In this document: in pieces, positions 1 to 64,000 of the stretch | Layout: each line of letters begins with the position of its first letter | Position numbering within the stretch: the first letter of the stretch is position 1 | NCBI GenBank assembly: GCA_951406725.2 | Contig: OX597819.1 | Span: forward strand, 125,054,001 to 125,118,000 | Direction of reading: 5' to 3' | Source: Octopus vulgaris | Taxonomy: Eukaryota | Length of the DNA: 64,000 nt | Notes under the pieces: generated by a model | Database searches by the model: none | Told to the model about the DNA's origin: nothing | The model's input: the letters and a program-made list of their open reading frames with translations, nothing else | Translations under genes and position numbers: made by a program

Positions 1-337
1 GATGATGAATGGAGATTTTCCACATCTATAATTTTATTAACCAGTTATTTACAGCATTCTTTTCTGGACTTATGCACATTTCAGCTGCATCGACTGCACA
101 CTGTTAAATATACATCTGTCACCAGATGAGGGATGGTGACAGAAAGGGCATCCAGTCATTAGGAGGCCAGTGTCAATGAATTCTGTGCGATCCATTCAAG
201 GGTGATAAGGTGGATGTTAAAACAACAATTATATATTCATTATGTAGGTAGGGTAAAATCCAGCCTGTGTCCCCTTTGAAGGGATGAAACTAATAACTTC
301 TATCATTCTTTACCTTGGGTTTTCCTTGATACTTCAA

Positions 338-622
338 CATCATCATCATCATCGTCGTTTAATGTCTGTTTTCCATGCTAGCATGGGTTGGACGGTTCGA
401 CTGGGGTCTGGTAAGCCATGGAGGCTGCACCAGGCTCCAGTCTGATCTGGCAAAGTTTCTACAGCTGGATGCCCTTCCTAACGCCAATCACTCCATGAGT
501 GTAGTGGGTGCTTTTTACGTGCCACCCGCACAGGTGCCAGGCGAGGCTGGCAACGGCCACGGTCGGATTGGTGCATTTTACGTGCCACCAGCACGGAAGC
601 CAGTCGAGGCGGCACTGGCATG
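338..622 (-). mobile_element. RTE 3'-end repeat
   Basis: (CAT)n then tttccatgctagcatgggttggacg family sequence. Confidence 0.85.
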
Positions 623-903
623 GAACTGCAAATGGATTTTATCTTTTACTATGGATTTCATTAAATTCTTTGATCTTGGAATTACCAATCACTATTATCT
701 TTGGACACTCCCTAGTTCTTCAGCAAAAAGGTAACTAATATCCTTGATTAAAGCTATTCTTTATTTATTTTTTCTCATTCAAATGATGGAATAGTTATCT
801 TATAAGGAAATCATTGCTTGATAACATATGTTCCACATGCTTATCTATTCTAGAAACAGCTGTAGAAGACTTTATGTATTTACTATAACTATTTCACACT
901 ATA

Positions 904-1292
904 GGTGCAGGAGTGGCTGTGTGGTAAGTAGCTTGTTTACCAACCACATGGTTCCGGGTTCAGTCCCACTGCGTGGCACCTTGGGCAAGTGTCTTCTACT
1001 ATAGCCTCGGGCCAACCAAAGCCTTGAGAGTGGATTTGGTAGACGGAAACTGAAAGAAGCCTGTCGTATATATGTATATATATGTGGGTGTGTATGTTTG
1101 TGTTTGTCCCCCTAGCATTGCTTGACAACCAATGCTGGTGTGTTTATGTCCCCGTTACTTAGCGGTTCGGCAAAAGAGACCGATAGAATAAGTACTGGGC
1201 TTACAAAAGAATAAGTCCCGGGGTCGAGTTGCTCGATTAAAGGCGGTGCTCCAGCATGGCCGCAGTCAAATGACTGAAACAAGTAAAAGAGT
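904..1292 (+). mobile_element. tRNA-derived SINE family A (CORE-like)
   Basis: A box TGGCTGTGTGG, B box GGTTCAGTCCC, caccttgggcaagtgtctt, internal microsatellite, GTAAAAGA tail. Confidence 0.9.
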
Positions 1293-2348
1293 ATGTTTAA
1301 GTTATAAATCAAATGCTTTAAAGTGATACCACATGTTTTGCTTGTTTATTCTCTATTTCTAATATATATATACTTGGTAGATAGATAGATAGATAGATCA
1401 AGTGAAGGGTGAAGTTGCTCCAGTAGAGCCTCTTCTATGTAAATCTAGTTTTGGGCATTATGGAGTTGTTTGCTTGTTAAATGACTGAGTGGATTCATTA
1501 GTGAGCTACTTGGCTCAAAAGTTTTCATTTCAGATCATCTCACAGTTTTTCTAGCGCCATTTCAGTTGCAATCAGGAACCTTGACTTTCTTAGAATATGT
1601 CAGTTGGGCTAATTGCATAAGGTTGAGTGGGTGTTGGTGCTTAACCACTGGTTACCATTGTAGCTGCGACCATCACATTTTTTCTGGATATAGGATTACA
1701 TTATCTAATGTAATTTTAGAATTACATTACCTAATTACTCCTTCTTGCTCCATTTTTAAGGATGTAGGGTGTGGCATGAGTAATATTTTGTTGTTATTTC
1801 TAGCAAGTTGCATGACCACATAGAGGCTTCCTCATTGGCTCATAAGATTATGTGGTTCTTTCTTGTTATCATATGAGTTTACAAGTTTTATATAATCCTA
1901 ATTATAACATCTTATCCATATTAACACATCATACAGTAATTGCAATATTTTGTCCGATCTCATTCCACCACATAAAAATATCCATTCCCTTTTGATACCA
2001 ACCCCTCCTAAACTAAGCCTGTCACAAAATCTCTATTAGAATGTTGATATTTAAATTAATCATCCATCGTCATAATTCTATTTTTAGAAATGTTTCTTTT
2101 CAAACATCAGTTTAATGAAAATGTTCCTTGTTTTACGAAATCCTTCCAAATTCTTTATTCTTTTCAAAATTAATCAAAACTTAAGGGCAGTGTATTCCAT
2201 TATAAATATTGCTCCACAAAAGGGTTAAGGAATAAGATAAAGGATGATATGCAATATAGTTTCAATTTGATTTCTACACCAATTATTTATGTCATGAAGA
2301 TAATGATGAGTTTTATCTTTTACTATCTTTTAGAAATGTTTTATCTAC

Positions 2349-2434
2349 CTTTCTCTTCTGTAGTTATGCCAAATTCTACCAAGTTTTTCACACTCAGAGC
2401 AAAATGTTTGGCAGTAATCCAAGCTAATTTGTCT
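2349..2434 (-). pseudogene. Exon relic, dynein HC C-terminal region (DKLAWITAKHFALSVKNLVEFGITTEEK)
   Basis: atttgtag acceptor, AG|gtagat donor, 86 bp, one fully open frame. Confidence 0.55.
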
Positions 2435-3680
2435 CTACAAATATTACTAATTCATATATATATATTGTGTGTGTGTGTGTATGTGTGTGTGTGTATGAGA
2501 GAGAGAGAGAGAGCAAAGGAAAGGGAAAAACAGCAGCAACAATAATGAAAGATTACTGTTCATTAAATAATGACATCACAACTTCCTACTTTCGCTTTGG
2601 CTTTCACGAACAGTACAATATTTGAAACTAGCTACCATTCTCTCCAAGATAATAAATATAGCATATGCACATATATATACACACATACATGCACACACGT
2701 TCTCTTGTATATCTAATTATACTAAAACTGAAAGAAAAGAAAAGAGTAAAGCTAACTATTGTGTGTGTTTGTGTGTTTCACTGTAATTCTGTAGTAATTA
2801 TAAAGCAATAGAAATTCAATTGCCTACACTGCTGTTTCAGCATCTCTACACATAATGAATGAAAATGAACACGTACACAAAATCGCTCTCTCTCTCCATC
2901 TCTCTTTCCCTTCCTTCCTCTCCCTTTCCCCCTCTCTCACATACACATGCTTGTATCACATGTGCTGGTGACTCCCAAATGACTGGGTTTTTTTTTTGCA
3001 TGTCAAAGTTTTGTCACAGGGTTACCTAGACAGGGAATCATACATACATACATTAATTTGTTTATTTGACATACCTATCTATACAGACACATCATCATCA
3101 TCATTGTTTAACGTCTGCTTTCCATGCTAGCATGGGTTGGACGATTTTGACTGAGGGCTGGCAAACCAGATGGCGGCACCAGACCCCAATCTTGATCTGG
3201 AAGAGTTTCATTACATATATAATCATACAGTTGTATACACACACACATATACACTCTCTCTCTATCTCTTACTAACTCACTTGCCCACCTCTTATATATT
3301 TAAAAATTTACACACCTGTGCACATTTCCAAACATTATAGTAAATAATGCTGTTATTGGGAGACTTTTTTTTACTCTGTGGCAGTACCAAAGCCAAAAAA
3401 ACAGATCATTGATTTGAAAATCAAGAGGTGGAATATCTGAAATAAGACCAAATTTATTGATTTCCAATTTAGACTGCTGTTGGTTATATAGAGGAGGGAA
3501 TAATGCCAATATAATGATGTTCTTAAAATTACCATTACAAGGAAAGCTAAGGTGATTCTGGCAGAGACCAGTTCTTGCGATTGTCTATATCGGATGATTG
3601 TGAGTTAGGTTGTCATGTGTATGTATGCATGTATCTGTGTATGTGTGTATGTGTGAGATGATATATATATATATATATAT

Positions 3681-3858
3681 AAAATTAAATAAGGGTAGAA
3701 ATTGATATTAATCAATTAAAACCAGTGGCCTAGCATATTTAAAAAAAAATCCGAAGATTTAAAATTTTATTACATACAAAATTTAGAGGATTTTAGTGGT
3801 CAATCCTCTAAATTTTGTATGTAAAAAAATGTTTAATCTTCGGTTTTTTTTAAAAAAC
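3681..3858 (-). mobile_element. Fold-back element in (TA)n, same family as 46096-46426
   Basis: Arms about 3751-3792 and 3802-3843; 3681-3790 is the reverse complement of 46318-46426. Confidence 0.8.
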
Positions 3859-3879
3859 TATATATATATATATATATAT

Positions 3880-4160
3880 AAATATAACTGAGAATGTGTG
3901 TGTGTGTGTCTGTATGTGCATCACTAAAACTTGAGAACTACCCAACCAATTTCATTCAAACTTTACACTTGCCTTCCTTAGGATCCATGCTGTGTCATAG
4001 GCCAAAAACTTTTCAACTTCTTGCTTAATGCAAGCCCAGAGCAATCTTTTATCTCTTACACTGTTTCAGTATTACATCTCAAAAGTGAAACAATAACATC
4101 TCCATTAATACTTTCACTATTATATGCTTTCGATTTCAATTACTTTCAGTATGTAGCTAT
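3880..4160 (+). mobile_element. Helitron-like 5' fragment (inverse copy at 5258-5405 interrupts the Penelope ORF)
   Basis: Shared gcatcactaaa..aactacccaaccaatttcattcaaa..ttacac sequence. Confidence 0.55.
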
Positions 4161-4553
4161 ATATATAACTCCATATGTGTGGACTTGTGTCTCCATATAT
4201 GTCCTTGTGTGAACTGAAGAGTGTATATATGGTCATGTGTTTCAGTCTTCATTTGTGTATGTATGTGTATGTGTGCTTGTTTGTTCATATAACTTATGTA
4301 CCTATCCGTCTGTATGTCTGTCTGTTTACTTTCATATCCATGTGCATATACATATATATATGCCAACCATATATATATACGCCAACCACTACACTCACGG
4401 AGTGGTTGGTGTTAGGAAGGGCATCCAGCCGTAGAAACACTGCCAGATCAGACTGGGCCTGATGCAGCCTTCTGGCTTCACAGACCCCAGTTGAACCGTC
4501 CAACCCATGCTAGCATGGAAAGCAAACGCTAAATGATGATGATGATGATGATG

Positions 4554-4614
<61 letters not shown>

Positions 4615-4744
4615 CACCCACACACACATATCTATCTATGTAACAGCCCACTAACTATTCTACCTGTATAAACTGTGGCTATGGGGGTATGATAACCACT
4701 ACATATATTTCCTATTTAGTATTGGGGAAGTTTCATTTATGAGG

Positions 4745-5755
4745 ACATACTCCTGTATTTATCTGAGTGTTGAGTCCTTTGGGTGCTTGGATAAGATGTA
4801 GATGTCAAGTTGACCCAGGTTTCCTCCACGTTGGTCCTTGACATGTTGGTAGAGTATGGAGGACTGTTTTTTGTCATCATATTGTCTCAAATGTTCATTT
4901 AGTCGTTCCGCAGTGCTCCTAGATGTCTCCCCTATGTACATCATGTTCATGTCTTTACAAGCACCTTCTATGCATCTTATTCTGTAAACTACATTTCTAG
5001 TTCTACAGTTAATGCCAGGGCTAATCCTACTTACCGTGCAGTTATCATTGGTGCATGTGGTTTTCTCAAAGGAGTACATCCTACATAATTGCGACCTGAC
5101 AGAGTTCCCTGGCTTTTCAACAATCTTAATGTTGAGTTTGGTCTCCTTCAGAGCTGTCCCAAATCTCCAGGCTAGTTCTCCATGGGCTGTGGCCTCTACA
5201 AACATCACTCCTTGCTATTTGTTGGTTTTATACCACGTGTTTCCCCTGCTTGCTTTGTCAGGCAAGAAGTTGAAAACTTCTTTGGCCCATGACACTGCAT
5301 GGATCCTAAGTAAGGCATGTGTAAAATTTGAATGAAATTGGTTGGGTAGTTCTTAAGCTTTAGTGATGCACATACAGACACACACACACAGTTTTTATTT
5401 CTATATTTAGGGCAGGTATCACTGGTATCATTACATATAATTTATCTAATTTTTTTCTAGCACACCTGTATACTCAAACCCCATCTTCCTGATCATATCC
5501 AGAGAACTGCATGTAGTGCATGAAGTTCTGTATATGTTTTTTCATTTCATAGGTTTTGCATAGTGGGGACACGTTCATTGTCCTAAGTCTGCTATCAGTA
5601 TGTTAATTTTCATGTTGTGTAACAAAGCTGAGTTCTTGTGAACAACAAATATCAAGGAGTGATGTTTGCAGATGCCACAGCCCATGGAGAACTAGCCCGT
5701 AGATTTAGGAAAGCTCTGAAGGAGACCAAACTCAACATTAAGATTGTTGAAAACC
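4745..5755 (-). mobile_element. Penelope-like element fragment (RT thumb, Cys linker, GIY-YIG; Naiad/Neptune-like) with inverted duplication
   Basis: ORF 4759-5208 has NVVYRIRC..YIGETSRS..RLNEH; 5410-5642 gives HKNSAL..KINILIADL..FMHYMQFSGY; about 5645-5755 (+) is an inverted copy of about 5112-5225. Confidence 0.88.
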
Positions 5756-6088
5756 TCTGTAATTTACAGCAAACTTGTTAGTAGAAGAGAGAGAAAAAAA
5801 AATGAACAAAATGAATCAGCACTTGTAAAAATGTAAACACTACTACAAATTATCCGACTGTATTAAAAAAAATACCAAATTATATTTCCATATCAGCCAC
5901 TTTAACAGTTGGTTTCATGCCAGGAGCTGAGATTACTAATCTTCCTTAGTTAAGCCAACGCACACTTTCCCCCATATCTTGGAAGTCTTTTTTAGTCCTA
6001 GGCCCAACATGATAGAAAGGCAGGCTGCACATGCATATGTAACACAACATGTTCACTTAACAGTCATTGCAATTCAGTGACCATTGTA

Positions 6089-6215
6089 CAAGGTGTCCAC
6101 AAAGTCTGGGTACATGGAGTAAATAAAATCATAACATAAAGAATTAAATATAAGAAATAATAATTTCTTAAAGTATGTGTTAATCTCCATGTACCCAGAC
6201 TTTATGGACACCTTG
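6089..6215. mobile_element. Tc1/mariner-type MITE
   Basis: 31-bp TIR CAAGGTGTCCACAAAGTCTGGGTACATGGAG with one mismatch, TA TSD. Confidence 0.9.
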
Positions 6216-6384
6216 TATACGAAGGGATGGGGTTATTAAAAGATCCAAATGGAATGACCAATGTGTGAAAATATGTGAGGCATGACAGGTCTCAAGCCAG
6301 GTGAGATTGTAGTCATGGCTGATGCTGGCGTTTCGTATCTGGCACCATGTTTTTCAGTTTCCATGCCAGCTTGAAAAACAGATG

Positions 6385-6415
<31 letters not shown>

Positions 6416-7011
6416 TCCTTGAAAGCATCCTCTTTCAACAGCAATGAGAAAAATGCAAGTACATTTTATAACAAGCAAACATTGCATTTTGATCACCCTA
6501 ATTTATGACAGCACACTATTTGTGTCCTCACAATCACTCCAAATGTTAGCCCTCATTATTAATGAAGGTCTTTTCTTGTGACAGCATATCCTTATCATTA
6601 CTTGAACACGAACATGAAAGGAATAGGATTCACTAGACTACTTACCTCAATATTCAACATAAATTAGGAAAAGCCAACAAGGAGAACATCTTTGTTGTCT
6701 TTTGTCATGCTAGAAATTGCACCTGACAGTCTTCAAAAAGGTAGGCCACATCATCATCAATTAATGTCTTGGAGACACTTTATTTGAAAAAGTAAGATAG
6801 GATTGTCAGCAATAGAATACTGTTGTTATGTTAGCTTGTTGCTTGAGATGAAGCTGGTCAGTGATGATGTAATCCAAATGTCTGAGTTGCTACTGTCAAA
6901 GTGGATGACTTAATTATCGTTGTTGTATGAACAGTATCTCAGCATCGTTGTATGTGTGTGTGTGGAATGTTGTTGCTGATTTCATGAATGATAACTGTTC
7001 ATAAACATTTA

Positions 7012-8008
7012 TCATCATCCTCATCATTTAACGTCCGCTTTCCATGCTGGTATGGATTGGATGGTTTGACTGAGGACTGGCAAGCCAGGAGGCTGCACCA
7101 GGCTCCAATCTGTTCTGGCAAGGTTTCTACAGCTGGATGCCCTTCCTAATGCCAACCACTCTGAGAGTGTAGTGGGTACTTTTTACATGCCACCAGCACA
7201 GGGAGCCAGTCAGGTGGAACTGGCATCAGCCACGCTCAAATGGTGCTTTTAAGTGCCACCGGAACAGGTGCTAGTCAGGCAGCACTGGCATCAGCCACAA
7301 CTACAGTTTCACTGGATTCAACAGATCTTCTCAAGCACAGAATATTGCCCAACGATTGAAGGGTACTTTTAAATGAGCCCATTATGCGACACTGGCATCG
7401 GCCACAGCTATGAACTCACTAGGCTTGCTGGGTCTTCTCAAGCGCCACATACCTCTAAAGGTCTCAGTCGCTTGTCATTGCCTCTGTGAGGCCTAGCATT
7501 CAAAGGTCGTGTTTCACCACCTCATTCCATGTCTTCCACAGGTTCCCTCTACTTTAGAGTGTGACACTTCTTCACACAGCTCTCCTCATCCATATGCAAC
7601 ACATGACCATAGCAGTGCAGTTGTCTCTCTTGCACATCACATCTGATGCTTCTTATGTCCAACTTTTCTCTCAGGGCTCTTACACTCTGTCATGTGTGTG
7701 CGCACTGACATTACACATCCAGCAGAGCATTCTAGCTTCATTTCTTTCAAGCTTTTGCATGTCCTCAGCAGTCACAGCCCATGTTTCGCTGCTGTGTAGC
7801 ATGGCTGTTCGCACACATGCATCATACAGTCTACCTTTCACTCTGAGTGAGAGGCCCTTGGTTACCAGCAGAGCTAGGAGCTCTCTGAATTTTGCCCAGG
7901 CTATTCTTATTCTAGTAGCTATGCTCTCAGAGCATCCACCCCACTACTGACTTGGTTACCTAGGTAACAGAAGCTATCAACTACTTCTAGTTTTCCCCCC
8001 CAGGCATT
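7012..8008 (-). mobile_element. RTE-clade LINE, 5'-truncated (ORF2 C-terminus, 3' UTR, GAT tail)
   Basis: LEVVDSFCYLG..RIRIAWAKFRELL..KGRLYDACVRTAMLHSSETWA..YGHVLHMD runs into the window's commonest repeat. Confidence 0.92.
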
Positions 8009-8162
8009 TATCACTATGAATTTTTGAAAATATCTAATAGTATAGGTTTTTTCTTGGAGAGCACCCCAAAAGAAACATTTTGATACTTCTTTTGTGAAAT
8101 TTGGCTGAATATTTTAGGATATATAACAATTTGAATGGTCAGCAAATTGATCAAAATCTTAC

Positions 8163-8296
8163 CTAATTAGCCTAAATGAATAATTAGCCATATTTGTGAT
8201 GTCATATCTTTCAAGCTGAAGTGATAATCATCTTCATATTACACAAATTAATAATGTCCACAGTATAGCAGTTGCTTATTATTCTTTTCCTGATTC
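8163..8296 (-). pseudogene. Exon relic (134 bp)
   Basis: gttttattttcag acceptor and AG|gtaaga donor; stops in all frames. Confidence 0.5.
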
Positions 8297-9074
8297 CTGA
8301 AAATAAAACACTCTTTTTGGCAATTCTAACAAAAATTTGTAAAATATGTATGTAAAATACAGTTGATTTCACAGTGTTTTTTGAGACCTAGCTATATCCA
8401 AAAGTACAAGGCACAAGGACTTGAGGTTTGGCACATTTGTTGTAGGTATAGAACTAAATAAATCCTGAAAGTTTGGAACATGATACATTTCAATAAAATT
8501 TTAATGGATTATTAAGAATGGCTATAAATGGCGGAGTTTCAGATCAGAACACTGATATAAGTTGATTTTCTCTGTTTTGACAAATTTTTTCAATTTTTTT
8601 TTCACCACAACCTTGGAAATGATGGGGGAAGCTTTTTATTTTGGATAATTTTTTTTTTGCACTACACACTTAAAAACGATGGGAAAAGCATTTTCAGTTT
8701 AAAAAAAAACCCTAATTTTCAAAATATTTTCAGACGAAAAGGTGTGTGTGATGTAAGAGAGATTTAGCTGTTGTTTCTAGCATGTCCAACCGCCATCTGC
8801 TACCTTTCTCAGAATTGTATGTTGACTTAGATTAAAAAACAGACTGTGAAGACTAATTCCTTGCTTTGATATTAAAAACATCATTAGTAGGAAAGAGAGG
8901 GAGAGAGAATGAGAGAGAGGAAAAATAAACAAGATGAATGAGCACTTGTGAAAATGTAAGCACTACCACAAATTATCCGACTGTATTCAAATCAGAAAGA
9001 AAAAAACCCCATCATATTGCACTTTAATAGTCTACAAAATAATATTCATTTCACAATATAATTTTTATTAACAA

Positions 9075-9588
9075 ATTGTAGTTGTGATACCAGTGCCGGT
9101 GACACAGAAAAAGCACCATCCGAACGTGGCTAATGCCAGCGCCGCTGTGACTGGCTTCTGTGCCGGTGGCAGGTAAAAAGCACCAACCGATCATGGCTGA
9201 TGCCAGCCTCCCCTAGCACCTGTGCTGGTGGTACGTAAAAAGCACGATCCGAACGTGGCCGCTGTCAGCCTCCCCTGGCACCTGTGCCAGTGGCATGTAA
9301 AAAGCACCATCTGTATGTGGCCGATGTCAGCGCCACCTTGACTGGCTTCTGTGCCGGTGGCACGTAAAAAGCCCCACCGATCGTGGCTGCTGCCAGCCTC
9401 CCCTGGCTCCTGTGCCGGTGGCATGTAAAAACCACCCACTACACTCACGGAGTGGTTGGCGTTAGGAAGGGCATCCAGCTGTAGAAACACTGGAGCCTGG
9501 TGCAGCCTCCTGGCTTCCCAGACCCCGGTCGAACTATCCAACCCATGCTAGCACGGAAAATGGATGTTAATCGATGATGATGATGATG
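9075..9588 (+). mobile_element. RTE 3'-end repeat with six internal ~62-67-bp units
   Basis: Repeated gtgccggtggcacgtaaaaagcacc; (GAT)n tail. Confidence 0.85.
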
Positions 9589-9667
9589 AAAATTTTATCA
9601 ATATTTTTCAGAGAAAAAATTCACATGTACAAAAAACCCTGCTTGGTAAAATTTGGACATCACTTAC

Positions 9668-9989
9668 CAAATGTTAACACAGTGAGAGGGAATAAACAAC
9701 ATTCTCAATGTGATGATTCCATGCTAATTTTGGGCTGTAAAAAACTTATATTGCTCAATTTAGTGCATTTTTCCATAGAAATATGTTTGCTTACCAATTA
9801 ATTCATCCATTTCTTGAAATTCTAGCTCAAAATCAATATTTGAAGCCTTGGCGTCATATTCTGTTTGACCTCTCTCCATGTGGGAATACGTCAGGTTGCC
9901 AAGTAGCGTCAGTATGCATTAATACTACATGAGCAGCTATGGTAGTACAATCTCCATTATTGACTTTGCAATTTTTCACCATATCATGG
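9668..9989 (-). pseudogene. Two exon relics (about 9795-9989 and 9668-9734) separated by a 60-bp GT-AG intron; AAA6-like
   Basis: Donors gtaagc and gtaagt, acceptor gttttttacag; translation DMVKNCKVNNGD...MHTDATWQPDV with a frameshift. Confidence 0.55.
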
Positions 9990-10913
9990 CTAGATTTAGA
10001 AGTGACAATATTGGATTTGTGAGAAATTTTTCTTTCTTATGGTATAAAAAATCATGAAGAAACTGTTCTTTTCTTAGTGAAAAATTAAAGACCTAACCTC
10101 ATCATCATCATGATTGAATAACTAAGTGCATTGCCCCGTCATTAATCTTGAGTTGTTGTTTAGCTTTGATTGAGCCGCTATCATCATCATCATCGTTTAA
10201 CGTCTGTTTTCCATGCTAGCATGGGTTGGACGATTTGACTGGGGATCTGGAAGCCAGGAGGCTGCACCAGGCGCTCCAGTCTTGATCTGGCAGAGTTTCT
10301 ACAGCTTGATGCCCTTCCTAATGCCAACCACTCTGTGAGTGTAGTGGGTGCTTTTTACGTGCCAGGGGAGGCTGGCAGCGGCCACGATCAGTTGGTGCTT
10401 TGGTGCTTTTTATGTGCCACCGGCACGGAAGCTAGTCAAGGTGGTGCTATATGATCAAAAACATTCCAACCATGACTATGACATCTTTCCTTTCCAATCA
10501 TATCATCCTATTATCCAATGCATTTTCTTTCTTCAAAATGGATAAAGTTCTATTTTAGGAACATTGGTCTGCTATTTAGAGCAGATTAAGTATGGTTTGT
10601 GGATTATAAGTCTGAATCTTCTGCAGATGTCTTGTATTATTTTTTGGCATGAACACATCTCATGCATCACACCATCTTCCCATTTGGTGTAGGTTACCAG
10701 ATTTGGAAATGCTTTTTAAGGCTTCGGCCTTCCCCTGAGAATGAAACCATTCCACTTCCGGAATAATGACTTCGGCTTCTTAAGTTGTTCTTTCATAATG
10801 TATTTTATATAATTCCAGTTGCCTTTCAGTAAAAGACACTTTAGAGCAAACCAGCAAACAGGGCTTCTATGTGTTACTCAGCCTGCTGGATAATTTTTCA
10901 AAAAATTAAATAT

Positions 10914-11372
10914 CATAATCACCGTTTTGATGTCCATTTTTCCATGCTTACTTGGCTCAGACAGGGGAGGTTGGCAGTGGCCACGATCGGTTGGTGCTTT
11001 TTATGTGCCACCGGCACAGAAGCCAGTCAAGGCGGCGCTGGCATTGGCCACATTCGGATGGTGTCTTTTACGTGTCACCGGTATGGGTATCACAGCTACA
11101 ATTTCCATTTGATATTTATTTTGATGTTTATGTACTTGACTCAATAGGTCTTCTCAAGCACAGCAGGTCATGTGCACTGGCACAGAAGCCAGTCAAGGTG
11201 GCACTGGCGTTGGCCATGTTCGGATGGTGCTTTTTATGTGCCACCGGCATAGGTATCATAACTACAATTTCCATTTGATATTTATTTTGATGTTGATGAA
11301 CTTGACTCAATAGGTCTCCTCAAGCACAGCAGGTCATGTGCCACCGGCATAGGTATTGTAACTACAATTTCC
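10914..11372 (-). mobile_element. RTE 3'-end repeat with internal duplications
   Basis: Family sequence with a duplicated ~175-bp block. Confidence 0.8.
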
Positions 11373-11399
11373 TTTTGAAATTAGCTTTCAACTTCAAAT

Positions 11400-12368
11400 T
11401 GAATCTACTTTGATTCGAAGTTAAATATTTTTTCATCTATTGAACTGTATTTGATATTGAACCAATTTAAATTATTGACTTCTAATTGAAGTACAATTGC
11501 AACAGTGGAACAGGTCTTTCAACATAGGAAATATTTGGATATTCAGCATAAGGTTTCTGAAATATTTGGAAAAATAGTTAACAGTAACAGTTTGGAAATG
11601 CAGAGAATTAGATCCTTTATACTAGAAGTAAGTAAACCTTCACTTTAAGCTATAGCATGAGTCTGTTTATTTTTGGAAAGGTCTTATTGACAGATTGTAA
11701 AGTTCTGGAATGGAATATAATAGGGGGTTATAGTGTTATAGTGGAGATAGATAGGGTACATGGAAAGAAGAAAATTCTTCTGACAATTATATGTTGAAGT
11801 ATGTTTGTGGTTATGAGTTTCAATGTAACATCATACCCCAAGGCTAAATTAATTCTGCTACTTTCAAATTGTCCAATAGTACAGCCATATGTTTTAGATT
11901 TAGACTAGTTATGTGCAAATATATTTTGACAATTAGGGCTACTAAACAGTTCAGTAATTTCTTATATTACCAAGTTCACAAATTTTAGCTGGAATGTTTG
12001 CAAATTCTATCCGGCTTAGTGTAATTTTCTGTGAAAGTCTCTTTTATTTTTATTGATGGGGAACCATTCAAATATCTATTCATTAAAATTCTTTGAAACC
12101 ATTCAGCATAAGTGCTACTACTCTCATTTAAAATATCATTTCCATTTTCCAGTTGCTTCTTCAAATGGTTCTTCATCCTCAGTAAACCAGATATCATATC
12201 ATCTACAGTCAATGAACTTGGAGAATTTTGCTTCTCTGACAAAAATTGAGTACTGCTGAATGTACCAAAATATATCACCTGTGTCAAATTTTCATTGTTC
12301 CTTCAGCAATCAAACCATGATCCCATCTTCTTCAAGACTAATTTATTCAATATTTTAACCATACTGGA
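11400..12368 (-). pseudogene. Long exon relic, AAA5/strut-like region
   Basis: Strong acceptor gttttgtattctttccacag; about 127 codons with one TGA (includes ORF 11985-12287, NHLKKQLENGNDILNESSS); further long frames downstream (LLSMYPIYLHY ~ L..IDPMYQY). Confidence 0.6.
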
Positions 12369-12499
12369 CTGTGGAAAGAATACAAAACATCCAGAATATA
12401 ACACTATACTCCATACTAACCACTTCGTGGTTTTCAGTTAGAGGGAGAAGGTATGGTCTATGTGAAACCATAAATCTGAGAGTTTTGCCTGATTTTATG

Positions 12500-12862
12500 G
12501 CCACTCACCATACAAGCTCTATAGGGCATTCTATTCCATTTTCCTTCAACTATTTGTCTATATCTTTGCTTACTCTTCTCAATACACTAATTATTATAAG
12601 CTCAGACTTTACAGTTTCCATACTCCAAATTCTTCCTATTTCAAATTTTAAGAGATGATATTTTTTGGGTTTTGTCCTCTTTCTTTACAATCCTGGAATC
12701 AAACAGGCACAATGGGTTGAAGCAGGACCTTGCTTTTCCTTATCTATAATTCTTATGCCCGGTCTATTATTTTGTAACTTCTTATCCATTTGGATAGGAA
12801 AGTCCCACAAAATCTTACATTTCTCCAACTCTATTTCTCTTTCAACTTGATGATTGTATCAT
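12500..12862 (-). mobile_element. R4/Dong-type non-LTR retrotransposon, restriction-like endonuclease relic
   Basis: YNHQVEREIELEKCKILWDFPIQMDKKLQNNRPGIRIIDK..KYHLLKFEIGRIWSMETV matches KILWDF.IQTD....NRPDI...KY..L..EI.R.W. Confidence 0.85.
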
Positions 12863-12889
12863 GTTTTATTATTATTATTATTATTATTA

Positions 12890-13270
12890 TGTGCCACCGG
12901 CACAGGTATCATAACTACAATTTCCTGGTGGCACATGACCTGCTGTGCTTGTGGAGACCTATTGAGTCAAGTACATCAACATCAAAATAAATATCAAATG
13001 GAAATTGTAGTTGTGATACCTGTGCCGGTGGCATGTAAAAAGCACCATCCGAACGTTGCCAATGCCAGCACCGCCTTGACTGGCACCAACCGATCATGGC
13101 CACTGCCAGCCTCACCTGGCACGTAAAAAGCACCCTCTACACTGATGGAGTGGTTGGCATTAGGAAGGGCATCCAGCTGTAGAAACATTGCCATTATTCA
13201 TTATTGGAGCCTATTATTATTACCTCTATTCTCAGACCCCGGTCGAACCATCCAACCCATACTAGCATGT
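12890..13270 (+). mobile_element. RTE 3'-end repeat
   Basis: Family sequence; inverse of the 10914-11372 subfamily. Confidence 0.8.
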
Positions 13271-13361
13271 TATTATTGTTGTTATTATTGATGTTATTAT
13301 TATTATTATTATTGTTGCTGTTGTTGCTGTTGTTGTTGTTGTTGTTGTTGTTGTTGCTGCT
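13269..13361. repeat. Compound (TTA)n(TTG)n microsatellite
   Basis: Directly visible in the sequence. Confidence 0.95.
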
Positions 13362-14025
13362 GTCAACCAGACAGGCCACACTTGATTTTGCTCCGTAATT
13401 TTTGTAAACAAATTGAGTACAAATCACAGAAATCTCTTGTATTCAGTGGTTTGAAATTTATACCATCACCGAAGACAAGTTGCTTAGGATTGGCTGAGTT
13501 TGTTTTCGTATGTTGTTCCCCCACTTTTGAAGGACATATCAATTTATTTTTGTTTCTGTGATGCACATTTTTATTTCCTCCTTCCATGAAGAAAACATCA
13601 GATGACAGGATGAAGCTTATGAGAAAGATGGAGAGAGTGAGGAGTGTTACCAGAATGAAAGTGAAAGAGGGTGTGAGTGGGAGATAACAATATATGAAGG
13701 AGCTTATGTGCAGTCATCCAAACTACAGGAAATAGCAGCCAAATTTCCTTCAGCTTTTACCATCTTAATGTATTCCTGGATGCACTACAATGAGGAAAAT
13801 GACAGGGTGATTGCATCTGGAGTGTCTTTAATCATAAGGCTGTTGTATGTGTATCATCATCATCATTATCATCGTTTAACGTCCGCTTTCCATGCTAGCA
13901 TGGGTTGGACGATTTTGACTGAGAGCTGGCGAACCAGATGGTTGCACCAGGCTCCAGTCTTGATTTGGCAGAGTTTCTACAGCTGGATACCCTTCCTAAA
14001 TATATATATATATACACACCACATC

Positions 14026-14256
14026 AAGGCAGTGAGCTAGTAGAATCGTTAGCATGCCAGGTGAAATGCTCAGCGGTATTTCGTCTGCCATTACGTTCTG
14101 AGTTCAAATTCCGCCGAGGTCAACTTTGCCTTTCATCCTCTCGGGGTTGATAAATAAAGTACCAGTTTCACACTGGGGTTGATATAATCGACTTAATCCC
14201 TTTGTCTGTCCTTGTTTGTCCCCTCTGTGTTTAGCCCCTTGTGTATAGTAAAGATA
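14026..14256 (+). mobile_element. tRNA-derived SINE family B (Meta-domain-like)
   Basis: B box GAGTTCAAATTCC; gactttgcctttcatcctttcggggtcgataaa..agtacc resembles the MetaSINE/Sauria central domain. Confidence 0.85.
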
Positions 14257-14613
14257 TATATATATATGTATATAATTATCATCATTATCGTTTTGATATG
14301 CACTTTTCTATGCTTGCATGGGTCAGACAGAATTCATCGAGGCAGATTTTCTACCTGTCACCTCACCTGTTTCAAACTAAATTGATATTTACCCATTGGT
14401 ATGCATGATGTGTTTATGGAAAATTGAAAACAGAAAGCACATTTGTATGATGGTGATCTCACTTAAAACTGTTGTGCAATGTCAGACATGGCTGTGTAGT
14501 TAAAAAATTTCCCTCCCAACCACACGGTATTGAGTTCAGTCCCACTGCATGGTACCTTGTCCAGGTGTCTTCTATTCTGACCCTGATCCAATCAAAGCCT
14601 TGCGAGTGGATAT

Positions 14614-15039
14614 CTCAGATGAGAAAAATTTCTACCAGTATCAGATGGTGAACACATAGAACAACTTTGGCTTGCCGTGTCCCCAAAACATGTACCGAGA
14701 GTGATAAAAATCAAATATTCAGTCAACATCATGGTGTTTGGAGTGATCAATAGTGATGGTGATGTTATGCCTTCATTCATCTTTCCACACGACCTCAGAC
14801 TCAACATGAAGGCTTACATCAAATACCTGGAGGTGGTAGTGCTACCCTGGGTCAAGAGGATGATCAAGTCGTCTGGAGGCCGTGGTTGAAGCCAATGGTG
14901 ATTTTATTGAATAAATTTACTCTTTAGTTTTTCAAGATATTTTTAGGTAATTTTGGTAAATATATCTGTTAAAATGAGATGTCAGTGTTATTTTCATTTT
15001 TGCATAATTTAGATGACAATTTATTCACAGCACCCTGTA
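14614..15039 (+). mobile_element. Tc1/mariner transposase relic (maT/DD37D-like), internally deleted
   Basis: SDEKNF..IMVFGVINSDGDVMP.FIF..AYIKYLEVVVLPW..RLEAVVEANGDFIE*; right end cagcaccctg followed by TA. Confidence 0.8.
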
Positions 15040-15133
15040 TATATATATATATATATAATATGTATGTGTATGGATATTTACATATAACACTGTATATGAT
15101 ATATATATAAAATTAATATACTTCAAAATTAAT

Positions 15134-15511
15134 AGGCGCAGAAGCGGCTGTGTGGTAAGTAGGTTCATTCCCACTGCGTAGCACCTTTGGCAAGTGTCTT
15201 TTACTATAGCCTCGGGCCGACCAAAGCCTTGTGAGTGGATTTGGTAGACGGAAACTGGAAGAAGCCCGTCGTATATATGTATATATATATATGTATGTGT
15301 GTATGTGTTTGTGTTTGTACCCCCACCATTGCTTGACAACCGACAGTGGTGTGTTTACGTCCCTGTAACTTAGTGATTCAGCAAAAGAGACTGATAGAAT
15401 AAGTACTAGGCTTACAAGAATAAGTCCTGTGGTCAATTTATTCGACTAAAAGGCGGTGCTCCAGCATGGCCGCAGTCAAATGACTGAAACAAGTAAAAGA
15501 GTAAAAGAGTA
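15134..15511 (+). mobile_element. SINE family A
   Basis: Matches 904-1292 with a small 5' deletion. Confidence 0.9.
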
Positions 15512-16685
15512 TACTATCTTTTATAAATGCTTATGACTGGAATTGTTGTTAGATTTTAGTCTCAGATTTTCACTGATAGCTTTGTTAGGAAATGGTGAAA
15601 GATCTGTGCTTTGTTTCTATCCTTCAGGCACTGGGAAGTATGCTTGCTATGGTAATGTAATAGCTTTAAAGTACTTTCCAAGTCAAATTCCTTGTTTCTC
15701 TGCAAATATTTGTTCTTTTTTTTTCTTCATTTTATGGTTTTTCTTTCTTTTTTTTCTTTATATCTCATTAATTTGTTTGACATTCTGATCGTGTACTATG
15801 ATTCTTTATGTAGTGCTCAAAATATTAAAATTTTTTGTGTGTGTATATATGCACGCATGCACACACACACACACAAAAAAGCTGTTTTACTTATAGAGTC
15901 TTTCTCTCTGTAATGCATACATGCGTGGCTACTTTACATAGATATATTTATATGCACACAGACAACATACATGATCACAATTCTTAAAAAAGACAAAAAA
16001 GACCCCACACAAGCAAAAATATCTGTCACTAATACGTTTGTCATTTTGTTCAGTAATTCTGAGATGATTTTCAACTTTATCATTACTCCTCAACAATTTC
16101 GAATCTTTTCAAGTGTTTCATTTCATAAGTTTCTGGAGAAAAAAACATCATGAAGAAGTCATTATTTCTTGTATTTCTCTACTTCAAATCAAGGATTTAT
16201 TTTTAAATATTTAAAAAAAAACCCAAAAAAACTAAAACGTCCTCAGGTGGAAATATCAAAATTCTGGTTTTTGGCATTGATTTATTTCCTTATAATACCA
16301 ATATGTTTTGTTTCTTTTCCTTAATTTTTGTTTGTCTTCTTTTGTCTTTCTCCACCTCAACTTCTATACACCTTGTTATTTATTTTTAATTAGTTTAGAT
16401 AAAAAAAAATAATTAAAGAAATACTTTTGTTAGAATAGATTTTCTTATTAAAAATTGGAAGTAGTTATCTTTGTGATAACTTTCAGTTTGAAATTAATTA
16501 GGCTTTTAGGAAATGTAAGAGTAATTAGTGACAGATATTATTTTTAATTCACTTTGTATAGGTAGTGGGTAGAGATTTTCTTCACTACTTCGGAGAGTGA
16601 CAATCCTGCCTGACATGAGTCCCTGGCTCAGCTGGCTCCAGCTGACATTATCCGGTACGGGGCCCCTATCCATAATAATATGATG

Positions 16686-17022
16686 CAATGAAATTATTGT
16701 ATACAGTGCTCAGGTGCACCACAACTTGTCAAAAGTGCGTATATAAAGTATATGCAGTAATGTACAAATGTCTGGAGGGTGAACAGTGTATGAGTCAGAT
16801 AGATGCTTCCGTGTGTATGGAGGGGAGAAAATCAGGTGTAGTGTTGGCCAATCTCAGGAAGCATGGAAGTTATGAAGGATGCAGTGCTCCGACAACTAAC
16901 AACTGATGCCGGCAGTCTGTTCCATGCTTCAGCAACTCTTAGCGTGAAAAAATGTTTCCGAAAGTCATGGAAGGAACTGTGCTGTTTTCTGACTTTGTAA
17001 ACATGTCCACGGGTGTTAGACA
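16686..17022 (-). mobile_element. CR1-clade LINE 3' fragment
   Basis: Same family as 36724-37190, inverted. Confidence 0.9.
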
Positions 17023-17507
17023 TGTGGGATACTATAAAATGCAGAAAAACTCCAAAGGAAAGAAAACCAAAAAGATTCCCAATTTATATAAGGCAGCTAA
17101 TTTGAAAGCTTCATAATGATAAGTGAACTTCTTACAAATATTCTTTTACTTGCTTCAGTCATTTGATTGTGGCCATGCTGGAGCACCACCTTGAAGGGTT
17201 CAGTTTCTGTCTATCAAATCCACTCACAAGGCTTTGGTCAGCCTGAGGCTATTGTAGAAGACACCCAAAGTGTCATGCAGTGAGACTGAACTCGGATCCA
17301 TGTGATAGGGAAGCAAGCTTCTTACCACACAGCCATGCCTGCACCAATTCTAATAAAAAAATCATTACAGTAATTTATATTACTCTTATTTTATTTTAAT
17401 CAATGTATGAGTCTGTTGGTTCAGACCTATTATTTAAAAACAAGTGTATGATGACAAACAGTTAAAATACTAAATCATAGAAGATAGGAAGAATTTCTTA
17501 TCTTTAC

Positions 17508-17575
17508 CCTAAAAATACATCAAAGTCAAAATTGTAGCTGTTTAAAAAAGAAAGGGTCTGTTTAGTGAAAGTAAC

Positions 17576-17648
<73 letters not shown>

Positions 17649-17774
17649 ACAAGTTAGATGAATGAAAACCATCTAAGGGATAGATGTACCCAGAGGTACC
17701 CTAACCTAAAAATACATCAAAGTCAAAATTGTAGCTGTTTAAAAAGAAAGGGTCTGTTTAGTGAAAGTAACCAA

Positions 17775-17836
<62 letters not shown>

Positions 17837-17890
17837 ACAAGTTAGATGAATGAAAACCATCTAAGGGATAGATGTACCCAGAGGTACCCC
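17508..17890. repeat. Tandem duplication of a ~190-bp unit containing (TC)n(TA)n
   Basis: 17508-17701 repeated at 17706-17890, differing mainly in microsatellite length. Confidence 0.9.
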
Positions 17891-18366
17891 TGGTAATTAC
17901 TTCAGTATGTATGGTCTTTGTTATAAGTTATAGGGTAATGGGTAATTTAAAACCATAGTTTAATGTATATATATATATATATCATCATCATCATCATCAT
18001 TTAACGTCCGCTTTCCATGGACGGTTCAACTGGGGTCTGGGGAGCCCGAAGGCTGCACCAGGCCAGTCAGATCTGGCACACAAATGGCCACAGCCTTAGT
18101 GTTGAAACACATAAAAGAATATATATATATATACGTGCCAGTGGCACGTAAAAAGCACCCACTACACTCACGGAGTGGTTGGCGTTAGGAAGGGCATCAA
18201 GCTGTAGAAATACTGCCAGATCAGACTGGGCCTGGTACAGTCTTCTGGCTTCCCAGACCCCAGTTGAACTGTCCAACCCATGCTAGCATGGAGAGCGGAC
18301 GTTAAACGATGATGATGATGATGTTATATATATATATATTTACCTGTATATATATTTATGTATATA

Positions 18367-18415
<49 letters not shown>

Positions 18416-18425
18416 GCACACATAC

Positions 18426-18570
18426 CTCTGTTGCTGGTCATTTTTGCTCTGTCAGCCACTCCACCCAGTTGGCTTTGCACCAAGGATCCACCAACACCAG
18501 ACTTCGCCCTCGAACAGTGCTACATGTTCACTCTCCTAACCCAAACTCCATTTGGACTAAACACCACCCC
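18426..18570 (+). mobile_element. Penelope-like GIY-YIG C-terminal relic
   Basis: Frameshifted SVAGHFCSVSHS...LEQCYMFTLLTQTPFGLN (~VA.HF...H...EQ..I..L.T..P.GLN). Confidence 0.7.
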
Positions 18571-18639
18571 CTCCTCCCAGGGTCATCTTCCACACACCTT
18601 TTCTAAAAATTTATTTTTAATTTTTTATTTTAATTTTTT

Positions 18640-19140
18640 ATTCATCTCACTCACACCCACATACATAGTTCAATCCCCACATAATACATGCATACCTACT
18701 GAACACACACACACACACACACATGTTTACATATTCTAGCATGGACAAAAAGAACCCTCTCTCATACACACATGCACATGTGTTAACATACATACACACA
18801 CATACACACACACGTGTATATATATACACATGCACCCATACACACATGCTACACACATCCTCACATACACATACATGCACACAGCCACACACACATGCTC
18901 GTGCACACATCCTCACACACACTCATACACACATGTACATACACATGCCTGCACACACACACACACTCATGTGCACATACTCAAACACATACACATACAC
19001 ATAGCAACATCAACACACTTGTCATCGTATCTCTCACCCCCACACACATATGTGCATGCACACACACACACATACATACAAACACATGCCCTCACATACA
19101 CTCATACACACACACACATTTGTATGCACTTACACACGTG
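18640..19140. repeat. Degenerate (CA)-rich low-complexity tract
   Basis: Source of the overlapping His/Thr and Cys/Val ORFs. Confidence 0.9.
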
Positions 19141-19481
19141 CCTGCACCAAAGGCTCTAAAAACACAATAAAAAGGTCACGGACAATGCCCATCCTTCTCC
19201 TGACCCAAAAAAAAAGTAGAAAAAAAAGTAGGAAAAAAAGTAGAAAAAAAGAAGGAAAAAATGTAGAAAAAAAAGTAGAAAAAAAAGAAGGAAAAAATAG
19301 TAAATAATTACCAGTCTATAGGAAAATTTACAAATAAACATGATTTTACCAAACACTCTAACAATATCTGTTTCAACATATCATTTCCAGGCTAATGCCA
19401 TATTATAATTTACACAAAGACTGTTCTCACAACATCATAATTCCTTGGAATTATCTTTCTTCCCTCTTTTCTTCTCTCTTT

Positions 19482-19515
19482 TTCTTTGATGAAGGACACT
19501 ATCTGAAATGTTGAA
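19482..19515 (+). ncRNA. Degenerate hammerhead motif
   Basis: TTGATGA-A-GGA(CACTA)TCT-GAAATGTT looks like C>T decay of CTGATGAAGGA..TCCGAAACGTT; lies downstream of a Penelope GIY-YIG relic. Confidence 0.4.
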
Positions 19516-19534
19516 CTTGCTCAGCATTTCTTTC

Positions 19535-19764
19535 TTAACCCTTTTGTTACCGTATTTATTTTGAGAAGCTCTCTGTTTCTTTCAATTAATTTTAAATATA
19601 ACAAAGAATTTAGTAAAATAACTTAGTTATCATTAAGCTAGTGTTAAGAACATAAATTGTGACTAAGGTTTGGTGGAAGATTTTAATTCAAAACTTAGGA
19701 AAAAAAGACATTTGTACTATAGAGCCAGGGTCAGTTTCAGCCAGGTTGGTAATGAAAGGGTTAA
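19535..19764. mobile_element. piggyBac-type MITE family 1
   Basis: TTAA-CCCTTT..AAAGGG-TTAA. Confidence 0.85.
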
Positions 19765-20867
19765 TGTAAAAACAAACCCCCAAAAACTTAAGAAATATAT
19801 GTTGTAGAGTCTTCCTTGATTCTTCTAGTCTGCTTTAAAGTATTTGAATGTTTTTTTTTTCTCTCATTGGGTTGCTTTTTTTTAATTGAGTCACTGACTC
19901 ATGCTGTTTTCTTTGTAAAACATGATAAACAGGTGTTCTTTACAATACTGTATTGAAATGGTAAAGAGCATATATAAAAATACACATTTGTACTTGTAAG
20001 AAACACATTTTATTGTAAGAAATGGAAGACAAAAAAATAGTTTCACACTTGTATCTAATTTGTCATTTATTTACATAACACTTTTTAAAATTACCATATT
20101 TGTTTGGTACACCTGTAATTTTGGGCAGTGAAATACCAGAAAAGCAGATATATATATAATTTTATCATGGAAAAAATTCACAACATATAATTTTTGCACA
20201 CAGCAACTATTAACAGTTAAATAGAATATTATACAATACAATATGCACTCACTTTGCTTTAGATTTACAATATATAGAAAGAGGTGTATTTAATCAGATG
20301 AATTATAATCTCTGTAAAAAATTTATCAATAAAGTTCACAAATCTTAAACAAAACAAAAACAAATTCTTAAGTGGTCTTTGAACTTTACTGGTGTATGCC
20401 TTAAAAGTGCATCTACAGTAAAATTAGTATTGGGAAAATCACATGATCATGTTCTTTTGTGAAAAAAAGAAATGTATATTATATATGAACAAATACAGTA
20501 TTTGCATTTGTGAGCCTATTTTTACAAGTGAGGCAAATGTTTGAAACCAAGGCCAGTACTAAATGGCACCAGGCTGAATCAAGAGAGAACCTTCTTCCAG
20601 ATGGAGGGACATGTTCCTTGGTGAATAACTGAGTGAGTGAGTGAAAGAACGAACAGAGAGAGAGAGAGAAAGTTCTGAAAATAACAGAGAAACCCAAGAA
20701 TCACTTGGCTAAGACTGGAGTAATGATCACATGAAGCCAGTGTTTAATGGCAAGATGGTCTTTTAAATAACTGCCAACCACTTAGCTACAATAGCAAAAG
20801 ATAGATTGTATCTTACTGAACCATTCAATTACTGTTTTTATTGAAAGTTAACCAGGGTCACATCTCT

Positions 20868-21232
20868 TCTCTATATATATAAATGGCAAAATGTCTGTGT
20901 ACATGTCCTTTATACAAATCCACAATTTTTCCGTTAGAGGACTCACACTTTCTATGGTCATTCAAAACCGTCCAAGGGTGGTCGTGCACATCTTTACATT
21001 TCCCCAGTCACCCATCAAAGCCATTAAAAAAATCAATAGAAGGGACTTTTTTGTGAATTTTCTATCCAAAACCCAATCAAAATGCCCAAAACTTGATACG
21101 CCAATTGAATGCCAGCTAGCTGTATGTGATTGGTTGGAGATTTGGACAGTACTCACATGTATGTGCGCACGCACGCAGCTGTATATGCATACACTAGCAC
21201 TGTGACCAGGCAACGCTGGGTCATAGTGTTAG
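20868..21232 (+). mobile_element. Non-autonomous Helitron family 1
   Basis: 5' TC, 3' hairpin gaccaggcaacgctgggtc then (c/t)tag-T. Confidence 0.8.
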
Positions 21233-21544
21233 TCATAAAATAAACAACAGATTAGCAGGATAAATTAAAAATCACTAATTAATCATCCTTGTTTCATACT
21301 TCTGCGTGGTACAAATACACATCGAATGAATTGACCCCAATATTTTTTTTTTGTTAATCCTGGTACTTATTCTATTGGTCTTTAAGTTATGGAGACTTAA
21401 ATTTGCCAACACCAGTTATTTAGTGGTGGTGGAGGACAAACACAGACACTAAAACACCCACATAGATATGACAGGCTTCTTTCAGTTTCCATCTACCAAA
21501 TCTACTCACAAGGCTTTGGTCAGCCCAAGACTATAGTAGAAGTT

Positions 21545-22249
21545 ACTGTTGCTCCGATCAGGACAGGCTGAAGCGTCTGTGTCACATAGAGCAATATTCA
21601 AATATGAATGGTGGCATCCAAGTAAACCATCGAGATGTCCTGTAGAAGAGAGAGAGCTCGTCTTCATGGAGGTGGGAGATGGAGTCTGGGTGAAGCTACC
21701 AAAGGCATCCTGCACAACTCAGTGGAACAGAGGAATGGTGAGAGCTGTGAATTCCAAAACAACATTTCTGTGGATGGAATGCCGCATCATGTCTTGGATG
21801 TTCTTAGGATTGTCGCTTAATTGGATGATGATTGTGGAGAGGAGGAAGAGAATGAGGTTCCTAGCTTAAGAAGATCACAAGGTGCAAGGTGCCCACCTGG
21901 GTGGGTGGTAGATTTCGACATGGAGTGAAGTGGGGAGGTGATCTTTGAGATCGGTGGGGCATATGAGGATGAGCCAGAAGAAGAGGGTCATGACGTCAAT
22001 GGTCAAGGGACTGACCAGAAGAGGAGGTACAAGAGGGTAAGAGGGGTGACAAGAGTGAGGGTCGGCCTCTTCTTGCCTGCTTGAGGCATCGTGAACGGAT
22101 GTCAGGGAATTTGCTCCTGGGTTGGTCAGATAGCAGCTGCTTATACTGGGTGACAGGGGTAGGGCAGGATCTCCGGAGAGATTACTACTAGACAGGCAAA
22201 GATGAGAGAGGAAGGTAGGTGAACCTCAGTTCCTTTCCCACACATGACA
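21545..22249 (+). mobile_element. Gypsy-like LTR retrotransposon 3' fragment (integrase C-terminus, PPT, LTR)
   Basis: EVGDGVWVK..CTTQWNRG.V..VNS.NNISVDGMPHH..LRRSQGARCPPGW; purine tract then TG..CA segment at about 21964-22249. Confidence 0.7.
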
Positions 22250-22299
22250 GTCACTAAAATATAGCTTCAAAGAAATTTAAAAGAAACGGCTCACAAATG

Positions 22300-22856
22300 T
22301 AGGAACTTTTGATTCTATGACAAATTCTTGAACTGAGTGCAAATCTAAAATTGTAGTTGACTGTCTTATACATCTGCTTAATTAACTAATTTATGGTTAA
22401 TTACGTTGCTAATGAATAAATATTAAACACTTCTAGCTTGTAGATATGTAGAATTAGATTGTTAGAAGCCTATTTCTTCTGAAGGTACTAATCAACATTA
22501 AAGAAGAATTTCATAAAATGATTATTTCTTTGAAACTTCAAGAGCTTGCAATTTATCTTGTTTGGTGAAGTATCTTTAAAGCAATTAACAATGTATGACT
22601 ATACCATTCGTTCTTCTTGTATTGTGGTACTTTGATTTTAAATTGTATATATGTTGATTCTGTTGAGTAATTAAGTAGCTGTGAGATCGAAGAAAAACAA
22701 GTCTGTAATCCATTTATAGTTTCCAATTTTAGCTGCTGCTGCTGTCATTAGTGCTTCTGGGGGAAAAGCAGTGATGAATATCACATCTCTTTGTGTCTTC
22801 TTGAAGACTGAGGAGCCAATCACTCTGTTATATAGATATAGATCACCAAAATTCAA
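22300..22856 (-). pseudogene. Exon relic, end of microtubule-binding domain and coiled coil 2
   Basis: ORF 22671-22856 contains AFPPEALMTAAAAKIGNYKWITDL; frame continues with several stops. Confidence 0.6.
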
Positions 22857-23066
22857 AATGTGACTGCGTGTGTACCGTTTGTAATTTTTTTCCTCTGTCT
22901 TCCCTTCTTTGGATTTTTCCTTTTCCTATGTTTCTGACGAAGAGCTCCGCTCGAAACGTTAAACCCTCCTTCTTTCCTGAGCATCCAATAACACTATAGT
23001 TCTTCCACGTCCTCGCGTTGTTGTGTTTTCTCTTTGTGTTTTCATGCTTGGATTAACTTTATAGAT
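22857..23066 (+). mobile_element. Penelope-like pLTR fragment
   Basis: Pyrimidine-rich segment containing the minimal hammerhead; boundaries approximate. Confidence 0.6.
22930..22964 (+). ncRNA. Minimal type I hammerhead ribozyme (Penelope pLTR type)
   Basis: GUUU-CUGACGA-A-GAGC(UCC)GCUC-GAAAC-GUU-AAAC: stem I GUUU/AAAC, stem II GAGC/GCUC, palindromic AACGUU stem III. Confidence 0.85.
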
Positions 23067-23450
23067 AACCAAGCTATTTTATGTTTAATCTTACAGTTTT
23101 TTGGTTTATTTTCTTTTCATATTTGACCAGATAAAAAATAGAGGGATTATGTTATCTGCAAATATCTTTCAAGGGTTAAATAAATTTCCTTCAAAACCCA
23201 AGTTACAAAGCTTGGAATTTACCAGTATCCCAGTTTCTCTTTCCAAAGAGTTAACAATGAAGGCAGTGCTCCAGCATGGCCGCAATCAAAAAACTGAAAC
23301 AAATAAAAGAAGAAAAAAAAAGAAAGAAAAACTTCATCAAGCAGTTAGATGGAATTAGTTCAGGATATCAAGAACTATATTTGTAGTATTATGTCCGTTA
23401 ATAAATTAGCCTGCTTTTATTAAGCACTGAGGGAATAAAGAAGTAAAGTT

Positions 23451-23678
23451 TTAACCCTTTAGCATTCAAACCGGTTATATCCGGCCAGAAGTATTCTGCC
23501 TGTTTTATGGTCAAATTGGTCAGATCTGGTCTCTCACACCAACCCTACAATATCATTTAAAAAACAACAGTTACCTCATCAAAATTTCATCGCTACAAGA
23601 TAATGCATGATTAGTTCAAAACAATGTGGATGAAAAAGCATTAATTTTGGCAGAATAATGCGAACACTATAGGGTTAA
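23451..23678. mobile_element. piggyBac-type MITE family 2
   Basis: TTAACCCTTTAG..AGGGTTAA; related to 49922-50149. Confidence 0.8.
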
Positions 23679-24042
23679 GCCGATGAGGAGAACCTTTGTG
23701 TGGTCATTTGGTTTTCTAGAAATTACAACTAAATTTCCCTCAAAGTGTACTCTTCTTTCTAAAACAAAAAAAAAAGACATATCGGATAATGAAGTTCTTA
23801 ATACGACGTCTAACACACTGCATTAACCAATGAGCCTTTGTACCTAAAAAATGGGATGGTCAAGACTAGAACTCTTTCAATCATTGGTCTACTCAGTCAA
23901 AACTGACCTGGGCTAAACAACAACAACAACAATCAGTTAGGTGTCGGATTACAGACTAGAGATATTCTAGCCTATCTCTTAACACAGCTCTTTACATTGT
24001 TTGCTTCTGTTTACCTACTGCAGAAGAGGTACTGTGTTTTCT

Positions 24043-25107
24043 TAAGGCAGCGAGCTGGCAGAAACGTTAGCACGCCGGGCGAATTGTGTAGCCGTATTTC
24101 GTCTGCCATAATGTTCTGAGTTCAAATTCCGCCGAGGTCGACTTTGCCTTTCATCCTTTCGGGGTCAATAAATTAAGTACCAGTTACGCACTGGGGGTCG
24201 ACATAATCGACTTAATCCGTTTGTCTGTCCTTGTTTGTCCCCTCTGTGTTTAGCCCCTTGTGGGTAGTAAAGAAATAGGTATTTTGTCTGCCGCTACGTT
24301 CTGAGTTCAAATTCCACTGAGGTTAACTTTGCCTTTCATCCTTTCAGGGTCGATAAATTAAGTACCAGTTTAGCACTGGGGTCAATATAATTGACTTAAT
24401 CCGTTTGTCTGTCCTTGTTTGTCCCCTCTGTGTTTAGCCCCTTGTGGGTAGTAAAGAAATAGGTATTTTGTCTGCCGCTACGTTCTGAGTTCAAATTCCA
24501 CTGAGGTTAACTTTGCCTTTCATCCTTTCGGGGTCGATAAATTAAGTACCAGTTTAGCACTGGGGTCAATATAATTGACTTAATCCGTTTGTCTGTCCTT
24601 GTTTGTCCCTTCTGTGTTTAGCCCCTTGTGGGTAGTAAAGAAATATATATATGTATATAATTATCATCATTATCATCGTTTTGATATGCACTTTTCTATG
24701 CTTGCATGGGTCAGACAGAATTCATCAAGGCAGATTTTCTACCTGTCACCTCACCTGTTTCAAACTAAATTGATATTTACCCATTGGTATGCATGATGTG
24801 TTTATGGAAGATTGAAAACAGAAAGCACATTTGTATGATGGTGATCTCACTTAAAACTGTTGTGTAATGTCAGACATGGCTGTGTAGTTAAAAAATTTCC
24901 CTCCCAACCACACGGTATTGAGTTCAGTCCCACTGCATGGTACCTTGTCCAGGTGTCTTCTATTCTGACCCTGATCCAATCAAAGCCTTGCGGGGTCAAT
25001 AAATTAAGTACCAGTTACACACTGGGGTCGATATAACCGACTTAATCCCTTTGTCTATCCTTGTTTGTCCTCTCTGTGTTTAGTCTCTTGTGGGTAGTAA
25101 TGAAAGT
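24043..25107 (+). mobile_element. Composite SINE B insertion with tandem 3' parts and a captured flank, 16-bp TSD
   Basis: TSD aggtactgtgttttct at 24027-24042 and 25108-25123. Confidence 0.88.
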
Positions 25108-26347
25108 AGGTACTGTGTTTTCTGAGAAAATTACTTGTGAAAGACTTATAGAGATTTGTCTTCAATCCACTTTTGCCATTGTACAGTCCACAGTCAAATA
25201 CTGAGTCAGTAAATCTATTGTGATTCGTGAAATGATTAACTTTTGATGCTATGTCTACCACATTATTACAATGCATTTCCCTCGCCTCCATTTCTGGATC
25301 TTTATTCTCAAGCAATCAGGTTCACTCTTTCTCAATTTCTAAATTCATCCTATTTTTCTTTTGTTAGCATTAGCTTTTTTTTTTTTAATATTTCATTAGT
25401 TATTTTCAACAAATTTTCTTCTTCTTTGAAGTTGGCACAATTCTAATAACAGCATGCTAAATAAAGCATCTTGTATACGTTTATATGATTACTTGCTGTG
25501 TAGATAGATGCCATTGCATAGAGGTGCAGATTATACACATGCATGATGTGAATGCACACACACACATGCACGCACACACACACATGCACACGCACACATG
25601 CACACGCACACACACACACGCACACGCACACACAATTGGACATTCATGAACGTACATATAGAAAGGACTACATACCTATTTCCTTCAGTAGATTTATCTT
25701 CAATCTCAGTAGTGTATTCTGTGATCAGGAAGTTCTTTATTTGGAGAAGAGGGAAAAAGAGGGTGTATCTCTGAAGTGTAAAGTAATTGCAAAATGAATG
25801 TGTGTTTATATAAAATTTGGAATGTATATCTCTCCGAAGCAAACATCTGTAAATGACTTAGCTGAATAAATAGCGATATCTTTTCTTATGAATGTATTTC
25901 ACATTGATAGATAACTCCTACAGACTCTGTAAGTTAATACATGCATAATATTGTAAACATATCTACATAGATTTATTTCTTGGTTTTTATACATAATTAT
26001 AAATATCTTATTAATATAAACCTACTAAGTAATTGTTTATATGTTTTTGTTTTTGTTTTGAACTTACTATTTCAAGGTTGATTAGGGGTGGTTGAAACTG
26101 CAAGCCCCAAAATAATTCAACAGCAATCACCCAGCTCCTTACTCCTTGGAAAAGTCCTTCATTTCCAAGTCACTTGACCCCCTACTCTTTAGGATTTGAG
26201 GCATTGTAGTCATAACCATCACATTTTATTCTGATATAGTACAATTAGGACTATATTGTCCCATGGATTGTTCCTCATTAAGATCACAAACTGTGAGATC
26301 TGTCAACTATTTCTAGTAGATTGGGTGACCATGTAAAGGTTACTTAC

Positions 26348-26633
26348 CAAATCCTGTGATGAAGTATATTGTAGAGAGGAATGGACTCTGTCAAGCTATA
26401 TGAAAGTGAAATTTTCAGTATTCCAATAAACAAATAAGTTTTGGGAATCGGCATTCTCAATAACCAAATAGTCTGCATTAGAAGTAAATAAATGGTTATC
26501 TTATTTGACAAAGTTAATATTGAAAAAGTTATACAAAGTTTGCAATTTCCATTTATGTTCCATCCATGCTTTGATGTTGTTCTTGTCTGGCAAGTTGAAG
26601 CTGAAATGTATCATGGAAGAGCTATATAGTAAT
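26348..26633 (-). pseudogene. Exon relic (AAA4 region by position)
   Basis: ttgttaattttcag acceptor, TG|gtaagt donor, one frame with a single stop. Confidence 0.5.
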
Positions 26634-26703
26634 CTGAAAATTAACAAAAAATTGTAAAATTTACTCTTCACTTATTTCTTGAAGCATCAACATTTTCATC
26701 ACA

Positions 26704-26952
26704 CGTGGCACGTAAAAAGCAGCAACCAATCGTGGCTGTTGCCAGCCTCGCCTGGCACCTGTGCCGGTGGCATGTAAAAAGCACCCACTACACTCATGGA
26801 GTGGTTGGCGTTAGGAAGGGCATCCAGCTGTAGATACACTGCCAGATCAGACTGAGCCTGGTGCAGCCTCCTGGCTTCCCAGACCCCAGTCGAACCATCC
26901 AACCCATGCTAGCATGGAAAACGGACATTAAATGATGATGATGATGATGATG
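26704..26952 (+). mobile_element. RTE 3'-end repeat
   Basis: Family sequence with (GAT)n tail. Confidence 0.85.
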
Positions 26953-27769
26953 AACTGTGATATGGTCACTAATACAGTTTCAGTGGTACTGTGTTTGGAC
27001 TAGGATGTATTGGTACTTTTAGATGACTGAAAGGGTTTTTGTGTAATGTAACTGGTTTTGTCCATAGTTCAAAAACAAATATATACATAAAGATAATTTT
27101 ATTGTGAAGGAAAACAAAAATACAAAATGTATTTGATGCTTCTTTTGAAAAATGTTGGCCCAGATGAAGAGAATTGGCAATTACTGGGTTACTAATTTGG
27201 TTCCATTTTGGAACTTTGAGTTGCTGTGATTTAGATTCTGTAAAGCTTGCAGGATTAAATCATTAGTCTGCTTGCTCATTCATTGTAAACCTGTTTAGAA
27301 GAGAAAGCATGAGTGAAGGACTTGAAAGAATCAATTAGCAGTAGAGGACAATATGTCCAAGTATCATCAGAGAAATTGCTACGTTGACAGAGAGTAATTA
27401 GGAAGGTTTGTATTGTGACAGGGCAGCTAATAAAGTTACCGTAAAGGAGAGTGAATCTTAAATAAAATTGATGGCCAGTGAATGCTTTAAGAATGTCTGA
27501 CTAGTGTAGCTGCTTAGTTTAAAAAGGTTAGTGAATCTCTTTGGCTTCTGATGTTTTGTAACGTTTAGAATGTAATATCGAAGGAAGAAGAAATTTAAGA
27601 AAGAAATCCAGTTTCCTATAATACAAGATTCTCTCTGCATAGAAATGTTATATTGTGTAATATGTGTGAGCAGTGTGATTCCATGGCAACCAAACAGTCA
27701 GTGAACTTGAGGCCATTGGCTGGAATGGAAAGCGAAGAGGAGAGGCTAAGGCAGCCGTTGGAGGATGAT

Positions 27770-27990
27770 AGTATCAGCTGAAGTATGTAGATGAGACAAT
27801 TGTTCTGGTGTGTATGTATTTCATGAATGGATGATGAGTGCTAGATAAAATGTGTAGCATGCTAAGAATGGAAAGTAACTGTGGCAGGTGAAGAATAAAG
27901 AAACATGGGAAAAAGTAAAGGTAGACATGAGAATGTTGGGTCTCTCAGATGAATCATGATTAAGGTATGTGAGGATACCTTGTAAAGTAG
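27770..27990 (+). mobile_element. Old RTE ORF2 C-terminal relic
   Basis: Degenerate similarity to the RTE at 7440-7700 (R.L.W...MDDEC..KM...GR....KTW..V..DMRMLGL). Confidence 0.5.
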
Positions 27991-28293
27991 GCTAATAGAA
28001 CAAGTCCAACGCCACACTGTTGCTTATACACAACAAGGTCACAACATTATTGTCTCGTGGCTCTCAGAGGGAGTCTTTCAAAATTAGGGTAAATAGTTAA
28101 GTTGGGGCTAATATGCTTAATCTAGTGGCCCAAAGCTTTTAGTTAATTAAAATTGCATCTGTAATGAAGAGGAAAGATGTCATTAGCTTAATGGCTGATT
28201 CTGCTGGAAAAAAAATGAGGAGACAATTTTGGAATTTTAATGAAAATTAATTGAAAAGTTGAAAGTGGAAATGCTGTGAGGTGGGATAGGTTC

Positions 28294-28715
28294 GGATCTT
28301 TTCGTTTTGAACGGCAGTTTTTTCTAGCAGTGTCATATGAAATTGTCACCCATAATTATGACCCTAGAATCGATCTATTGCATTTCAATCTCTTTTAGGG
28401 TTAGGGTTGGTTAGGGGTGGGGGAAGGGTATCTTTTTTTTTCTTTAGAAATGTAAGTAAATCCAATCTGTTTCTTAAACGAGGGACATATTCATATGGCA
28501 CAGAATGCTTTTTAACTCAATAGACGTAATTGATTGGTTGAAATTGCAGAAATTGAAGAAAAAAAGCAACAAATATCTTACAAACTATAGAATTTTCTCA
28601 ATAAAGCCAAAAGAAAAAGATGTTTTATAAACACATTCTACCAGTATACGAAGTTTAAAAGTGTTTAGTTACCTAGAAATTATGTTAAAAACTGCCGTTC
28701 AAACTGAAAAGATCC
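28294..28715. mobile_element. Merlin-like MITE
   Basis: TIR GGATCTTTTC.TTTGAACGGCAGTTTT, GG..CC termini, 8-bp TSD ATAGGTTC; internal TTAGGG repeats. Confidence 0.82.
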
Positions 28716-29027
28716 ATAGGTTCTGATCTTTTGTAAGGTGACTGGCAATGCCAAATGCTTCAGTGTCATTAGACCTTCTCAGCAAAATATAATCTTACCA
28801 GTGCTTGTCAAACATTGATGTAGGTTCCAGTGTCCTCTCCAGTCTATAATAGGATTTTGACCCACATTGGAAGCAAATTAAATACTCTTCAGTTGTGAAG
28901 TGTACAACACCCTAATACTCTCTTTTTCAAGAATGCTAGGATCCTCACTACGTTCACTCAATGTGTTCAAACTACTAAATCTCTTATACTAAAATACTAC
29001 ATAAAATTATTTTGGGCTACATACCGT

Positions 29028-29184
29028 AGGAGTGGCTGTGTGGTAAGTAGCTTGCTTACCAACCACATGGTTCCGAGTTCAGTCCCACTGCGTGGCACCT
29101 TGGGCAAGTGTCTTCTACTATAGCCTCAAGCCGACCAAAGCCTGGTGAGTGGATTTGGTAGACGGAAACTGAAAGAAGCCTGTC

Positions 29185-29226
<42 letters not shown>

Positions 29227-29433
29227 ATGTATGTGTGTGTATATGTTTGTCCCCCCAACATCGCTTGACGTTCAATGCTGGTGTGTTTACGTCCCCGTAT
29301 CCTAGCGATTCGGCAAAAGAGACCGATAGAATAAGTACTAGGCTTACAAAGAATAAGTCCTGGGGTCAATTTGCTCGACCAAGGGCGGTGCTCCAGCATA
29401 GCTACAGTCACATGACTGAAACAAGTAAAAGAG
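29028..29433 (+). mobile_element. SINE family A
   Basis: Matches 904-1292. Confidence 0.9.
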
Positions 29434-30429
29434 AGAGTGTACCCTTTGAAAGACAGGATGGTCATTACTGGAATACCTTTGATCACAGATCTGTGCAGTC
29501 AGGATTGACTCAGGAGATAAACAACATTATCCTTTCTGCTTGCATTGGTAAATTGTATCTCCCTATTCACAGTTAGTAAGGGTTAGTCATCGCTCCTTAA
29601 ATGTTTTCACCACAAAGGTAAATCTGCATCCTTGATGAAACAAACGTCGAACTTTTAGACTAACAGTAATTCAGACTCATCCTCTGAATATGGCCAGGTA
29701 GGGAGGGAAGGAGGGGAGGGAGAGAGAAGTGGGGAGGAAGGGTTTTGTGATTAAGGAGCTCACTTTGTAGTTGTGTTGGCTCCACTGTGTGTAACTTTGG
29801 ACAAGCATTTTCTGCTACAGCCTTCATTTGGCCGATACCTACTGGCAGGAATTTGATGGATAAAACTGTTTGTGTACGAGAAAACATTTCTTAAATGGCT
29901 ACTGTACGTGTTCCTAGTATTATAGTCAATATGAAAAAGCATATCTCTCCTCTCAGCCACAGGTTAATGAATATCTACACATTTGCTTGATCTGCTAGAA
30001 ATAGCAGTTAATACACCCTAATTACACTCCATCATCTTAAAAAAAGGAATGACACGTTAGACTACAGTCACTGATAGGTAAAAGATATATGATGGTTATG
30101 GCTGAAACCCCTTTGACCACAAGCTTGCTCGGCCAAAGCTGACCTGGGGATAAACAGCAATATTCTAAAACAAGATAGCATTCAAATCAACAGATTATGT
30201 CCAATACAGTTCTAATTTCTCTCTGACCTTTTGCACATCTTGTCATGCAGTATCCCATTCTTGACGCATACTTCATGCGGTCCTTTTTGTTGTTGTTTTG
30301 TGTGTGTGTGTGTGTGCTGATAGATAATCTATAAGTAGTAAGAGACTAGATTATTTCTGTACTATTTCTTTCAGAATAATCCAGAAAATAATTTCATTAT
30401 ATTCTCTTATGGATGCTTCTTCTCAAGCA

Positions 30430-30794
30430 TGGTGATCGTTGACAGAGTGGTTAACCGGCTTCCATGCCAGTGGTACATAAAAGGGCACCATTCGAGTGTG
30501 ATCGTTACCAACGTCGCCTTACTGGCACCTGTGCCGGTGACATGTGTAAAAAGATTCGAGCGAGGTCATTGTCAGTACTGCCTGACTGGCCCCGTGCTGG
30601 TGGCACGTAAAAGCACCCACTACACTCTCGGAGTGGTTGGTGTTAAGAAGGGCATCTAGCTGTAGAAACTCTGTCAGATCAAGATTGGAGACTGGTGCAG
30701 CCGTCTAGTTCGCCAGCCCTCAGTCATTCATCCAACCTATGCTAGCGTGGAAAGCGGACGTTAAACGATGATGATGATGATGATGATGATGATG
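30430..30794 (+). mobile_element. RTE 3'-end repeat (same subfamily as 35061-35468)
   Basis: Family sequence with (GAT)n tail. Confidence 0.85.
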
Positions 30795-32423
30795 CTTCTT
30801 AAAAATACTTCTGTATTTTGGCTATCTTGAGTATATGAATGAGATCATTTATAGAATGCTGGAATTGCGTAGATTTTAGATTTGTGAAAATAGAGAGAAG
30901 AGCTGCAGATAAAGAGGTTAAGCAGAGTATTAGTCTTTAGAAAATTGGTCAAAATCTTTGAAGAAAATTGATGAAAGATTGGATAGCATTGATATGAATT
31001 TTACTTTTTGATGATTCTATGTTATCAATTTGAAACATGAAATTGGAATTCAGCTTGCTTCAAAAGAGCATAACTAAATTTGATTGATTCTTGAGGAGAA
31101 ACAGTTGAATTCAGTGAATAAACAAATGCTTTATATGAAGGATACTTTAATACATTCATAACAACTATATTTTCCTCACTAATTTCTAGATTACAGTTAT
31201 AGATAAAATTTAGTATCTTATTATTACAGTTATCCAATGTTTATGAAGATGTTTTATTATGGCTGTCTGGTCATTGTTTATTGTTTTACTTCGAGTTAAT
31301 CATAATTGTCTTTTTCATCATTTAACATCCACTTTTCTATGCTTGCATGGGTTAGATAGTGTTTTCCAATGTAGATTTTCTACAGCACTTCTTGCTGCCA
31401 CCCGTCTCTTGTTTCCCCATATCCAGACATGTTTTGCAGACTAGTGGAAATGAACGGCATTACTTGTATGACAGTGGCACCCATTGCTATTTGTTTGATG
31501 TCAAAACAATGAAATACAAGTGTGCATGCACATGCAGAGAGAGCGAGAGAAAGAGAGAGTTCTTTCCTTCTACTAAATCCATCCAAAAGGCCTGGACTGG
31601 CTCAGAGCTTTAACATAAAAAAAAAAAGCAACACTTGTCTAAGATGAACCTGAAACTATGTGGTAGGGAAGCAGTCACTAAATGAAAATCAAACTGAAAA
31701 ATATTAAAAAGGAAAAAATGTTGATAAAATATATTCAGTGATATAAATGTATTTTTTAAATGATTAAATTTTTATGCATAATTGCAATATATTCCTCTCG
31801 AAAATTAGCTATTTTTCTTCTTTATGTTTTGTTATCTTAAAAAAAAAAAAAAAACCAGAATGGGTGTGGTGTCTGAGACATTTTCTTTCTTTTTAATTTC
31901 TTGTTCGAATAACTAAAGTCAGTGTTGAGATATTATCTCATAGCATTTGTGCATGTCAACAAACATTTACTTTATTCTTAGTGTTGTGTCTGCAGCGTTC
32001 TTGAGTGGTGTTAGAAGGCCATAAGCAACATTGCACTTATTGATTTTAAACATAACAGATGATCAATACATAACTTGGAAGGTGTGTTAGAAGGTGTGTA
32101 AGTGTTGGTTGGGGCTGCGAACTAAAGTACCAATAAAATGAATATTGTTACTAGAATGCTTAAATGTCTGCTAAAAGTTCAGGGTCATGTGAAATGTGTT
32201 TCTTTTATATGTTTGCACTTGCCAGAGAAACTAAAATTTCTCATCCACCTTTTTTGCTAAAAACTAAAAAGAAAAAAAATGTATCATCTCTCTTTTTAAA
32301 TCCATTCTTTTATTCCTAAAATACTTTCTCATATTTGTCTTTTAAGAATGGAAACCTTCATGAGATTTGTAGAATATTCTGTTGTGAAGAAACAAGATAT
32401 TTTAGAATGTTATAAGTTAATAT

Positions 32424-32651
32424 TTAACCCTTTTGTTACTAACCCGGCCAAAACCGGCTCTGGCTCTGTGGTAAAATGTCTTGTTTTCATAAGCTTTGAA
32501 TTAAAATATTCCACCAAACCTTAGTCACAATTTATGTTCCTAACACCAGCTTAATGATAACTAAGTTATTTTACTAAATTCTTTGTTATATTTAAAATAA
32601 TTGAAAGAAACAAAGAGCATCTCAAAATAAATACAGTAACAAAATGGTTAA
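32424..32651. mobile_element. piggyBac-type MITE family 1
   Basis: Inverse of 19535-19764, TTAA flanks. Confidence 0.85.
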
Positions 32652-32859
32652 ATGTGATGATTGATTACATTCGAGTTTCTATCTTATGAAGGTTTTGTTG
32701 CATATCTTTTATCTAGACATATGACTTAAAATGTTCTCAGAAAAAAAGATTGTAGTCATTTGAATTAATCTCAGTTTATTATTTGTTATTATTTCCCCCA
32801 ACACACACATGAGGAAAAAGCCATCTCTGGAAAGGTTTGAACTTTGAACAGTGTAGCAC

Positions 32860-32861
<2 letters not shown>

Positions 32862-32893
<32 letters not shown>

Positions 32894-33270
32894 ACGTCTG
32901 CTTTCCATGCTAGCATGGGTTGGACGATTTGACTGAGGTCTGGCGAACCAGACTCCAATCTGCTTTTATGTGCCACTGGCACGAGGGCCAGTTTGGTGGT
33001 ACTGGCAACGGCCATGCCCAAATGGTGCTTTTTACATGACACCTGCACAGGAGCCAGTCCAGCGGCACTGGCGACGACCTCGCTCGAATGTTTCATGTGC
33101 CACCAGCACAAGTGCTAGTAAGGCGACCCGGTAATGATCACGCTCGAATGTTGTGTTTACCGTGCCATCGACAAAAAGGCCAGCTTGTTGCTCTGACAAC
33201 GATCTCACTCGTACGGTACTCTTAGCGCTCCACTAGCAACGGATGCCAGTCACCGAGTTTGATTTTAATC
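32862..33270 (-). mobile_element. RTE 3'-end repeat (same subfamily as 48500-49023)
   Basis: Near-identical inverse of 48560-49023. Confidence 0.85.
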
Positions 33271-33837
33271 TCTAACAGATAGTATTGCTTCATGGTTTCT
33301 GTTCTACACTATATCCTGCACATTAGTCCTTCTGTGGGCTGTTCTATTAAAACACACACACACACACACACACATATTTCTTAAGACTGCATTTGGTGGT
33401 GAGATTCCAACTCACTTTGGATAAAATGGAATTATTCTTCTCCATTCTCACCAAAACACTATTAATCTATCCACACTGGTCTGGGGTGGTACTACACGTG
33501 AAGGACCCAAATTATGGGACAAATAGCAGAAGATGCGCTAATAACCCTGCTGCTTCGCCTTACTTACTCTATAGTTCTTGTAAAAATTTTGAAAGAGAAT
33601 AATTTTGTTGTTTAACCTTTGGGTAACACTAATTGAATAAGACCAGTGATCAAAGCTGAATCCAGCCATGACTACCTTTTTCCTGGGTGTATGATATATA
33701 GAACTCTTTTATTCATATATCTTTTCCTTTATTTTTTATAATAGTAGTTTTGGAGGATGTCTTGCTGTTATTTCTGTAAGGTTGTAATCCTATACAGTGA
33801 CACCTATAAATATATAATGTGAATTATATATTTATAG

Positions 33838-34023
33838 GTGCCGGTGGCACGCAAAAAGTACCCACTACACTCACAGAGTGGTTGGCGTTAGGAAGGGCAT
33901 CCAGCTGTAGAAACACTGCCAGATCAGACTGGAGCCTGGTGCAGCCTCCTGGCTTGCCAGTCCCCAGTCAAACCATCATGCCATCGTGGAAAACGGATGT
34001 TAAACGATGATGATGATGATATT

Positions 34024-34071
<48 letters not shown>

Positions 34072-34306
34072 GTGACATGTAAAAGCACCAACCGATCGTG
34101 GCTATTTGCCAGCCTCGTCTGGCCTCTCTGCCGGTGGCACGTAAAAAGCATCCACTACACTCATGGAGTGGTTGGCATTAGGAAGGGTAGAAACACTGCC
34201 AGATCAGACTGGAGCCTGGTGCAGCCTCCTCGCTTCCCAGACCCCGGTTGAACCGTCCAACCCATGCTAGCACGGAAAACGGATGTTAAATGATGATGAT
34301 GATGAT
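33838..34306 (+). mobile_element. Two adjacent RTE 3'-end repeats
   Basis: Copies at 33838-34020 and 34070-34306, each with a GAT tail. Confidence 0.85.
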
Positions 34307-35060
34307 GTGAATATCAGTTGTGACTTTAGAGCACCGCCATTGCATCTTTTTAAAAGCAAATGTCAAGGGCAAGTTAACTTAACAAACACTAAGCTTTAAA
34401 GCTATTAAATCGAACCGAATTTACAGGCTGATCAGCATGAAGCATAAAGTAAAGAATAAATGAACCTTGTGGGAAATCAAAAATGAAATGCTGACTTGGT
34501 TCAGTGGGGGCAGGGGTGGGACTAATCACTATTCTAAATAGTTCCATCACAATGCTTCTGATGCCACAACAATGAAAAGCAACAAACAATGCAAGACATT
34601 TTTTTCCTTTCCATTTAAATATTCACATAAAAGTGAGAATTATAATAATCCTATTTCTTTAATATCCATTAATCTATGTGAATGGAAAGAAAATTTAGAA
34701 CAAACATCTCTTTTATATTTTATTGATTAAATGCACAACATTTATAAATTGCCTTTTTTTTTTTGCTAGCCCTATTTCATTTAATATCATAGCTTACAAA
34801 ATTAGAAAGTACAGGATTCTGTTTTTGTCTCCAAGAGTTCATTTACCATAGTAACCAGTTCTTGTTTCCATGAATATTCTTTGAAAAAGAATTTCTTTTG
34901 TTAATTAGAGAGTATCCTCCCTATCTTAAACAGAGACTGACTTACATTTAATTAACTTGGTAATGGCTTTTCAAGTTTAATAGTAAAATGATATCATTAA
35001 TTAACCACTCTGCTACACATGGTGTAGAGAAACGTAGTTGTAAGATATTCATGCTTTCAG

Positions 35061-35468
35061 TGTCGCCTTACTGGTACTTGTGCCCGTGCTAGTATGGTGC
35101 CAAGAGCACTATCTGAGTGTGATCATTGCCAGAGCAACAAACTGGCTTCTGTGCCAGTGGCACGTAAAAGGGCACCATTCGAGCATGATCGTTACCAACG
35201 TCGCCTTACTGGCACCTTTGCCGGTGGCATGTATAAAAAGATTTGAGCAAGGTCATTGCCACTACTGCCTGACTGGCCCCATGCCGGTGGCACGTAAAAG
35301 CACCCACTACACTCTCGGAATGGTTGGCGTTAGGAAGGGCATCCAGCTGTAGAAACTCTGCCAAATCAATATTGGAGCCTAGTGCAACCATCTGGTTCGC
35401 CAGCCCTCAGTCAAAATCGTCCAACCTATGCTAGTATGGAAAGCGGACGTTAAACAATGATGATGATG
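35061..35468 (+). mobile_element. RTE 3'-end repeat
   Basis: Family sequence with GAT tail. Confidence 0.85.
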
Positions 35469-36723
35469 AATGAAATAATGATACCAGGCAAACCATTGTG
35501 GAGCCTCTACATCACTAGTTCCCAGTTAAGGATCCATGAAATCCTGGGAATTTGTGAGTTGAATTCAAAATTTCTTGAGTAGGCAGACCTTTCAAAGCTC
35601 TCAAGTCCATGGGGAAAATCTTTGATAGGGAAAAGGTTGAGAACTCCTTCTCTATGCATGTTTACTCAAGTTGGTGGAAATAGCAGCCAGATTTTCCCAA
35701 AATACCACCTTACTATCTTTAAAAAAATGGACTCTGGTACACCTGGACATAGTAAAAATATGAGATAGTCATAAATGGATTGCATTTCATCATAGGTCTA
35801 CTTTATTGGGGTTGACCTGAGAGTCATCAGTGATAATATCAGAGAGTAAAACACTTTAACTCTTTAGTGTTCAGATTATTCTATCAAATATAATGCTTAT
35901 TGATTTGAATTAATCATGCATTAATCCTGATAGTGTAATTACTTAATGTAGAATAACATTGTAATGTAGGTGTGAGAGCCTGGATCTGGTTAGTTTGAAC
36001 ATAAAACAAATGGAAAATTTTGGCTGGATATTGCCGGTCAAGTTTCATGATAGTAGAGTAAGAAAGAAGTTTTTGAGAAAGTTCTACTGTTTTAACCCCT
36101 GATTTAAGCCATTCCACGTACACCACTGGTCTTTTTGGTAAGAATATAAACATCATGCATCCTGTTTTCTCTCCTTTAAAATAATAGAACTTGTGGTTAA
36201 TCAAAAATAGAAATCAATATTGATTTCTTATTTAAATCAGTAAGGTCAATATTTGTTGACCAAAGTGATGCAGTGATACAGTTTTATGAATCTCCAGTAT
36301 ATCACTGGTTAGTATTCATCCAACTTTAGAATAAAGAAGACAAGTTTGTCCCCAAGTGGGATAAAACTGTTACTATAATATATTCTGTAAGGTCTTAAGT
36401 TTTATGGCATTATTGATTTCTAACATTATGTAGGGCAGAGGTTATAATCTATTGAATCAGTAGTCTATCGATTTCCTAAATTTATTGTACTCCTAAATTC
36501 AGAACATAGGGATGAGTCTAAGTAAAGTAAGGGTTCACCCTTAAAATTTCCAAATAATTTCATGTGATTTTATTGTTAATTTATGCTTTCAGTACATTGC
36601 TTAATTTAATGAATGAAATACTCATCAAATAAATTGCTATCGTTGTCAATCTAAAGTAATATTAGATATTACAAATGCTAATTGCAGACAGAAAAAAAGA
36701 AACAAGACACATGTTTCTACATT

Positions 36724-37189
36724 CTGCCTCAAATACTTCCCTGGGCATGGATACATTGAAACTCCGACGTCTGGCAGCTGACTTGGCAGACACCCATAAA
36801 ATCATTAACCATCTTACAAACAATAACTCTGAGCACCTTTTCAAACTCCACCTGTCTAACACCTGTGGACATGTTTACAAAGTCAGAAAACAGCACAGCT
36901 CCTTCCATGACTTTAGGAAACATTTTTTCACGCTAAGAGTTGCTGAAGCATGGAACAGACTGCCGGCATCAGTTGTTAGTTGTCGGAGCACTGCATCCTT
37001 CAAAACTTCCGTGCTTCCTGAGATTCGCCAACACTACACCTGATTTCCTCCCCTCCATACACACGCAAGCATGTATCTGACTCATACACTGTTCGCTTTT
37101 CAGACATTTGTACATTACTGCATATGCTTTATATACGCACTTTTGACAAGTTGTGGTGCACCTGAGCACCATATACAATAATTTCATTA

Positions 37190-37190
<1 letters not shown>
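36724..37190 (+). mobile_element. CR1-clade LINE 3' fragment
   Basis: LGMDTLKLRRLAADL..RKHFFTLRVAEAWNRLP. Confidence 0.9.
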
Positions 37191-37191
<1 letters not shown>

Positions 37192-37221
<30 letters not shown>

Positions 37222-37500
37222 TTAGCGTCCGCTTTCCATGCTAGCATGGGTTGGATGGTTCAACTGGGGTCTGAGAAGCCAGAAGGCTGCACCAGGCCCA
37301 GTCTGATCTGGCAATGTTTCTATGGCTGGATGCCCTTCCTAATGCCAACCACTCCATGAGTGTAGTGGGTGCTTTTTACGTGCCACCGGCACAGGTGCTA
37401 GACGAGGCTGGGAAATGGCCACAAGCGGATGGTGCTTTTTACGTGCCACCGGCACAGAAGCCAGTTGTGGTGGCGCTGGCAATGGCCACGTTCGGATGGT
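37192..37500 (-). mobile_element. RTE 3'-end repeat, tail-to-tail with CR1
   Basis: (CAT)n directly abuts the CR1 3' end. Confidence 0.85.
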
Positions 37501-37761
37501 TCTCTTTATTTTTATAATGAAAACAGTTAACAACAAAACGTAACAGAATTGAAATAATCATTGGTTTCTAAAATAGATAGAGGGCTCAAATTTGCTTTTT
37601 TGAAGGTGGAGTAGCCCCTAAGTAAATCAATCTTATTACTTAACGTATACCGTATTTTATCAACTCTGGTTTAACTGTTATGCACTTGGAAAATTCTTTT
37701 AAACTAATGAATCTTTTGCTTGAGAAGGCTGAAACTAATAGCTGTTTATAGTTAGAAATGG

Positions 37762-38169
37762 GGATCTTTTTGGTTTGAACGGCAGTTTTTTCTAGCAGTG
37801 TCATATGAAATTGTCACCCATAATTATGACCCTAGTATCGATCTATTGCATTTCAATCTGTTTTAGGGTTAGGGGTGGGGGAAGGGTATCTTTTTTTCTT
37901 CAGAAATGTAAATAAACCCAATCTGTTTCTTAAACGAGGGACATATTCATACGGCACAGAATGTTTGTTACCTCAATAGACGTTAGTGATTGGTTGAAAT
38001 TGCAGAAATTTAAGAAAGAAACAACAAATATCTTACAAACTATAGAATTTTCTCAATAAAGCCAAGAGAAAAAGATGTTTTATAAACACATTCTACCAGT
38101 ATACAAAGTTTAAAAGTGTTTAATTACGTGGAAATTATTTAAAAAAAAACTGCCGTTCAAACTGAAAAG
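37762..38169. mobile_element. Merlin-like MITE, right TIR split by CR1
   Basis: Same family as 28294; terminal gatcc displaced to 38774-38778. Confidence 0.82.
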
Positions 38170-38772
38170 TTAGTTAGTTAGTTAGTTAGTTAATTTGGCT
38201 CAAAAGCAAATAGCAAGGCCATGTAGGGGGACATGGAGTTAAGTACAGGGTGGTGTTCATGTAAAGAGTTCAGGCCACTTGAGGTCCAGGGAGGCTTTGA
38301 ACAAAGCGGTCGTCGGCATCTTCACCATCTCGTCTGGCAGCTTGTTCCACGGATCCGCAACCCGGACGGAGAAAGCTCCTCTCCTTCGATTGAGATGAAA
38401 TCGTCGCAGGTAGAGCTTTTCGGAATGACCCCGCAGCCGACGCTCCGGAGCAGGAGTGAAGAACAGCTCTTTCGAGAGGTTACACTTCCCGCTTATGATG
38501 TTGTGGGCGAGAATGAGATCACCACGGCGGCGGCGTTTTTCAAGAGAATAAAGGTCGAGCGTCCTCAGCCTTTCTTCGTAGGACAAATTTTTGAGACCAT
38601 GAACCAGGCGGGTAGCCAGCCTCTGGACTCTTTCGAGGTGCTGTATGTCTTTGAGGAGATAAGGAGAAGAGGCTTGAATCCCATACTCCAATATGGGTCT
38701 CACCAGCGTGACATATAGTGGCAGGAATATGGCTGCTGTGAGCATTCCGAATGACCGTCGAATCAAAAACAG
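38170..38772 (-). mobile_element. CR1-clade LINE 3' fragment (young, open frame)
   Basis: LYVTLVRPILEY..LERVQRLATRLV..LSYEERL..LEKRRRRGDLI..WNKLP; (AACT)n tail. Confidence 0.92.
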
Positions 38773-39269
38773 AGATCCAGTAATGGTAACAAACACCTTA
38801 ATACTTTTATTCATGATTAGTTTAGAGAGGGATCTGACTTTTACCTAACATTACTATAGATAGTACTGTTTGTATCATTCATATGCTGTACCATTTTCCC
38901 TTTCTCCTTCTGTCTCAGTCTACTAGAATAGTTGTCTTTTTCTTCTCTTTTAGTGGCAGGTGTGAAGTAGTTTGTTTTGTTCAGTGTAATAATGTAGAAC
39001 ATAAAACTTTAAGTTCAGTTGAAGTTTAGCATTTTCTATTGTGTTTGTGAAAAGGAATTTTCTGATCCAATCACCAATATTAATCTTCAATTTAAAGCAC
39101 TGAATGAATGCTCAAATCTAATTATAGTTAAGTATTCTTATATCTTTCTATCATTTATAAATGAATTTAGTATCCTTGTATGTCATCAGAGACAGCAAAA
39201 TATTAGAGAATTTCAGTCAAAGCTAAGTTTTTTTAAAATTTTTGACATTATGTTTAAACCATAACTTAC

Positions 39270-39440
39270 ATAAAAAAATTAGTTGAAATCGAGGAGTGGA
39301 TAGTGATACCATCACCCAACGAGCTGGAGTAACATTTAAATTTTTATCAGCAGGTGAGTTAATGAGATACACATCAACACCGTTGGAAAAATGCAACAGA
39401 ATTGTAGAATAGGTTGATTTAAGCATTGACTTTGTGCTTT
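39270..39440 (-). pseudogene. Exon relic, AAA2 C-terminal part
   Basis: LKSTYSTILLHFSNGVDVYLINSPADKNLNVTPARWVMVSLS resembles LNSVLDDNKLLTLSNGERI..ASPATVSRCGMV; gtaagt donor at 39264-39269. Confidence 0.6.
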
Positions 39441-39493
39441 ACATTGAAGATTAATACAGGTAATGGGAAAGGAAAACTTTTCATAAATATAAT

Positions 39494-39897
39494 ACTCTTT
39501 TACTTGTTTCAGTCATTTGACTGTGGCCATGCTGGAGCACCGCCTTTTAGTCGAGCGAATCGACCCCAGGACTTATTCTTTGTAAGCCTAGTACTTATTC
39601 TATCGGTCTCTTTCACCGAACCGCTAAGTAATGGGGATGTAAACACACCAGCATCGGTTGTCAAGCGATGTTGAGGGACAAACACAGACACACAAACTTA
39701 TACACTCACATACATATATATATGTATATATACGACGGGCTTATTTCAGTGTCCGTCTACCAAATCCACTCACAAGGCTTTGGTTGGCCCGAAGCTATAG
39801 TAGAAGCCACTTGCTCAAGGTGCCATGCAGTTGGACTGAACCCGGAACCATGTGGTTGGTAAGCAAACTACTTACCACACAGCCACTCCTGTGCCTA
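39494..39897 (-). mobile_element. SINE family A
   Basis: Reverse complement of 904-1292. Confidence 0.9.
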
Positions 39898-40064
39898 TGT
39901 ATTTTAGTATAAAGTTTAGTATTACTAAATACTAAACTTTAACTTTTCATTGTTTTAGCATCTTTTCCATGCTTTCATGGGTTAGATACAATTCCTTGAG
40001 GCCGATTTACCATAGCCAGATGCTCTTCCTGTTGCCAAGCATGCCATACCCTTCCTAAATATAT

Positions 40065-40296
40065 ATTTCTTTACTACCCACAAGGGGCTAAACATAGAGG
40101 GGACAAACAAGGACAGACAAAGGGATTAAGTCGATTACATCGACCCCAGTGCGAAACTGGTACTTCATTTATCGACCCCGAAAGGATGAAAGGCAAAGTC
40201 GACCTCGGCGGAATTTGAACTCAGAATGTAATGGCAAACGAAATACTGCTAAGCATTTCGCCCGGCACGCTAACGTTTCTGCCAGCTCGCCGCCTT
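40065..40296 (-). mobile_element. SINE family B
   Basis: Reverse complement of 24044-24280. Confidence 0.9.
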
Positions 40297-40400
40297 TAAA
40301 ATAAATATATGTAAATAAAAATATATTTAAAATAAATATATGTACATTTAACCCTTCCTAAATATATGTACATGTGTGTGTATGGGTGTGTGTATGTATG

Positions 40401-40431
<31 letters not shown>

Positions 40432-40691
40432 GAAAGTGTGTGGCCTAGTGGTTAGGGTGTTGTATTCATGATCTAGTAATCTGGATTCAGTTCCTGGACC
40501 GAGTAGCACATTGTGTTCTTGAGCAAGACACTTCATTTCACATTACTCCAGTAACCTTGTGACAGAACAACCTTCTGGTCAGGGGGAATCAACTAAATCA
40601 ACTAAAGGGAGGTTTCTGATTTTTATCTTTGTCTACAGTACCAAATAAGTTATTAGTTTAGTGGTACCCAATTCAGTAAGTTAATCTTTAC

Positions 40692-40891
40692 CTTTCAGAT
40701 TCAGTAACGGCCTTGATTTCATCATGGAATTGCATAGATACAAAGTCAAATAGCTTTTCTTCTTTTCGTAGCCATACTTCTAAAGATCTTCTGTTGGATA
40801 TCTAAATCCATTAACCAAGACAGTAAATACTAATGTTGTTGCACGTTGACTGACATATGTGAACAAGTTGTTTTTGAATTCAGCATTTATT
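40692..40891 (-). pseudogene. Exon relic (200 bp)
   Basis: cttcctttttag acceptor, AG|gtaaag donor; two long frames joined by a frameshift. Confidence 0.5.
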
Positions 40892-41550
40892 CTAAAAAGG
40901 AAGAAAGAAGAAAGAAAAAGCCCCTCTTTTTTCATGAATTTATACGTTTAGTAAATTTGGTTATTTACAATTAAAGATTGAGATCAAAACAAGTTGTTTA
41001 TGGAGATTTGAAAATAAAAAGATGTGGAGATTGGAATTCTATTAATAGTATTTTGCTCGTAATTCCGTATTTTGCTGTTCATTCTACACAGTTTACCTAT
41101 AAATTCATCAAACATTTATCTATTCACCCTATAATAAAGCAGACATTCAATGTTTTTAATTCAGTTCATAGAATCTGCTTCAAATTCTAACAGCTAATTT
41201 GTGTTCATACATTATAAAGGTTTTCAATAATTACTTTTGAAGCTTTTAAAATAAGAACTAAAGAAAATTTTATATTTTATGAGAAAATAAAAAAAACAAG
41301 AATCTAAGTGTGTGAGAAGATGTTTTAATGAGAAAAAGGGACGTCCTTCACACCTCCCTCAAATTCTAATTCTCTCATAAATTGTGGTCCCATGGATAAG
41401 TAATTCCAAGGAAACAGAATTTGGAGAGAAATATAATTCTTCTTAAATTGTTTACTTATCTGGTTCTGGTGTTAGTGGAGAACCTGTTGCTACTTTTAAT
41501 AGTTTGGTATTTGAGATGTTAGTGTGCAATGTAGAATTTTTCTCCACAAT

Positions 41551-41945
41551 AGAGTGGCTGTGTGGTAAGTAGCTTGTTTACCAACCACATGGTTCCGGGT
41601 TCAGTCCCACTGCGTGGCACCTTGGGCAAGTGTCTTCTACTATAGCCTCGGGCCGACCAAAGCCTTGTGAGTGGATTTGGTAGACAGAAACTGAAAGAAG
41701 CCCGTCATATATATGTTATATATATATATGCGTGTGTGTGTTTGTGTGTCTGTGTTTGTCCCCCTAGCATTGCTTGACAACCAATGCTGCTGTGTTTATG
41801 TCCCCGTCACTTAGCGGTTCGGCAAAAGAGACTGATAGAATAAGTACTGGGCTTACAAAAGAATAAGTCCCGGGGTCGAGTTGCTCGACTAAAGGCGGTG
41901 CTCCAGCATGGCCGCAGTCAAATGACTGAAACAAGTAAAAGAGTA
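41551..41945 (+). mobile_element. SINE family A
   Basis: Near-identical to 904-1292. Confidence 0.9.
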
Positions 41946-42692
41946 ATAGTGGAGAAGTCACTTCATTTCTTCATGCCACAGAACACTGAAATGATACCGT
42001 TGTTGCCACAAGATTTCCAATATCAGCTGAAATGTAAAGGATTGGATCAGTTACCAGTGAAGGAGGGAGCTTGACCTACTTGGAAAGCAACCAAATTTCT
42101 TCAAATCAGGCTCTACCACCTTAAAAAAATAATTAAAAGGATATATTAGATAATGTAGTTCCTTGTATGGAAACCAAAAAGGCTACATGTCATGCCTGGA
42201 ATGGTTTTAATCAACAACTAGACAACCAACTATATTTAGTTTACTTTTTTACTAATGTGTGAATGTGTAAACACAGTCACATTAGAAAAAAAATTAAATT
42301 TCAATAATTAGGTACTATAAAGCCATATATGGAGTAGGGGAGAGAAACATACAGTTATCTATTCCTCCTGAAACCGTAACCAAATCTTGTGCCCCAGCAT
42401 GTCCATGGCCTTCGGGCTAAAGTATTTTTAAGGATTTAAGGATACATTATTGGTAAGGTAACAAAAATGCCAACAGAAATCTAATCCTTGCAGGGAGACA
42501 ATTGGCAGTTGAACATTTCTCTGTTGACTTAGTTCTTGCCTTACCACTATATATAGTCTTCTTAGAATTGCTGCATAGAAAAATCGTTATAAATATATAT
42601 AAATATATATAAATATATATAACCTCACATCGTTGCTCTCCTTCATTTTGTTTAGTTTCTCATTGGCAATTGTTTGTTGTTTATAATGTCTC

Positions 42693-43130
42693 TTTTGCTC
42701 TTTTACTTGTTTCAGTCATATGACTGTGGCCATACTGGAGCACCGCCTTTAGTCGAGCATATTGACCCCACGACTTATTCTTTGTAAGCCTAGTACTTAT
42801 TCTATTGGTCTCTTTTGCCGAGCCGCTAAGTTACGGAGACATAAACACACCAGCATCAGTTGTCAAGCGATGTTGGGGGGGACAAACACATACACACAAA
42901 CATATACACACACACATACATACATATATATATATATATACATATATATATACATATATATATACGACAGGCTTCTTTCAGTTTCTGTCTACCAAATCCA
43001 CTCACAAACTTTTGGTCGGCCTGAGGCTATAGTAGAAGACACTTGCCCAAGGTGCCACGCAATGGGACTGAACCCGGAACCATGTGGTTGGTAAGCAAGC
43101 TACTTACCACACAGCCACTCCTACGCCTAT
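42693..43130 (-). mobile_element. SINE family A
   Basis: Reverse complement of 904-1292. Confidence 0.9.
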
Positions 43131-43607
43131 AGGAGTGTCTGTTAATTTTTAACATCTCTTTGAAAGGCTTTCCTTATTCTACATTATTCAGCATTAGTAC
43201 TGTAAGAAATTGTTTCAGTTGTTGTTATTGTTATTGGTGGTTTCACTTTGCTGTTTCAATTAATTTAGTAGCAAATAATATTTCCATTGCCGGTAACATT
43301 CATTTTGTTGTCTGTTCTCTCAACCACATTTACTCATGGCACAATTGTGTCAAAGCTTATTTTGTTTATTGTGAATAGATGCTAATTATTTCTAGTAAAT
43401 CTATTTGGTGTTGTCTTTATAGCAGATAATGGACTTTTCTAAAATATATATTCCATTAAAGTAGTATTAGAACATTATTTGTCCCTAGAAGTATTTTTTT
43501 ATGAACACTACATCACAGGTAGCATTTGCCTGATTGCTGGCTGAATTAATTAAACTTCTTAGAAGTGAATGTGTCTGCAAACAACAACGAAGCACTTTTA
43601 GTGAGTA

Positions 43608-44000
43608 CTAGCAATATCGCCCGGCGTTGCTCGGGTTTGTAAGGGAAATAATTATATAAGCATTTTTAGAGATGTAAAGTATAATAGCCATCTCAATATG
43701 GCTAACCACAAAGGGGAGGGGTGTTACTGTAGCTTTTTACGTTCTGAGATTTAATAATAAATTTTAGAGAGTTACTTCCCTTATATATGTCAAAAATGGA
43801 TTAAAAATGGGAAAAATTGATGGTAAATTTTTTTTAAATCGTAGACTCATCGTAGACGCGCACTAATACCCAGAAGGGCTCGATATGAATCACGACTATA
43901 AGATACCCGGTTTTGGTTAAACTGCACCGCAAAATGTGGGAGTAGTTAGGAATCTAAATCGTAGGAGACAGACACACAACCTCACTTTTATATATAAAGA
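43608..44000 (-). mobile_element. Non-autonomous Helitron family 2
   Basis: A|TC start, cccgagcaacgccggg hairpin, CTAG|T end. Confidence 0.85.
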
Positions 44001-44100
44001 TTTCCTCTATTTACATAATATTGAGGTCTCTTTCTTTCTTTTGTTATCTTACTGTTTTTACCAATATACATATATATATATATATATAAATATATATATA

Positions 44101-44423
44101 GTTACAGAGATGTACTTGCATAGCAAGTGACTTGATCTGAGATCGTGTGCTGGAACGAAAACAGTTGCAGCGTTGAAGGTGTTTATAAGCCATTTAAGAA
44201 ACACACAAAAACCGTTACATTCACTTCAACATTTAAATTTAATTTGTCAAAATATTTTCGTCGCTTTGAGACCGCGACCTGTTAGCACGATATTTTTGTC
44301 AGTGAACAGGTCGTGGTCTCAAAGCGACGAAAATATTTTGGCAAATTAAATTTAAATGTTGAAGTGAATGTAACGGTTTTTGTGTGTTTCTTAAATGGCT
44401 TACAAACACCTTCCACGCTGCAA
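44101..44423. mobile_element. Hammerhead-bearing fold-back element (Penelope pLTR-like) in (TA)n
   Basis: Arms 44165-44283 and 44305-44423, 21-bp spacer; left arm has an extra tail to 44101; TA repeats on both sides. Confidence 0.85.
44295..44345 (+). ncRNA. Type I hammerhead ribozyme with G3-C8 core variant
   Basis: UUUGUCA-GUGAACA-G-GUCGU(GGUCUCAAA)GCGAC-GAAA-AUAU-UU-UGGCAAA: 7-bp stem I, 5-bp stem II, palindromic AAAAUAUUUU stem III. Confidence 0.72.
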
Positions 44424-44789
44424 TATATATATACACACATATATATATATGTATGTATGTATGTATGTGTGTATATGTGTATGCATGTATGTGTGTGTGT
44501 GCGTGTCTGTGCTTGTGATTGTCCTCCACCACTGCTTGACAACGAATGTTGGTTTGTTTACATCCCTGTCACCTAGTGGTTTGACAAAGGAAACAGATAG
44601 AATAAGTACAATGCTTACAAAAATAAAACTGGAGTTGATTCATTAAACTACAATTCTTCAAGGCATTGCCCCAGCATGGCCACAGACCAATGGCTGGAAA
44701 AAGCAGAAGAATAAAAGAATACATTCTCTGCTTTGGTCTTATGTTCAAGGCATGAGAAAGCTTGAGTTTACATGAGAAGGCCTAACAGA

Positions 44790-45050
44790 CCTGGTAGAAA
44801 CAGCAGCCAAATCTCCCTCAAATCACACCTTACTGTCTTATGTATGTATATATATATGAGCCAATGAGGGGGACCTCTACATGGTAGCTAGACCTGGTAG
44901 AAATAGCAGCCAAATTTCCCCAAAATCACACCTTACTGTCTTATCTATGTATATATGTATGTATGAGCCTATGAGGGAGACCCCTACATGGCAGCTAGAC
45001 ATGGTAGAAATAGCAGCCAAATCTCCCTCAAATCACACCTTACTGTCTTA
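44790..45050 (+). repeat. Tandem triplication (~105 bp) of an old dispersed repeat
   Basis: gacctggtagaaatagcagccaaatctccctcaaatcacaccttactgtctta three times; degraded copies near 23680, 29980, 35670, 54350 and 63900. Confidence 0.75.
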
Positions 45051-45289
45051 TCTTTCTGCTACTTGGATATAGGTCTTATATTCGTTGTAAAAAACTTTCC
45101 TGTCACACACTCACGCACACACACACACACACACACCCTCACACACACACACACACGCGCGCACACACACACACTCACACACACGCACGTTAGCTTACAA
45201 TTTTATTTATATATTTGCGTGTCTATGTGTGGAAAGAGGAAGTGGGAGGCAGAGTGAAAGAATCACTCACTACAGTAAGTGAATTACTT

Positions 45290-45810
45290 TCATTTTATTT
45301 GTTGCCCACTGTGTGTGTGCATTTGCATGTGGTGTAAACCAGACTAAGAAAAGCATTTGACACACACACCAGAATGTGAGTTTTCTGTAAATTTTGCTTA
45401 ATTGGAGTTTAAATTTTAAAAACTGGACCTGGCATGACGCGATGCATTGTACTCTTAAAAATGCTAGGTAAATTGTAATTGAAGAAATCCTATATTGTAG
45501 ATTTCTATAACTCCCAAAGGGAGGCAGATAAAATCTGCCTTTTATAATAAGAGATGAAATCAAAATTTAGGACATAGTCAAGCAATGACTATCCTTTTGG
45601 CCTGAAACATATATTCCAATAAATTATTATAAGCCAGGTCCCCGCCACACTCCTGATAAATCCTTGTTTGAGAAATAATCTTTCATAATCCTGATTGCAT
45701 AATCTCCTTTACCTTCGTTGTAGTAAGAATGTCTGTAAGTCAGCAACAGGAAGAAGGTTAAGTTAATATTTCTAAAACAAGATGGGAAATTTTTGACCAG
45801 ATACCAGTCT
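45290..45810 (-). pseudogene. Exon relic, AAA1 lid to start of AAA2
   Basis: DYAIRIMKDYF, LCPKF and FLKFKLQLSKI in the order expected for DYGMRAVKSVL, NLPKF and F..KVIQLYET. Confidence 0.55.
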
Positions 45811-46095
45811 CTCTCTTTTTCTCTTCCCCTATAATTACATACACACACACACACTAAAGCAGATAAAGACTTGTGTGTGTTACACTCACGGAGTGGTTGG
45901 CGTTAGGAAGGGCATCCAGCTGTAGAAACTCTGCCAGATCAGACTGGGCCTGATGCAGCCTTCTGGCTTCCCAGACCCCAGTTGAACCGTCCAACCCATG
46001 CCAGCATGGAAAGCGGACGCTAAATGATGATGATGATGTATGTATGTATTTATGTATGTATGTGTGTGTGTATATATATATATATACACACACAC

Positions 46096-46426
46096 ACAAA
46101 ATTTAGAGGATTGACCACTAAAAGTGGACATCCTGTATGCTAGATATAGACGTCAGAATTGACATTTTCCACGAAAAACGTGTTATCAAGAAAAAATTCA
46201 GCAAAAAATCAAAGCTTTGGTTTTTTGCTGAATTTTTTCTTGAGAACACATTCTTCATGGAAAATGGCAGTTCTGACGTCTATATCTAGCATACAGGATG
46301 TCCACTTTTAGTGGTCAATCCTCTAAATTTTGTATGTAAAAAAATTTTTAATCTTCGGATTTTTAAAATATACTAGCCCACTGGTTTTAATTAATTAATA
46401 TCAATTTCTACCCCTATTTAATTTTA
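46096..46426 (+). mobile_element. Fold-back element with 119-bp arms and no spacer, in microsatellite
   Basis: 46096-46214 is inverted to 46215-46333 (centre AAAG|CTTT); unique tail then (TA)n. Confidence 0.85.
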
Positions 46427-46460
46427 TATATATATATATATATATAAAGAGAGAGAGAGA

Positions 46461-46493
<33 letters not shown>

Positions 46494-46827
46494 TGTGTGT
46501 GAGAGAGAGAGAGAGAGAGCCCCCAAATTCATTCAGTTTAGACCGTAGTATTAACATCTGTCTTGTGTGTTATATTTCTGTTAGACATCTGCTCAGGAAT
46601 TGAGTCACAGTCACATAGCTAATTTGAAGAATGTTTCTTAGATGTTGAGTAATAGCTGAGTATAATATATATATATATATATAATTTAATGTATTTCTAG
46701 ACTTAACCTGTCCTCAGTCTAATCCCCAAATTCAGTCCTTGTTTGCCTTTTTGCAGGGTCCACTTTGTCACATGTACTCAGTTCAGGTGCTTCGTCTTCT
46801 TACTCCGAATCTTTCCATAGCAACACA

Positions 46828-46920
46828 TGAATCCTTGGCAAATCAAAATATATTTGACTTATACAAGGACTTCTTGATCAAGTTAGATCAGGGGTTCAGA
46901 ACAATAACCAGTCTGAGAGC
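46828..46920 (-). pseudogene. Exon relic, AAA1 C-terminal motif
   Basis: 31-codon gapless match to dynein consensus (R.V....P...LI......S..F..AKD) with two in-frame TGA. Confidence 0.65.
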
Positions 46921-47077
46921 CCATGTAAAGTTATGAGAGATTTATGAGTGTGTGTGTGTGTGAACAAGAGAACCTCTACTATGTGGATATCTGACTTGCT
47001 AGGAACAGCAGATAAATCGTTTTTATATCACACCTTGTGGTCCTAAAAAAATTAAAGGAACGATCATGTAAAAAATG

Positions 47078-47540
47078 ATCATCATCATCATCATCATCAT
47101 CATTGTTTAACATCCGTGTTCCATGATAGCATGGGTTGGACGGTTCGACCGGGGTCTGGGAAGCCAGGAGGCTGCACCAGGCTCCAGAGTCTGATCTGGC
47201 CATGTTTCTACAGCTGGATGCCCTTACTAACGCCAACCACTCTGTGAGTGTAGTGGGTGCTTTTTACGTGCCACTGGCACAGGTGCCAGGGTAGGCTGGC
47301 AACGGCCATGATCAGTTGGTGCTTTTTACGTGCCACCGGCACGGAAGCCAGTCAAGGCGGCGCTGGCATCAGCTACATATGGATGGTGCTTTTTAGGTAC
47401 CGCTGGCGCAGGTGCCAGGGTAGGCTGGCAATGGCCACAATCAGTTGGTGCTTTTTACGTGCCACCGGCACGGAAGCCAGTCAAGGCGGCGCTGGCATCG
47501 GCCATGTACGAATGGTGCTTTTTAGGTGCCACCAGCACGG
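47078..47540 (-). mobile_element. RTE 3'-end repeat
   Basis: Family sequence with a duplicated unit pair. Confidence 0.85.
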
Positions 47541-48499
47541 TATATGGACTAATGATAGGGGAAAAAAAAAAGCAGTTGGTTGCTGAAGGAACCAAGAACA
47601 AGGAAGCTGTGGAAGAGAGACTTGAAAAGGGGAGATAAAATTTGATCTTTGGATGCTGGACCCTTTGAAGAAAATGACTAGTGATTGTTGCAGCTGGTAG
47701 GAGAACTCTGCCCTGGACAAAACCTGTCCTACCCAGACAAACATGAAAAGAAAATGTAAAATTGATGCTGATGAGTTCTAGATATATTATACATGAATAA
47801 AAGGTATTTGGTCTTGGCTGCAATGCTTTTCATCATAGGTTTGCTCAATCAGGTCTGATTTAGGACAGAAAAATAACAAAGGCCTACATGCATTATAGAC
47901 ACAGGCATGGCTGCATGGTAAAAAGTTTATTTCACAACCACATGGTTCCAGGTTCAGTCCTACTGCATCACACCATGGGCAAGTGTCTTCTATTATATCC
48001 TCAAGCCTGTCAAAGCCTTGTAAGTGGATTTGGTAGATAGAAACTGAAAGAATCCCATCATATAGACGTGTGTGTGTGTGTGTCCCACCACCGGTTGACA
48101 ACCAATGTTGGTGTACATATTTGTAACTTAGCAGTTTGACAAAAGAAGCCAATAGAAAACTAGGCTTTAAAAAATAAGTACTAGTGTCGATTTGTTTGAC
48201 TAAAATTATTCAAGACGGTGCCCCAGCTGCAGTCTAATAACTGGAACAAGTAAAAGACAAAAGACTAAAAATACATTACTCGTTCGTTAGGTTTGAAAAT
48301 TACCTGAAATGGGTAGGACATTTGTTTCCAAAGTTCACCTTGATATATATAGATATCATGAGTAGGTACAATTTTGAACATTGTAGGTTACAAATTTACA
48401 ATTAGCATACAATTAACAAATGTTTCCATTACTCTACAGTGTTGAAATCATGTGCTACCATGGTCACTGAAATATGTTAACCAGTCCACTTATGCGTGC

Positions 48500-49023
48500 C
48501 TTTTCTTCACTGGACACTAAACTCTGCTTGTGAAGACCAGTTGAGTCAAGTGAAATCGAAGTCGAAATCAAACTTGGTGACTGGCATCCGTTGCTAGTGG
48601 AGCGCTAAGAGTACCATACGAGAGAGATCGTTGCCAGAGCAACAAGCTGGCCTTTGTGCCGATGGCACGTTTAAGCACACCATTCGAGTGTGATCATTAC
48701 CGGGTCGCCTTACTAGCACTTGTGCTGGTGGCACATGAAACATTCGAGCGAGGTCGTCACCAGTGCCGCTGGACTGGCTCCTGTGCAGGTGGCACATAAA
48801 AAGCACCATTTGGATGTGGTCGTTGCCAGTACCACCAAACTGGCCCTTGTGTTGGTGACACGTAAAAGCACCCACTATACTCTCGGAGTGGTTGGCGTTA
48901 GGAAGGGCATCCAGCTGTAGAAACTCTGCCAGATCAGACTGGAGTCTGATTCGTCAGACCTCAGTCAAATCGTCCAACCCATGCTAGCATGGAAAGCGGA
49001 CGTTAAACGATGATGATGATGAT
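48500..49023 (+). mobile_element. RTE 3'-end repeat
   Basis: Family sequence with GAT tail. Confidence 0.85.
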
Positions 49024-49647
49024 TTGTATTGCAGCTATATCTCAACTAATTTTACTCCCACTATATACACTCTGCCACTAGGAATGAATATTTAAACGAA
49101 GAAAACTAGCAATAATGAACAAGTCCCACATATAGAATGTCCAATAAAACCCATTTGTATCTCAATAAATAGAGAGAAGAGAGAGAGAGAGAGAAACATA
49201 GATATAGAAAATGAAATAGATTGATAGATAGATGTTAGCTTTATTTATCCAATTATTTAGTTAAGGTTGATAAATCCATTAATTTCCATACCTAATTTTC
49301 ACACGTTATCTACTTACCTATCTATAGATAGATATACTTAGATAGATAGACAGATAGAAAAAAAAAAAAGAGTTAAATTTGTAAGGAGATAAATTTAAAT
49401 ATGTTGGCTATATTTATCTGGTTATTTAGTTTAAGCTGATAAACTCATTAATTTTCATATGGAATATTCATACATAATTTCAACGGCTCTGTTTTTCAAC
49501 ACTTTATGTGAAAGAGCAATGACTGATAGCTCATTCCTGTTTTCCTGTGTAATGGAAACACTTTCTAATTAATTAGAATAATTTAAATTAGTCTGAAATT
49601 TTAAAATTAGAATTAATCTGATGAAGTTCTAAAATAAATACAATTAC

Positions 49648-49800
49648 TTTACATGGAGATGCACGATTGTCTTTGGAACAATTTCCCACGCATTACCGAT
49701 ATACCGATTCCATTCAACACTTTTAGTAAGTCTTCCATTATCACTTCGGCTACTTTTTCTGCTAATGATGATGTAATGAGTTAGTAATAAGATGTCCAGG
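49648..49800 (-). pseudogene. Exon relic (153 bp), AAA1 region
   Basis: tttttctcag acceptor, gtaatt donor; frame SLAEKVAEVIMEDLLKVLNGIGIS resembles D...MG.IF.GLAQS. Confidence 0.5.
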
Positions 49801-49921
49801 CTGAGAAAAATCAATATTAGTCAAAATTGGTTCCATTTGTTTCTGAAAGATATGGAAAAGAATCCTGGTTATGTTTTAGAATTGTTTTGACTCCATCAGC
49901 AAAATATAACCTTCATATACT

Positions 49922-50149
49922 TTAACCCTTTAGTGTTTAAACCGGCCTTATCAGGCCAAAATTGTCTTCCTGTTTTATTCTCAAACCAGCCAGCTCTGAC
50001 CTCTCACACCTACCCTACAAAGTCATTCTGAAAAGGAACAGGGACATCATCAAAATCTCAGAGTTACAAGATGCTGTACAATTAATTTAAAACAATGTGA
50101 TTAAACAGGCTTTACATTTGACAGAGTAATCTGAACGTTAAAAGGTTAA
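49922..50149. mobile_element. piggyBac-type MITE family 2
   Basis: TTAACCCTTTAG..AAGGTTAA. Confidence 0.8.
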
Positions 50150-50850
50150 TAGTTCTTTATTTTTTGAGCACATCTGAGATTGATGGGAGAAAGTCATTCT
50201 CAGATCAAAGACTTGGCCCGAATGCTTACAACAGAGAGAACCAAGGACTAGATCTTGTTGTTAAACTAATGATAGATTAAGTCTACCATTCAAGAATTCA
50301 GAATGTAAAGAGCTAGACTGAGATTCCCACAAGCATCTCATTCAATGCTCTAACAATTCGACCAATCCTCCGCCCTGGACTCGTATCATATTTTATTGGC
50401 CTTGAAATAACAAGAGGCAAAGCTGACTTCAATGGAGTGTTTGAGCTGTTCCTTTGGAGAGTTTGTCGAAGAATTTACCCTGTTGATTTGCTATGATGAA
50501 AGAATATTAAGAACTGTCGAACTAACCATAATTTTTTAGTTTTTATTCTTTCTTTGTTTAAGCATTATGTGTCTAAACTATTGTAATGTGTACTACTCTA
50601 TTTTATGATGATAAGATGTGACATGAGGAGTATTTGACTGCTATATCTAACAGGTCAAGCAACCATTTTTGGGCTTGCATGTTTGTTTGTATGTTATTGA
50701 AGGCTTCTGCAATATGACTGTGATGTTTGATTACAAAGATTATGTAATATGAAGACAAAGTGACAGGGTCAAAAAGCAGGTAGCATTATACTCGAGATGG
50801 CATTGTGCTTGAGTAAATATAGTATGTGTATATACTTGTATATGTGGGGA

Positions 50851-51224
50851 AATCGAAATCAAAATCGATCAAGAATCAATGGAAATTGTAGTTGTGATCC
50901 CTGTGCCGGTGGCACGTAAAAAGCACCATCCGAATGTGGCCGATGCCAGTGCCACCTCAACTGTTCTCCGTGCCGGTGGCATGTAAAAAGCACTAACTGA
51001 TCGTAGCTGTTGCCAGCCTTGCCTGGCACCTGTGCTGTTGGCACGTAAAAAGCACCCACTACACTCACGGAGTGGTTGGCATTGGGAAGAGTATCCAGCT
51101 GTAGAAACACTGCCAGATCAGACTGGAGCCTGGTGCAGCCTTCTGGCTTTCCAGACCTCGGTCAAACCGTCCAACCCATGCTAGCATGGAAAACGGACGT
51201 TAAACGATGATGATGATGATGATG
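50851..51224 (+). mobile_element. RTE 3'-end repeat
   Basis: Family sequence with GAT tail. Confidence 0.85.
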
Positions 51225-52586
51225 GGGAACAGCTTTACTTTTATTCATGTTTCATTTAAGACATGAGTATGTTCCAGTTTCATCATTTTTATTAGAGATT
51301 TTTTTTCATATTCTGTATCAGTTTCTTGCAGTGAGTATGGTGCAATAAAATTCCTAAACCCCTATTCAACATTTCTAGACCAGTCTATAAGAAGTAACAC
51401 AAACACCAAATCTATTTCAATTCTTGAAAAAGAGACTGTGAAGGTCTAAGGATATTTGAGTATACAAAAATATGGAAAATCTGAAATAAAAAGGATACAA
51501 CTAGAATATAGCTATGTCTTTAATGAAACACACACTTGCACACACACACACACACACATATGTATGATGTATTAATGACTGGCTTATGGAATTGTAATTT
51601 CATTTCAACACTTTGGTTTTTATTCATTTTTTCCAGAGCCAAAGGGTTGAAACACAATTACAAACCTGTGAGTCCAATCACTAATAAACAACATATTTAA
51701 CTCTACTTTCTCAGATATTAAGTACTTTATTTAGACTGTGGAGATAGTTTCCATATGAAACAAAAAAAAACAAAACGTGTGTGTGTGTATGTGTGTGCGA
51801 GAGACAGACATAGATGTATGCTGTCAGATAAACTGACATATATAACTAGAAAGATAACAGAAACAGATTAATAAAGAGGAAACCAGATAGACAAACAGAA
51901 GGACAAAACAAGTGACTGACATTTCAAAGGGGTTTCTATCAGAGAGAGAAATCACTGGAGTGTAGTACAATTGTGGCAAATCTGAACTAAGAATACCCTC
52001 TTTTATTTACTGGAAGCCAGGGAGTGGTAGAGGAGGGGTTGAGAGGGGAAAACATGTAACTAACAGTTATAAATAAAATTCTTTTACATATACCACCAAA
52101 TATATGAAATTTGGAATCTACTGTTAGAATGACAAATATGTTGGTGTTTGTACTAATATTTTTTTGCATTCTTTTTCATATTTGTAAATGCTTTTTTTTT
52201 TTTTTTTTTTTGAAAAAAAAAAGAGGAAGAGAGAGAGAGAGAGGAATTGGAATAGAAGAAAGAGCTAAGGGGGAAAAGATAAAATATTGACAGACAAGAT
52301 CACAGAGCTAGAAAAGCCATCTCACTGAAGCAAACAGCTGTTGCCATCTTTTTCACATTAGATGTTTTTCATCGAAAGCTGATTGCAATATATTTCAGGA
52401 AGTTAGTTCCATTTCCTTGATATTTATTTTATATATTTCTATGTAAAACATATTTTTAGGACCAATCATCAGATATTAAGTCTGACCAAAAAAAAAAAAA
52501 AAGAAAGAAAAATAGTAAAATAAAAGAATATAAACAACAGCAAATAAATACCCACTGTAAACATACAAAAAAAAACCCCTTTTTAC

Positions 52587-52802
52587 CAGTGAACTATTTC
52601 TTCCCTTTCTCATATGTACTCAAGATTTGCCTTTTCTCGAGGGATGCCAATTAGTTTATTCTTCGTCTTCTTGATAAAAGCTATCTGATGAATATATCAG
52701 AAAGCATCTTCCATAAATCTGTATCATTTGTACAGTCTCAGTCAAGTTACTATCAAGCCAAAAGCTTTGAGATGAATTCAGAAACAACTTACAGAGGATA
52801 TC
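52587..52802 (-). pseudogene. Exon relic (216 bp), linker/pre-AAA1
   Basis: atgttttttag acceptor, TG|gtaaaa donor; phase-0 frame DILCKLFLNSSQSFW... with two stops. Confidence 0.5.
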
Positions 52803-52957
52803 CTAAAAAACATGTCATTATATTGCTATTTATTGAGATAATCTTACAGGTATATAAGTGCAAGGTGTGAATTTATACAGGTTGGTTTACACATACACAC
52901 ACATCACAATTTATGCAAGTGAAATGTAACTAACAGAAAGTGCTCAACAAATTTTTA

Positions 52958-53256
52958 CAGTAGTTGTGATCCCTGTACCAGTGGCACGTAAAAAGCACCA
53001 TCCAAACGTGGCTGATGCCAGCGCCGCCTTGACTGGCTTCCGATCGTGGTCGTTACCTCGCCTGGCACCTGTGCTGGTGGCATGTAAAAAGCACCCACTA
53101 CACTCACAGAGTGGTTGGCGTTAGGAAGGGCATCCAGCTGTAGAAACACTGCCAGATCAGACTGGAGCCTGGTGCAGCCTCCTGGCTTCCCAGATCCTGG
53201 TCGAACCGTCTAACCCATGCTAGCATGGAGAACGGACGTTAAATGATGATGATGAT
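52958..53256 (+). mobile_element. RTE 3'-end repeat
   Basis: Family sequence with GAT tail. Confidence 0.85.
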
Positions 53257-53269
53257 ATGTACAGCTATA

Positions 53270-53305
<36 letters not shown>

Positions 53306-53929
53306 CTAGAGTAAGCACAGAAATGTGAAACAAGATGGAAAAAAACAGTACTCAAATACCAGAGATAGAGTAATATGCTTTATTAATGAAATATGTATAT
53401 ATTAATAAAGAATATGTACATAATTGTTTTCTCACCTATAAGGCAAATCTTCAAAAATGACAGCTTATTGTATCTTGTAAACCTGCTCAATGAATTCTGT
53501 CCAACCCATGCAAGCATGAAAAAGTGGACATTAAAACGAGGATGAAGATGATGTGTGGATACCTGTGTCTGTCTGTATATGTATATATGGTCAGAAACAG
53601 CTGTTGGATTTGTAATACTTTTCTGCAGCTCCATTTCATTTGTATTCTATCCAAGTCAGACCTTTTTTTGTTTGTAAACAGAAATTCTTTGTCCCTTCCA
53701 TATATACATTTTTTGCATACATTTCTTGTATTTCAATGTATGAATATAGTAAAACCTCTTTATATAGTGATCTAACTTGCTTATACCTACATTTATTTCC
53801 TACGCATATGTAGATGAACAAATGAAAGGAGTTGTGAACATATTTAGTCAGAGTTACAAGCATTTAATAACAGGTTAACTCAACTCCACATTACTTAATA
53901 TTTCTTAGTTTTTAATATAACACATTATG

Positions 53930-54316
53930 GTATGGATACCATTAACCATCTTACAAACAATAACTCTGAGCACCTTTTCAAACTCCACCTGTCTAACACC
54001 CGTGGACATGTTTACAAAGTCAGAAAACAGCACAGCTCCCATGACTTTCGGAAACATTTTTTCACGCTAAGAGTTGCTGAAGCATGGAACAAACTGCCGG
54101 CATTAGTTGTTAGTTGTCGGAGCACTGCATCCTTCAAAACTTCCATGCTTCCTGAGATTTGCCAACACTACACCTGATTTTCTCCCCTCCATACGCACGC
54201 AAGTATGTATCTGACTCATACATTGTTCGCTTTCCAGACATTTGTACATTACTGCATATACTTTATATGCACTTTTGACAAGTTGTGGTGCACCTGAGCA
54301 CAATAATTTCATATTA
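53930..54316 (+). mobile_element. CR1-clade LINE 3' fragment
   Basis: Same family as 36724-37190. Confidence 0.9.
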
Positions 54317-54825
54317 TTTTTTATTTATATTAAAAACTTCACTGAGGTTTCTGAAGACTGCTTGAAATAGCAGCTAAATTACCTTAGGCCATACCCTATC
54401 ATCTTAAAACAGGAAAGAAGCATTGAACAGTGTAGACCTATACATGCAAAAAATTATGATATGTTAAGGCTGTAATGCCTTTCCTCATAGGTCTGCTTGA
54501 CCAAAGTTGGCATGTGGCTAAACAACTACTGTCACCTATCAATAAGTAAGATTATGCTATTGCTTGGCAGCTAAAAATAGCAAACAAATCTCTTTCAAAT
54601 CATACTCTGACATCTTAAACAAGGAAATGACCACTTATGTAATGTCTTACATATCACCCAAAATTTAGGATGGTTGTGGCTGGAGTGTCTTTGATCACAA
54701 GCCTGTTCTATAAGTGTCATCTTGGGGATGAACAAGAGGTATTGCTTTCCGTCATCTGATTGACTGTTGCTTGCATGGCATTTGTTCAAAGAACCTGATC
54801 TCTTCTTTACAAATTAGTAGCTGTG

Positions 54826-55360
54826 ATCATCATCATCATCATTTAACGTCCGTTTTCCATGCTAGCATGGGTTGGACGGTTCGACCAGGGTCTGGGAAGC
54901 CATGGAGGCTGCACCAGGCACTAGTCTGATCTGGCAGTGTTTCTACAGCTGGATGCCCTTCCTAATACCAACCACTCCATGAGTGTAGTGGATGTTTTTT
55001 ATGTGCCACCAGCACAGGGGCCAGAGGTGGCTGGCAAATGGCCACGATTAGTTGGTGCTTTTACATGTCACTGACATGTTTGCCAGACAGGTGGCACTGG
55101 CATCTGCCACATTCGGACGGTGCTTTTTACGTGTCACCGGCACAGGTGTCTTAACTACAATTTCCATTTGATTTTTATTTTGATGTTGGTGTTAACATAC
55201 TTGACTCAATAGGTCTCCTTGAGAACAGCAGGTCACTCTACGATCCAAGGTTAGCACAGCAGGCCATCCTGCGAGCCATGAACTCACTTCATTTGTTGGG
55301 TCTTCAAGTCACAGCATATCTCAGGGGTCTCGGTTTTCGTCATTTCCTCTGTGAGGCCCT
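54826..55360 (-). mobile_element. RTE LINE 3' end reaching the last ORF2 codons
   Basis: 5' part (GLTEEMT) matches 7440-7495; related partial copy at 56944-57203. Confidence 0.8.
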
Positions 55361-55504
55361 ACAGAAATTCTTTGTCCCTTCCATAAATATTTTATTAGAC
55401 TGTTGACTTACTAATTTATGAGTGAGTTGTATTAACAACTACCTGAGTATAAATGGATGTTTGCACAACACTTACTATTAGGAGTTTGGTGCCCTTGAAA
55501 TCTC

Positions 55505-56164
55505 TGTAGTGTAACTGATATCCCCATTGTTTGAGAGACATATTAGGAATAATCTCGTGTGAGATTACAACCATTTTTGGCTAGTTTGACCCTGTTGTGT
55601 CCACTGCTCTGATTGGTTGACAGTGGCGCAGTTTGTCTTTCGACTTATTTCGCGCCAGTGTGTAAGCCAACCAATCATGGCCTTTGGATAAGGTCTTGTG
55701 ACACTATGTTTCTGATCCTTCATTTGAGCCATCTAAACCCTATAAAAAGCTCAGCATTCACTATTCCTGGTCTTTGGCTCTAGACCTTCTAAGGTCTAGT
55801 CACTGACCAGTGAGCTTCTCAGCCGTGTTCCAGTTCCAGCAACTGACGACCAGCCAGCTAACCATGCTCCTGCTTCAGCCATGATGACGCTAATGTACAC
55901 CAGTGACAGATGGGACGTTCTCCATCTCCACCGCCGTCATCACCATTGTGGTCGTCTCCATCTCTCTACCTTCTCCGGTAGACAGAAAACCCATAAAGCA
56001 CCACAATAAGTATCTACCATATAGTGATGTTGATTTAGTCAACAAAATTTACTGTGCCCATGTAGTGTACCAATACAAGAAATCAAGTGTTGCTGCTGTT
56101 GTTATCACTTTATTAAAAACATAATCTTACTGCTTTTGCAGTTGACAAAAATTGTTGCATTACA
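55505..56164 (+). mobile_element. Probable solo LTR
   Basis: TGTAGTGTAAC..GTTGCATTACA termini, CCAAT motifs, TATAAAA at 55741, ATTAAA near the end; no clean TSD. Confidence 0.55.
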
Positions 56165-56182
56165 GAAATTTACCCTGAAATT

Positions 56183-56414
56183 TTAACCCTTTTGTTACCA
56201 ACTCGGCTGAAACCGGCTCTGGCTCTGTAATACAAATGTCTTGTTTCCATAAGTTCTGAATTAAAAATGTTCCACCAAACTTTAGTCACAATTTATTGTT
56301 CCTAACACTAGCTTAATGATAACTAAGTTATTTTACTAAATTCTTTGTTATATTTAAAATTTATTGAAAGAAACACTGAACATCTCAACAGAAATATGGT
56401 AACGAAAGGGTTAA
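56183..56414. mobile_element. piggyBac-type MITE family 1
   Basis: Same as 32424-32651, TTAA flanks. Confidence 0.85.
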
Positions 56415-57687
56415 AGCCTGTTTCGGGTTTACAAGGGGTTTTCATTAAAAAGTACCTTCCTTGTTGTCATTTCTATATTTCTCCACCGGATGACAATGAT
56501 GTTATTGATGGTGATAGTAATGAGATGATAATCCTCATTAGTCTAAAAAACAAAAGAGAAATATAGCAATTATACAAAATGAGGAAATTCTAGAGATGGA
56601 CATTTTCCTTTTTATAAAATGCTATTATCAAATCTAAACCTAAGCCACAATAAAACAAGTTTCTAAAAGGCAAGCTAAATAGAAGGAATAAAACTATAAT
56701 AGAATTTTCAATTGGATCATTTAGAATTTTTCTTTAAATTTTCCTATTTTTTATTTCCTTAAATGCATTTTTTTTTCATGAAAATACTCATATTCCCTAA
56801 TTTATTTATTTATTTCTTAAGGTGGAGAAAGTTAATGGTGATAGCAATGGAATATTTTAGCAAATAATGAATACATTTATATGTTGTTATTCTGTAATAT
56901 ATATTTCAATTATTTTACACCAAAATTAGAATGTGAAGTTATAATCATCATCATCATCATTTTTACGTGTCACCGACACGGATGCCAGTCAGGCGGCGCT
57001 GGCATCTGCCACGTTCGGACGGTGCTTTTTACGTGTCACCAGCACGGGTGTCTTAACTGCAATTTCCATTTGAATTTTTATTTTGATGTTGACGAACTTG
57101 ACTCAATAAGTCTCCTCAAGAACAGTGGATCACTCTACAATCCAAGGTTAGCACAGCAGGCCATCCTGCGAGCCATGAACTCACTTCATTTGTCGGGTCT
57201 TCGTAATTGTGAAAAAAACTTATTTACCACTCTGCCATACTTGTGTCCACATCTTTGCATACACGCACATCCGCACACTGAGAATTGTTCAGTTTTTCAT
57301 ATAAGCACATACATCTATTTACATCTACATTACAACCATTTACTCTCATTCATTATAACCATTTATTGATTTTTTTTCTCTTATCTTGCCATGCATTTGT
57401 CGTTTGCCACTGCTTCCTTCTTCCATTAGGCGAAATCTCCAAGAAAAGCTCTCTCTTTCAGAAAAGCTGTGTGTTGCTAATCTCAGGCTTTAATGAGATA
57501 TGATTGACTAACAAAAGGAGGCATTATGGAAAACCAGCTGACCAGCTGACCAAGCCTGCATGCACTTAGTTGAGTGTGAACTGTTAAATATTCAGTTTAG
57601 TTCCATGTCAATCAAGTAGAATGTTTAACATGTCTGAAAACAATCAACATATTTGGATAGCCTACCATCTGTCTATCTATCTATCTG

Positions 57688-57752
<65 letters not shown>

Positions 57753-57756
<4 letters not shown>

Positions 57757-57986
57757 TTCTTTACTACCCACAAGGGGCTAAACACAGAGGGGACAAACAA
57801 GGACAGACATAGGTATTAAGCCGATTACATTAACCCTAGTGCATAACTGGTACTTAATTTATCGAACCCGAAAGGATGAAAGGCAAAGTCGACCTTGGTG
57901 GAATTTGAACTCAAAACGTAACGACAGACAAAATACCGCTAAGCATTTAGCCTGGCATGCTAACGTTTCTGCCAGCTCACTGCCTT
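57753..57986 (-). mobile_element. SINE family B ending in (TAGA)n
   Basis: Reverse complement of family B next to an (ATCT)n tract. Confidence 0.85.
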
Positions 57987-58399
57987 CTATTTATCTATCC
58001 ATCCATCCATCAACTGATGTGTTGTGGCATTGGCTCCAAAGGCAATCGCTTTTTTCAACCTTATATTGCACACATTTTGTTTTAATTTTTGTACACAAGG
58101 TGTGTGAAGCAACCAACTTTCGTTTGAGTGTGTTTTCAAGGGAGGAATTGGCTCCTAGGGGCAGTTTCAATTCTATTTAAGTTTCAATTTTACTTCTCGA
58201 CTGTGGAAAATGTCGAGAAATTTCATAGTGGAACACTGGGTCAAATTTGTTCATGGACCAGCATTTTCTTGGCCTTGAAACACTAGGAGAGAAAAAAGAA
58301 TAACTCCTGCATGCACACACGCTCAAATACAACTACAGACATGAAAAAAAAAACAAATAAATCGAGACGTGAAAGTGAATGCTATCAATGTCATTTATA

Positions 58400-59392
58400 C
58401 TGCAACCACGTTCGTTAACAGCCCTGACACCACCACCACCACCACCAACAACAACAAAATCATCACAAAGCCATTCACTGTGACCTCCACCAAAGACAGT
58501 ACCACCAACACCAACACCACTACTATAACTAACACCTCTGCTACCAACACTCCCACCACCACCACCACCAAGGACAAAACAAATTTCGTGGAGGCGATGA
58601 AACAAAGAAGAACAATCATGAAATTCACTGCAAAAGAAATAAACAACACAAAGGCACTTTTTAGCAAAGAAGAAGACGATTTACATCTCCATATTCCAAA
58701 ACTTATGATAGAAAACACACACAAAAAATAATCATATATAAAATTATCAGTACGAAGACAAGACAACCGGAAAATGCACCACAACCAAAAATAGAAAAAT
58801 GCCTTCGCCCTGCACACAAAGAATACATCAATTGGTGGCATAAATTCAGCACAATTGATTTTCCAGTACCGCCTGACTGGCCCCTGTGCTGGTGGCATGT
58901 AAAAAGTACCCACTACACTCTTGGAGTGGTTGGCGTTAGGAAGGACATCCAGCTGTAGAAACTCTGCCAAATCAAGATTGGAGCCTGGTGCAGCCATCTG
59001 GTTTGCCAGCCCTCAGTCAAAATCGTCCAACCCATGCTAGCATGATGATGATGATGAACTTTCCACACAGACAAGTTGGTGATGATATCAACATACTTAG
59101 GCCAGAGAGTGACGAAAGTCACAATAAAAAATGTGCCACCAGAAGTAGAAACACAATGGCTAGTATCTGCTATCTGCTTTGAAATGGCAGAGACTAGCAT
59201 TCTGGAAATTGCTGTTTTAGAACAGCAAAACTGGGTCGGGAAGACAATTCAAATACTTATGCAAATTGATCAACTATCCATAGACAAGATACCCACTTCT
59301 ATAGAATTGACAGAAGGCTACAGACTGTATGTAGTGGTGAAGGGCAAGCGGCTATGCTGCTATCTGTGTGACAGTGAAGCACATTTAAAAAA
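58400..59392 (+). mobile_element. L1/Tx1-like ORF1 relic interrupted by an RTE 3'-end repeat
   Basis: RVTKVTIKNVPPEV..IPTSIELTEGYRLYVVVKG..CYLCDSEAHLKK (RRM-like plus truncated CCHC knuckle); Thr-rich N-terminal part. Confidence 0.65.
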
Positions 59393-59449
59393 GCCATCCA
59401 ACACATGCCAGCATGGAAAATGGATATTAAATGTTGATGATGATGATGA

Positions 59450-59808
59450 TCATCATCATCATCGTTTAATGTCAATTTTCCATGCTAGCATGGGTTGGAT
59501 GGATTGACCAGGGTCTGGGAAGCCCGGAGGCTGCGCCAGGCTCCAGTCTGATCTGGTAGTGTTTCTACAGCTGGATGCCCTTCCTAACGCCAACCACTCC
59601 GTGAGTGTAGTGGGTGCTTTTTATGTGCCAGGGGAGGCTGGCAACGGCCCCGATCAGTTGGTGCTTTTTACGTGCCACCGGCACGGAAGCCAGTCATGCT
59701 GGCGCTGGCATCAACCACGTACGGATGTTGCTTTTTACGTGCCACTGGCACAGGTGCCAGGGGAGGCTGGCAACGGCCACGATCGGTTGGTCGTTTTTAC
59801 GTGCCACA
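59450..59808 (-). mobile_element. RTE 3'-end repeat
   Basis: Family sequence; further copies near 3091, 4386, 10179, 13854, 17982, 18134, 45881 and 58863. Confidence 0.85.
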
Positions 59809-60768
59809 AGGGGATGATTGATATATATATATTACTTTTAGGCAAATGTTTACTGATAAGTTTTTTTTATAAACAATATTTAATAATTTTTTCAAAGTCT
59901 ATCACATATCATCCAAAAGCCTACACCCTTGAGTCATGAATTAGCTCTCATATCACTAATCTCAGATTACATAATCCATTCTGTCTTACGTTTCTAAGAT
60001 AGTAGGACGTGATCTGAAAGAGTATTCAAATGCTGTTTTTAGCAGATCAAGTGATTCTGTGGTGTTTCCCTCACTGGTTCATGCCTTTGTTTGTTTTCAG
60101 TTATGTCTTTTATCTTTTTCTGTTTTTAGTCTTCAAACTGCACCCATGCTGGAGCACTGCTTTGAAGGGTTTAGTCAAATAAATGAACATCAGTATTTGA
60201 ACACTTGGGGATGTAAACAAAGCAACAGCTGGTTGTTAAGTGGTGGATGAGAACAAACTCACACACACGTACCCACATATACACACACACACACACATGA
60301 GGGACTTCTTTCAGCTTCCTTCTACCAAATCCACTCACAAGACTTTGGTTAGCCTTGGGGCTGTATTAGAAGACACTTGCCCAAGGTGCCATACAGAGGG
60401 ACTAAACTCAAAAGCACATGGTTCGGAAGCAAAACCAGAAGATGTTTGCAAGAAAGAATAGATCCCCACTTAAATACTAATAGTTACTTTGTCAACCCCC
60501 CCCAACCCGATGAAAGACTGGTGGTGGTGCGACTCAAAACACCCCCCCGAGCCATCTCCATACCCTGTCTCCATCATTCCCACCATCTTACCACTCCTAC
60601 TACCTCCACCCACTCCAATCTCCACTACCCTCAAAAACTGCAAAATGTTGCAAAGTTAACTTGTGAAAGCAGATTACAAAATAATAAAAAAGGACATAAA
60701 AGTTGATTGAGTTTATTATTCTTATAACATATTGGGCTCAATTTTGATGTTTGTATTTATAGAGAACA

Positions 60769-61146
60769 CTAGCACTATGACCCGGCAACGGGTCATGCAT
60801 GCTAGTGCATGCATATACAGCTGTGTGCGTGCGCACATACAAGTGAGTACTGTCCAAATCTCCGACCAATCACATACAGCTAGCTGGCATTCAATTGGCG
60901 TATCAAGTTTCGGGCATTTTGATTGGGTTTTGGATAGAAAATTCACAAAAAAGTCACTTCTATTGATTTTTCAATGGCTTTGCTGGGTGACTGGGGAAAT
61001 GTAAGGATGTGCACGACCACCCTTGGACGGTTTTAAATGACCATAGAAAGTGCAAGCCCTCTAACTGAAATATTGTGGATTTGTATAAAGGATACACACA
61101 CACACACACACACACAGACATTTTGCCGTTTATATATATATAGAGA
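60769..61146 (-). mobile_element. Non-autonomous Helitron family 1
   Basis: Inverse of 20868-21232; CTAG end with hairpin; A|T insertion site. Confidence 0.85.
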
Positions 61147-61530
61147 TGATTTTACAGTTTATAAAGAAAGACAACATACAAACACACACACAAAAGTAGT
61201 TATGCAAACAATTCACATTTCTTATTTTTTAGTATATGTTTATTACCTGTGTTAACTAACAAAATATTATGGTTTTCGGCTCCAGTTTGCTTACAATAGA
61301 TTTTTGTAGTGGATAGCATTGTTGCAACTGTATTTTGTGTGTAGCTTTGATTTTTTTTTAACTTAAAGAAGAAAAAATCTCATATAAGTCTTCTAAGGTA
61401 GAAATTTTTATTGCTATATTTTAGTTTTTTTTTTTTATTTAATCTTTCCTTCTTACCCCCATTTTAAGTTATTGATTGATTAAGAAACTGAAACAGACAA
61501 ATAAATAAAAGATAAAATACAATATGAAAC

Positions 61531-61674
61531 CAGTCTTGCCATAAACGCTTCCTGGCATTAAAAGTTGAAAGCTGCTCATTGAAAACAGTTGATGTTTTAG
61601 ATTGAGGCAATCAATCTATTTTATATCATTTGTTCCTCTGAAGAAGTTTTCTCTTTTCTTTGGTCAAATATCAT
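61531..61674 (-). pseudogene. Exon relic (144 bp), linker region
   Basis: gttatttactcacag acceptor; KKRENFFR motif; weak donor. Confidence 0.4.
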
Positions 61675-61865
61675 CTGTGAGTAAATAACTTGCAAAATGG
61701 GTTTATAGATGGAATATGATTGGCTGAAAAAAATGAGATGAACAATTTTTTAAAAACTAATGATACATAGGTAAACAAATAAAATATCACTCACTGCACA
61801 CATAATTTGTTAAGACCGAAATATATGAAAAGAAAATCTTCCTGTTTCAGTTTGTTATACTGTTA

Positions 61866-62425
61866 TACTCTTTTAAATGTTTCAGTCATTTGACTGTGGC
61901 CATGCTGCAGCACCACCTTTAGTTGAGCAAATCGACACCAGGACTTATTCTTTGTATGCCTAGTACTTATGCTATCGGTCTCTTTTGTCGAACCGCTAAG
62001 TTGCGGGGACGTCAACACACCAACATTGGTTGTTAAGTACTTATTCTATCGGTCTCTTTTGCCGAACTGCTAAGTTGCGAGGACGTCAACCCACCAACAT
62101 TGGTTGTCAAGTACTTATTCTATCGGTCTCTTTTGCCGAACCGCTAAGTTGCAGGGACGTCAACACACCAACATTGGTTGTCAAGTGATGTCGGGGGGAA
62201 CAAACACAGACACACAAACATATACACACACACATGCATATATATATATATATATATATATATACGAAGGGCTTCTTTCAGTTTCCGTCTACCAAATTCA
62301 CTCACAAGGCTTTGGTCAGCCTGACGTTATAGAAGACACTTGCCCAAGGTGCCATGCAGTGGGACTGAACCCGGAACCATCTGGCTAGTAAACAAGCTAC
62401 TTACCACACAGCCACTCCTACGCCT
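61866..62425 (-). mobile_element. SINE family A with an internal ~74-bp triplication
   Basis: agtacttattctatcggtctcttttgccgaa..cattggttgt occurs three times; degraded copies also near 14486, 17083, 21360, 44520, 47903 and 60110. Confidence 0.9.
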
Positions 62426-62950
62426 GTTATATTATTTTTAGATTCAAAGATACCATTCCAATTGATATTAGCTTCAGTTATACTAGTTCATAGTATACCA
62501 AACACTGTAAGCTACTCAATATAACTTATTGACCTGGATTTTGAGACAAATCTAGTTTTACTCCATGTAAGGGTTTCTTTTTTTATTTTTTTTTATACTT
62601 TATCTCATGTTCTTTAAGAATATAAGGTTACTACCGTCTTTCTGTTTTTTTTTTTTAATCCTTGAACTGTTGCCAATCATAAACTTGACACTAGCTGTGC
62701 ATCCTATCCAACAATTTTTACAATACACACACACACACACACAGACACACACACACATGTGCGCAATATAAAACTAGCGTGTATATTTCCTTTGAGGATG
62801 TAGCTTTTGACACTGTTATAGTGTATGGGGTTGGGTCGGCTGGAGTGGCTTCCTATTGCATTTTTCAGGTATGCTTGAAGGTTAAGAAATTCTTTAAAGA
62901 GAAAGATATATAGGAATTGCTGTGTTTATGTTTCCAACCAGCATTAATGG

Positions 62951-62990
<40 letters not shown>

Positions 62991-63002
62991 ATATAGAAGG
63001 AG

Positions 63003-63047
63003 TTCTACAGGACTAGTACTGTTTCATTCAAGAGAAATCTTCAGGAA
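63003..63047 (-). ncRNA. Type I hammerhead ribozyme (left arm of fold-back)
   Basis: Reverse complement of the right-arm motif; stem I UUC/GAA. Confidence 0.65.
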
Positions 63048-63048
63048 T

Positions 63049-63095
63049 CTTCCTGAAGATTTCTCTTGAATGAAACAGTACTAGTCCTGTAGAAG
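63049..63095 (+). ncRNA. Type I hammerhead ribozyme (right arm of fold-back)
   Basis: CUUC-CUGAAGA-UUUC(UCUU)GAAU-GAA-ACAG(UACUAGUC)CUGU-A-GAAG; GUA triplet; U-U at base of stem II is non-canonical. Confidence 0.75.
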
Positions 63096-63180
63096 CTCCT
63101 TCTATATAATAAATTAATTTTACTCTGCTATGTATTGAGTACCTTACTTACTGTGGTTAACCCCGAATCAACCCGGGACC

Positions 63181-63219
<39 letters not shown>

Positions 63220-63239
63220 AACAATGGAACTAGTTTTAC

Positions 63240-63409
63240 CTAGGAGACAAAATTGAGCACATATCTTGTAACATATTACGGGTTGTTTGTAATCTGGATA
63301 TAATTGCTAAATATGGTGAGGTATGTTCTGTTAGCACTGTTGCTTAGAATATCTTCAGATTGGGGAAAATACTATTCATTTCTTCATTTGTGGTGCTGTT
63401 AATTATTTC
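63240..63409 (-). pseudogene. Exon relic
   Basis: AG|gtaaaa donor; 56-codon frame with a single TAA; acceptor weak. Confidence 0.4.
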
Positions 63410-63434
63410 CTGATATTCCACATATTAGAAACAT

Positions 63435-63850
63435 GGATCTTTTCGGTTTGAACGGCAGTTTTTTCTAGTGATGTCATATGAAATTGTCACCCATAATTAT
63501 GACCCTAGTATCGATCTATTGCATTTCAATCTGTTTTAGGATTAGGGGTTGGGGGAAGGGTATCTTTTCTTCTTCGCAAATGTAAATAAACCCAATCTGT
63601 TTCTTAAACGAGGGACATATTCATACGGCACAGAATGTTTTTTTTACCTCAATAGACGTCAGTGATTGGTTGAAATTGCAGAAATTGAAGAAAAAAAACA
63701 ACAACAAATATCTTACAAACTGTAGAATTTTCTCAATAAAGCCAAGAGAAAAAGATGTTTTATAAACATATTTTACCAGTATACGAAGTTTAAAAGTGTT
63801 TAGTTACCTAGAAATTATGTTTAAAACTGCAGTTCAAAGCGAAAAAATCT
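63435..63850. mobile_element. Merlin-like MITE
   Basis: Same family; imperfect TSD agaaacat/gaaaacat. Confidence 0.8.
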
Positions 63851-64000
63851 GAAAACATTCCTTTGTTATATATTAACAAACTTAACATATCAAGAAGGGA
63901 AATTCTAACCGATGGCTTAACATGCTAGAAATAATAACAAAATTCAGTGTCCAAGTCACACCTTATTATCTCAAAAAATTCAAGGATATATAATATAAAG

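What the first reader, a model, noticed from the sequence alone, without database searches (positions are those of the whole stretch)
62984..63183. Small head-to-head fold-back elements with hammerhead ribozymes at the hairpin centre, nested in (TA)n
Seen: a near-perfect ~64-bp inverted repeat with a 2-nt loop. Each arm reads outward as a complete type I hammerhead (stem I CUUC/GAAG, CUGAAGA, GAAA, stem III ACAG/CUGU, GUA site after 63091). One arm keeps an AATAAA-containing tail and the other is cut short by (TA)n. The same asymmetric architecture recurs with different sequences at 44101-44423, 46096-46426 and 3681-3858, and weakly at 53306-53415. Known: Penelope-like elements carry minimal hammerheads in their pLTRs, often form inverted structures, and some clades associate with microsatellites. 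Inference: a multi-family system of tiny ribozyme-bearing non-autonomous retroelements, integrating by fold-back priming at or near the ribozyme, that can yield self-cleaving or dsRNA hairpin transcripts from either strand.
Basis: partly seen in the sequence, partly recalled or inferred. Interest (0 to 1): 0.85.

Follow-up and report, generated by a model that had tools for sequence, protein, structure and literature searches.

The report
Fold-backs mark Penelope RNA start
This hairpin is one of at least 892 tight head-to-head insertions made from the ribozyme-bearing end of a Penelope-like jumping gene, and many of their arms stop at one fixed base, often with an extra G, which likely marks the capped start of the element's RNA copied twice and joined.

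Summary
The hairpin is real. It has a 45-bp perfect core (about 64 bp with an indel), and each arm carries a type I hammerhead core. It is not a separate mini-element family. The long arm is identical over 139 nt to the pLTR and tail of an intact Hydra-type Penelope-like retrotransposon (713-aa ORF). G000 holds at least 892 tight fold-backs, and kb-long inverted insertions of the same ends. That architecture is published. The new point is the joint. 1,977 of 4,654 arms stop at one base, 45 nt upstream of the scissile bond and 29 nt downstream of TATAAA. An untemplated G often precedes that base (52 of 98 copies behind A/T flanks). Both arms share subfamily marks, either arm can be the longer, and solo copies of both arm lengths exist. 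Best reading: two cDNAs, primed from the two ends of a cut (TA)n target at the element's two start sites, run to the capped RNA 5' end and anneal through AGCT(C). The hammerhead is central because it opens the transcript. In the hairpin it is predicted to be locked by its antisense copy. The window's other hairpins belong to three further PLE-type families; only one of those copies keeps a (variant) hammerhead.

The parts
62955..62985 (.). (TA)n target, left side
   Evidence: sequence
62984..63050 (-). Short arm of family A (leader positions -45 to about +22 relative to the scissile bond); lacks one G at +4 and has one substitution near its end
   Evidence: short end recurs in 52 of 54 tight pairs
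63006..63044 (-). Hammerhead core of the short arm; predicted cut after 63006; helix I only 3 bp
63047..63050 (.). Joint: palindromic AGCT overlap of the two arm 5' ends, with G>T at 63048. 63047 (+) and 63050 (-) are the fixed stop base, inferred transcription start
63047..63187 (+). Long arm of family A: leader, hammerhead, short-end site and tail; 63049-63187 is 100% identical to the pLTR/tail of the intact element in L313
63047..63097 (+). Type I minimal hammerhead: helix I, CUGAAGA core, 3-bp helix II opened by U10.1-U11.1, GAAA, helix III, predicted cut after 63091
63108..63113 (+). AATAAA at the short-end initiation/insertion site (+17 to +22)
   Evidence: loose ends into (TA)n at this site in runs X9, X10, X18
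63114..63187 (+). About 70-nt tail; in tandem copies it continues into the 5' UTR and ORF
   Evidence: loose ends into (TA)n at the tail end in 4 of 4 runs
63184..63216 (.). (TA)n target, right side
   Evidence: sequence
44101..44423 (.). Family B fold-back (tailed left arm, short right arm); this copy rides inside a larger multi-copy repeat
44294..44345 (+). Family B variant type I hammerhead (G3:C8 core, extra base before helix II, palindromic AUAU helix III)
46092..46426 (.). Family C (Hydra-type) fold-back, joint downstream of the family's hammerhead; no ribozyme in this copy
3681..3858 (.). Family C fold-back, no ribozyme in this copy
53306..53415 (-). Family D/E (Hydra-type) tail remnant with short inverted end; no ribozyme; 91% identical to the tail of the intact element in L319

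Best explanation
The hairpin is the shortest insertion class of a Hydra-type Penelope-like retrotransposon, likely formed when two cDNAs, each copied from the element's RNA up to its predicted capped 5' end, were joined end to end in a cut (TA)n target. Shown: the arms are the element's own leader, they stop at one fixed base (-45), an untemplated G often precedes it, and the two arms start at two fixed 3' sites (about +22 and the tail end, about +95). Inferred steps: (1) Pol II starts at -45, 29 nt below TATAAA, so the hammerhead is the first structure of the mRNA. (2) The RT-endonuclease cuts both strands of (TA)n and primes one cDNA from each 3' end, one at each start site, as shown in vitro for another PLE. 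(3) When priming occurs in the 5' leader, each cDNA reaches the RNA end after 67 or about 140 nt and often gains a C opposite the cap. (4) The two cDNA 3' ends anneal through the palindrome AGCT (perfect palindrome) or through the extra C after a 1-nt bulge (the second commonest joint), and fill-in closes the gap. (5) Priming on a downstream pLTR copy, or a jump to it, gives the kb-long inverted arms. The product is a promoterless dead-end copy whose ribozymes are predicted to be locked in the hairpin.
For: Identity: 139/139 nt match to intact element L313; 713-aa ORF with DKT, CxCX5C, CxxC, CxH, YRDD (motifs as listed in PMC8557442 section 11). Six loci link the ORF end to the 3' region and hammerhead. 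Fixed stop: base at -46 is T (templated) 2,677, A 1,079, G 797, C 101; 58 of 110 arms on C1 up to 40.2 Mb end between -50 and -38, 6 between -139 and -51. Untemplated G: 52 of 98 copies behind an A/T hexamer have G, against T 21, C 17, A 8 (hand count). No shared upstream sequence in 100 listed of 286. Of 21 such arms fetched, 11 were short and 10 tailed, all with (TA)n-type sequence directly upstream. TATAAA at -29 in both subfamilies. Untemplated G as a cap mark is known for L1 and SVA (PMC4859970 passages). Two cDNAs from one source: 52 of 54 tight pairs are tail plus short; loop III discordant in 1 of 54 against 26 expected for unrelated sources. The short-ended arm reaches further 5' in 13 of 50, the tailed arm in 13, tie in 24. 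Replicate in family E: 312 arms break at CC|ATTCT against 1,714 that run on, with the same two joint types. In vitro precedent: both strands extended, two internal start sites that bound the tail, uncleaved RNA as template (PMC11167929).
Against: No RNA 5' end was observed; the start site and cap are inferred from DNA scars alone. In family E, G precedes the stop in only 4 of 86 copies behind A/T flanks. Loss of the C through AT microhomology would explain this but is untested, and family E has only a weak TATA-like motif. About half of the family A G class (11 of 30 loci, plus similar joints) could take the G from the opposite arm. 17 of 98 A/T-flanked copies have C instead of G. In family B the hot spot sits on a sequence that also reads as a 3' splice site and the G is templated; -45/-44 in family A is also an AG. 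Family C joints are scattered, not focused. Later deletions at palindrome centres and gene conversion can blur arm length and arm concordance.
Confidence: 0.65

Rival explanations
1. The fixed 5' end is made by RNA processing or by an RT stop, not by transcription start: a splice acceptor next to helix I, exonuclease trimming up to the helix or the bound protein, or a pause, with ordinary non-templated C addition. Twin priming and annealing are otherwise the same.
For: Family B's hot spot follows a branch-point-like motif, a pyrimidine tract and AG. In Drosophila virilis Penelope the intron ends at helix I (PMC4209133). In family A the stop coincides with the first base of helix I, and -45/-44 is AG.
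Against: No common exon bases upstream of the G. The family E stop is not at an AG and lies 8 nt upstream of helix I. A structure block would be expected on the 3' side of a helix, not after its last base (inference). TATAAA spacing of 29 nt.
Confidence: 0.2
2. Snap-back or self-priming: one cDNA, or an antisense transcript, folds on the palindrome and copies itself, as proposed for head-to-head Penelope junctions (PMC3846280) and by the first reader.
For: Joints centre on short palindromes (AGCT in family A, AATT in family E). Arms are concordant at subfamily sites.
Against: A copy of a tail-primed cDNA cannot reach further 5' than its template, yet the short-ended arm does so in 13 of 50 tight pairs and by kilobases in L037-L039. 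The G-bearing arm is the short one in 8 of 11 offset-33 joints. Solo short arms exist. Zero-loop palindromes and joints with G on both arms around a 1-nt spacer are sterically unsuited to snap-back (inference).
Confidence: 0.09
3. A self-propagating family of tiny non-autonomous ribozyme elements (retrozyme- or MITE-like) whose unit is the hairpin.
For: Two joints recur identically many times (25 of 50 listed loci fall in two types). One family B copy is present at several places.
Against: The other 25 joints are diverse, arm length is continuous up to kb, and the same subfamily variants occur in long and short copies. The hairpin lacks the upstream TATA region. The repeated family B copy shares both 260-nt flanks, so it moved as a passenger.
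Confidence: 0.04
4. Assembly fold-back artefacts of long reads.
For: The hairpin joints were not listed in contigs of 4 runs; single-base G losses are confined to short arms.
Against: Unequal, family-specific outer ends, unique flanks on both sides, fillers at joints and at least 892 loci on chromosome-scale contigs. Contigs of other runs show both 3' ends, and in X1 and X18 the -45 break into (TA)n.
Confidence: 0.02

Closest known systems
Complex insertions of EN+ Penelope-like elements (pLTR, adjacent inverted 5'-truncated copy, tail at one end; PMC8557442 Fig. 2 text, PMC3846280)
   Same: Head-to-head arms, tail on one side only, palindrome at the joint, (TA)n target, hammerhead in the pLTR. 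Opposite-strand hammerhead pairs 100-700 bp apart were already noted (PMC4209133).
   Different: Here about 42% of arms stop at a single base with an untemplated G. The tail is about 70 nt rather than 30-40 nt. The published reading of the palindromes is self-priming on an antisense template.
Hydra clade of C-terminal EN+ PLEs (PMC8557442 section 11)
   Same: DKT, CxCX5C linker, CxxC and CxH around the EN E/N residues, no GxKF/Y, hammerhead, (TA)n insertion.
   Different: RWR instead of RWK in family A (family E has RWK). The unit is about 5.2-5.4 kb because of a roughly 3-kb repeat-rich 3' region, against generally under 3 kb.
Poseidon element PAc in vitro (PMC11167929)
   Same: Two internal start sites that bound the tail, both target strands extended, uncleaved RNA as template.
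   Different: That work did not address the RNA 5' end, the cap or how inverted joints form (main text read). There the ORF starts inside the ribozyme; here it starts 182 nt after the inferred start.
L1 twin priming and cap-derived G (PMC4859970 passages)
   Same: Two primings on one RNA joined by microhomology; extra G at full-length 5' ends.
   Different: In L1 the two cDNAs copy different parts of the RNA (recalled); here both copy the same 5' leader, which gives a near-perfect palindrome.
Non-LTR retrozymes (bioRxiv 10.64898/2026.07.22.740005)
   Same: Short, PLE-derived, type I hammerhead.
   Different: Retrozymes are head-to-tail tandem arrays; these copies are head-to-head pairs or solos.
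Minus-strand strong-stop DNA of LTR retroelements (recalled)
   Same: Priming near the RNA 5' end yields a short cDNA ending at the cap.
   Different: Primed by target DNA, made twice per event, and here left in the genome; a strand transfer is not shown.

Membership tests
Hydra-clade PLE | Single ORF, RT followed by C-terminal GIY-YIG endonuclease | tested here: met
   713-aa open frame in L313/L067 with YRDD (347) and YIGMT (603). Judged by motifs: Pfam gave no RT or GIY-YIG hit on three pieces of a broken copy; the intact protein was not scanned.
Hydra-clade PLE | DKG modified to DKT; GxKF/Y not conserved | tested here: met
   DKT at 116, no G.K[FY] match
Hydra-clade PLE | RWK motif | tested here: inconclusive
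   RWR in family A; RWK in its 44%-identical relative family E
Hydra-clade PLE | CxCX5C linker; CxxC and CxH flanking the conserved E and N | tested here: met
   Positions 567, 667 and 695
Hydra-clade PLE | CCHH motif absent from the endonuclease | not tested
   No alignment to CCHH-bearing PLEs was made
Hydra-clade PLE | Hammerhead in pLTR and insertion into (TA)n | tested here: met
Hydra-clade PLE | Generally short (<3 kb); descriptive in the paper, not diagnostic | tested here: not met
   Tandem unit about 5.2-5.4 kb; stop codon to next leader 3,063 nt in L313
Hydra-clade PLE | Phylogenetic placement with reference Hydra sequences | not tested
   Reference sequences (paper supplement, Repbase) were not fetched
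Type I minimal hammerhead ribozyme | Core CUGANGA, GAAA, NUH with three helices | tested here: met
   Intact copy folds helix I (6 bp) and helix III; variation between subfamilies falls on N7, loop II and loop III. Window arms have helix I shortened to 4 and 3 bp.
Type I minimal hammerhead ribozyme | G10.1-C11.1 pair | tested here: not met
   U10.1-U11.1 in family A; this is a described natural variant that retains activity (PMC3088659 section 8)
Type I minimal hammerhead ribozyme | Self-cleavage | not testable with these tools
   Needs an assay
Non-LTR retrozyme | Head-to-tail tandem monomers, each with a hammerhead, no ORF | tested here: not met
   Short copies sampled are head-to-head pairs or solos; tandem units seen are full 5-kb elements
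Non-LTR retrozyme | Circular RNA | not testable with these tools
   Only contigs were offered
MITE / fold-back DNA transposon | Matching terminal inverted repeats at both outer ends and homogeneous unit length | tested here: not met
   Outer ends differ (tail versus short) in 52 of 54 pairs; arm length runs from 20 nt to kb

The most novel reading that the evidence does not exclude
Penelope-like elements copy their RNA in an LTR-like way. The target-primed RT starts in the 5' leader and makes a strong-stop cDNA to the cap. The downstream hammerhead cuts the transcript so that its 3' end repeats exactly the 45-nt leader (an R region bounded by the start site and the scissile bond), and the cDNA jumps there to copy the body. 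The hairpins are the failed jumps. This would give the PLE hammerhead a function and explain pLTRs, tails and inverted arms in one scheme. Against it: no G scar in read-through arms (3 non-T bases, none G), and priming on a downstream tail explains long arms without a jump.
Probability: 0.2. Interest if true: 0.88.

Novelty: new member of a known kind. Interest (0 to 1): 0.6.

Why it matters
How PLEs form their tandem and inverted structures, and what their hammerheads do, are stated open questions (PMC8557442 passages; PMC11167929). A young family with about 2,000 arms ending on one base gives a base-resolved record of the template's 5' end and of the joining step. It favours a sense, probably capped, uncleaved RNA copied twice, against the published idea of self-priming on an antisense template. 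It predicts exact start sites that 5' end mapping can test, and supplies intact ORFs (two families) for an in vitro assay. It also leaves many hundreds of near-perfect 60-bp hairpins in the genome, potential dsRNA substrates.

Tried and rejected
Rfam: no hammerhead family matched up to E 10. ORFs inside long arms in L047 (Neptune-like, Pfam RVT_1 and GIY-YIG hits), L041/L046/L050 (LINE-like) and L049 were considered as the autonomous partner and rejected as nested insertions, because only the L035-type ORF is contiguous with the 3' region in several loci. Two RNAs from unrelated source elements: rejected. A short spliced exon 1 as the source of the G: no shared upstream bases. Cap scar in read-through arms as a sign of strand transfer: none in family A (3 hits, no G) or family E (4 hits, no G). 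Loss of G at +1 or +4 beside the scissile bond as a cleavage scar: 369 arms genome-wide, 15 of 92 short against 0 of 48 long arms, concentrated at those two bases. It was not listed at 2% share in contigs of 4 runs, so it is unresolved and may be a hairpin-specific assembly error; this includes the window's left-arm indel. Expression: no RNA holder listed. Strand-change joints: none listed in contigs, which cannot show absence. Family B G counts (682 R against 138 Y) were dropped as cap evidence because the G is templated. Literature searches for a cap G, fixed stop or twin priming in PLE insertions listed no paper that describes it. The library lacks most subscription papers and no supplements were read, so earlier mention there is possible.

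Full report
Observation. The element at 62984-63187 is an inverted repeat in (TA)n with a 45-bp perfect core (63003-63047 / 63050-63094) and about 19 more pairs beyond a 1-nt indel. A descriptor finds a type I hammerhead on each arm, with predicted cuts after 63091 (+) and 63006 (-). The window gives 3 hits against a mean of 0.23 in 30 shuffles. Rfam lists no hammerhead. Positions below are counted from the scissile bond (+1 = 63092).

Copy number. The window is G000:C6:125054001-125118000. The exact 26-nt core occurs 2,036 + 2,034 times and the 3' half of the ribozyme 5,010 times. Tight head-to-head joints occur at 892 places with exact flanks, a lower bound. Among the 50 loci listed, 13 are the perfect palindrome centred on AGCT or a one-base variant of it, 12 are a joint one base shorter, and the rest are diverse (hand count). 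The window's 'TC loop' is the palindrome with a G>T change; the same change occurs at an unrelated locus, L190.

The parent element. Pairs of opposite cores kilobases apart enclose the same arms extended by up to 2.5 kb. In six loci the 3' region runs into one ORF. A protein search found near-identical copies, some with intact frames of 713 aa. In tandem copies the order is leader, hammerhead, tail, ORF (ATG 182 nt after position -45), about 3 kb of repeat-rich 3' region, next leader; the unit is about 5.2-5.4 kb. The protein has DKT, CxCX5C, CxxC and CxH and lacks GxKF/Y, the marks given for the Hydra clade (PMC8557442; abstract, passages and section 11 read). It has RWR for RWK and is longer than described Hydra elements, and no tree was built. 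The window's 63049-63187 is 100% identical to this element's pLTR and tail. The architecture of an inverted 5'-truncated copy with a tail at one end is described in that paper and in PMC3846280 (passages). Opposite-strand hammerhead pairs were noted in PMC4209133 (parts 1-2 of 4 read). So the object is a known kind of product.

The fixed stop. Of 110 arms on C1 up to 40.2 Mb, 58 end between -50 and -38, 10 end further downstream, 6 between -139 and -51, and 36 run on. Genome-wide, the base before position -45 is the templated T in 2,677 arms, A in 1,079 (mostly perfect palindromes), G in 797 and C in 101. So 1,977 of 4,654 arms stop on one base. Behind an A/T hexamer the base is G in 52 of 98, T in 21, C in 17 and A in 8 (hand count). 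Twenty loci chosen from the G rows show (TA)n-type sequence, G, then the leader, with 11 short and 10 tailed arms. No further shared bases lie upstream of the G (100 listed of 286). TATAAA lies 29 nt upstream in both subfamilies. An untemplated G at full-length 5' ends is read as a copied cap for L1 and SVA (PMC4859970, passages). Contigs of other runs show loose ends into (TA)n at both 3' ends, and in X1 and X18 at -45. The start site and cap themselves are inferred.

Two cDNAs. Of 54 tight pairs, 52 have one tailed and one short arm. Subfamily sites agree between arms (loop III discordant in 1 of 54, 26 expected for unrelated sources), so both arms come from one source. The short-ended arm reaches further 5' in 13 of 50 pairs, the tailed arm in 13, and 24 tie. 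In L037-L039 the short-ended arm reaches the ORF while the tailed arm does not. Each arm thus often holds sequence the other lacks, which snap-back of one cDNA cannot give. Two cDNA ends reading GAAGCT(C) explain both common joints: AGCT paired with AGCT gives the palindrome, and the extra C paired after a one-base bulge gives the shorter joint (inference). For another PLE, both target strands are extended in vitro from two internal sites that bound the tail, on uncleaved RNA (PMC11167929; parts 1-2 of 4, the whole main text, read). The arms here also contain the uncut ribozyme sequence.

Other families. The 53306 remnant belongs to family D/E, whose young form has many intact 711-aa Hydra-type ORFs, 44% identical to family A. 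I predicted its stop at the initiator-like CC|ATTCT (motif recalled), 8 nt upstream of helix I. 312 arms break there and 1,714 run on. Of 30 loci, 15 have G: 10 are the one-base-shorter joint, 4 arms form two joints with G on both sides, and 1 is ambiguous. Against the cap reading, only 4 of 86 A/T-flanked copies have G; here the leader starts with AT, which can pair with the target. Family B (44101; 2,579 exact matches) has a variant hammerhead with G3:C8 in 47 of 63 arms and a hot spot about 14 nt upstream of helix I. That site reads equally as an initiator or a 3' splice site. One locus links it to a GIY-YIG ORF end (L241). Family C (46092, 3681; 134 exact matches) is Hydra-type by L127. 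Its hammerhead lies about 200 nt upstream of the short end, and its joints are scattered, mostly downstream of the ribozyme. The ribozyme at the hairpin centre is therefore a consequence of where the copied RNA ends, not a rule of these hairpins.

Ribozyme state. The intact leader folds helix I (6 bp) and helix III, but not better than shuffles (z 0.09). The window's arms alone do not fold into the hammerhead, and the whole element is one hairpin of -98.3 kcal/mol. U10.1-U11.1 is a known natural variant (PMC3088659, passages and section 8). Minimal PLE hammerheads cleave poorly alone (PMC4209133). Self-cleavage from these hairpins is unlikely; dsRNA is possible if they are transcribed, which was not tested.

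Results against or neutral. Read-through arms show no G scar, so a strand transfer is not supported. Loss of G at +1 or +4 is frequent in short arms only, but was not listed in contigs of four runs and may be an assembly error. Gene conversion and later centre deletions could blur the arm comparisons. Samples come mostly from the first listed matches on C1-C3, and later loci were selected by junction type; only the 110-arm set and the genome-wide counts are unselected.

Literature. Five searches listed no paper on a fixed, G-marked 5' stop or twin priming in PLE insertions. Promoters in pLTRs are known: TATA and Inr motifs in PMC3846280, an internal promoter and intron in PMC2377424 (passages). 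The retrozyme preprint 10.64898/2026.07.22.740005 was read in part 1 of 5. Supplements and most subscription papers were not seen. Three earlier AI notes on other genomes call similar hairpins ordinary truncated PLE insertions; they are leads, not evidence.

Verdict. A real, young insertion of a new Hydra-type PLE family, of a known structural class, carrying an unusually sharp mechanistic footprint: likely twin strong-stop cDNAs of a capped leader. Interest 0.6.

Noticed in passing
window 44294-44345 (+); family B loci L071-L100: Hammerhead-like motif with a natural G3:C8 swap of the C3-G8 pair in 47 of 63 arms, 7-bp helix I and palindromic helix III. PMC3088659 section 8 names U3-A8 as the natural covariation; one search for G3-C8 listed a single paper, not read.
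   Followed up: partly
window 43840-44680: The family B fold-back and both 260-nt flanks recur at L076, L088, L089, L091 and L092: one insertion amplified inside a larger repeat.
   Followed up: partly
window 4762-5214 (-): Broken endonuclease end of another PLE (cysteine linker and YIGETS motif), related to an ORF end in L107-L109.
   Followed up: no
L035:3760-6640: The roughly 3-kb 3' region of family A is mostly (TA)/(CA)/(TG)-type repeats carried as part of the element, so the family spreads microsatellite-like DNA.
   Followed up: no
L047, L041, L046, L049, L050: Other retroelements nested in family A arms: a Neptune-like ORF, LINE-like ORFs of about 1,000 aa, and a further Hydra-like ORF with a long asparagine-rich insert.
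   Followed up: partly
L051-L068: Many family A copies share a frame break at the same C run (506-aa open frames); real or a homopolymer error of the assembly.
   Followed up: no
window 62999-63000 region and 369 arms genome-wide: Recurrent loss of G at +1 and +4 beside the scissile bond, only in short arms; unresolved between scar and assembly error.
   Followed up: yes
L053:1007-1060, L319 leader, family C long copies: All three Hydra-type hammerheads have a mismatch at 10.1-11.1 (U-U, A-A, U-U) and near-palindromic helix III segments.
   Followed up: partly
window 59394-59502: A further local inverted repeat (54 bp, 6 mismatches) made of SINE-like ends around (ATC)n.
   Followed up: no
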